Source of the DNA: a virus
Length of the DNA stretch: 10,101 nucleotides
Direction: 5' to 3' (one strand)
UHGV virus genome: UHGV-1546666
Shown here: in pieces, positions 1-10,101 of the stretch
Layout of the letters: every line of letters starts with the position of its first letter
How positions within the stretch are numbered: the stretch's first letter is position 1
Made by a program: the position numbers and the translations under genes
The notes under the pieces: model-generated
What the model was told of the DNA's origin: nothing
Database searches by the model: none
What the model saw: the letters and a program-made list of their open reading frames with translations, nothing else

Positions 1-199
1 TCTTCAGTTTATCTTTCTGTTTCTGCTCCTCTCGTCGTCGTTTCTTCTCTGCTGCTTTTTCCGCTTTTTCGCGTTCTTTACTTCGTCGTTCGAGTGCTAA
101 TTGAGTTCCGTGTTCCGGGCAGCACCACCACTGATTTGAGAATGCCGGGTGAAACCATTCTTTGCATATTTTGCATTTCCTTCGCGCTGGTTTAGCCAT
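1..199 (-). CDS. ninG: NinG/Rap-family protein, N-terminal 66 codons only (gene continues past the window start)
   Basis: Minus-strand translation from ATG at 199..197 reads [66 protein letters not shown], which matches my recollection of the lambda NinG N-terminus (Cys-rich motif followed by a Lys/Glu-rich stretch). The ATG overlaps the stop of the upstream gene (TAATG). Not in the ORF track because it is truncated by the window edge. Confidence 0.7.
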
Positions 200-927
200 T
201 AAGCAGCCTCCCCTGTTACTTTCAGCATTCCGTTATCGAGCAGCTTTCTGGTCAGCCACTGTTGACCACGCCCGGTGATTTTTGTGGTGAACGATATCTG
301 TATTCCGTGATTTGTGTTGACCGCTGTTTCTTTCACTGTGAAATAGCCGCGCTCCATATATTCCTGCATTGGCACATTGCGCCGGGCACCTGAAGTAATA
401 AGGATTTTGTGATCGCGCATCCACGCAAACAGTTTGTTTGGACCAATTCCAACAACCTTTGCATAGTTTCCAATCAAAATTCCGCTGGCCTCGCCAACGC
501 GATCGGCAAACTCAACTTTAGGTGCTGCGAGAGCAAGCTGTTTCTCCAGTTCAGCCTTCTGGTCTTCAAGGTCGGCCGCAAGGCGCAATGCCTCAGAAAA
601 GGTTTGTGGTATTTTCGCGGTTGCCCCTTCGAGTTCTCGCCAACGGTCAACAAGACGAGCGGTGAATTCCGGCGACAACTGAGCGACGACAATAATGCTG
701 TCGCGCTTACCTTTTTCGCCTTCGAAGACGTAATGCTCGTACTGAACATTGAACCCTAAGTTATTGATTCTTTCGGAAACCTCAATTTGAGGAAGCCGGA
801 TAACTCCACTTTTAACCAGCGTTTCGATGGTTCGTTTCACATTGTCATGACGCTTACCTGTAAGCTCAGCGATTTCAATGCTAGTCATTTTGATGACGTT
901 GCTATTTATCAGCTCGTTCATTGTCAT
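199..927 (-). CDS. Rha-family phage regulatory protein with antirepressor-like (KilAC/ANT-type) C-terminal region, 242 aa
   Basis: ORF-track protein. The N-terminal segment [24 protein letters not shown] is the typical Rha signature and the C-terminal half resembles antirepressor C-terminal domains (from memory). RBS GAGAGGA lies upstream of the ATG at 927. Confidence 0.75.
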
Positions 928-953
928 GTCCTCTCATATTGAAAATTCACCAA

Positions 954-979
954 TAAAAAACCCAGCCGAAGCTGGGTTT
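954..979 (-). terminator. Rho-independent terminator (second of a tandem pair downstream of the 1073..2086 gene)
   Basis: Stem cccagc (961-966) / gctggg (971-976) with loop cgaa. On the minus strand the hairpin is followed by a run of six T (complement of the A-run at 955-960). Confidence 0.5.
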
Positions 980-1043
980 GTTAAGTTGTCAATGGTCAGT
1001 AGTAATGCAGTGAAGGAGGTAAACTTACGCTGAAGGATTTGTA

Positions 1044-1066
1044 CAAAAAAACCACCTGAAGGTGGG
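1044..1066 (-). terminator. Rho-independent terminator immediately after the stop of the 1073..2086 gene
   Basis: Stem ccacc (1052-1056) / ggtgg (1061-1065) with loop tgaa. On the minus strand it is followed by seven T (complement of the A-run 1044-1050). It begins 7 nt after the stop codon at 1073-1075. Confidence 0.55.
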
Positions 1067-1072
1067 TTACTG

Positions 1073-2086
1073 TTACTTGTCTGAATCATCCAGTTCGTCT
1101 GTTTTCACATCCTCAAACCTTGGATGCAGGCGATTCATTTTTGCAATAAAATCTGAATAGTCGTTAGATAGCTTCATAATCGTAACGGTTGATGACAGAT
1201 GCTCTCTTAATTTTTGATATCCAATATTTGGCGTCAGCCCCTGAAACAACTTTGTACCTTTTGAGGCCTTTACGTTCTGCTTTTTAAGCTCCTCAAGGAT
1301 GTTTGGTGCCAATCTCTTGTAGACGATATCATTTGTCAAAACGCCAAAATACTGAGGCCGGAAGCGGGGATTTTCCGGCGGGTATTCTAAGCCCCTTAAC
1401 CTGAAAAGCTCTTCATAATAATCAGCAGGAAATGTTGTAATATAAGGTTGAATTTCCTTTGCGACAAAGGCCTCGAGTATTTTGGCGAGCGCATCTTTTT
1501 CTCTATCTCGCTGGTACCCCGTCGCTTCATCAACAAGCGCTATTATTCCGACTTTAGCTAATGAGCGCACCAGAATTTCAGCTTTCTTGGCTGTCTCTAA
1601 CTGGTTTGGCCTGGTGATAGCGCCTGCCTCTCTTGCCTTTAAATAAACATCGCAGACAAGAGGTATTATGGATGCGTCATAACCTTCCTGGACGGAGCCA
1701 GTAATCGTCTTGTATTTGACCTTATTGATCACACCCATAACATCTTGATTTATATATTTTTTAAGGTTTGCAGCATCCATAAAAGCGGGCATATTGATCA
1801 CCCCCTCTTCTTGAGGTGCTCTACCCCCTCTTTGTGGTCGGCCAAATGCTTTAAAAACAGAAGCTTGTGATATGATACGCCGTCCATTTTCGAGAACCGC
1901 GACATCTAATTCCGCATCACCGATCTTTAACTTTCCCTCATTCGCAGATACGGGCAATAAAGCTTTTTCTTTTTTTGCGGCAACAGCCTTTCTTGAGGAT
2001 TCTTTTCTTTGCTCTGCTGTCATTTTTGCCGCGCGTGCCTTACCGCCTTTGGCCTTCCCACTAACATCATCATTTTTCATGAGCAT
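1073..2086 (-). CDS. Hypothetical accessory (moron-like) protein, about 337 aa, with a Lys/Arg/Ala-rich basic N-terminal tail and a globular C-terminal domain; possibly a P63C-type phage domain
   Basis: ORF-track 355-aa frame, with the start moved to the in-frame ATG at 2086..2084 (MLMKNDD...) because the track's first codon lies upstream of the -10 element of its own promoter; a second ATG at 2080 is also possible. The N-terminus is GKAKGGKARAAKMTAEQRKESSRKAVAAKKEK. The P63C family call is a weak recollection only. Confidence 0.6.
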   Translation of the reverse strand: MLMKNDDVSGKAKGGKARAAKMTAEQRKESSRKAVAAKKEKALLPVSANEGKLKIGDAELDVAVLENGRRIISQASVFKAFGRPQRGGRAPQEEGVINMPAFMDAANLKKYINQDVMGVINKVKYKTITGSVQEGYDASIIPLVCDVYLKAREAGAITRPNQLETAKKAEILVRSLAKVGIIALVDEATGYQRDREKDALAKILEAFVAKEIQPYITTFPADYYEELFRLRGLEYPPENPRFRPQYFGVLTNDIVYKRLAPNILEELKKQNVKASKGTKLFQGLTPNIGYQKLREHLSSTVTIMKLSNDYSDFIAKMNRLHPRFEDVKTDELDDSDK

Positions 2087-2103
2087 ATCTCGTGTTGTGA
2101 TTG

Positions 2104-2140
2104 ATAAGTCAATTATACACATGCACGTTGTAACGTGCAA
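2104..2140 (-). promoter_or_regulatory. Sigma70-type promoter for the 1073..2086 gene, with overlapping palindromic operator
   Basis: On the minus strand: -35 TTGCAC (2140..2135), 17-nt spacer, consensus -10 TATAAT (2117..2112). The inverted repeat TGCACGTT-gt-AACGTGCA (2122..2139) overlaps the -35 and spacer, and a third TGCACGT half-site lies at 2151..2157. Confidence 0.5.
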
Positions 2141-2205
2141 TATTTAAATATGCACGTAAATTGCGAATCAGATAATGAGGAGACTTTCTCCCCCTTGCAC
2201 TGACA

Positions 2206-2307
2206 TCATGGTATTCTGCTCAAAACTAAATTTCTGGAGCGTTTCGTTGGAAGGTATTTGCAGTTTTCGCAGATGATGTCGGTGAAACTTCGTCGCTGTC
2301 GCCTCAT
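2206..2307 (-). pseudogene. ninE: ninE remnant: 26 NinE-like codons followed by unrelated sequence and an early stop (33 aa total)
   Basis: Minus-strand translation from ATG 2307..2305 reads [26 protein letters not shown] then LVLSRIP*. The first 26 residues match my recollection of lambda NinE ([29 protein letters not shown]..., 60 aa). The ATG overlaps the stop of the upstream ORF as ATGA. The ORF is below the 60-aa track threshold. Confidence 0.5.
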
Positions 2308-2906
2308 GCCGCCCTGTCTCCCCATCTTGCTTTCATTGTTTCATTTGCAAATCGCCAGAATCTTCCTTTGTGATATGAGCTTTCGCCATTACAGCAACGA
2401 CTAATTGACGAACTATCAAATCCTTCTCTGACAGCATCCATAGCTGCTTCATAATAAACCTCCTCCCCAGTTTTCATGTCAGTAGAAATAACAGCTTTAC
2501 TGGCAGGATGATCACCACTAAATTTACCTAGCGATATAGGTATTCTTCCATTTTGTTTATATCCGTGCTTTGAGTTTTCAGAATGTGATACCCATTCAAG
2601 GTTTTCAGCCCTATTGTCATCTCTTTGCCCATTTTTGTGATTAACTACCAAGCCATCACAGAACCCTGTACAGAATGCTTTCGCAACTATCCTGTGGGCG
2701 CTGTATTTCTTACCGTATACCTTTATTTGAAGATATCCTGTCGACTTGCACTTGAATGGTTTTACGCTAGTGCCATTAATTATTTTCTTATATGGCCTCT
2801 GTCTGGTTGATGTTACTGTAATTTCCCTCGTAATAGACCTGAAATTTCCTTTATTGCTAACCTGATAAAATGGAATTCCTTCGATATCTACCCAAACCTC
2901 AATCAT
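2304..2906 (-). CDS. HNH homing endonuclease (NUMOD4 motif plus HNH_3-type nuclease motif), 200 aa
   Basis: [21 protein letters not shown] is a NUMOD4-like motif. [11 protein letters not shown]...[25 protein letters not shown] is an HNH_3-type motif (His-Arg, HxNG, DNR, ENLEW). A GGAGG RBS sits 4-5 nt before the ATG, which overlaps the ninB stop. The region is visibly AT-richer than the lambda-core genes. Confidence 0.85.
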
Positions 2907-3315
2907 AATTCCTCCATTCGCTAAGATTAATTGAGTTCATGGCACAATATGCTTCTATGTAGTCCATTATTTCGGATATTTTTTTTACAGATAGAGTCGC
3001 CGTACTCTCTCTGATGTTTATTAGCTCACCTTCTAACCCTGATATAATCTCAGGGTGCTGGTTGGTTGCAATCTGCCAACCAGAAACGAATAACCCCTTC
3101 CAAAACTCAATATTTCTTGCTTTTCCATGATATGTAGCCTTCTTACTTATTTCAGATAGCATCGCGTGAAGGCGTGCATTTTGCCGAATGCTGCGGTTGC
3201 GTTCCTGAATGGTTACTACGATTGGTTTGGTTGGGTCTGGAAGAATTTGCTGGATAGCTTGAATGGCGTTCTGCTGATGGATGGGGCTTCTTAGTTCAAA
3301 TGTTAGTTTCCTCAT
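2899..3315 (-). CDS. ninB: NinB (Orf-family recombination mediator), about 138 aa
   Basis: Start placed at the internal Met of the 165-aa track ORF (MRKLTFELRSPIHQQNAIQAIQQILPDPTKPIVVTIQERNRS...), which aligns with the lambda NinB N-terminus MKKLTFEIRSPAHQQNAIHAVQQILPDPTKPIVVTIQERNRS. The C-terminal portion is divergent and ends ...SEWRNYD. Confidence 0.8.
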   Translation of the reverse strand: MRKLTFELRSPIHQQNAIQAIQQILPDPTKPIVVTIQERNRSIRQNARLHAMLSEISKKATYHGKARNIEFWKGLFVSGWQIATNQHPEIISGLEGELINIRESTATLSVKKISEIMDYIEAYCAMNSINLSEWRNYD

Positions 3316-3478
3316 CACCCTTAATCCTCTCGAAGTTCTTCTCGAAGTTTTTGGTGTCGAACACTGACCACCGACCATTATGAATGGCGTATGCACAGGT
3401 CTTGTTTTCGTCCTGATAAACTACCCTTACCTTGCGATAAAACCGTGGCTTAATCTCTCTGAATATTTGCTCGCTCAT
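3296..3478 (-). CDS. Hypothetical small phage protein, about 60 aa
   Basis: Track ORF 3296..3484 trimmed to the ATG at 3478, which has a strong RBS (GAAGGAG, 5-nt spacer). It is Lys/Arg/Glu-rich and of unknown family. Its 3' end overlaps the ninB start by about 20 nt in a different frame. Confidence 0.5.
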   Translation of the reverse strand: MSEQIFREIKPRFYRKVRVVYQDENKTCAYAIHNGRWSVFDTKNFEKNFERIKGDEETNI

Positions 3479-3488
3479 GCTCACTCCT

Positions 3489-3704
3489 TCACTTTAAATC
3501 CAGACTCCGGATAATTCTGTTGCGCTGAAACTCATTGTTGAGTTTGAACAACCGTCGAAGAACACGGTCACGCGGATAGCGTCGTGCGGCAGGTGAATGC
3601 TCATACAACTCATCAAGCGGCAAACTGGACGATGAACGATACCGATACCAACGCACCAACTCTTCACGAAAATTAGCCCTGACAAGCTCAGCTATCGTAC
3701 TCAT
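3489..3704 (-). CDS. Hypothetical small phage protein, 71 aa, Arg-rich
   Basis: Track ORF. The ATG at 3704 overlaps the stop of an upstream 30-codon ORF as ATGA. Lies in the ren-to-ninB interval. No family recognised. Confidence 0.5.
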   Translation of the reverse strand: MSTIAELVRANFREELVRWYRYRSSSSLPLDELYEHSPAARRYPRDRVLRRLFKLNNEFQRNRIIRSLDLK

Positions 3705-3793
3705 TTCTTAAAGCCTCCAATTACTCTTCCCCAAATAAAAAGGCCTGCGATTACCAGCAGGCCTGTTACAAGCTCAGTGATGTAGATGGTCAT
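3701..3793 (-). CDS. Candidate 30-aa hydrophobic single-helix peptide (MTIYITELVTGLLVIAGLFIWGRVIGGFKK)
   Basis: Found by manual translation; it is below the track threshold. The ATG (3793..3791) overlaps the ren stop as ATGA and the stop overlaps the orf71 start as ATGA, so the frame is exactly bridged between two genes. A terminator-like hairpin lies inside it, which makes the call ambiguous. Confidence 0.35.
   Translation of the reverse strand: MTIYITELVTGLLVIAGLFIWGRVIGGFKK
3735..3764 (-). terminator. tR2-like hairpin downstream of ren
   Basis: 8-bp stem aggcctgc (3741-3748) / gcaggcct (3757-3764) with an 8-nt loop. On the minus strand it is followed by TTTTATTT. Position is analogous to lambda tR2, but it overlaps the candidate small ORF. 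Confidence 0.4.
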
Positions 3794-4080
3794 CTTTTAA
3801 CTCCATATACCGCCAATACCCGTTTCATCACTGCACTCTGGCGACACTCCTTAAAAATCAGGTTCGTGCTCACCTTTCCTTCCCGTTCTTCCCTGGTAGC
3901 AAACCGGTAATACACCGTTCGCCAGACCTTACCATCAATGACAAGGATTCCTGCCCGCGCCATTTTAGCCGCAGCCTGATTTATACTGGTTACGGTTGCG
4001 CCTGTTACCGCGGAAACGTCCTGTGCACAGAAGTTCTTATGCGCCCCGAGGTAATGAATAATTGCCTCTTTGCCCGTCAT
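3790..4080 (-). CDS. ren: Ren protein, 96 aa
   Basis: MTGKEAIIHYLGAHKNFCAQDVSAVTGATVTSINQAAAKMARAGILVIDGKVWRTVYYRFATREEREGK... is near-identical to my recollection of lambda Ren (same length and start). Confidence 0.85.
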   Translation of the reverse strand: MTGKEAIIHYLGAHKNFCAQDVSAVTGATVTSINQAAAKMARAGILVIDGKVWRTVYYRFATREEREGKVSTNLIFKECRQSAVMKRVLAVYGVKR

Positions 4081-4147
4081 ATACTTGCTCCTTTCAGTCC
4101 GAACTTAGCTTTAATTTCTGCGATCTTCGCCAGAGCCTGTGCTCGAT

Positions 4148-4774
4148 TTAGAGGTCTGCCGCCCATGACAGTTGTTTTACTGGTTCAGGTATCGTCTCAC
4201 CACGGTTAATTCTCGCAGTCATATGGACAAGCTCATCTGCGGCCTTACGGCGTAATTCCGCATCAGTAAGCGCATTGGCCCGCATGTTCTGATACAGGTT
4301 GGTAACCAGCCAGTAGTGCGCGTTTGATTTCCACGGATAAGACTCTGCATCCGGATACAGGCCTCGCTTCCGGCAATACTCGTAAACCATATCAACCAGC
4401 TCGCTGGCGTTTGGCAGCCCGGCGGTAACGGATGCTTCTTCCCGGCACCAGGCGACAAACTGCCCGGGTGATGGCAGGAATGGTCGATTCTGCCGACGGG
4501 CTACGCGCATTCCAGCGTTAACCTGTTCCATTGTGGTGATCCCGTTTTCCCGGAAAGCCAGAACCCACTGGCGGCGGATTTCGTTCAGTTCATTCTGGTC
4601 ACGGTTAGCCAGGCTCGCCGGGAAAGTTGCCAGTAACTGGCTGAACACACCGTTGATGATCTGCGCTACCTGCTGTACCTGCGGCTTTTCGTCGTACTGT
4701 TCCGGCATGTTGTTGGCGATCCGACGCATCTGCTCACGGTCAAAGTTAACCATCTGTGCGGCGATGTTTTTCAT
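4148..4774 (-). CDS. P: Replication protein P (DnaB helicase loader), C-terminally frameshifted: 208 aa ending ...KQLSWAADL
   Basis: Residues 1 to about 202 match lambda P (MKNIAAQMVNFDREQMRRIANNMPEQYDEKPQVQQVAQIINGVF...). Downstream, a shifted frame (4170..4081) encodes MGGRPLNRAQALAKIAEIKAKFGLKGASI*, which is the conserved P C-terminus and ends overlapping the ren start. Confidence 0.85.
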   Translation of the reverse strand: MKNIAAQMVNFDREQMRRIANNMPEQYDEKPQVQQVAQIINGVFSQLLATFPASLANRDQNELNEIRRQWVLAFRENGITTMEQVNAGMRVARRQNRPFLPSPGQFVAWCREEASVTAGLPNASELVDMVYEYCRKRGLYPDAESYPWKSNAHYWLVTNLYQNMRANALTDAELRRKAADELVHMTARINRGETIPEPVKQLSWAADL

Positions 4775-5650
4775 AAATCCACCCCGTAAATCCAGTCAGT
4801 GTTTGTCAGGTCGAGTTTTGGTTTGCTGGCTGTCACGCCTGCCTGTTGCTTGTTACGGTTGATTTCGAGCTGGGTCCACTTGTCGCGGAGTTTGGCCGGA
4901 CTTAGCACGTTACCGGACCAGAAGTTGTCCTGGCAGGCCCAGCGGAACAGCACGCACATGTCGCGGTGGTTACGTCCGTCACGTTCACGCATCAGGCGGA
5001 TATCGTTAGCCCACCCTGCAAAATTCGGTTTTCTGGCTGATGGTGCGATGGTCTTCACCATGTCAAACATCCACTCTGCGGCGGTCAGGTCTTCTGCTGT
5101 TCCCCACTTGCTGCCGCTCTGAATTGCAGCATCCGGTTTAACCACAGAAAGATCGTTTTCTGGCTGGTCAGAGGATTCGCCAGAATTCTCGGACGAATAA
5201 TCTTTTCTTTTTTCTTTTGTAATAGTGTCTTTTGTGTCCCCCTGTTTTGAGGGATAGCAATCCCCTAATTTGAGGGATGTTTTATCCCTCGTTTTGAGGG
5301 ATGCACCATTCTGAGATGTTTTTATTTGGTCCAAACATGCCGCCTTGCTGCTTGATAATATTCATTCTGACGAGTTCTAACTTGGCTTCATTGCACCGTT
5401 TGACAGGTAACTTTGTAATCTCGCTAAGTTGAGAATCGGTGATTCTGTCCATTGGTTTATTCCACCCATAGGTTTTACGCAGAATGGCAAGCAGCACTTT
5501 AAACTGTCGCTTGGTCAGATCTGCGCCTGAATAAGCCTCAATCAGCATATTTGATAGTCTGGCGTAACCATCATCGAGATCTGCCACATTACGCTCCTGT
5601 CCGGCAAAGTTACTTCTGCCGAAGTTGAGTATTTTTGCTGTATTTGTCAT
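4771..5650 (-). pseudogene. O: Replication initiator O, split by a frameshift inside the origin iteron array into an N-terminal 122-aa ORF (5282..5650) and a C-terminal 187-aa ORF (4771..5334)
   Basis: ORF 5282..5650 (MTNTAKILNFGRSNFAGQERNVADLDDGYARLSNMLIEAYSGADLTKRQFK...ISEWCIPQNEG*) matches the lambda O N-terminal domain. ORF 4771..5334 contains KTRDKTSLKLGDCYPSKQGDTKDTITKEKRKDYSSENSGESSDQ... to the C-terminus ...TDWIYGVDL, matching the lambda O linker and C-domain. The two are in different frames and overlap by 53 nt. Confidence 0.8.
5237..5301. repeat. Replication origin iterons (three O-binding repeats) with flanking AT-rich region
   Basis: Three inverted-repeat iterons on the plus strand: tccccctgttttgaggga (5237-5254), tcccctaatttgaggga (5261-5277) and tccctcgttttgaggga (5285-5301). 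The gagggat cores are spaced 23 and 24 bp apart. An A/T-rich tract (about 5200-5235) follows in the direction of O transcription, as in lambda ori. Confidence 0.75.
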
Positions 5651-5682
5651 AATGACTCCTGTTGATAGATCCAGTAATGACC

Positions 5683-5982
5683 TCAGAATTCCATCTGGAT
5701 TTGTTCAGAACGCTCGGTCTTGCACACCGGGCGTTTTTTATTGGTGAGTTCATCAAGCGCATACTTAAAAGCCCTGCTAATCGGACTGATGTCTGATGCC
5801 ATTCCGAAAGCACACAAGACCGAAGCAATAAATCTCCAGTCCGTTCTGCTTATCTTCGATTCATGACAGCCAATCATCTTTGCCAGACCGCGCTGGGTAA
5901 GCGTTGACAGGTTGATAAGTAAATCTGTTTCTGCGCGATCAACGTCGCGCTGTGATAGTTTGCTGTAACTTGTTTGTTCCAT
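5683..5982 (-). CDS. cII: CII transcriptional activator homolog, 99 aa
   Basis: The C-terminus LTNKKRPVCKTERSEQIQMEF is near-identical to lambda CII (ILTNKKRPAATERSEQIQMEF). The central HTH-like segment is TQRGLAKMIGCHESKISR. Position is immediately downstream of cro and nutR. Confidence 0.85.
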   Translation of the reverse strand: MEQTSYSKLSQRDVDRAETDLLINLSTLTQRGLAKMIGCHESKISRTDWRFIASVLCAFGMASDISPISRAFKYALDELTNKKRPVCKTERSEQIQMEF

Positions 5983-6021
5983 TTCTTAAGATTTCCAATA
6001 GTGAATAGTTAGTTGAAAGGT

Positions 6022-6037
6022 ATGCGTGGAAACGCAT
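6022..6037 (-). other. Hairpin in the nutR-to-cII interval (possible tR1-region structure)
   Basis: On the minus strand, ATGCGT-ttcc-ACGCAT, a 6-bp stem. There is no strong U-run, and lambda tR1 is rho-dependent, so terminator function is speculative. Confidence 0.2.
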
Positions 6038-6067
6038 ATGGCCTTAGTTGGTCAGATATCTTGGGAC

Positions 6068-6113
6068 TCGCTTTTCAGCGACGTAGGACGAATGTCCGTT
6101 GTTACAAAGAGCG
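6068..6113 (-). promoter_or_regulatory. nutR-like N-utilisation site (boxA plus boxB hairpin)
   Basis: On the minus strand, boxA-like CGCTCTTTGTAACAA (6113..6099) is followed 17 nt later by the hairpin UCGCU-GAAA-AGCGA (6081..6068). The same boxA core and GCUGAAAAGC hairpin core recur at the candidate nutL site. Confidence 0.5.
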
Positions 6114-6121
6114 GGTACTGC

Positions 6122-6340
6122 TTAGGCGGCTTTGTTACTGGATGGAGGGAAAACATCATCCAAAGAACATTGGCACCCTAACTTCCTGAGGCCTTCTACG
6201 ATCTTTCGGCAATCGTTAAGTCTAGGAGTACGGATATTCAGCTCATAGTTGGCGATGCGGGATTGCCCCCAACCAATTGCCGAAGCCAGTACAGCTTGCG
6301 AAACTCCGATTTTTTTTCGCTGCTGGGCAATTTTGTTCAT
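6122..6340 (-). CDS. cro: Cro-like repressor (small HTH protein), about 72 aa
   Basis: Track ORF trimmed to the internal ATG at 6340 (MNKIAQQRKKIGVSQAVLASAIGWGQSRIANYE...), which has RBS GGGAG and lies downstream of the predicted pR. The HTH-like segment is GVSQAVLASAIGWGQSRI. It is divergently transcribed from cI. Confidence 0.7.
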   Translation of the reverse strand: MNKIAQQRKKIGVSQAVLASAIGWGQSRIANYELNIRTPRLNDCRKIVEGLRKLGCQCSLDDVFPPSSNKAA

Positions 6341-6448
6341 TGCGGTCTCCCTAGTATTAATCACACACCCATTACACACAATTTGTGATTAACAGTCAAC
6401 CTCAATTCGTGTACAGAGTTCAATCACGTTGCGTGTTACATTTAAAGG
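6341..6448. promoter_or_regulatory. Divergent pR/pRM promoter region with oR operators
   Basis: pR on the minus strand: -35 TTGACT (6399..6394), 17-nt spacer, -10 TGTAAT (6376..6371). Operator-like dyads with CACA...TGTG half-sites: cacaatttgtg (about 6377-6387), cacgttgcgtg (about 6424-6434), and the 9-bp arms ttaatcaca / tgtgattaa at 6357-6365 / 6383-6391. The weak -10-like tacatt 7 nt before the cI ATG suggests a leaderless cI transcript, as in lambda. Confidence 0.55.
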
Positions 6449-7096
6449 ATGAAAACGATGCATGAAATTATCGGGGAAAGGATCAAGTCCCTTAGAGAAG
6501 CTAAAGGACTTAGCCAGGCTCAATTGGCCAAGCTTTGCGGCTGGGCTGCGCCTTCACGCCTGGGGAACTACGAGTTAGGAACAAGAAAGGTTAGCGCGGA
6601 TGACGCGCTGGTTCTTGGGGCGGCACTCGGCGTATCTCCGGCAAAAATAATGTTTGGCGAGGATTCAGACGCTGTATTTCGCCAATATGAGTACCCGTTA
6701 TTTTCTTCAGTGCAGGCCGGGCCGTTTTCGGAGGTTGGAAGCTACACAGCAAGCGATGCAAAGGCATGGGTCCCAACGACCACAAAAGCCAGCGAAAAAG
6801 CTTTCTGGCTTGAGGTGAAAGGCCATTCTATGACTGCGCCACAGGGCGTAAGGCCGAGTTTTCCTGAGGGTATGCTGATACTCGTTGATCCGGCCGAGCC
6901 GGTAGAGTCTGGGGATTTCTGCGTGGCTTCTGCAAATGGTGATTCAGAGGCAACGTTCAAGAAGTATGAGAAGGATGCAGGGGTTAGTTACTTGGTTCCA
7001 TTGAATCCGGCATACAGAACCCTGGACTGCGATCACACATGCCGCATCATAGGCAAGGTAGTTAAGGCTCAGTGGCCTGAAGAGACGTTTGGATGA
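6449..7096 (+). CDS. cI: CI-type prophage repressor: N-terminal HTH plus C-terminal S24 (LexA-like) autopeptidase domain, 215 aa
   Basis: N-terminal HTH segment [24 protein letters not shown]. Ala-Gly cleavage site in SSVQAGPF. Catalytic Ser in KGHSMTAP and Lys in RIIGKVVKA. Divergent from cro with operators between. Confidence 0.9.
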
Positions 7097-7146
7097 TGGA
7101 TGGTCGCAGAGATGCTCGTAGAGCATACAGCGATGCAGGAGAATTT

Positions 7147-7581
7147 ATGGCACTTAATTTAGAAAGAATATCTTTTATAACCCCATTTGATAGCAGCGAA
7201 GAACCCAACCAACCGACGCTTAATTTTACATGCAATGAATTTCCTGCGCGGCTATCGATTGATTTCAGGGTTGGTATGATCGGGTTGAAACCAAATTCAA
7301 GATATAATTTGGGTATTATGGTAATCCCCGCGCACCTAATTATAAAAAAAGGTGAGGAAATTCAATTCCCTGACGGCTCTTCGGAATCAGTTTCACTTTT
7401 CATCGATACGAAAGATAGCCATTTTGAAACAGGGGTTGGCGGACAGGTAATAGTAACATTGAAAGAAATTAGGGTCCCAGCTAAAGGGCTGTATAGTGTT
7501 ATAGGGATATTGCAAGATAATGAAGACCCTAAAAATGAACTTCATAAAAATGAATCATTTTTCACCGTAGAGCTATTATGA
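7147..7581 (+). CDS. Hypothetical protein A of the cI-linked accessory cassette, about 144 aa, no recognised domain
   Basis: Start chosen at the ATG at 7147 with RBS AGGAG and a 6-nt spacer (MALNLERISFITPFDSSEEPNQ...). The track's longer ORF starting at 7093 lacks a good RBS. AT-rich relative to cI. The stop overlaps the next gene's start (ATGA at 7578-7581). Confidence 0.6.
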   Translation: MALNLERISFITPFDSSEEPNQPTLNFTCNEFPARLSIDFRVGMIGLKPNSRYNLGIMVIPAHLIIKKGEEIQFPDGSSESVSLFIDTKDSHFETGVGGQVIVTLKEIRVPAKGLYSVIGILQDNEDPKNELHKNESFFTVELL

Positions 7582-8198
7582 GTGACGACAGTAATTTAAA
7601 TAATCATGGAAAGCAAGACACCAACATATCTGAAAGCCGGAGGTTGAAGGTTGTTGGCGGTTCCGATTTTGAGGCTGAATTTGATAATTCTCCCACCAAG
7701 GTGCAAAATAATTACATAAAACCGCCACAAACGGAGGAAGAAGTGGGAACGATCAGCAGAGAGGAACTTGATGCTCGCTTAGCTGCTAATAAAGCAGAGA
7801 TGGAGTCTATTGCTTCTTCCATTAGGACTGACATGGCTCTATCTCGTGAAAGCGTTAATGTCCAATTTGCATCACTTAATGCAGCCATAAGCTCTCTATC
7901 GTCCAAGATCGATGGAAAGATGGATAGCGCTGCTGGCGATATAAAAGCAATTAATGGGAGATTCGAAGGAATTCAAGGACAAATAACAGGGGTTAATACC
8001 GCAATTAGTGGTGTTCAGTCGGGTATTTCTATACGATTAGCCATTTTTAGTGTCATTATCGCTGTAATAGTTGCGATTCCCGGGCTGGTATCAGCTTTAA
8101 AGTCAGACCACGCACCTTTGCAACAGCCTTCCACTTTGCAAGCGCCGCCACAAAATACCCAGCCAACAGACAACAAAAAAATCACTCCCCAGCATTAA
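7578..8198 (+). CDS. Hypothetical protein B of the cI-linked cassette, 206 aa: polar N-terminus, Ser/Ala/Gly-rich coiled-coil-like segment, single C-terminal transmembrane helix, Pro/Gln-rich tail
   Basis: Track ORF, translationally coupled to protein A. The hydrophobic stretch RLAIFSVIIAVIVAIPGLVSAL lies near the C-terminus. The middle segment has heptad-like repeats (ASLNAAISSLSSKIDGKMDSAAGDIKAINGRFEGIQGQITGVNTAISGVQSGI). A terminator follows directly. Confidence 0.65.
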   Translation: MSDDSNLNNHGKQDTNISESRRLKVVGGSDFEAEFDNSPTKVQNNYIKPPQTEEEVGTISREELDARLAANKAEMESIASSIRTDMALSRESVNVQFASLNAAISSLSSKIDGKMDSAAGDIKAINGRFEGIQGQITGVNTAISGVQSGISIRLAIFSVIIAVIVAIPGLVSALKSDHAPLQQPSTLQAPPQNTQPTDNKKITPQH

Positions 8199-8206
8199 CG
8201 CATTAA

Positions 8207-8230
8207 CCCGGCCTCAGCGCCGGGTTTTTT
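8207..8230 (+). terminator. Rho-independent terminator closing the cI / protein A / protein B operon
   Basis: Stem cccggc (8207-8212) / gccggg (8219-8224), loop ctcagc, followed by TTTTTT (8225-8230). Confidence 0.6.
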
Positions 8231-8443
8231 GTTGCCTGCACATAACTATCAGGACAGCACCTGCCAGCCAGCCCAAGCCTCTGATTAAATTACTATAATT
8301 CTTAATACAACTCCCATATCCCGCCATCTCGTCACCACCTACTTCGCTCGTTTTTCGAACTTTTCAGCACACCATCCTGCTGTTTCCCCCGCCTTAAGTA
8401 AGCAAACCCATCGCGGGGAAAACTATTTACACAAAAAAATCAT

Positions 8444-8512
8444 ACACATAACGTGTCACACCCTTATTTTACACATTTTGTGATTGACCATTAAATCACA
8501 ATATGTGACTAT
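8444..8512 (+). promoter_or_regulatory. pL-like promoter with oL operators
   Basis: -35 TTGACC (8484-8489), 17-nt spacer, -10 GACTAT (8507-8512; lambda pL has GATACT). Three dyads of the same CACA...TGTG family as oR: acacataacgtgt (8444-8456), cacattttgtg (8472-8482), tcacaatatgtga (8496-8508). Confidence 0.5.
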
Positions 8513-8558
8513 TATTTCCATCAGCAGGACGCTGGTAGCCAAACGGAAAAGATTGGCA

Positions 8559-8605
8559 GGCTCTTTAAACAACGTCGAACACTCGACTACGTGGCTGAAA
8601 AGCCA
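8559..8605 (+). promoter_or_regulatory. nutL-like site (boxA plus boxB hairpin) in the pL-to-N leader
   Basis: boxA-like GGCTCTTTAAACAAC (about 8559-8573) and hairpin UGGCU-GAAA-AGCCA (8592-8605). Both parallel the nutR candidate. Confidence 0.5.
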
Positions 8606-8703
8606 GATCACCCAACCACATAAGCTGTGGGATGCAATGCCGAAGCAACCGTCTCAGGAGGAGCTTCGAGATTGCATCGCCAAAGTTTATTCGGGAGGAA
8701 TCT

Positions 8704-8976
8704 ATGTCCAGAAAAACAGAATTTAAAGGCACCGCAGCTTCTCGCCGTAGAGCTCGTCGCGCAAACCTGCAAAGTCAGGAGTCGATTAGCTCCGACAAGC
8801 TACACAGGCCAACCCCTTCACGAGTGGTCTTGCAATGCAAGCGCAAACCAGCAATGAGAGCAGAAGTTATAACTCTGACAACGTTGACCAGAAAATATGA
8901 AGGTTCAACTTGTCTTCCAAACGTAGCCATTTACGCTGCAGGCTACCGTAAATCCAAACAACTGACAGCAAGATGA
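8704..8976 (+). CDS. N: N-like transcription antiterminator, about 90 aa, with arginine-rich motif
   Basis: Track ORF trimmed to the ATG at 8704 (RBS GGGAGGA). The N-terminus MSRKTEFKGTAASRRRARRANLQ carries an arginine-rich motif that resembles the phage 21 / P22 class of N proteins (from memory). Located downstream of the pL and nutL candidates. Confidence 0.7.
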   Translation: MSRKTEFKGTAASRRRARRANLQSQESISSDKLHRPTPSRVVLQCKRKPAMRAEVITLTTLTRKYEGSTCLPNVAIYAAGYRKSKQLTAR

Positions 8977-9037
8977 CTTGTGTTGGTCGCCAGAAAATGA
9001 AATTAGGCAGCAAACCACTTATTTGAGAGGAATTAAT

Positions 9038-9661
9038 ATGTCATCAATCCGCTTAACTACGAGAATGAAAGAGGAAATCGCTCGTAACGCTTTAATTAAG
9101 TCCGGGGTGTTCACTGAACTTGAAGAAGTAACAAAGTTAAAGAACCAGCTTGCACTTGACGCCAGAGTTATTGCGTTTGGCGGGAAAAAGAAAACCGAAG
9201 AAGTGGACCAGCTGGCATCAAAGTTAATGGCTGCAAGTGAGGAACTTCAAAAGCTGGGATGTTCATTTTACTCATGCGATGTCAGTTCATGTTCGATTTA
9301 TCTGACTGTATCTGGAAGAAGGGTTGGCTGGCATTCATACGGAAAAGACGGCAACGGTGAAGATATATTGCTCCCTACCCCCGACAAAGATAAATGCATG
9401 TTTGACGCAGAACACAAAATAACAAAAAGGTTTGATGAAATCTGCGCATTGCAACAAAAACTTGAAGCCAGGAAAAAGGATATAGAATCAAACGTATGGG
9501 CTGCTTTGAACTCAGTCACAACAGTTAAGCGACTTATTGAAGTTTGGCCTGAAAGCAAAGAGTTGCTACCAAAAGAAGCAGATAAAGCAAGTGCAGCACT
9601 TCCTGCTTTACGGGTAGAAGATTTGAATAAGATGATTGGACTTCCTTCCGAGGCCGCATAA
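9038..9661 (+). CDS. Hypothetical protein, about 207 aa, between N and the first leftward terminator
   Basis: Track ORF trimmed to the ATG at 9038 (RBS GAGAGGA; MSSIRLTTRMKEEIARNALIKSG...). No family recognised. It occupies the slot where lambda carries ral / sieB / ea10-type accessory genes. Confidence 0.6.
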   Translation: MSSIRLTTRMKEEIARNALIKSGVFTELEEVTKLKNQLALDARVIAFGGKKKTEEVDQLASKLMAASEELQKLGCSFYSCDVSSCSIYLTVSGRRVGWHSYGKDGNGEDILLPTPDKDKCMFDAEHKITKRFDEICALQQKLEARKKDIESNVWAALNSVTTVKRLIEVWPESKELLPKEADKASAALPALRVEDLNKMIGLPSEAA

Positions 9662-9705
9662 TCGACCTTTATTTTTGGCATAAACAACAGAATAAACACT
9701 GCACT

Positions 9706-9733
9706 GTGTATTCATTCCAACGAGTGAATACAC
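9706..9733 (+). other. 9-bp stem hairpin (gtgtattca ... tgaatacac) with 10-nt loop
   Basis: Perfect 9-bp inverted repeat at 9706-9714 / 9725-9733. There is no adjacent T-run, so it is not a classical terminator. Confidence 0.3.
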
Positions 9734-9795
9734 GGAGCAATGTCGCTCGTAACTAAACAGGAGCCGACTTGTTCTGATTATTGGAAATCTTCTTT

Positions 9796-9819
9796 GCCCT
9801 CCAATGTGAGGGCTTTTTT
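9796..9819 (+). terminator. Rho-independent terminator (tL-like) upstream of cIII
   Basis: Stem gccctc (9796-9801) / gagggc (9808-9813), loop caatgt, followed by TTTTTT (9814-9819). Confidence 0.6.
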
Positions 9820-9885
9820 ATATGCATACCAATAACGCTTCACTAGAGGCGTTTTCGTTATGTGTAAATAAATAAGGAGCACACC

Positions 9886-10026
9886 ATGCAATATGCCATT
9901 GCAGGGTGGCCTGTTGCTGGCTGCCCTTCCGAATCTTTACTTGAACGAATCACCCGTAAATTACGTGACGGATGGAAACGCCTTATCGACATACTTAATC
10001 AGCCAGGAGTTCCCAAAAATGGATAA
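9886..10026 (+). CDS. cIII: CIII (FtsH inhibitor), 46 aa, apparently truncated by a premature stop
   Basis: Manual translation gives MQYAIAGWPVAGCPSESLLERITRKLRDGWKRLIDILNQPGVPKNG*, which matches lambda CIII (54 aa from memory). RBS TAAGGAG. After the TAA the same frame still encodes NTYGYPD*, the expected CIII tail. Below the track threshold. Confidence 0.75.
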   Translation: MQYAIAGWPVAGCPSESLLERITRKLRDGWKRLIDILNQPGVPKNG

Positions 10027-10101
10027 AACACTTATGGCTATCCAGACTAAATTCACTATCGCCACTTTTATTGGTGATGAAAAGATGTTTCGTGAAGCCG
10101 T
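10019..10101 (+). CDS. kil: Kil (host-killing, FtsZ-targeting) protein, N-terminal part only; continues past the window end
   Basis: The ATG at 10019 gives MDKTLMAIQTKFTIATFIGDEKMFREA..., which matches my recollection of the lambda Kil N-terminus (MDQTLMAIQTKF...). It overlaps the 3' end of cIII, as in lambda. Confidence 0.65.
   Translation, partial: MDKTLMAIQTKFTIATFIGDEKMFREA

Follow-up and report, generated by a model that had tools for sequence, protein, structure and literature searches.

A single-gene accessory cassette with a predicted self-read operator carries a P63C-family gene in the nin region of a phage genome

Results

Analysis of a 10,101-nucleotide stretch of the virus genome UHGV-1546666 (hereafter the window) supports the view that positions 1017-2229 are an insulated single-gene accessory cassette (moron), the same as that of L0095/ST933Wp35 in the Stx2 phage 933W, to which it is 99.3% identical. 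The explanation that we prefer as a whole, and that we judge to be probable, is that of an insulated moron with a self-read operator, with a protective or competitive function as the leading guess for its product. The gene is already annotated in 933W, and the truncation of ninE in that phage has already been marked by NCBI. New here are the three operator half-sites, their co-travel with the gene across phyla, the covariation of residue 30 of the protein with the operator, and the other accessory slots in which relatives of the gene reside. No functional account of the P63C family or of L0095 was found in the literature searched.

Copies in 933W, Nil3 (ORF350), BP-4795 and Stx2a phages share 99.2-99.4% identity with the window across 900-2319, and the slot, the ninE stub and the three half-sites are common to the window and the 933W-type copies. 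Upstream of the stub, 933W carries a methyltransferase whereas the window carries an HNH/NUMOD4 endonuclease, and the junction of this endonuclease with the stub was found in no complete E. coli genome. The initial annotation had proposed that the ninE frame matches NinE for 26 codons and then diverges, and the translations, the alignment with phage P27 and the annotation of the EDL933 copy bear this out. The stub retains 26 ninE codons (2230-2307) of a full-length frame of about 60-64 aa, followed by seven unrelated codons and a stop (33 codons in total). Over these 26 codons the frame 2307..2230 is DNA-identical to P27 ninE, one residue differing (F8 versus I8). In EDL933 the stub is marked by PGAP as a pseudogene, 'NinE family protein, incomplete, missing C-terminus'. 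The coordinates of all features are collected in Table 1.

Table 1. Features of the cassette and its borders; positions are those of the window unless given as residues of the protein
Feature	Position	Strand	Basis or remark
Strong terminator before roi	953..979	-	9-bp stem + T6; shared backbone
Right breakpoint	1016..1019		P27 homology resumes (window-P27 alignment)
Cassette's own terminator, weak	1045..1065	-	5-bp stem CCACC/GGTGG + T7
P63C-family gene	1073..2086	-	337 aa from ATG 2086; likelier 335 aa from ATG 2080
-10 hexamer TATAAT, predicted	2112..2117	-	sequence; 17 nt from TTGCAC
Proximal half-site ACGTGCA	2122..2128	-	within the -35/-10 spacer
Central half-site (TGCACGT on - strand)	2133..2139	+	overlaps -35 hexamer TTGCAC (2135-2140)
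-35 hexamer TTGCAC, predicted	2135-2140	-	overlaps central half-site
Distal half-site ACGTGCA	2151..2157	-	about -52 to -46 from predicted start site
Left breakpoint	2229..2230		homology to phages that carry ninE ends here; identity with P27 runs to ...CGCTCCAGAAAT
Truncated ninE	2206..2307	-	translations, P27 alignment, PGAP annotation in EDL933
Basic two-helix DNA-reading motif, predicted	residues 11-42		N-terminal
Beta-rich, Bro-N-like domain	residues 46-137		middle domain
All-alpha region including Pfam P63C domain	residues 140-337		

Presence or absence of the unit of predicted operator/promoter, gene and terminator varies between otherwise similar phages, and the breakpoints are sharp. 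In P27, a cassette carrying Ant fills the slot between the identical two breakpoints, and the slot appears to be a variable position between ninE codon 26 and the terminator before roi. Among 5426 complete E. coli genomes, about 2150 have a match to some stretch of window 900-2400, a segment that includes the flanks, and only 45 have the cassette itself. Together with the P27 alignment and the residence of relatives in other accessory slots, these counts uphold the earlier proposal of a moron inserted in the nin region.

That proposal had included tandem terminators belonging to the cassette. Two hairpins with T-runs are indeed present on the minus strand, of which only the weak one at 1052-1065 (dG -8.6 kcal/mol, z -1.4), with its T7 run, lies inside the cassette and is specific to it. 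The right breakpoint in the P27 alignment falls at about 1016-1019, and the strong hairpin at 958-979 (dG -15.1 kcal/mol, z -5.1) is therefore shared backbone; it is identical in P27, where it lies downstream of a different cassette. The claim that the gene is AT-richer than the flanking lambda-core genes was not supported as a mark of the cassette. Cassette GC (about 0.40-0.46) is below that of roi and O/P (0.46-0.58) but not below that of the adjacent HNH and ninB genes (0.35-0.44), and it is covered by the span of its neighbours HNH, ninB and roi (0.35-0.51). The idea of a small RNA encoded between these terminators was set aside as unsupported; an Rfam search of the whole window gave no match in the cassette and none elsewhere but the lambda cIII thermoregulator. 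Hairpins at 2078-2094, around the start codon, and at 2177-2194 were no better than shuffles.

The gene is read from an open reading frame on the minus strand, as previously described, but its start is probably ATG 2080 rather than ATG 2086, as indicated by the spacing of a GAG(A) motif that is conserved in relatives. The start given by PGAP, at 2122 (349 aa), is inside the predicted -10 hexamer. As for the promoter, which had been described as a near-consensus sigma70 site, the -10 and the 17-nt spacer agree with that description and the -35 does not. TTGCAC matches the TTGACA consensus at only three of six positions, and for this reason the site was missed by a promoter scan. The position of the two hexamers is conserved in relatives, with a predicted start site at about 2105, and the arrangement may have promoter activity. 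The -10 of 933W is TATGAT, as in 20 of 21 near-identical viral copies, whereas that of the window is TATAAT.

An operator at this promoter had also been anticipated, and three ACGTGCA copies forming palindromes that overlap the promoter are found there. The proximal and central half-sites make up the palindrome TGCACGT-N4-ACGTGCA, centred at about -25, and the distal half-site pairs with the central one across an 11-nt spacer in a palindrome centred near -40, a position that activators use too. The distal half-site is conserved in position in four relatives (L004, L006, L008 and L013). At the central half-site, TTGCACGT is invariant among eight aligned upstream regions (six enteric, one each from Janthinobacterium and Chromobacterium). 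In enteric relatives at 59-87% identity the three sites stay in register and the spacers differ. ACGTGCA occurs nowhere else in the window and nowhere else in 50 kb of 933W.

The association of half-sites with the gene extends far beyond the enteric phages. Upstream of 82 unique family genes, which represent many phyla, GCAAGCA was observed 118 times within 130 nt versus 2.2 expected, and related 7-mers were 16- to 84-fold enriched in the same regions. Half-sites related to ACGTGCA accompany the gene in Proteobacteria, Actinobacteria, Chloroflexi, Planctomycetes, Chlamydiae and Nitrospira. Searching viral contigs for TGCACGT-N4-ACGTGCA gave 103 matches, 27 of them directly upstream of a P63C homologue, and six of these homologues are only 33-88% identical. 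The remaining 76 have no P63C gene nearby; from a rough estimate based on collection size rather than on a computed expectation, most of them would be chance. One group among these 76 serves some actinophage contigs as the operator for an unrelated immunity region of XRE type, and TGCACGT-N4-ACGTGCA is thus not unique to the P63C family.

A similarity to P63C proteins, suggested only tentatively at first, proved to be real. The Pfam P63C model (PF10546) matches residues 203-293 with 84.1 bits against a cut-off of 26.1 (E=1e-23; model 1-93 of 93), and all 35 aligned relatives match it as well. The domain, said to have been defined by Iyer et al. in 2002, is named for the C-terminal domain of p63 of Myxococcus phage Mx8; the model covers a quarter of the window protein and implies no function. 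At 90% identity the family falls into more than 6,700 clusters, and its members are 42-50% identical across phyla. Among the 35 relatives, residues 1-200 gave no Pfam match even at E <= 5, and the N-terminal motif and the middle domain thus both lie outside any Pfam model; the motif was described in none of the papers searched. Its sequence is GGKARAxxMTxEQRKESSRKAVAAKK, modelled as helices 11-20 and 24-42 (pLDDT 76-89). In a fold search, the middle domain gave weak matches to Bro-N/Bro, antirepressor, KilA and APSES-like proteins, and Mx8 p63 was recovered at E = 1.3e-4. For the C-terminal domain no structural relative came up, and no nuclease, recombinase or toxin fold was detected. Against PADLOC-DB 2.0 the protein gave only a spurious 14.7-bit match to a type I S subunit, which does not place it among the known defence proteins, and NCBIfam and PDB sequence searches returned spurious weak matches only.

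The N-terminal motif and the half-sites covary. Residue 30 is S or A in all 16 sequences in which base 5 of the half-site is C, and it is I, V, N or R in all 45 in which base 5 is A (61/61 concordant). No other column of the alignment scores as high (MI/H = 1.0); the runner-up is residue 22 of the same motif (0.52). Residues 35 and 39, in the same helix as residue 30, track half-site base 7. A tree built on the C-terminal part of the protein requires eight independent base switches, and the residue class matches in all eight. Sites at the gene's own promoter therefore co-vary with residues of the DNA-reading motif, and on this ground the P63C protein most likely binds its own promoter. DNA binding is strongly indicated, at that promoter only. 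The pairing of Ser/Ala30 with C and of Ile30 with A at base 5 amounts to a predicted recognition code.

Relatives that are 70-87% identical and carry the three half-sites in the same register occupy quite different accessory slots. The gene lies between cI and N (the "rex" slot) in L004, L008 and L014, and beside arc/mnt/ant in a P22-type immI region in L006. In several prophages it is on the cI side of the immunity region with a terminator before it, and one relative sits in a Pseudomonas genomic island. At one locus (L014) it adjoins PDC-M18A/B, a candidate defence pair. At 21 of about 78 genome loci, drawn from many phyla, the gene has a divergent IS1-family DDE transposase immediately upstream, the region between the two genes being filled with half-sites, and at four of them terminal inverted repeats (GGTAGTG...) bracket the transposase and the P63C gene in units of 2.2-2.4 kb. 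At most loci, and at all those of enteric phages, the gene has no transposase as a neighbour. The window likewise lacks one, and a reading of its sequence showed no IS1-type repeats (the search for such repeats covered the relatives). No second gene travelling with the P63C gene and its operator was found among the loci; an apparent second, 'paralogue' cluster downstream of it proved, at all loci but one, to be an artefact produced by antisense ORFs.

Discussion

Taken together, these data suggest how the cassette might work. The second helix of the N-terminal hairpin would read 7-bp half-sites TGCACGT, three of which, combined into two palindromes that overlap, would cover the -35 and the spacer of the promoter of the gene itself, and the P63C protein would bind there, most likely as a repressor. 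Covariation is evidence of co-evolution and not of the sign of regulation; it is the position of the half-sites in the promoter that makes repression the most likely sign. Self-repression would keep expression low, steady and independent of pR, N and Q, also in the lysogen, and both this independence and expression in lysogens are predicted from the arrangement of the cassette. The gene is oriented as the early-right operon, and N-antiterminated read-through would also express it in lytic growth.

The lambda genes rexAB, bor and lom are lambdoid morons or accessory genes expressed in lysogens, and the moron concept is reportedly due to Juhala, Hendrix and colleagues. The cassette resembles these morons in that its predicted promoter, gene and terminator come and go as one unit between related phages, and some P63C relatives share with rex the position between cI and N. 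It differs from them in having an operator of its own, predicted to be read by its own product, and in that transposons and islands far beyond the lambdoid phages carry the gene as well. The occurrence of the gene in rex-type slots, in islands and as an IS1-family passenger, together with a phage devoid of other binding sites, leads us to the guess that the P63C domain protects or favours the carrying mobile element, a guess that we hold tentatively and regard as possible rather than probable. Such protection could consist in exclusion of, or competition with, other invading DNA. Counting against this guess, the PADLOC search gave no credible match, the C-terminal domain had no structural relative in the fold search, and a candidate defence pair lies beside the gene at a single locus. 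A bolder form, which we consider doubtful, is that P63C genes are very widespread self-contained cargo with a helix that follows a simple residue-to-base code, and that the highly conserved C-terminal domain is a new single-gene exclusion or defence effector or represents some other new means by which mobile elements target a host component that is universal.

That the gene takes part in the development of the phage itself seems less likely than a protective role. In the explicit form of this view the protein would be a regulator akin to antirepressors, Rha or Roi, produced early in lytic growth and chiefly by read-through from pR; it would act on the lysis-lysogeny decision or on host transcription, and the self-operator would only trim its level. 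The strand and position of the gene, which are those of nin-region early genes, are in keeping with such a role, as are its neighbour roi (Rha + KilAC domains), the Ant gene in the same slot of P27, the weak fold matches of the middle domain and a weak PHROG match to 'anti-repressor Ant' (E = 0.005). Bro-N/KilA-N regulators, Ant and Roi also share with the P63C protein a modular build of a DNA-binding N-terminal part and a helical C-terminal domain. However, there is no sequence or profile relation between them: the antirepressor models (ANT/KilAC, Bro-N, P22_AR) gave no Pfam match at E <= 5, hhalign comparisons with P27 Ant, 933W Ant and the Roi of the window gave probabilities of at most 1%, and the base-reading helix of the window protein is separate and precedes the Bro-N-like domain. 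Moreover, neither the window nor 50 kb of 933W offers further half-sites to regulate, several prophages carry the gene after a terminator on the cI side of the immunity region, and a family found on IS1-type transposons and non-phage islands, with its level of identity across phyla, misfits a partner as variable as a phage repressor. We therefore regard this developmental role as unlikely.

Somewhat more improbable in our estimation is a role in moving or maintaining the carrier, in which the gene would act in transposition or recombination, as cofactor or regulator, or as an addiction-type module, and would have spread as IS cargo with the phage copies hitch-hiking. The divergent transposases, the half-site-filled regions beside them and the terminal repeats around both genes are what such a history would leave, and tight autoregulation, typical of addiction modules, would fit as well. 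Yet P63C relatives adjoin a transposase at a minority of loci and the window copy is a phage cassette without one, no antidote gene travels with the P63C gene, and the fold searches gave none of the enzymes or toxins that this role would call for. It could also be argued that the repeats are bound by some other host or phage factor and that the covariation is a by-product of shared descent, as the identical palindrome at the XRE-type immunity region might suggest. This we consider very improbable: no other gene travels with the operator, related half-sites accompany the gene in the bacterial groups listed above, for which no common host factor is expected, and each of the eight independent base switches is matched by the residue-30 class. 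Binding of the P63C protein to its own promoter accordingly stays the preferred reading of the repeats.

The gene resides in 933W-type Shiga-toxin phages of E. coli O157:H7, and if its steady, self-set expression in lysogens is true it would be a candidate for a factor in lysogenic conversion or exclusion that is encoded by a prophage of medical importance. The covariation of operator and protein provides a directly testable recognition code for a short DNA-binding motif outside the Pfam models. Carriage of the same gene by phages, islands and IS1-type transposons, across most bacterial phyla, points to a general, as yet unnamed function for mobile elements. In 933W, L0095 has been annotated as 'hypothetical protein' since the phage was sequenced.

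The cassette in the nin region

The window comes from a lambdoid genome resembling those of Stx phages and covers its early region, with the rightward operon on the minus strand and genes including cro, cII, O, P, ren and a DUF7301 gene (before ninB) in addition to those tabulated. Between 900 and 2319 the window shares 99.2-99.4% identity with 933W (L0095/ST933Wp35), Nil3 (ORF350), BP-4795 and several Stx2a phages, and the cassette and its gene are already annotated in databases. The initial annotation described a self-contained moron displacing the end of ninE, which is right in substance. The ninE frame (2307-2230) shows DNA identity to P27 ninE over 26 codons, with one residue differing, before unrelated sequence and a stop codon follow; the stub in EDL933 is labelled 'incomplete, missing C-terminus' by PGAP. 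In P27 ninE is full-length and an Ant cassette takes the place of the P63C cassette, and the proposed mapping of the breakpoint by alignment, performed with P27, demonstrated that identity is lost after ninE codon 26 (2229/2230) and regained at about 1016-1019. In GC content the cassette does not stand out from the HNH and ninB genes, so the distinct composition first attributed to it needs correction.

The cassette is carried by 45 of 5426 complete E. coli genomes while about 2150 genomes match some portion of window 900-2400, flanks counted; the slot is therefore variable, and this cassette fills it in only a minority of cases. Where the window has a homing-type HNH/NUMOD4 endonuclease gene, 933W has a DNA methyltransferase gene and P27 has both. 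The HNH-ninE stub-P63C junction of the window was found in none of the complete E. coli genomes in the collection.

Two terminator-like hairpins with T-runs are present 3' of the P63C gene, as originally described, but only the weaker is specific to the cassette. Because P27 identity has already resumed, the stronger belongs to the shared backbone. An 80-nt segment containing it (935-1016, minus strand) recurs almost unchanged in P27 downstream of a different cassette, and has the appearance of a conserved terminator of the nin region that marks a recombination joint. P27 has a further 570-bp insert between this segment and roi.

Coordinates of features in the window and in relatives' loci (L handles)
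Feature	Sequence	Position	Strand	Remarks
'roi' gene	window	199-927		Rha+KilAC; after P63C gene
Strong terminator	window	958-979		dG -15.1, z -5.1; outside P27-defined cassette, before roi
Weak hairpin	window	1052-1065		dG -8.6, z -1.4; sole cassette-specific terminator
HNH/NUMOD4 endonuclease gene	window	2304-2906	-	between ninB and ninE stub
ninB	window	2899-3396
cI	window	6449-7096	+
IS1-family element with P63C passenger	L038	2981-5313
IS1-family element with P63C passenger	L041	2978-5338
IS1-family element with P63C passenger	L085	3017-5232
IS1-family element with P63C passenger	L090	3046-5263

The protein, its start codon and its promoter

The minus-strand ORF 1073-2086 matches Pfam P63C over residues 203-293 (84 bits against a cut-off of 26), bearing out a similarity initially suggested. 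When the middle domain (residues 46-137) was compared with a viral structure library, true P63C relatives, Mx8 p63 among them, came first, followed by a series of Bro, Bro-N, KilA and antirepressor proteins below the threshold. These hits are suggestive of a Bro-N-like domain, for which Pfam and profile comparison gave no support. Residues 140-337 are all-alpha, and conservation within the protein peaks there (ALVDEATGYQ...R, TND..Y.RLAP); structure and sequence searches linked this region to nothing of known function. The protein has no PADLOC match, and a literature search returned no paper on the function of the gene.

The ORF exists as first annotated (337 aa), but its start at 2086 requires correction. 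A conserved 5'-UTR motif, CACAACACGAGA, lies 8-9 nt ahead of the start codon in relatives; the PGAP start (ATG 2122, 349 aa) overlaps the predicted -10 and adds an unconserved N-terminal extension; and 335 aa is the annotated length on most contigs. For these reasons ATG 2080, with a predicted product of 335 aa, is favoured.

The putative promoter of the gene consists of TATAAT (2112-2117) and TTGCAC (2135-2140), 17 nt apart. Its initial description as a near-consensus sigma70 promoter fits the -10 alone: TTGCAC shares only 3 of 6 bases with the consensus, and a promoter scan did not call the site. The -10 is TATGAT in 933W (L199, about 17538-17543) and in 20 of 21 near-identical viral-contig copies, against TATAAT in the window; one G-to-A change yields this perfect consensus hexamer.

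A putative self-operator

Three copies of the half-site ACGTGCA/TGCACGT are present in the window, confined to 2122-2157 (ACGTGCA-N11-TGCACGT-N4-ACGTGCA), and these are the only copies across the first 50 kb of 933W. The central half-site includes the -35 and the proximal one lies within the -35/-10 spacer. Relatives of 59-87% identity (from a lambdoid prophage, Morganella, 'Enterobacterales CwR94', Xenorhabdus and Enterobacter) keep the three half-sites in register with the -10 and start codon, though the spacers differ and the flanks are quite different (between cI and N, or adjoining arc/mnt/ant). Upstream regions were also compared at 80 loci from species-representative genomes, whose proteins are 41-70% identical over full length and which span Alpha-, Beta-, Gamma- and Deltaproteobacteria, Actinobacteria, Chloroflexi, Planctomycetes, Chlamydiae, Nitrospira, Acidobacteria and Bacteroidetes. 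The 130 nt upstream of these genes are packed with related half-sites (GCAAGCA, 118 observed against 2.2 expected; CAAGCAT, 111 against 1.3; expectations from the rest of the loci), and at many loci a copy extends across the start codon.

Half-site classes are set by bases 5 and 7 of TGCA[A/C]G[C/T], the window being class C/T. In an alignment of 61 distinct proteins, base 5 was best predicted by residue 30: every one of the 16 C-type loci has Ser or Ala there, and each of the 45 A-type loci has Ile, Val, Asn or Arg (normalised mutual information 1.0; runner-up residue 22, 0.52). Residues 35 (Val versus Ala) and 39 (Lys/Arg versus Trp) follow base 7. All covarying residues fall within the conserved N-terminal motif GGxARAxx(L/M)TxExRxE(I/S)AxKA(A/V)xA(R/K)(W/K), modelled as two helices (11-20 and 24-42, pLDDT 76-89). 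C-type operators are scattered on a tree built from the C-terminal part only, and by Fitch parsimony base 5 and the residue-30 class each switch 8 times, always together.

Because residue and base covary and switch jointly, and no other gene accompanies the operator across the loci compared, we conclude from these alignments that the protein probably binds its own promoter via the N-terminal helix. The half-sites overlie both the -35 and the spacer, and in many relatives they take in the start point as well; this placement would make repression of that promoter the most probable outcome. Such evidence, for a self-operator recognised by an N-terminal helix that lies outside any Pfam model, is new.

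Scanning IMG/VR for TGCACGT-N4-ACGTGCA gave 103 matches, 27 of them directly upstream of a P63C homologue; most of the others are judged to be chance, by a rough estimate from collection size. One group of the others comes from high-GC phage contigs without a P63C gene (L096, L123, L134, L161, L197), in which the palindrome TGCACGTTATAACGTGCA and a third half-site lie between divergent XRE-type genes, apparently an unrelated operator of identical sequence.

Other carriers and neighbouring genes

In three unrelated prophages the P63C gene lies between cI and N; it shares the strand of cI there and has a terminator ahead of it. Other relatives adjoin a P22-type immI region or occupy a Pseudomonas island found in different flanks. 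An IS1-family DDE transposase is directly divergent from the gene in 21 of about 78 genome loci. In four of these, terminal inverted repeats of 19-22 bp, most beginning GGTAGTG (L090: GGGGGCACTGG), enclose a single-ORF transposase and the divergent passenger in units of 2.2-2.4 kb, and the intergenic region common to both genes is full of ATGCAAGCAT-type half-sites. The P63C gene is therefore general cargo of mobile elements, a breadth of carriers that is new. The diversity of the carriers, the lack of other binding sites in the phage, and a conservation across phyla that suggests a universal target lead us to favour protection or competitive advantage of the carrier element over a part in phage development, a tentative guess with the balance still against it.

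In one of the prophages with the gene between cI and N (L014, 2311-3856), PADLOC identifies a candidate defence pair (PDC-M18A, E = 4e-45; PDC-M18B, E = 1.5e-50) that separates the P63C gene from that of the CI repressor. In the window, two overlapping plus-strand genes, 7093-7581 (162 aa) and 7578-8198 (206 aa), lie directly 3' of cI in the rexAB position; they have no match in Pfam or PADLOC and are candidate lysogen-expressed accessory genes. An Rfam match to the lambda cIII thermoregulator element lies at 9873-9931 on the plus strand (88.5 bits against a gathering score of 50).

Follow-up and report, generated by a model that had tools for sequence, protein, structure and literature searches.

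Introduction

The HNH homing endonuclease I-HmuI of Bacillus phage SPO1 nicks a single DNA strand, and its gene lies within a group I intron. In its structure (PDB 1U3E), the HNH motif is followed by a C-terminal helix-turn-helix DNA-binding domain. The free-standing homing endonucleases of T4-like phages (the seg and mob genes; mobE) are encoded by genes that lie between or within conserved genes; these spread when breaks are repaired, and the flanking sequence is co-converted (PMC2790892, PMC2988022). Homing endonuclease genes mark the boundaries of genetic exchange (PMC10448857). In the mobile-ORF gene hybrids of fungal mitochondria (atp6 of Allomyces macrogynus; atp6, atp9, cox2, and nad3 of Glomus), a foreign C-terminal portion joined in frame to the host gene is followed by an endonuclease ORF and by the displaced remnant of the native C-terminal part (PMC3630166). 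The NinB/Orf-HNH fusions (DUF968) of Gram-positive phages combine a NinB-type recombination mediator with an HNH nuclease (PMC2034487, PMC4118853). In lambdoid prophages, HNH boxes were drawn beside orf by Curtis et al. (2014), without analysis, and no description of a fusion to a ninB tail, or of a chimeric ninB, was found in the searchable literature.

Here, we describe a ninB locus in a 10,101-nt stretch of virus genome UHGV-1546666 (the window, by which the whole stretch is meant). The predicted endonuclease encoded there resembles I-HmuI in the order of its HNH motif and C-terminal helix-turn-helix domain, but its gene is free-standing, and the protein has an N-terminal NUMOD4 region and a nine-residue appendage derived from ninB. 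The T4-like endonucleases are the closest mechanistic analogue; they belong, however, to lytic T4-like phages and have other target genes, whereas the window gene is found at ninB in lambdoid and Stx phages and has captured a tail in frame. The closest anatomical analogue is provided by the fungal hybrids, all three parts of which have counterparts in the window: a foreign ("type 2") ninB segment (3189..2899), an HNH core (2906..2334), and a lambda-type remnant (2333..2304). Unlike the window locus, the fungal hybrids are mitochondrial and are not HNH genes in a phage operon, and their native remnant is long and usually untranslated, while that in the window comprises nine codons translated as the C-terminus of the endonuclease. 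The mobility of the Allomyces hybrid was demonstrated biochemically, whereas the window locus is a phage or prophage HNH gene known from sequence. By analogy, the locus would work like a mobile-ORF gene hybrid without belonging to this class of elements. The NinB/Orf-HNH fusions, finally, are single polypeptides with a small zinc-finger HNH, in contrast to the two overlapping genes and full I-HmuI-like enzyme of the window.

Results

All genes in the examined part of the window lie on the minus strand. The product of ninB (3315..2899) matches the NinB profile over its full length (PF05772, E 3.6e-40; residues 4-131 on a 131-position profile), also matches phrog_72 (E 3.5e-42), and ends ...NLSEWRNYD*, with the stop codon at 2901..2899. 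The following ORF (2906..2304, 200 aa, intact; ATG at 2906..2904) overlaps ninB by 8 nt, and the last ninB codons, EWRNYD*, overlap both its start codon and a GGAGG sequence at 2915..2911. This arrangement of a ninB ending in ...SEWRNYD*, an overlap, a ribosome-binding site, and a NUMOD4/HNH_3 ORF had been described in a first-pass annotation, and all of its elements were confirmed in the sequence and by Pfam. At the other end of the ORF, its stop codon (2306..2304) overlaps the ATG (2307..2305) of the translationally coupled ninE' (2206..2307), forming an ATGA junction (2307..2304). The ninE gene of the window is truncated, a feature absent from the first-pass annotation: 26 NinE codons are kept, homology ends at 2230, and the sequence then diverges and stops.

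Codons 1-191 of the ORF (2334..2906) specify the endonuclease core. Pfam searches revealed a NUMOD4 region (residues 3-63, E 1.5e-13) and an HNH_3 domain (PF13392, residues 69-112, E 8.2e-12), and a weak match to the I-HmuI NUMOD-like region, below the Pfam cutoff, covers residues 145-181. DNA-binding modules are therefore predicted on both sides of the nuclease domain, NUMOD4 on the N-terminal side and an HTH/NUMOD-like module on the C-terminal side. The HNH catalytic motif is present and intact (invariant columns H90, D97, N98, N102, and N111), and PHROG matches of the core are to HNH endonuclease families. Residues 55-186 match the sequence of I-HmuI (1U3E) with an E of 4.7e-14, and an AlphaFold2 model of the protein (mean pLDDT 89.3), searched against the PDB with Foldseek, returned 1U3E as the sole significant fold match (E 4.2e-13). 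No Rfam intron family was detected in the window, and the ORF overlaps its flanking ORFs directly; the endonuclease is thus of the free-standing kind. Judged by its sequence, ORF 2906..2304 is an intact free-standing gene for an I-HmuI-like HNH homing-type endonuclease with presumed nuclease activity. Existing database annotation calls the gene an HNH or NUMOD4 endonuclease, and the assignment to the homing class, which the first-pass annotation had also made, agrees with the Pfam and 1U3E matches.

The origin of the last codons of the endonuclease gene was examined by comparison with lambda ninB (J02459, 40644-41084, translated), whose C-terminal end had been correctly given in the first-pass annotation. 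The last 31 nt of the ORF are identical to the lambda ninB 3' end at 29 positions. An empty-site allele is found in a prophage of E. coli AVS0362 (L097), where a lambda-type ninB directly abuts ninE. Homology to this allele starts exactly at window position 2334, the third base of codon M191, and 104 of 105 nt are identical from there to 2230. Codons 192-200 (KARWGDRAA) together with the stop codon (2304..2333) are therefore a lambda-type ninB 3' remnant, and the match of the encoded tail to NinB reaches a z of 9.1 against shuffled tails. The closest relatives of the endonuclease (63-77% identity; P0122, P0123, and P0127-P0143) are 193-194 aa long and end ...WRFxxxxxAA*, without KARWGDR; the absence is seen at the DNA level in Salmonella phage SEN22, where the gene reads ...GATGAGAGGATGGCCGCATGA and is 21 nt shorter. 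I-HmuI ends four residues past the equivalent FRY motif. In the AlphaFold2 model, pLDDT falls to 58 over residues 191-200. A tail native to the endonuclease family was considered and is ruled out, since neither the closest relatives nor I-HmuI have these residues. We conclude that, on the strength of these alignments, KARWGDRAA and the ATGA junction derive from the 3' end of a lambda-type ninB that is read in frame as the endonuclease C-terminus, as the first-pass annotation had proposed. For annotation, this means that the last nine residues of the "HNH endonuclease" belong to ninB and that the adjoining ninB is a chimera.

The chimeric nature of ninB was revealed by an alignment with P27, APC_JM3.2, SEN22, and lambda. 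The window gene is near-identical to lambda ninB over the first ca. 129 nt and unrelated to it directly after ...CGCAGC; homology to both lambda and the empty-site allele runs from window position 3318 to 3190 and stops abruptly. Codons 1-42 (3190..3315) are therefore the lambda-type left flank of a replaced block, and the N-terminus they encode resembles that of lambda-type NinB variants such as P0092 and P0102. Codons 43-138 and the stop codon (2899..3189) encode a NinB body still recognized by PF05772. These codons have no nucleotide relation to lambda, are 99% identical to P27 and APC_JM3.2 and 77% identical to SEN22, and fall in a large separate NinB clade (type 2). Since other members of this clade have N-termini of their own (P0008-P0037), the window NinB is a chimera. 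The interior between the two breakpoints measures 855 nt in the window (3189..2335), versus ca. 285 nt of lambda-type ninB in the empty-site allele, and consists of type-2 ninB codons 43-138 and endonuclease codons 1-191. Nothing above shuffled expectation was found in this block in a search for internal promoters and terminators. The sequence comparisons thus show that a foreign ninB segment and an endonuclease gene have taken the place of lambda-type ninB codons 43-137; this is not a simple insertion.

An insertion just after the EW codons of this ninB, which the first-pass annotation had suggested, is contradicted by both the four-phage alignment and the empty-site comparison. The boundaries it had proposed to align were partly upheld: the right junction is ninB-derived from 2334, but the left boundary lies at 3190 and not after EW. 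In the protein alignment, ...LSEWRNYD stands opposite lambda ...KWSDEARL rather than ...LEW. The supposed new tail, RNYD, is seen elsewhere as well: ninB/HNH pairs of the SEN22 type end in SEWRNY[DE] and lack a lambda tail. The W-R-x-Y-D/E residues are set by the Shine-Dalgarno sequence and start codon of the endonuclease gene, read in the ninB frame (TGGAGGAATTATGATTGA), an arrangement shared with relatives in Yersinia (L042) and Mixta (L005). Neither an endonuclease-less type-2 ninB ending ...SEWRNYD nor an uninterrupted ninB with its native end intact (the 12-residue ending expected from an insertion) was found among the phage records, E. coli genomes, and protein homologs. The right-hand ninB homology is only 31 nt long. 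Since SEN22-like phages combine the chimeric ninB with an endonuclease gene free of the lambda tail, the junctions on the two sides may stem from separate events.

The type-2 segment and the endonuclease gene were found together in every carrier, that is, in 65 of 65 phage records and 77 of 77 E. coli genomes. The filled allele is present in 77 of 5426 complete E. coli genomes, and ca. 2100 genomes match the ninB/ninE flanks. Presence and absence of the block are polymorphic, with sharp breakpoints between a filled (L098) and the empty (L097) allele, and intact empty alleles exist in E. coli. With its lambda tail, the block (at least 98% identity) lies in front of ninE, ninC, dam, or ninD, and in every case the endonuclease stop codon marks where homology ends; phages without the endonuclease, too, have each of the four genes behind a lambda-type ninB. 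The backbones that carry the block are those of Stx phages (P27-like phages and many Stx2a phages), P22-like phages, and other prophages. A search for the same endonuclease at other loci, which had been suggested in the first-pass annotation, thus placed it upstream of the four genes named and, in addition, behind a DUF1367 gene (L101, L103, and L111). In one of the latter (L101, 1824-2493), the DUF1367 gene is preceded by 16 codons left over from the N-terminus of a type-2 ninB (MKQTYLLRNEAIRNNA), which suggests that ninB itself was replaced there. When the type-2 NinB alignment was used to scan GTDB genomes, only seven loci resulted; further loci came from IMG/VR scans. Among more distant type-2 ninB genes, many are without an endonuclease and have other endings (L044-L091).

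Between the window and SEN22, the endonuclease gene has a pS of 0.79 and a pN of 0.13, and the type-2 part of ninB behaves likewise. The two values are given instead of a dN/dS ratio because synonymous sites are saturated. Saturation combined with a low pN indicates that the ninB-HNH pair is old and under purifying selection; it is not the recent arrival that had been supposed. Together with the I-HmuI fold of the model, these values make the enzyme look functional. Disrupted copies exist elsewhere: IS1 interrupts the gene in a Mixta prophage (L005, 3389-4804) and an IS5-family element in an IMG/VR contig (L018, 3383-5215), and frameshifted protein variants were also recovered (P0124-P0126). 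In two other IMG/VR contigs (L038, 2893-3419; L039, 2944-3416), a frameshift (...LSVKKYPK*) breaks the chimeric ninB in two, and the endonuclease gene is intact.

Across the family, endonuclease C-termini are hypervariable past a conserved ...HKGxxWRF motif. With a threshold of z of at least 5 against shuffled tails, the tails of ca. 20 of 115 HNH homolog clusters match NinB C-termini, with differing cut points (z values are 21 for P0218, 15 for P0221, and 9.5 for P0134). Such tails read ...WRF|GTEHGVKWADEAKAA in P0221, ...AHAFGTQRGVEWSPTSLGRAA in P0191, ...SDASRLEIEWATRWGKS in P0134, and ...AFCDAHGVQLTETIKGGFHDPRARAA in P0218. NinB-derived tails were checked on DNA at five loci (L092, L094, L096, L100, and L102). 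At the first of these, the upstream NinB ends early (...AWMTENVEVAA*), and the endonuclease tail holds a diverged, overlapping copy (AFGTQRGVEWS...), which indicates that two different alleles are involved. The L094 locus has a divergent NinB-like gene, complete with a tail of its own, in front of an endonuclease gene that ends in a type-2 tail. A type-1-like NinB breaks off after ...VRW in both L100 and L102 and continues into a new end, ...TQKDNWGGRY*; the L102 junction reads ...HQVRW|TQKDNWGGRY*, and the endonuclease tail there is ...CEPKGQMPEQWEQAA. Simple insertions thus seem to exist in other lineages, L102 being an example. A NinB-like ending is also seen outside the family: behind a type-2 ninB in L041 (3380-3961), an unrelated HNH_3+AP2 endonuclease ends ...AIEWASRFGDKQRAAA, a tail similar to that of type-1 NinB. 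No out-of-frame ninB remnants were seen downstream of short-tailed endonucleases.

A separate observation concerns dam. In L030 (3979-4539 and 4536-5066), a second HNH_3 endonuclease gene lies between the NUMOD4-HNH gene and dam. It starts with the first nine codons of dam (MTIKSNTPA), and dam has a new N-terminus (MIKHKSETPKEV...). This is the mirror image of ninB-tail capture, at the 5' end of a gene.

Several other features of the window were recorded. The truncated ninE is followed by a P63C-domain gene (1073-2140, minus strand) and then by a Rha/KilAC antirepressor gene (199-927, minus strand). Just upstream of the P63C gene, TGCACGT/ACGTGCA occurs three times as overlapping palindromes (2122-2128, 2133-2139, and 2151-2157). 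E. coli Z1322HEC0005 (L099) has the same joint between ninE' and the P63C gene, preceded by a different ninB; ninE' is annotated there as a pseudogene. Replication gene P (4148-4774, minus strand) has a 4-nt deletion (CTTC) near 4171 relative to phage P27; the resulting frameshift leaves 208 aa instead of 233 and a 67-nt gap before ren, and the prophage may be replication-defective. An Rfam match to the lambda cIII thermoregulator element (RF01804, 88.5 bits) at 9873-9931 on the plus strand fits a lambda-like early-left region.

Discussion

The explanation that we favour, and whose chances we put a little above even, is that the window gene is one of a family of homing-type endonuclease genes that reside at the 3' ends of phage ninB/orf genes and move together with the adjacent ninB. 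We infer homing, as well as nuclease activity and a target site in ninB, from the arrangement and relationships of the genes. During co-infection, or when a prophage meets a phage, the enzyme would nick or cut ninB alleles that have no endonuclease, and repair would copy the endonuclease gene together with the adjacent donor ninB (co-conversion). The two homology arms would be the conserved 5' patch of ninB and, on the far side, either the ninB tail or nin genes downstream of it. Poor homology would make repair end illegitimately inside the ninB 3' end and leave remnants of various lengths. In the window, the first 42 codons of the resident gene now head the chimeric ninB, and its last nine codons and stop codon are read as the C-terminus of the endonuclease. 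Such an in-frame scrap keeps the ATGA stop-start overlap with whichever gene comes next.

Homing is supported by the sharp breakpoints against the empty-site allele, the complete linkage of the type-2 segment to the endonuclease gene, the portability of the block among backbones, and the non-native tail, as well as by the recurrence of NinB tails, the I-HmuI fold, the low pN, and the free-standing nature of the gene. Counted against it are the lack of a lambda tail in SEN22, the location behind DUF1367 genes, and the right-hand homology of 31 nt. The frequency of the filled allele, set against the ca. 2100 genomes with matching flanks, is also weak for efficient drive.

The same rarity is compatible with the endonuclease being an uninvolved passenger, its junctions created by homeologous or illegitimate lambdoid recombination and in-frame joints kept for translational coupling. 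The nin genes ninB, ninC, and dam share short ...RAA*/ATGA ends, and the window contains other mosaic joints without an endonuclease, such as that between ninE' and the P63C gene. Moreover, lambda Red recombines diverged sequences efficiently, and Red-type homeologous recombination alone is able to build such mosaics (PMC2327257, PMC3945230). Passive exchange does not explain, however, why NinB tails with many cut points recur in one endonuclease family and again in a second, unrelated HNH_3 endonuclease, or why the type-2 segment and the endonuclease gene are never apart in 142 records; we regard it as unlikely, but worth serious attention. That linkage, the 8-nt overlap, and the Shine-Dalgarno sequence inside ninB could instead reflect a functional partnership, the nuclease being a domesticated cofactor of type-2 NinB/Orf in recombination and the lambda tail an incidental scar. 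An old, tightly linked pair under strong purifying selection across saturated synonymous divergence also fits a domesticated NinB partner, and fusions of NinB/Orf to HNH nucleases are known in Gram-positive phages (PMC2034487, PMC4118853). Yet the NUMOD4, HNH, and HTH architecture and the I-HmuI fold are typical of site-specific homing enzymes, many type-2 NinB genes lack such a neighbour, type-1 NinB and DUF1367 genes can also stand in front of the endonuclease gene, and some copies of it are broken by IS elements or frameshifts. We therefore consider such a partnership improbable. Both of these explanations nevertheless stay in play, given how rarely the filled allele occurs and how strongly purifying selection acts on the pair.

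Least credible of all is a single recent insertion after EW of this ninB, which would have supplied the RNYD tail and displaced the last nine codons. It is true that the tail is ninB-derived, that the ninB end was shaped by the translation start signals of the endonuclease, and that simple insertions appear in other lineages, such as L102. However, codons 43-138 of the upstream ninB are not lambda-type, SEWRNY[DE] is found without the lambda tail in SEN22-like pairs, an uninterrupted version of this NinB is absent among the homologs, and the ninB-HNH pair is old. We give this account very little credence.

A broader form of the homing explanation is that ninB/orf is a dedicated hot-spot, at which cassettes with I-HmuI-like and occasionally HNH_3+AP2 endonucleases carry a presumably cleavage-immune ninB, overwrite the resident gene, and leave an in-frame scrap. 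We put it forward tentatively and think it somewhat more likely to be wrong than right. If it is true, such elements drive the diversity of type 1 versus type 2 NinB in lambdoid phages, including Shiga-toxin phages, and a phage counterpart of the mobile-ORF gene hybrids of fungal mitochondria has been found for the first time. The biology would extend the well-known behaviour of homing endonucleases and involves no new principle. If the endonuclease targets rival ninB genes, encounters between lambdoid phages and prophages, among them Shiga-toxin phages, would lead to biased inheritance of the nin region, and it would be clear why sharply different NinB alleles are joined at a fixed point. The in-frame scraps of ninB would then be a fossil record of past invasions, readable from sequence alone.

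Follow-up and report, generated by a model that had tools for sequence, protein, structure and literature searches.

The ninA frame and terminator tR2 between ren and the nin genes of a lambdoid Escherichia coli prophage

In virus genome UHGV-1546666 the DNA that joins ren to the next gene carries a 30-codon open reading frame whose start and stop are each shared with a neighbouring gene, and the same bases form a GC-rich hairpin followed by a T-run. This raises the question of what the frame is, and whether it is kept for its peptide, for its translation, or only as a passenger of the hairpin that it spans. An earlier note, made from the sequence alone, had proposed that the locus encodes a small membrane peptide, acts as a terminator, or does both, for example with translation modulating termination. 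We analysed the locus within a window of 10,101 nucleotides (the whole stretch of DNA that was available) and compared it with its relatives in other phages.

The locus and its setting

The genes of the window are those of immunity, replication and the nin region in a lambdoid E. coli prophage. The minus strand gene order is O, P, ren, ninA, a DUF7301 family gene (orf71), a 62-aa ORF (orf62) and ninB; on the same strand cII, O and P lie upstream of ren, and HNH endonuclease and Ant-like genes lie downstream of ninB. The opposite strand carries a cI-type repressor gene, an N-like antiterminator gene and the cIII thermoregulator RNA element (Lambda_thermo, 9873..9931, plus strand, 88.5 bits). 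The features discussed below are the following.

3790..4080, minus strand: ren, 96 aa, Ren-like exclusion protein (phrog_142, E 1.5e-40)
3801..3804, minus strand: SD-like GGAG, 7 nt 5' of the ninA ATG and within the 3' end of ren (read from the sequence)
3701..3793, minus strand: ninA ORF, 30 codons, MTIYITELVTGLLVIAGLFIWGRVIGGFKK, with an ATGA overlap at each end (phrog_5907)
3741..3764, minus strand: tR2 stem-loop, AGGCCTGC / TGGTAATC / GCAGGCCT, 8 pairs of which 6 are G-C (terminator scan and lambda identity)
3731..3740, minus strand: tR2 T-tract, TTTTATTTGG (terminator scan)
3714..3718, minus strand: SD motif GGAGG of orf71, in the variable tail of ninA (read from the sequence)
3489..3704, minus strand: orf71, 71-codon DUF7301 family gene (PF23975, E 3.8e-26; phrog_1785)

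The ATG of ninA (3793..3791) and the ren stop TGA (3792..3790) form one common ATGA at 3790-3793, and the ninA TGA (3703..3701) and the orf71 ATG (3704..3702) form another at 3701-3704, so that the bridging frame reported in the earlier note is exact to the base. The names it used for the flanking genes are also correct, ren by its phrog_142 match and orf71 by its Pfam DUF7301 match, and matching RefSeq E. coli genomes annotate "protein ren" at the former. Among 5,426 complete E. coli genomes, 3,320 contain a match to the 611 bases around ninA, with up to 99.7% identity, and RefSeq E. coli genomes have the locus at roughly 5,500 places.

In a profile search residues 1-26 of the ninA peptide match phrog_5907 (E 4.4e-17), and the orthologous ORF in PV340549, which has the same gene order and is annotated "NinA protein", is identical at 29 of 30 residues. 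The core of the peptide is identical to the lambda and P22-type ORFs, and its same-strand position between ren, which it directly follows, and the nin genes is also that of ninA. Neither Pfam nor NCBIfam has a model for the 30-residue peptide, and RefSeq PGAP leaves the ORF uncalled in the matching E. coli genomes.

A consensus scan finds a single terminator-like site on the minus strand around ninA. Its stem-loop folds at -15.7 kcal/mol (z -2.85), and the 8-bp GC-rich hairpin and subsequent T-run are present as previously described. The resemblance to tR2 can be stated more strongly than before, since the 36 bases from AGGCCTGC through TTTGGGG are identical to those of lambda tR2 at 36 of 36 positions and the placement after ren is also as in lambda; by this identity the hairpin is the lambda tR2 intrinsic terminator. 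If the transcript 3' end is placed by the usual release site of intrinsic terminators, RNAs released at the T-tract would end at about ninA codon 19-21, ahead of any stop codon. In lambda, RNA polymerase modified by N passes through tR2. The N-like antiterminator gene in the window occupies 8632..8976 (plus strand), and a search of the window for a lambda-type boxB found none.

We note several features of the neighbouring genes. The P gene is split, with a 208-aa ORF (4148..4774, minus strand) covering P-like loader profile positions 1-202 of 236 and the P C-terminus on a separate 29-aa ORF (4077..4166, minus strand) that overlaps the start of ren; comparison with phage PhiR12_1 shows a gap of 4 nt at about 4171. 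The O gene (4771..5650, minus strand) is apparently frameshifted into two ORFs in different frames, 5282..5650 matching O-like profile positions 1-121 and 4771..5334 matching positions 130-317. The split P and frameshifted O genes suggest either a replication-defective prophage or sequence errors. An HNH endonuclease ORF of 200 aa (2304..2906, minus strand, phrog_59) lies directly 3' of ninB and overlaps the end of ninB by 8 nt.

The cassette in known phages

In lambda, ren is directly followed by ATGACCATCTACATTACTGAGCTAATAACAGGCCTGCTGGTAATCGCAGGCCTTTTTATTTGGGGGAGAGGGAAGTCATGA, and the ORF there, which runs from the ren stop to the ninB start, is MTIYITELITGLLVIAGLFIWGRGKS. The first 22 codons of this 26-codon lambda ninA (NC_001416, 40567..40647) are identical to those of the window except for I9V; the stem-loop, T-tract and ATGA overlap with ren are as here, and the stop likewise overlaps the next ATG. 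The tails differ, GRGKS in lambda (26 aa) versus GRVIGGFKK here (30 aa), because the next gene here is the DUF7301 ORF and not ninB, which is directly next in lambda but comes two genes later in the window.

P22 NinA (YP_063725) is 26 aa long and has 4-nt overlaps on both sides (PMC4837284). P22, phage L, HK630, mEp234 and 933W (orf4) carry the same cassette at >90% nucleotide identity, with ninA lengths of 24-27 aa compared with 30 aa here. The gene upstream is a DnaB-type helicase gene in the first four of these phages and a ren homologue in 933W, whereas it is ren in the window. The arrangement has moreover been annotated: the 933W record Y10775 describes "orf4; homologous to ninA gene" with a "rho-independent terminator" inside, the Salmonella phage L record has ninA with two terminator features inside, and "NinA protein" is annotated in the PhiR12_1, HK630 and mEp234 records. 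A preprint (bioRxiv 10.1101/2020.10.05.325894) credits Kroger and Hobom 1982, along with Cheng et al. 1995, for the ATGA chain of the nin genes. Stop/start overlaps occur throughout this chain, in which ninA is one link and the only one that also carries an intrinsic terminator. By homology and gene position, the 30-codon frame and its hairpin are to be regarded as the long-known ninA and tR2 of lambda-like phages, and are in this sense already known.

Comparison of ninA loci

We sampled ninA loci from viral contigs only. The sample comprised 120 loci with the exact hairpin, two ninA-unbiased sets of 80 loci each, one with Ren and the other with DUF7301 as the anchor, and further loci that have the ninA 5' end but another base after ACAGG (111 loci) or that have GCAGG (21 loci). 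The downstream gene could be identified in 139 of 146 distinct type-1 contexts.

An overlap of 4 nt (ATGA or GTGA) or 8 nt (GTGGCTGA) between the ninA stop and the next start is present in 125 of the 139 contexts and involves six different downstream genes: ninB, the DUF7301 gene, a gene of the 933W orf5 type, ORFs of 68 aa and 108 aa, and an ORF beginning MNLD. The tail of ninA changes with the gene downstream (GRGKS, GRVIGGFKK, GRGK, GRVNRG, GRGKCG); it is rebuilt for each of them. Upstream lie ren, two types of helicase gene (~480 aa) or ORFs of 54, 59, 92, 101 or 102 aa, and in nearly all sampled loci the ninA start is an ATGA on or beside the stop of the upstream gene. An SD-like motif (GGAG, GAGG or AGGA) is present at -16..-5 in eight of the ten upstream-sequence classes against a background of 12% in the coding sequence of the same genes (binomial P about 1.5e-6; the classes are not fully independent, as two of the ten have the same proximal sequence). 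The proposal that the double overlap is beyond chance is upheld by these two counts.

Within the cassette the terminator varies least. Among the 65 distinct contexts in the ninA-unbiased samples, only 2 sites of the 24-nt stem-loop vary, both as singletons, as against 9 of the 29 nt that precede it and 5 of the 10 nt that follow. The variant GGC>GGT, which recurs in 13 loci and several contexts, is synonymous and also keeps the pairing, changing a C-G pair to a U.G wobble. A second (type-2) allele keeps the first 32 nt of ninA and has another hairpin, GGGCUAUU-UACAC-AGUAGCCC, followed by U6 (-12.6 kcal/mol); a third allele (-14.1 kcal/mol) is set apart from the second by two differences, a double change of T-A to C-G and a change of U.G to C-G. 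The T-A to C-G change between these alternative alleles is covariation that favours an RNA hairpin. Versions of the second allele with T5, T6 and T7 place the tail in different frames.

Alternative-hairpin alleles occur in L284 (phage HF4s, 701..1000), in L288 and others, and in L292. The length of the T-run (5, 6 or 7) sets whether ninA stops, overlaps the next gene or fuses with it in frame, and the HF4s record annotates the fusion as a single long CDS that begins within the helicase gene.

The earlier note had named, as what would refute it, related phages that preserve the hairpin and not the reading frame. Such loci exist, but only as exceptions. A nonsense allele, W21*, leaves the hairpin intact and is present in 6 of the 65 ninA-unbiased contexts; in the Ren-anchored set, with duplicates still counted, 8 of the 14 DUF7301-type contexts have it. 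One-base slips in the T/G run break the ninA frame in four loci (L019, L044, L078 and L158). The most constrained element is the terminator, and the start of the frame and its openness through the hairpin are maintained as well.

The W21* change is TGG>TGA at codon 21, within the T/G tract, and leaves a 20-codon ORF (L170-type loci; L092 and L172). It uncouples ninA from the DUF7301 gene, with a gap of 26 nt from the stop to the next start.

A further allele contains an HNH endonuclease cassette of ~662 bp within ninA, exactly between codon 11 and the tR2 stem (L002 1831..2492, phage PA28; also L009, L109 and L418-L436). It is common to six different upstream-gene contexts, and the HNH stop abuts the tR2 stem. 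A homing element with the conserved ninA/tR2 sequence as its target would be expected to give this pattern.

Could the terminator be all that matters, the open frame being a passenger of a ~70-bp boundary block that serves as a homology patch for exchange of replication and nin modules? The block has >90% nucleotide identity in ~430 phage records while both of its flanks are mosaic, with the mosaic junctions at the ATGA and just past the T/G run; the third-codon positions in the loop are also invariant, and of the three frames through each hairpin, two are open in any case. This explanation, however, accounts neither for an SD-like motif at the right distance in about eight unrelated upstream genes, nor for the start codons of six downstream genes on the ninA stop, nor for a start site that is active in vivo (PMC4824070), and we consider it unlikely.

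Translation of ninA and termination at tR2

Published reporter data on lambda bear directly on the suggestion that translation modulates termination. With the preceding stop codon at least 30 bp away, lambda tR2 has an efficiency of about 0.9 in vivo in a reporter construct, and with that stop at 18 bp and the native upstream sequence, termination is still ~0.8; ribosomes that stop within a few bp of tR2 suppress termination almost completely (PMC4824070). The NinA initiation site, 30 bp upstream of tR2, is active in the reporter and was called "not weak", and yet translation from it lowers termination at tR2 by just ~10%, the change in efficiency seen when the RBS or AUG of ninA is silenced (PMC4824070). 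The same start site halves expression of an upstream reporter, and mutating it restores expression, which the authors of that study ascribe to ribosomes running off terminated RNAs that have no stop codon (PMC4824070).

A leader-peptide attenuator, with termination at tR2 set by how fast ninA is translated, would fit a short ORF lying over a terminator and the suppression of termination by ribosomes that stop nearby. Attenuators of the pyrBI type likewise have a short translated ORF over an intrinsic terminator. Unlike them, tR2 has no predicted antiterminator alternative and would be read through by N antitermination. When 3690-3800 (minus strand) was folded, the terminator hairpin stayed in both the MFE and the centroid structure with no competing fold predicted, pairing around the hairpin was no better than in shuffled sequences (z -0.5), and the frame has no runs of regulatory codons. 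The ren stop lies ~25 nt before the tR2 stem, and termination is already high when the stop is at 18 bp, so a ribosome terminating at the ren stop would no longer mask the terminator. Given the ~10% effect of silencing, ninA of lambda is no attenuator-type switch, and the suggested modulation of termination by translation is slight for the lambda sequence; we regard attenuation as very unlikely here and rejected it as a candidate.

The peptide

The other part of the earlier proposal, a small membrane peptide, is plausible. In hydropathy tests that were picked after the data had been seen, the 19-residue maximum is 2.03-2.04 for type-1 peptides and 1.52 for the type-2 peptide. Over the type-1 hairpin and T-run the 11 encoded residues have a Kyte-Doolittle score of 2.5, which puts them at the 99.8th percentile of random terminator-like sequences translated in open frames, and the type-2 hairpin encodes GAIYTVALFYW, at the 91st percentile of the same set. 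The HNH-insertion allele, with other DNA after codon 11, encodes GLSLLMVLTVYIIKYILY, and the frame is again open and hydrophobic. Here, in the PA28-type allele, the cassette replaces everything after codon 11 and the ORF goes on as GLSLLMVLTVYIIKYILYANKKTN; only 2.8% of shuffles with matched composition are open and reach the same hydrophobicity. Basic residues follow the hydrophobic run in each case (type-1, type-2 and HNH-insertion alleles). As predicted from these translations, a hydrophobic product of 20-30 residues may insert into the membrane.

Evidence for selection on the peptide itself was sought in two ways. In the synonymous versus nonsynonymous comparison for which the earlier note had called, codons 2-10 show ~4 synonymous and ~5 non-synonymous events among Escherichia and Salmonella phages, all conservative and too few for a conclusion. 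A scan of one genome per species for any synonymous spelling of MTIYITEL[IVM]TG found no diverged homologue: of its 19 matches, 15 are the exact lambda sequence in unrelated bacterial assemblies, and the remainder are Escherichia prophages and two metagenome-assembled genomes with the same cassette at the nucleotide level. Selection on the NinA protein therefore cannot be shown. The lambda-contaminated assemblies (among L399-L417) include Pseudomonas, Oceanobacillus, Bradyrhizobium, Shewanella, Nocardioides and Paenibacillus; many of the contaminant contigs have ~1x coverage, and three are ~48.4-48.5 kb long.

It is conceivable that NinA is primarily a functional single-pass membrane micro-protein, for instance one that modulates a host membrane protein or exclusion, with the terminator fitted into its coding sequence. 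The type-1 hydropathy values, the persistence of an open and hydrophobic frame where the DNA past codon 11 has been replaced, the basic residues that end the hydrophobic run and the conserved upstream SD-like motif all speak for it. The peptide is, however, dispensable, since it is removed by the lambda nin5 deletion, which takes out "ren-ninA - ninI" (PMC3349717), and is cut short in W21* alleles; phages without the entire nin region still form plaques (PMC10695390). In addition, W21* truncations and tail frameshifts are common, the type-2 peptide is much less hydrophobic over 19 residues, the scan of other species representatives gave no synonymously diverged homologue, and the hydropathy tests were post hoc. 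We find such a primary function doubtful, and of the membrane peptide proposal what stands is a hydrophobicity that outlasts replacement of the DNA after codon 11, for a product that the phage can do without.

The size and hydrophobicity of the peptide also recall type I toxin-like small killer peptides. The frame, however, lies inside an operon with 4-nt overlaps on both sides; moreover, no promoter-like site for ninA or for an antisense RNA was found on either strand in or beside 3701-3793, and no Rfam family matches at the locus. A type I toxin-antitoxin system was rejected on these grounds and is extremely improbable.

Proposed role of the ninA frame

What explains the whole best, and with high probability in our judgement, is that the locus is the lambdoid ninA-tR2 cassette of the early-right (pR) operon, ninA probably being a short translated frame over the terminator. 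The cassette has the replication module (O, P, ren) on one side and the nin genes on the other, and in the phage, polymerase modified by N would pass tR2. Ribosomes that have finished with the upstream gene, or that have bound at GGAG, would then initiate on the AUG within AUGA; where the transcript reads through tR2 they would translate across the terminator and end on the next gene's start codon, and in this way ninA would keep the nin-region chain of coupled genes unbroken. Against such a handing-on of ribosomes stand the SD motifs that the downstream genes have of their own inside the ninA tail, because of which coupling may be unneeded, and also the loci in which the frame is broken with the hairpin intact (W21* and the T/G-run frameshifts) and the phages that have an HNH gene inside ninA.

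A different purpose for a translated frame over tR2 would be to make the tR2-terminated transcripts non-stop messages, leading to tmRNA rescue and faster decay of the O-P-ren RNA. The sampled alleles keep the AUG, a frame open to the U-tract and, in eight of the ten upstream classes, an SD-like motif, and past the release site they are rebuilt, truncated (W21*) or frameshifted; since the frame is open to the U-tract, ribosomes starting at ninA on terminated RNA would run off its 3' end. The halved upstream reporter, restored by mutation of the ninA start site (PMC4824070), fits this reading. If it were true, the terminator would, without N, also shut down replication-gene expression post-transcriptionally. 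We think it improbable that ninA exists for this purpose, and return to a translated ninA frame that spans tR2 and links the replication module with the nin genes as the preferred account.

Significance

The original observation is correct and the arrangement non-random, and the object is the known ninA/tR2 cassette; the interpretation first given to it is partly supported, and it had missed that the arrangement was already described and annotated. As a discovery it carries little weight, the cassette having been named since the lambda and P22 sequence analyses and tR2 being a standard model terminator. It does point to a conserved micro-ORF that RefSeq PGAP leaves unannotated in thousands of E. 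coli prophages. For the lambdoid phages, the readings in which ninA passes ribosomes on to the nin genes, encodes a membrane peptide or drives decay of non-stop messages are separable by one point mutation at the ninA start.

Follow-up and report, generated by a model that had tools for sequence, protein, structure and literature searches.

The window (the whole stretch of viral DNA analysed here, 10,101 nucleotides) carries on its minus strand a lambdoid early-right region with cII, O, P, ren, ninB, and further nin-region genes. Divergently, on its plus strand, it carries a repressor gene, two unknown open reading frames (ORFs), N, and an Nmad5 gene. The features considered below are as follows, with contigs L005, L006, L009, and L010 being other assemblies that share all or part of this region.

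5683..5982, minus strand: cII.
5282..5650, minus strand: N-terminal fragment of O, 122 aa, iteron-binding domain only (ORF list; Pfam PF04492 Phage_rep_O, E=1.4e-36).
5237..5301, minus strand: ori iteron array, with three iterons left, at 5237-5254, 5260-5277, and 5284-5301 (pattern search).
5285..5295, minus strand: junction of a 20-bp deletion (alignment; junction common to L005, L006, L009, and L010).
4771..5281, minus strand: rest of O, the P-interacting C-terminal part, out of frame (ORF list; lambda O alignment).
4148..4774, minus strand: truncated P frame, 208 aa, i.e., native residues 1-202 plus SWAADL and a stop (six-frame ORF list).
4397..4673, minus strand: patch of 15 single-nucleotide polymorphisms (SNPs) in P relative to L005 and L006 (SNP map).
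4171..4172, minus strand: junction of a 4-bp deletion (alignment with lambda and PA28; same 31-mer in L005 and L006).
4077..4170, minus strand: stranded 3' end of P in the -1 frame, encoding V204-I233 including helix 211-227 (frame translation).
3790..4080, minus strand: ren, 96 aa, intact (ORF list; Ren annotation in PA28 and lambda).

Elsewhere in the window, genes for which a relative was available for comparison were free of frame-disrupting indels, and on the sister contigs (L005 and L006) the called genes were of normal size. Between the repressor gene and N lies an overlapping pair of ORFs of 162 and 206 aa (7093-8198, plus strand), in the position that rexAB occupies in lambda. Neither ORF has a Pfam family on record, as judged from the sister-contig gene calls, or a PADLOC hit, and the pair could be an uncharacterised exclusion or defence pair. 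N itself is located at 8704-8976 (plus strand), and just after it in the early-left operon is the gene for a nucleotide modification associated domain 5 (Nmad5) protein at 8978-9661 (plus strand). Directly downstream of ninB, and overlapping its end, is a 200-aa gene resembling HNH/NUMOD4 homing endonucleases (2304-2906, minus strand); this slot is filled by different genes in two relatives (L003 and L004). A PADLOC scan of five unknown neighbour proteins returned no match for four of them and a marginal partial hit (E=0.004) for the fifth, a P63C protein.

The P ORF, whose ATG shares an ATGA with the stop codon of O, ends in the six-frame ORF list as ...EPVKQLSWAADL, i.e., KQLSWAADL. The first-pass annotation had ascribed this end to a frameshift, and alignment with lambda and PA28 bore this out by revealing a real 4-base gap between window bases 4171 and 4172, within CTTCCT at codons 202-203 (CAA CTT CCT GTC ATG in lambda and PA28 versus CAA CTG TCA TGG in the window). 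The lost bases may be CTTC, TTCC, or TCCT, with the exact position ambiguous through CT..CT microhomology. Such ambiguity is expected of replication slippage, and slippage at the CT..CT microrepeat in codons 202-203 is the probable origin of the loss. As a result, P residues 203-233 (31 aa) are lost, with six unrelated residues, SWAADL, in their place; residue numbers are those of lambda P, with K200, K218, and F226 of the published structure and cross-links as fixed points. The loss had been recognised in the first-pass annotation, but the estimate of about 25 residues was too low. Similarly, the affected interval had been given as 4081-4170, and the lesion is at the upper edge of that range, while the range itself is the stranded out-of-frame coding segment.

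Translation of both other frames of 4070-4210 (minus strand) confirmed that the conserved P tail, MGGRPLNRAQALAKIAEIKAKFGLKGASI, is intact in the -1 frame, which reads ...TSKTTVMGGRPLNRAQALAKIAEIKAKFGLKGASI* and ends in an ATGA overlap with ren. The -1-frame TGA (4079-4077) overlaps the ren ATG (4080-4078), as is likewise the case in lambda. The stranded segment of 94 nt is still open and is identical to PA28 at 93 of the 94 positions. From M205 onwards, 28 of its 29 residues are those of lambda P, and the sole difference (V233I) is at the final residue. A match this close is not due to chance. That these 94 nt have stayed open and differ from PA28 by one base indicates that the P lesion is recent. 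A gap whose length is not a multiple of three, followed by coding sequence that survives out of frame, is the pattern of a recent-frameshift pseudogene, and the lesion is present in independent sequence data (L005 and L006; 208-aa products on eight contigs). Over the aligned O-P-ren region, the window was 98.0% identical to PA28 and 96.9% identical to lambda, with exactly two indels. The translational coupling of ren to P (ATGA) is lost, but with a GGAG of its own upstream of the ATG, translation of ren should continue.

The truncated P still matched Pfam family PF06992 (Phage_lambda_P) over residues 38-198 with E=2.8e-62 and 209.7 bits (cutoff, 26), and the profile was covered whole (positions 1-162 of 162). 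As the PF06992 model reaches only to residue 198, the loss of the tail would escape notice in a domain scan alone.

The second indel affects the origin and O. The N-terminal domain of lambda O binds the iterons, and its C-terminal domain recruits P. In the window, ori has a deletion (20 bp compared with lambda, 59 bp compared with PA28) that joins iterons 1 and 2, with its junction inside an 11-bp direct repeat common to these two iterons, AAAACGAGGGA, and shifts the O frame after residue 122. The resulting O fragment ends ...CIPQNEG*. The remainder of O is without a credible start, and for it the ORF list gives a mechanical 187-aa ORF beginning with TTG (4771..5334). The iteron pattern search gave three matches in the window, against 0.06 expected by chance, compared to four annotated iterons in lambda and six in PA28. 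The A/T-rich region adjoining the iterons is intact. A functional loader would be expected alongside an intact O with its P-binding C-terminal domain and a complete iteron array, and neither is present here. The first-pass annotation had proposed that the P lesion contributes to a replication-defective prophage, and this proposal is strengthened by the frameshift of O through the one-iteron ori deletion.

The segment lost from P has a defined structural role. The cryo-EM structure of the DnaB-lambda P complex at 2.66 Å defines a C-terminal lasso, which is domain IV of P (PMC12661323). The lasso helix (residues 211-227) packs along the docking-helix (DH)/linker-helix (LH) pair of adjacent DnaB subunits, buries ~1400 Å2, and makes its contacts to DnaB through A215, K218, I219, I222, and F226 (PMC12661323). 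All protomers have an ordered lasso; this holds for the immature B6P6 complex as well, in which residues 210/211 to 232/233 are the only part seen in two of the chains. The lasso was judged to be the likely first stably binding segment, and it shears the DH-LH interface that must break for ring opening (PMC12661323). Three lambda P structures are relevant to the comparison (PDB 8V9T, 6BBM, and 8V9S), and the window P, once repaired, matches 8V9T over residues 1-233. In the window as it stands, the lasso helix is not in frame with the globular domain, as it would be in a functional loader.

Conservation of the lost segment was examined with the repaired P. By tblastn against 50,697 phage records, its best place was in 152 records with 95-99% identity, and among the matches listed of those 152 records, all align residues 1-233 in one frame. 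The homologues aligned were those from Klebsiella (65% identity), Yersinia (50%), HK225/phi80-type phages (47%), Aggregatibacter (29%), and O157 typing phage 9 (32%), and all of them run about 30 or more residues beyond the truncation point. The tail motif IPEPVKQ-P..GGRP....L..IAE-KAK-G is conserved in the Klebsiella, Yersinia, and Aggregatibacter phage homologues, down to 29% identity, and in the P homologue alignment the motif P..GGRP...L..IAE-KAK-G is kept by the closer three-quarters. A replication-competent relative with the same P end had been named beforehand as an observation that would overturn the lesion. No such relative was found among the phage records and homologues compared, as the listed close records align over residues 1-233 and the distant ones keep the motif.

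These results bear on whether the short P could be a natural variant that still works, in a phage that either can do without the lasso or replicates by means of other functions. The complete Pfam domain and the spread of the allele to several samples are compatible with such a variant, and apparently defective prophages can be inducible and transferable with the help of co-resident prophages (PMC2669165). However, no isolated phage with a close P lacking the tail was seen among the matches listed, and the tail motif is conserved even at 29% identity. Moreover, the coding sequence that P has lost is still open and hardly differs from intact alleles, which points to recent damage and not to a terminus shaped by adaptation. 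The same element also has a broken O and a broken ori, and the allele is absent from the IMG/VR viral contigs. We therefore consider a functional short P to be improbable.

The first-pass annotation had also suggested impaired helicase loading. This agrees with the identity of the lost segment as the DnaB-binding C-terminal lasso. The predicted translation product, P(1-202) plus SWAADL, would keep the N-terminal region and globular domain III (the Pfam domain). Lacking the lasso (203-233), it would form no three-helix bundle with the DnaB docking and linker helices, and the ring would not be pried open. Without this bundle, the truncated P should fail to open and load the helicase. From structure and conservation, we infer that the truncated P should be unable to load DnaB at the origin and that the stable grip on DnaB is probably lost. 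With the PF06992 domain (38-198) and the crystallised domain 105-210 (8V9S) nearly whole, some contact with DnaB via domain III may remain.

Both junctions were also found outside the window. Exact look-up of the 122-aa O fragment, which is labelled E. coli in NCBI, led to contigs from several independent samples, and the P allele was reached through these. L005 (ENA ERZ28658976, 15 kb) and L006 (ENA ERZ27239078, 10.5 kb) are 99.82-99.83% identical to the whole window without gaps, and both contain both junctions. L009 (Logan SRR17126268) and L010 (ENA ERZ658706) contain the O junction but stop short of P. On record, the 208-aa P variants of L005 and L006 occur on five and three contigs, respectively, and the exact 208-aa window P had no match on record. 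Neither the P junction 31-mer nor the O junction was present in the GTDB species representatives, IMG/VR, or the JGI metagenomes. In 5,426 complete E. coli genomes, 86-base queries over each junction gave gapped or two-piece matches only, with neither deletion present. The prophage lineage is a rare one and belongs to E. coli.

In draft genomes, many contigs end within the ori iterons or close to the 3' end of P (L007 and L008; P0033-P0036). Such breaks yield "partial" O and P proteins that can be mistaken for truncation alleles, and surveys of protein length can therefore mislead. L007 and L008 were discounted as further carriers, as these contigs simply end inside the iterons. "Partial" P proteins of 184, 194, and 198 aa, found on many contigs in a 90% cluster, were likewise not used; they are labelled partial by the source and look like truncated calls.

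The window differs from each sister contig by 16 to 17 SNPs, and 15 of these fall within 277 bp of P. Outside this patch, the 10.1-kb window is identical to L005 and L006 apart from three sites. Within it, the base in L005 and L006 is that of PA28 at every site except 4397, while the window carries another allele. Judged from the sequences, the patch resembles a gene-conversion tract with a different lambdoid P allele as donor, which would imply contact with another lambdoid P gene and hints at a co-resident related prophage. The patch also makes the window a separate isolate of the same P allele.

The same contigs decide whether the P frameshift could be a sequencing or assembly error in an intact gene. 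The lack of a recorded match to the exact 208-aa protein and the absence of the junction from the complete E. coli genomes and the three large collections would be expected of an error. In contrast, the identical 31-mer junction occurs in two independent metagenome assemblies from different samples (L005 and L006), and inclusion of the O-junction contigs L009 and L010 extends the evidence to four samples and three contig-naming styles. The 4-bp deletion lies in non-homopolymer sequence without a Dam or Dcm motif, and a second, independent deletion of 20 bp is also common to the contigs. The status of the window as a separate isolate, given the 15-SNP patch, argues in the same direction. An artefact is therefore extremely unlikely, and the assembly error that the first-pass annotation had held in reserve does not explain the frameshift.

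Equally hard to credit is restoration of the frame during expression, by a -1 slip at GTA_AAA_C to give ...EPVKTTVMGGRPL..., an almost wild-type product, or by reinitiation at M205 to give a 29-aa lasso peptide. The tail does lie in the -1 frame, an A_AAA run falls within the 37-nt window between the -1-frame TGA and the 0-frame TAA, and the M205 ATG is 18 nt upstream of the new stop. However, there is no canonical X_XXY_YYZ heptamer but only A_AAA_C, the downstream RNA folds no better than shuffled sequences (z=+0.37; 127 of 200 shuffles fold at least as well), no Shine-Dalgarno sequence precedes M205, and O would stay broken. A_AAA_C is also present in intact lambda P, indicating that nothing here evolved for recoding. 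A programmed -1 frameshift in P was rejected, as a slippery heptamer with a downstream stimulatory structure was not found.

Overall, we conclude with a probability of about 85% that P is a pseudogene formed by a genuine 4-bp deletion and that ori, O, and P are inactivated in a vertically inherited E. coli prophage. The P lesion is ordinary decay of a prophage replication module, of a kind already known, and does not represent a new system. Iteron fusion, the O frameshift, and P truncation together mean that the cis site, the initiator, and the loader have all been hit. On induction, the prophage would be unable to start lambda-type replication, and it would persist by vertical inheritance in its E. 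coli lineage. As the gene-conversion patch suggests contact with other lambdoid prophages, trans-complementation by a co-resident one is plausible, in which case the O and P functions could be rescued but ori could not.

The only two indels in the 10 kb both lie in the O-P block of ~1.6 kb, an arrangement with a probability of ~3% under random placement. These two lesions make selection for loss of replication plausible, within a 10-kb window that is without excision, lysis, and morphogenesis genes. It is less certain that the lesions were favoured or tolerated for putting an end to replicative killing and P toxicity in a prophage whose lytic cycle no longer runs to completion.

It is also conceivable, albeit quite unlikely, that the crippled module is kept because it excludes incoming phages that replicate in the lambda manner. 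The free 122-aa O DNA-binding domain, the three resident iterons, and a lasso-less P that possibly binds O might then poison O-some assembly or titrate the O of a superinfecting phage. Such an effect would be akin to the CI-independent inhibition phenotype reported for cloned fragments of the lambda replication region.

Under the preferred reading of an inactivated replication module, P and O should be marked as pseudogenes in annotation and the prophage should be scored as replication-defective. The P allele is a natural "lasso-less" variant that could be used for testing the structural model of DnaB ring opening, and the lesions are a natural counterpart of those from laboratory replicative-killing selections.

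The window shares with lambda the gene order cII-O-P-ren with ATGA overlaps. Its P is 96% identical to lambda P (gpP) over residues 1-202, with a full PF06992 match. The difference is that residues 203-233 are in frame in lambda, whereas the window frame drops them by the 4-bp deletion. Defective lambda lysogens that are unable to excise are killed on induction through replication in situ from ori and the toxicity of P, and survivors of this replicative killing carry mutations in O, P, or ori (PMC4926192). Among them are O223a (44 bp, ITN1-ITN3) and O208b (7 bp), examples of small deletions in O that join iterons and put the reading frame out (PMC4926192). C-terminal truncation of P does not appear in the 2013 and 2016 Hayes papers, in which the only P modifications of this kind are a C-terminal SPA tag and an N-terminal deletion of 76 codons. 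The window resembles the RK- mutants of the Hayes laboratory (O223a and O208b) in having a small O deletion with a frame shift and a nearby stop. Its 20-bp fusion of ITN1 and ITN2 is exactly the RK- type of lesion, and P inactivation is an alternative route to the same outcome. However, the RK- mutants are laboratory-selected single lesions, whereas O and P lesions coexist here in a natural lineage in which selection can only be inferred. In lambdoid prophages such as the Sp prophages of O157 Sakai, frameshifts, deletions, and insertion sequence (IS) insertions are found, and sequence is exchanged with other prophages in the same cell (PMC2669165). E. coli commonly harbours lambdoid prophages that seem defective yet remain able to interact with their co-residents (PMC2669165), and such interaction fits the conversion patch in P. 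Compared to the Sp prophages of O157 Sakai, the damage within the 10-kb window is confined to the replication module.

Follow-up and report, generated by a model that had tools for sequence, protein, structure and literature searches.

The DNA studied here is a stretch of 10,101 nucleotides from a virus (UHGV virus genome UHGV-1546666), which we call the window, and it includes the early-right operon of a lambdoid prophage, oriented on the minus strand. On that strand cro, cII, O, P and ren follow one another, a cI-like repressor gene lies on the other, and after ren come genes for NinB, an HNH endonuclease, a P63C-domain protein and an antirepressor (coordinates of the features discussed are collected in Table 1). 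At the DNA level, the O-P segment has matches in 177 phage records, the best of them to Stx1 phages and H-19B (97.5-97.8%) and the next to phage 21 and lambda (96.5-96.6%).

Some further features surround this region. A 200-aa ORF at 2304-2906 (minus strand), between NinB and the P63C-domain gene, has NUMOD4 and HNH_3 domains on matching contigs, and we read it as an insert of the homing-endonuclease kind within the nin region. Between the repressor gene and N, 7093-8198 (plus strand) contains two ORFs, of 162 and 206 aa; on matching contigs no Pfam family was found for either. An Rfam scan of the window reported only the cIII thermoregulator element (Lambda_thermo, 9873-9931, plus strand, full length, 88.5 bits), and the OOP family was absent from its results. 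An oop-like antisense unit at 5625-5737 (plus strand), at the cII/O junction, was located by alignment to lambda together with a promoter and terminator scan; it can be aligned with lambda oop, from which it differs in an altered terminator stem that is 3 nt longer.

Table 1. Features of the early-right region, with positions in the window.
Feature	Position	Strand	Remarks
cI-like repressor gene	6449-7096	+	
cro	6122-6379	-	
cII	5683-5982	-	
oop-like unit, parts	promoter-like site 5625-5653; terminator hairpin 5707-5737	+	
O, two pieces	5282-5650 and 4771-5334	-	
O N-terminal ORF, 122 aa	5282-5650	-	lambda O residues 1-122 with G13S and L37I; its TAA is created by the deletion
Rest of O, +1 frame	4771-5295	-	lambda O residues 126-299, 0 amino-acid changes
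Hybrid iteron 1/2, ATCCCTCAAAACGAGGGAT	5284-5302	-	core identical to lambda iteron 1, then the spacer of iteron 2, TAAAAC
Deletion junction, the surviving AAAACGAGGGA copy	5285-5295	-	exact breakpoint ambiguous within the repeat
Iteron 3*, ATCCCTCAAATTAGGGGAT	5260-5278	-	Stx-phage variant with A for lambda's G; naming as in PMC7466680
Iteron 4, ATCCCTCAAAACAGGGGGA	5237-5255	-	
AT-rich unwinding region of ori	5196-5236	-	directly adjoins the last iteron; identical in phage 21 and H-19B (alignment)
P, frameshifted, 208 aa	4148-4774	-	202 native residues, SWAADL, stop
P 4-bp deletion junction	4169-4172	-	lambda CAACTTCCTGTC, window CAACTGTC
ren	3790-4080	-	

The split O gene, the iteron array and P

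The first-pass annotation of this DNA had placed a frameshift in O inside the origin, leaving the gene as separate N-terminal and C-terminal ORFs, and had noted that the first iteron there codes for IPQNEG in one frame and KTRDK in the other. Reading of the sequence confirms all of this. On the minus strand, the upstream frame reads ATC CCT CAA AAC GAG GGA TAA, giving ...EWCIPQNEG and then a stop that ends at 5282, while the +1 frame reads TCC CTC AAA ACG AGG GAT AAA, or SLKTRDK, and continues (SLKTRDKTSLKLGDCYPSKQGDTKD...) to 4771, where it reaches the normal O stop overlapping the start of P. No single polypeptide spans O in this arrangement: one frame ends with residue 122, and the other codes for residues 126-299. 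The downstream ORF, when called mechanically (4771-5334, minus strand, 187 aa), begins at a TTG at 5334 and has no credible start of its own.

The break leaves the origin-binding domain whole. Within the 122-aa ORF, residues 22-115 match PF04492 (Phage_rep_O) over profile positions 2-95, that is 94 of 95, with E=1.4e-36. A PDB sequence search with lambda O returned no solved structure, and the point of truncation is placed here by the limits of the Pfam domain, not on a structure. Re-inserting 20 bp in the origin produces a 900-nt ORF whose product, a 299-aa O, matches lambda O except for G13S and L37I, with 18 nucleotide differences. Two amino-acid changes against 18 nucleotide differences show that O was under purifying selection until recently, and the lesion is therefore young.

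The iteron array at the break has three members whose cores lie 23 and 24 bp apart, as had been described. A repeat finder reports a 20-nt unit in three copies, at 5237-5256, 5260-5279 and 5284-5303, with start-to-start distances of 23 and 24 on the plus strand; taken in the direction of O, the starts of the three iterons are spaced 24 and then 23 bp. A search with the lambda iteron 18-mer ATCCCTCAAAACGAGGGA, allowing up to 3 mismatches, gives 2 matches in the window where 0.01 are expected from shuffled sequences, the third copy (iteron 3*) being more than 3 bases away from this 18-mer and detected by the repeat finder instead. On the minus strand the array reads ATCCCTCAAAACGAGGGAT-aaaac-ATCCCTCAAATTAGGGGAT-tgct-ATCCCTCAAAACAGGGGGA, followed by the AT-rich tract, and it is flanked by ATCTCAGAATGGTG and CACAAAAGACAC. 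An ori-lambda iteron is an element of about 18-19 bp with hyphenated dyad symmetry; the window has three such copies, the first of them, the hybrid, with perfect 7-bp dyad arms. This number (three, spaced 24/23) compares with four in lambda and six in Stx phages. [quoted passage not shown]

P carries a lesion as well, which the first-pass annotation had also proposed and which alignment to lambda shows to be real: CAA CTT CCT GTC in lambda has become CAA CTG TC in the window, a deletion of 4 bp. The truncated product retains the full PF06992 profile (residues 38-198, profile positions 1-162 of 162, E=2.8e-62) and is missing the C-terminal lasso helix. In lambda P this helix (residues 211-227) binds the DH-LH interface of DnaB and is probably the first element of P to contact DnaB (PMC12661323). 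Solved structures of P exist, and on this structural model the window P would be expected to have lost DnaB binding.

The deletion between iterons 1 and 2

The first-pass annotation had suggested an alignment with the lambda ori as a check on its proposal that one repeat unit was deleted, and that alignment locates a single gap in the iteron array. The flanks of the array are nearly identical to those in lambda, phage 21 and H-19B. The gap measures exactly 20 bp against lambda or phage 21, where it is the sole indel in O, and 59 bp against H-19B, where O is again free of other indels. The iterons of lambda (NC_001416) are annotated at 39034, 39054, 39078 and 39101, and the start spacings are 20/24/23 for the four iterons of lambda and phage 21 and 20/19/20/24/23 for the six of H-19B. 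One iteron unit is indeed missing relative to lambda, with a +1 shift of the O frame; what has to be corrected is its size, which had been given as 23 bp and is 20 bp, the spacing between iterons 1 and 2. Losses of 20, 23 or 59 bp all produce the same +1 shift.

The gap sits between two exact copies of an 11-bp direct repeat, AAAACGAGGGA, one in iteron 1 and one in iteron 2. The iteron that survives at this place takes its left half from iteron 1 (CCCTC, against CCCCT in iteron 2), the spacer after it (TAAAAC) is that of iteron 2, and the earlier impression that it is a hybrid of the two is thereby borne out. We suppose that the 20 bp would have been lost through misalignment, by replication slippage or short-homology recombination, between the two copies of AAAACGAGGGA, which lie 20 bp apart. 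Since the origin sits in the part of O that codes for the linker between its domains, loss of the unit shifts the frame by +1 and places a stop right after the origin-binding domain, so that the C-terminal two thirds of O are no longer joined to that domain.

In common with the ori of lambda and phage 21, the window origin has the same AT-rich region and iteron sequences and the same place within the O segment that codes for the linker. Its O is 11-18 substitutions away from theirs (the protein, once restored, departs from lambda O in 2 of its 299 residues). The origin differs from theirs in lacking one 20-bp unit, in having three iterons and an O out of frame, and in the Stx-type A in iteron 3. 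The Stx-phage type of origin (H-19B, 933W, P27) has six iterons, named 1, 1', 1'', 2, 3* and 4 (PMC7466680). Iteron 3* is common to this type and the window, and L37I is common to the window and P27 O, whereas the window has 59 bp fewer, no iterons 1' and 1'', the 1/2 hybrid, and a broken O in place of one of 312 aa.

One further array bears on how the window array could have been derived from a six-iteron one. An IMG/VR contig (UViG_2671180417_000002) has a five-iteron array with the same junction, and the 5' half of its O is identical to that of the window. The existence of a five-iteron array with the 20-bp junction on an identical O 5' half indicates that the net loss of 59 bp relative to the six-iteron Stx/H-19B type probably arose as 20 + 39 bp. 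A plausible path leads from six iterons to five (20 bp lost, with the frameshift) and then to three, through a 39-bp loss between iterons 1 and 1'', which are identical; the other order, from six to four to three, is an alternative for the window.

Other carriers of the junction and array size

Two further contigs, of 15 kb (L003) and 10.5 kb (L004), match all 10,101 bases of the window at 99.8% without gaps and have the same split O and the same 208-aa P. Two short contigs have the same ori junction; counting the window, at least five assemblies, independent of one another and made from different samples, show it. The 17-18 differences between the window and L003 and L004 fall nearly all at 4397-4750, in P, with two more in O of L003, at 5041 and 5044; the segment 4397-4750 looks like a recombination or gene-conversion patch from another lambdoid prophage.

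Among complete E. coli genomes, 1,334 of 5,426 match the ori region of the window, and an ungapped match to the three-iteron arrangement is found in only two of the 5,426, Rb-23 and 1002W03 (plain megablast merges the two flanking pieces, and the ungapped matches were counted with an E-value cutoff out of reach for anything but a full-length match without gaps). In both, O is a pseudogene annotated as 'frameshifted' in RefSeq (MWM20_RS09865 in Rb-23, WAZ54_RS19520 in 1002W03) and P is intact, so loss of O is not always accompanied by loss of P. A third genome, 2003-3014 (NMK58_RS20685), has five iterons, arranged as in H-19B but for the same missing 20 bp, in an array unique among the complete E. 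coli genomes; here, too, RefSeq marks O as 'frameshifted' and P is intact. The junction of the pseudogenes in all three of these unrelated strains, CCCTCAAAACGAGGGATAAAAC, is identical to that of the window, whereas their immunity regions are different ones and their O haplotypes lie 9-20 substitutions from that of the window.

Functional phages that had the same three iterons with O in one frame would speak against a deletion; the arrangement gives no single-piece match in any of 50,697 phage records, and it cannot be in frame. The exact 29-nt junction occurs in none of the GTDB species-representative genomes or JGI metagenome contigs and in 1 contig of IMG/VR. Exact look-ups among 15 billion proteins return each frameshifted N-terminal product from only 4-12 contigs, all E. 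coli, and such look-ups overcount frameshift carriers, because the partial O products of two NCBI draft contigs that end within iteron 1 are identical to the genuine 122-aa product. Those two contigs were considered as carriers of the deletion and rejected, as both simply stop at iteron 1.

The O alleles that bear the junction do not group together in a table of variable sites, and each is nearest to a different intact allele. The allele of the five-iteron IMG/VR contig is 2 nt from the intact four-iteron allele of E. coli 2013C-3264, that of 2003-3014 is 5 nt from intact H-19B, and that of Rb-23 stands 18-24 nt apart from all others; the window O is a mosaic, 6 nt from the IMG/VR allele overall and identical to it in the 5' half. 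From this pattern, the 20-bp deletion would either have recurred or have moved between haplotypes by recombination, and it suggests that the 11-bp repeat AAAACGAGGGA is a minor, recurrent deletion hot spot.

Array size varies among intact alleles as well. E. coli 2013C-3264 has an intact 299-aa O and four iterons, its array being the six-iteron one minus 39 bp, and a 325-aa O protein has three IPQNEG units, which implies an array of eight iterons. Arrays of 3, 4, 5, 6 and, with this protein, 8 iterons are thus seen. The in-frame changes observed involve 39 bp and connect arrays of 4, 6 and 8 iterons; a change of 24 bp would also keep the frame. Calculated from the spacings, 1 of the 6 unit deletions possible in the lambda array and 4 of the 15 possible in a six-iteron array are divisible by three; since so few are multiples of three, most unit deletions destroy O.

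Consequences for replication and for the prophage

In lambda, O binds ori and P brings DnaB to the ori-bound O, and the C-terminal part of O is required for its action (Hayes 2018; PMC6022878). O is null as an amber fragment, and loss of no more than the last five residues, which leaves 294 aa, already makes it inactive (PMC6022878). By analogy, O 1-122 with the remainder out of frame would not be able to nucleate a preprimosome, and a null phenotype of both O and P may be inferred from lambda genetics; the prophage would then lack a theta replication start of its own after derepression.

The origin itself is another matter. It had been proposed that origin function was probably lost, and this stands for the initiator O, and for P, while the cis-acting origin still has its AT-rich region intact and three iterons of consensus sequence. 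Work cited in PMC7466680 describes normal growth for a lambda with three iterons (Moore et al. 1981) and activity in vitro with no more than the two AT-proximal ones (Dodson et al. 1986; Wickner and McKenney 1987). The three-iteron origin would therefore probably still be usable in cis if O and P were supplied in trans, for example by a related phage. Plasmids derived from P27 needed iterons 1 and 1' (PMC7466680), which makes competence in cis likely but not certain.

Taken together, we give a probability of about 0.85 to the reading that this is the cII-O/ori-P-ren module of a lambda-type E. coli prophage, inactivated by two small deletions. Both O and P, essential phage genes, have inactivating frameshifts, and a cryptic or decaying prophage, as the first-pass annotation had concluded, is the best reading of an element seen over 10-15 kb of prophage. 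As such it is a case of routine recent pseudogenisation, and annotation pipelines already flag such O alleles in related genomes; the mildly new point is that the same iteron-unit deletion is found on several O haplotypes.

Lesions of this kind have laboratory counterparts. Small out-of-frame indels in O are typical of the cells that outlive the 'replicative killing' set off by derepression of a trapped lambda prophage (PMC6022878); P is toxic by itself, and survivors defective in O or P are selected from trapped prophages (PMC6022878 and PMC3640518). Survival of derepression may, by analogy, be the selective rationale for the O and P lesions. The lambda ori- 'r' deletions from Rambach's selection (r99, 12 bp; r96, 15 bp; r93 and r98, 24 bp; PMC6022878) resemble that of the window in being small, in lying inside ori and in having arisen in prophages selected for loss of replication, and r93 and r98 remove iteron sequence. 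They differ in that every r mutant that has been sequenced keeps the reading frame and retains an O protein, whereas the window has lost 20 bp out of frame, and in that they lie at iterons 3/4 or the AT-rich region, whereas the window deletion lies at the iteron 1/2 end. Closer in effect are the RK- 'ilr' mutants of the Hayes laboratory, whose small out-of-frame indels in O (and P) put an end to replication initiation, so that the host withstands derepression; these are laboratory isolates and the window allele is natural, and the part of PMC6022878 available to us describes no ilr mutant with the junction of the window.

Could the remnant be of use to its host? O 1-122, oop RNA and the iterons might hinder superinfecting lambda-rep phages, with the host spared replicative killing and the toxicity of P. 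Plasmids with oop and iterons 3-4 do block lambda-rep phages (the 'inhibition phenotype', PMC3349717), non-immune exclusion is seen on induction of cryptic prophages whose P is inactive (PMC3349717), and the P toxicity and the selection of O/P-defective survivors described above fit this picture, as do the retention of the oop-like unit and an intact O N-terminal domain and the presence of the same deletion on several haplotypes. The published exclusion, however, needed multicopy plasmids or derepression, whereas the element in the window is single-copy and has an intact cI-like repressor gene; carriers are rare, at 4-12 contigs per allele among the 15 billion proteins, and nothing here shows selection after the split. 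We regard such usefulness as unlikely, and it is compatible with the explanation by decay rather than an alternative to it. A more specific version, in which the 122-aa O domain, oop and the iterons would act as a dominant-negative 'origin decoy' against lambda-type phages and the 11-bp repeat hot spot would yield protective remnants, seems to us more doubtful still.

It is hardly credible that the split is tolerated, with full-length O made by +1 ribosomal frameshifting within 5282-5334 or with a two-piece initiator assembled from separate halves. The break does fall exactly in the inter-domain linker, the halves are undamaged (0 changes in residues 126-299) and a TTG opens the downstream frame at 5334, but a recent lesion explains undamaged halves equally well. 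Reading of the 5282-5334 overlap found no signal resembling a known +1 frameshift site, and RNA folding of the region gave only the hairpins expected from palindromic iterons (z = -2.4), a result that carries no weight either way. P is broken in the same element, truncations of lambda O are null (PMC6022878), and the arrangement is seen in 0 of 50,697 phage records and in 2 of 5,426 complete E. coli genomes although 1,334 match the ori.

That the true genome has at least four iterons and an intact O, of which an assembler collapsed one unit, is very unlikely: the iterons are short tandem-like repeats, and the two draft contigs that break at iteron 1 show that assemblers struggle at ori, probably because several lambdoid prophages share its sequence, but the assemblies agree, with the identical junction in at least five of them, in three finished chromosomes and in one IMG/VR contig, the exact repeat shared is 11 bp, below the usual assembly k-mers, and an unrelated 4-bp deletion in P accompanies the junction in the same contigs.

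For the decaying lambda-type prophage that we favour, O is better annotated as one frameshifted pseudogene than as two genes, and the prophage should be scored as unable to replicate alone, which bears on the prediction of inducibility. More generally, ori-lambda is located within the gene for its initiator and consists of repeats with periods of 19-24 bp, and for this reason its iteron array varies in size in nature.

Follow-up and report, generated by a model that had tools for sequence, protein, structure and literature searches.

Behind the cI repressor gene of the window, our term for the whole 10,101-nucleotide stretch of viral DNA analysed here (UHGV virus genome UHGV-1546666), lie two overlapping genes, A and B, which form a credible candidate for a prophage-encoded phage-exclusion system. 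We regard it as a serious possibility, somewhat short of an even chance, that their products constitute a lysogen-expressed sensor and membrane-effector module of the RexA/RexB type, which would exclude heterologous superinfecting phages. An anti-phage function is suggested by the position of the genes and the architecture of the proteins.

The slot that the pair occupies has already been the source of RexAB and BstA. Among 5,426 complete genomes of E. coli, 49 (about 1%) have the cassette, and it has relatives across Enterobacterales prophages. If the pair acts in defence, B would be a sequence-novel type of effector, a tail-anchored coiled coil, and the family would offer a clean natural case of sensor swapping on a constant effector; it would then help in understanding how prophage immunity diversifies and in foreseeing where phage therapy may fail in Klebsiella, Enterobacter and E. 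coli. If the pair has another role, A and B would still be a widespread, predicted lysogen-expressed pair with a membrane protein that might affect host physiology.

Organization of the cI-A-B operon

The first gene of the operon is cI (6449 to 7096, plus strand), which was taken from the open reading frame list and encodes a 215-aa repressor of the LexA/S24 family. Its DNA is 94-95% identical to cI of VT1-Sakai and of mEpX1, and it is of the VT1-Sakai/mEpX1 immunity type. It is followed on the same strand by gene A (7147 to 7581), which encodes a protein of 144 aa (PHROG 5893, function unknown), and by gene B (7578 to 8198), which encodes a protein of 206 aa (PHROG 5820, function unknown); the sequence ATGA at 7578-7581 is common to the stop codon of A and the start codon of B. 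Between cI and A lies a junction and leader (7078 to 7146, plus strand) that consists of the last 19 nt of cI and a 50-nt spacer with the AGGAG ribosome-binding site of gene A.

An intrinsic terminator, the equivalent of Timm and annotated as such in HK542, closes the transcript at 8205 to 8232 on the plus strand. It has an 8-bp stem with six G-C pairs, followed by a T-run (-16.7 kcal/mol, z -2.1), and no terminator-like site was found on the plus strand from cI to position 8205. From this arrangement, cI, A and B would be co-transcribed in the lysogen. The first-pass annotation had described an ATGA-coupled gene pair directly behind cI, in the same orientation and closed by a strong terminator, and that description holds. 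A search of the cassette against Rfam revealed no RNA family. One promoter-like site inside the cassette (7681-7709) was disregarded, as it was weak (9/12) and such sites were fewer than in shuffled sequences.

Translation of A could also begin at the ATG at 7093, the start used in the PGAP annotation, to give a protein of 162 aa. The start at 7147 was judged the better, since the A homologues of other genera are 143-144 aa in length and their alignment begins at the Met encoded at 7147, the AGGAG motif lies 6 nt upstream of this start, and the HK542 copy of A is annotated at 144 aa. Both A and B appear to be real genes, since pN was far below pS in comparisons with orthologues. Purifying selection was seen for A against its counterpart at locus L041 (pN 0.11, pS 0.80) and for B against that at L004 (dN/dS about 0.2). 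The cassette is AT-richer than cI, as had been noted earlier (38-43% against 52% GC); the GC content is 51.9% in cI, 37.7% in A (GC3 32%) and 43.2% in B (GC3 37%). Elsewhere in this prophage the O gene is broken, and the cI-A-B segment has been kept intact.

The slot between cI and N

The order of genes in the window is cro on the minus strand, cI on the plus strand, A, B, the terminator, the oL-pL region, N and, further on, the cIII thermoregulator. The oL/pL region (about 8440-8515) was recognized by its homology to the annotated operators of VT1-Sakai, and the antiterminator gene N (8704-8976, plus strand) by the Pfam model N_peptide. This region and N (8440 to 8976), the right-hand neighbours of the cassette, define its slot as the equivalent of that of rexAB.

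Homology with VT1-Sakai and mEpX1 stops at 7097, at the cI stop codon, and restarts at 8205/8206. The slot is bounded by two recombination anchors, the conserved 3' end of cI (..QWPEETFG*) on the left and the terminator on the right; between the fixed positions 7097 and 8205, cargo has been exchanged behind the same cI allele. In VT1-Sakai this cargo is H0053, and in mEpX1 it is PDC-M63A/B, a PADLOC candidate defence system (E 2e-41 and 8e-45) whose proteins are unrelated to A and B. Conversely, in E. coli the same cassette follows at least four different repressor contexts, and at loci L096-L098 the pair lies behind three different repressors. These results support the suggestion that the cassette was acquired separately from cI, and the cargo of the cI-downstream slot differed between related prophages. 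We suggest that A-B is a mobile two-gene accessory (moron) unit that would be transcribed with cI from pRM/pRE to the Timm-like terminator.

Cargo with roles other than defence is also found in the cI-N slot, and the cI-downstream position has further yielded the Stk kinase of 933W. RexAB and BstA lie in the cI-N interval, which has been named a mosaic hotspot, and the cI-downstream slot is strongly transcribed in lysogens (PMC8585504). Together with the cargo swapping between 7097 and 8205, this supports the view of the slot as a hotspot that had been put forward in the first-pass annotation.

The pair is also found in other slots. It adjoins tail genes at loci L047, L050/51, L006, L011 and L063, and a P2-like prophage of Xenorhabdus has it between its tail-fibre and sheath genes, which is the Z/fun position of P2. 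Z/fun has been listed as a defence locus (PMC13586616), and toxins and partition systems have been reported from P2 hotspots (PMC9122126).

Distribution of the family and its partner classes

HK542 and HK244 carry the same cassette (98.8% DNA identity), and it occupies the same slot there, between a lambda-type cI and a terminator annotated as Timm. There the genes were deposited as encoding hypothetical proteins (EF120457/8 and JQ086373; HK542c105/c104; ABO40688/ABO40687; AFH20417/AFH20416), and the proteins also fall into PHROG 5893 and 5820; as sequences, A and B are therefore not undescribed, as had been supposed. A literature search with A, B, their accessions, HK244 and HK542 retrieved no paper on these proteins and no phenotype. 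What is new here is the single B core family, its at least five unrelated partner classes, the co-switching of the B N-terminus, the occurrence in other slots and the exchange of cargo behind one cI allele.

The coiled-coil and anchor core of B is, by sequence comparison, one family of Enterobacterales prophages. B homologues lie directly behind a repressor gene, with a small gene immediately upstream of them, in prophages of Cedecea, Yersinia, Pectobacterium, Salmonella, Klebsiella, Enterobacter, Pantoea-type and other hosts. Every A-type gene with readable downstream DNA has an overlapping B-family gene 3' of it (the window, L004, L034, L041, L067, L068 and L096-L098), and the B genes of L067, L068 and L096-L098 matched the B profile with E values of 1e-24 to 1e-37. 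At L011, a Xenorhabdus locus, the gene just upstream of the B match, at the contig edge, is of the A type (PHROG 5893, E 2e-15). A scan with one genome per species gave one locus only; the A-type locus scan used a subset of the sequences, the full A-type alignment being too divergent. In the loci sampled, the family was found in prophages only and never in a chromosomal defence island.

Across 14 diverse loci there was one B core family, and the partners fell into five unrelated BLAST clusters: the A type, a Zn-ribbon protein (PHROG 4293), two classes of about 97 aa and a 149-aa Salmonella protein, which may be a very distant A-type protein. No relation between the A-type and the ~97-aa partners was detected by hhalign, and the alternative partners had no match in PADLOC. 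Among these 14 loci no cluster of B N-terminal regions spanned two partner classes, and the N-terminal region of B switches with the class of the partner. The identity of the B core does not track partner class: the core of the Zn-ribbon-paired L042 is 79% identical to that of the window and the core of the A-paired L004 65%. A 'RISF' strand motif that by eye seemed common to two partner types was rejected, as it had no statistical support.

Predicted properties of the A and B proteins

The A protein is predicted to be a soluble cytoplasmic protein with the fold of a seven-strand Ig-like beta-sandwich (pLDDT 70.7, moderate confidence). It has no signal peptide and no hydrophobic segment (maximum Kyte-Doolittle value 1.0), and it matched phrog_5893 over 136 of 140 positions (E 2e-50). 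A Pfam scan at E<=1 gave no family for A and no RexA model, and there was no match above threshold in NCBIfam or PADLOC; the earlier account of a soluble protein of about 144 aa with no recognizable motif was therefore correct. When a profile of A was searched against 1.84 billion representative proteins, only 23 matches were returned, which were small prophage proteins and the Ig repeats of giant adhesins (He_PIG/Big_9). These matches confirm a generic Ig-like fold, not a function, and the structural neighbours of A, none of them informative, were those of a generic Ig-like sandwich. TRPM7, which came up in a profile search of solved structures, was dismissed as noise.

In the B protein, a variable and disordered region (residues 1-59) precedes a conserved heptad-repeat helix (60-149), a transmembrane helix (153-175) and a Pro/Gln-rich tail (176-206). 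The AlphaFold2 model (mean pLDDT 59) is essentially a single helix, with helices at 61-142 and 150-174 and low-confidence coil at 1-60 and 175-206. The Kyte-Doolittle 19-residue mean reaches its maximum of 2.7 at 154-172, and a literal seven-residue repeat (GKMDSAA/GDIKAIN/GRFEGIQ/GQITGVN/TAISGVQ/SGISIRL) continues into the membrane helix. B had accordingly been described well as a 206-aa protein with a disordered N-terminus, a heptad-like segment and one C-terminal transmembrane helix. It matched phrog_5820 over 199 of 200 positions (E 3e-76), and no family above threshold was found in Pfam, NCBIfam or PADLOC. SmhB, HA2, sigma-1 and ApoE, which were returned by the profile search of solved structures, were set aside as noise of the coiled-coil type. 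The check by remote homology and structure prediction that the first-pass annotation had proposed thus gave predicted folds (an Ig-like sandwich for A, a long helix and an anchor for B) and no function from homology.

With a single C-terminal helix, no signal peptide and, on its inferred topology, a cytoplasmic bulk, B has the features of the tail-anchored inner-membrane class. Some family members (L098 and L067) stop only 0-6 residues past the membrane helix, so that, judging by these sequences, the mass of B must be cytoplasmic and the periplasmic tail dispensable. A Pro-rich motif after the membrane helix (P..IIQVP) is conserved in many B-family members and is degenerate in the copy of the window.

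We propose that B is held in the inner membrane by its tail anchor, with about 150 N-terminal residues facing the cytoplasm, and that it probably oligomerises through its Ile-rich heptad helix, which would be continuous with the membrane helix. A would dock on the variable N-terminal region of B and serve as a specificity or regulatory subunit; in A plus B(1-60), the LKVVGGSDFEAEF motif is proposed to add as a beta-strand to the edge of the sandwich. The partner would sense a phage product or release B, and the B oligomer would then perturb the inner membrane, with abortive infection or an early block as the outcome. A bolder extension of this model, which we consider speculative and rather unlikely, is that B is the conserved effector of a previously unrecognized modular class of prophage immunity. 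It would permeabilise the inner membrane in the manner of a minimal alpha-pore-forming toxin and be armed by interchangeable cytoplasmic sensors (the Ig-like sandwich, the zinc ribbon and the small alpha/beta proteins), each matched to a cognate docking segment at the N-terminus of B; a swap of about 0.6 kb, comprising sensor and adaptor, would then re-target the killer.

Comparison with known systems

RexAB of lambda depolarises the membrane and so excludes T4 rII, among other phages; RexB is polytopic, with four membrane helices, and RexA is a DNA-binding protein of roughly 280 aa. Like A-B, the rex genes lie in the slot behind cI and before Timm, pL and N, and, as is predicted for A-B, they are a lysogen-expressed pair of a soluble cytoplasmic and an inner-membrane protein. 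The two pairs have no sequence similarity, no Pfam Rex model being matched, and they also differ in architecture: the only anchor of B is C-terminal and comes behind a long coiled coil, and A is predicted to be a 144-aa Ig-like sandwich. For B, which is a single-helix and not a polytopic protein, there was no RexB family match in Pfam or PADLOC. PMC12315714 cites Adams et al. 2024 for DNA binding by RexA and Thomason et al. 2021 for assistance by RexAB in the lysogenic-to-lytic transition. BstA of the Salmonella prophage BTP1, a proven abortive-infection protein at the cI-downstream position (PMC8585504), resembles A-B as cargo of this slot; unlike A-B, it is an unrelated single gene, and it acts at phage replication sites. 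PDC-M63A/B of mEpX1 has in common with A-B that it sits behind the cI allele of the window itself.

The PADLOC-DB v2.0.0 models of known and candidate systems gave no match to A or B at E<=1; LeoC matched one distant B homologue only, and weakly (E 0.0013). The statement that the pair matches neither RexAB nor any named defence system was borne out, as nothing scored above threshold in Pfam, NCBIfam or PADLOC.

ClyA-family alpha-pore-forming toxins (MakE/MakA and SmhB) have, like B, a small-residue-rich amphipathic helix (GIN.AI.G) that leads into a hydrophobic membrane-inserting segment. The resemblance is local and weak but recurrent: of 23 members of the B family, 16 matched MakE (best E 5e-6), and SmhB matched B with an E value of 0.014 over 58 profile positions only, the alignable stretch being GIN.AI.G and the hydrophobic residues after it. 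B-family scores in this comparison were 15-19 bits against curated cut-offs of 320-360, and B of the window fell far below them (15.4 bits against 360 for MakE, 14.3 against 320 for MakA). These toxins are about 350-370 aa in length, with a head hairpin and a helical-bundle tail; B has 206 aa, one hydrophobic helix and neither of these elements, and the resemblance may reflect composition. A long helix or coiled coil with a single C-terminal membrane anchor is also found in the archaeal S-layer stalk protein SlaB and in E. coli ElaB/YqjD. The C-terminal 95 residues of SlaB were matched by 17 of 23 B members (best E 2e-4), which at 19 bits against a cut-off of 700 is not family-level homology, and SlaB belongs to other organisms and another biology. 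The SlaB and alpha-pore-forming toxin matches are what a coiled coil with a hydrophobic helix behind it would yield by composition.

Possible alternative functions of the A-B pair

Exclusion at the entry step is decidedly improbable. Here B would block genome injection from the inner membrane (compare SieA of P22, Imm of T4 and gp15 of HK97), with A as an accessory. This would suit a predicted inner-membrane protein expressed from the prophage in the lysogen, the P..IIQVP motif of many members could reach the periplasm, and the pair also occupies moron slots beside tail genes. Nearly all of the mass of A and B is predicted to be cytoplasmic, however, in some B members the periplasmic tail is all but absent, and the tail motif is degenerate in B of the window; moreover, the entry blockers known to us are single genes, with no soluble cytoplasmic partner that is exchanged between classes. 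A role in the life cycle of the prophage itself, such as induction tuning, lysis timing or the switch between lysogeny and lytic growth, is improbable. RexA and RexB also have such a role (Thomason et al. 2021, cited in PMC12315714), and A-B lies behind a repressor gene in one predicted transcript. The pair is found, however, downstream of numerous unrelated repressors, and it also occurs in myovirus-like tail modules, well away from any repressor; such varied contexts speak against a function that depends on a single regulatory circuit.

It is unlikely that the pair serves lysogenic conversion or host physiology unrelated to phages, whether as an ElaB/YqjD-like scaffold that tethers machinery to the membrane or as a relative of the alpha-pore-forming toxins that serves in membrane stress or virulence. 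The tail-anchored coiled-coil architecture and the weak matches to MakE/MakA/SmhB and SlaB would fit such a role, and virulence and fitness genes are also found in moron slots (PMC9122126). Against it, B had no DUF883 (ElaB/YqjD) or ClyA-family match in Pfam even at E<=1, it is about half the size of an alpha-pore-forming toxin subunit with one hydrophobic helix and not a hairpin, and the family is restricted to prophage slots and swaps its partners rapidly, as is typical of conflict systems. Least probable is a pure addiction or toxin-antitoxin module, in which a membrane toxin, B, would be restrained by its cognate partner and the prophage stabilised with no sensing of phages. The co-switching of partner class and B N-terminus would be expected of cognate pairs, the genes are translationally coupled with that of the partner first, and cI-A-B is intact in a prophage with a broken O gene. 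On the other hand, searches of Pfam, NCBIfam, PADLOC and PHROG linked neither protein to a known toxin or antitoxin, and the partner shows no obvious sign of lability or DNA binding. This explanation also overlaps with a sensor and effector module that excludes superinfecting phages, since many toxin-antitoxin modules act in defence.

A minor observation concerns the leader (7078 to 7146), which moves together with the cassette. At locus L016 the cassette follows a gene other than cI and still has a remnant of the cI 3' end in front of it, and many 933W-like Stx phages carry the first 38 bp of the junction and leader with 100% identity.

Organization of the immunity region

The window spanned the immunity and early genes of a lambdoid prophage, in the opposite orientation to the lambda map. 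The minus strand encoded a Rha/KilAC antirepressor, a P63C protein, an HNH/NUMOD4 endonuclease, NinB, a DUF7301 protein, Ren, P, O, cII and cro; the plus strand carried cI (6449-7096), genes A and B, a terminator followed by the oL/pL region, N (8704-8976) and, beyond N, an Nmad5-domain gene and a cIII thermoregulator with cIII. The cI gene and the oL/pL flank shared 90-95% identity with their counterparts in VT1-Sakai and phage mEpX1.

The first-pass annotation had placed two coupled genes on the same strand directly downstream of cI, and this arrangement was confirmed: A (7147-7581) and B (7578-8198) share an ATGA at the A stop and B start, and the ORFs encode proteins of 144 aa and 206 aa. 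The PGAP annotation starts A at 7093, which gives a 162-aa reading with an ATGA overlap with the cI stop. Since orthologues of A in other genera have lengths of 143-144 aa and begin at the 7147 Met, and AGGAG lies 6 nt upstream of this codon, 7147 is the better start. A strong terminator did close the cassette, in the form of a G+C-rich 8-bp hairpin followed by a T-run at 8205-8232 (-16.7 kcal/mol), the HK542 homologue of which is annotated as Timm; a pattern scan of the plus strand between cI and 8205 found no other terminator. The A-B pair is in an operon position in the lysogen context. As noted at first pass, the cassette was more AT-rich than cI (GC contents: A, 37.7%; B, 43.2%; cI, 51.9%). 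Both genes were under purifying selection (pN of 0.1-0.4 versus a saturated pS of 0.7-0.8).

The cI-A-B segment was intact despite a split O gene (4771-5650, minus strand), in which a 20-bp deletion at 5283-5300 had removed one ori iteron (CATCCCTC|AAAACGAGGGA). Outside the deletion, 865 of 880 positions were identical to the intact 299-aa O gene of comparison locus L058; the frameshift broke the gene into an N-terminal ORF of 122 aa and a second ORF for the C-terminal part. The prophage may be defective in replication, or the split may be an assembly error. The homing-endonuclease-like HNH/NUMOD4 gene (2304-2906, minus strand) adjoined ninB in the nin region, where local GC content fell to ~35-39%. 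Within the pL operon, the gene immediately following N (8978-9661, plus strand) encoded a 226-aa protein with a nucleotide modification associated domain 5 (Nmad5; E = 1e-68), and a homologous "hypothetical" gene occupies the same place in HK542.

Exchange of cargo behind cI

Phages HK542 and HK244, which have a lambda-type cI, carry the cassette (7069-8241) at 98.8% identity and annotate the two ORFs as hypothetical. Full-length copies were present in 49 of 5,426 complete E. coli genomes, always annotated as hypothetical. In comparisons of the window with phages sharing its cI allele, homology stopped exactly at the cI stop (7097) and restarted where the terminator begins (8205/8206). The VT1-Sakai slot carried H0053 (PHROG 12602), which has no assigned function. 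In mEpX1, which has the same cI allele as the window, the slot (L059 3347-4755) carried two genes matching PDC-M63A/B, a candidate defence system in PADLOC (E = 2e-41 and 8e-45); the first gene also matched Pfam DUF6932. Conversely, at least four kinds of repressor region preceded the cassette in E. coli: the VT1-Sakai type, the lambda type, a 231-aa LexA-family type, and the 933W type with a 113-aa ORF, where a 19-bp relic of a cI 3' end (..EETFG*) still precedes the cassette. A more distant version followed three different repressors in loci L096-L098. This survey of related prophages supported the proposed separate acquisition of the cassette, and the exact homology breaks, multiple repressor contexts and cI relic identify two recombination anchors of a cargo slot, namely the terminator and the conserved 3' end of cI. 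The claim that the slot is a hotspot also agrees with Owen et al. (PMC8585504, citing Degnan et al. 2007), who describe the cI-N interval as a known mosaic hotspot that houses RexAB and BstA.

A 38-bp stretch (7078-7115), consisting of the last 19 nt of cI and the cassette leader, was 100% identical in ~190 E. coli genomes and in many cassette-free 933W-like Stx phages, where it lay in unannotated DNA. It resembles a boundary sequence for recombination, or a scar left where the cassette was once carried. In locus L016 this stretch follows the 113-aa ORF rather than cI. That ORF (MAFTDLEYQAVKK...; L016 3158-3499) lay between A and a 235-aa repressor, presumably a 933W-type cI, in L016 and ~20 other IMG/VR loci. 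This is the commonest cassette-bearing E. coli prophage type, and its slot holds three cargo genes.

Predicted structure of A and B

Neither protein matched a Pfam, NCBIfam or PADLOC family above threshold; their PHROG families (5893 for A, 5820 for B) have no assigned function. Consistent with the description of A as soluble and devoid of a recognisable motif, no signal peptide or hydrophobic segment was detected in it. AlphaFold2, run with a 9-sequence alignment, modelled A as a seven-strand all-beta fold (pLDDT 70.7, pTM 0.65), and A is predicted to be a soluble beta-sandwich. Its neighbours in a viral structure library were small, uncharacterised phage proteins. Searching 1.84 billion representative proteins with a profile of A returned just 23 matches, comprising ~15 proteins of 136-153 aa and the Ig repeats (He_PIG, Big_9) of giant adhesins. 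The recommended structure and remote-homology checks pointed to an Ig-like all-beta fold for A and a helix with an anchor for B.

The AlphaFold2 model of B had low-confidence coil at residues 1-60 and 175-206 and helices at 61-142 and 150-174. A literal heptad repeat ran on into a hydrophobic helix (Kyte-Doolittle 19-residue mean of 2.7), in keeping with the disordered N-terminus, heptad-like segment and single C-terminal membrane helix that had been proposed. Some homologues contained exact 7-residue insertions, and in some family members the C-terminus lay 0-6 residues past the membrane helix. These tail-less members, together with the absence of a signal peptide, suggest that B is genuinely tail-anchored and lies mostly in the cytoplasm. 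Sub-threshold matches to the S-layer stalk protein SlaB and the alpha-pore-forming toxins MakE, MakA and SmhB, all of which share the B architecture, provide a lead rather than homology.

A constant B core with exchangeable partners

At 90% identity the B family fell into 67 clusters, all of Enterobacterales origin and without a named member, and most copies directly followed a prophage repressor gene, with a small partner gene immediately upstream. The partners were A-type Ig-like proteins (in the window, Klebsiella-type loci, Cedecea and others, including Xenorhabdus locus L011, whose partner matched PHROG 5893 with E = 2e-15), a CxxC...CxxC zinc-ribbon protein (PHROG 4293), two classes of ~97-aa proteins, and a Salmonella protein of 149 aa, perhaps a very distant A-type. 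When 14 diverse loci were compared by BLAST clustering, the B cores formed one cluster and the partners five, and the clusters of B N-termini (41-115 aa) were each confined to one partner class. Core identity to the window did not mirror partner class (79% for the zinc-ribbon-paired L042, 65% for the A-paired Cedecea locus). Linkage was obligate, in that an overlapping B-family gene lay 3' of every A-type gene with readable downstream DNA, and partner and N-terminus switched together; the B N-terminus carried the motif [KR]hxV[VIL].G[ST][DG][FL]...F in all nine A-type loci in which it was read. The simplest reading of these sequences would be that partner and N-terminal segment are swapped as one module since they bind each other. 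This family-level anatomy, a constant core with changing partners, is new in this analysis.

The B-family alleles of L098 (3428-3847; 139 aa) and L096 (3428-4003; 191 aa) had identical N-terminal halves and C-terminal halves that differed in coiled coil and anchor, indicating that recombination shuffles the effector end of B too.

Candidate function

The cassette resembles RexAB only in position and in its pairing of a soluble with a membrane protein; A did not match the RexA family, nor B the RexB family. PADLOC systems also gave no match, and the view that the architecture corresponds to neither RexAB nor a named system was upheld. The description of the module as undescribed held only for its biology, which is uncharacterised in the sources searched; the sequence has been public for years in the HK542 and HK244 records and PHROGs. 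We regard the A-B pair as candidate accessory or exclusion cargo of a prophage, lodged in a recognised hotspot.

Tentatively, and with somewhat less than even confidence, the pair may act by analogy with Rex as a cytoplasmic sensor and membrane effector with an abortive outcome. B would oligomerise, since Ile dominates both core heptad positions; Ile at both positions favours trimers in designed GCN4 variants. A would dock on the B N-terminus, and the complex would perturb the inner membrane in response to a superinfecting phage. Blocking entry of the superinfecting phage is a less favoured explanation, because nearly all of the protein mass is predicted to be cytoplasmic and some members do without the periplasmic tail, and because exchange of partners around an unchanging effector is typical of sensor-effector immunity. 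Pure addiction, with B and its partner as a cognate toxin-antitoxin pair, overlaps the sensor-effector idea and would equally be expected to produce co-switching of partner and N-terminus. Non-defence lysogenic conversion and a role in the phage's own switch are further alternatives.

Away from repressors, the pair adjoined tail genes in myovirus-like prophages (L047, L050/51, L006, L011 and L063). In a P2-like Xenorhabdus prophage it was located between the tail-fibre and sheath genes, an interval that we take, from the established P2 gene order, to be the Z/fun position. Z/fun is listed as a defence locus in PMC13586616.
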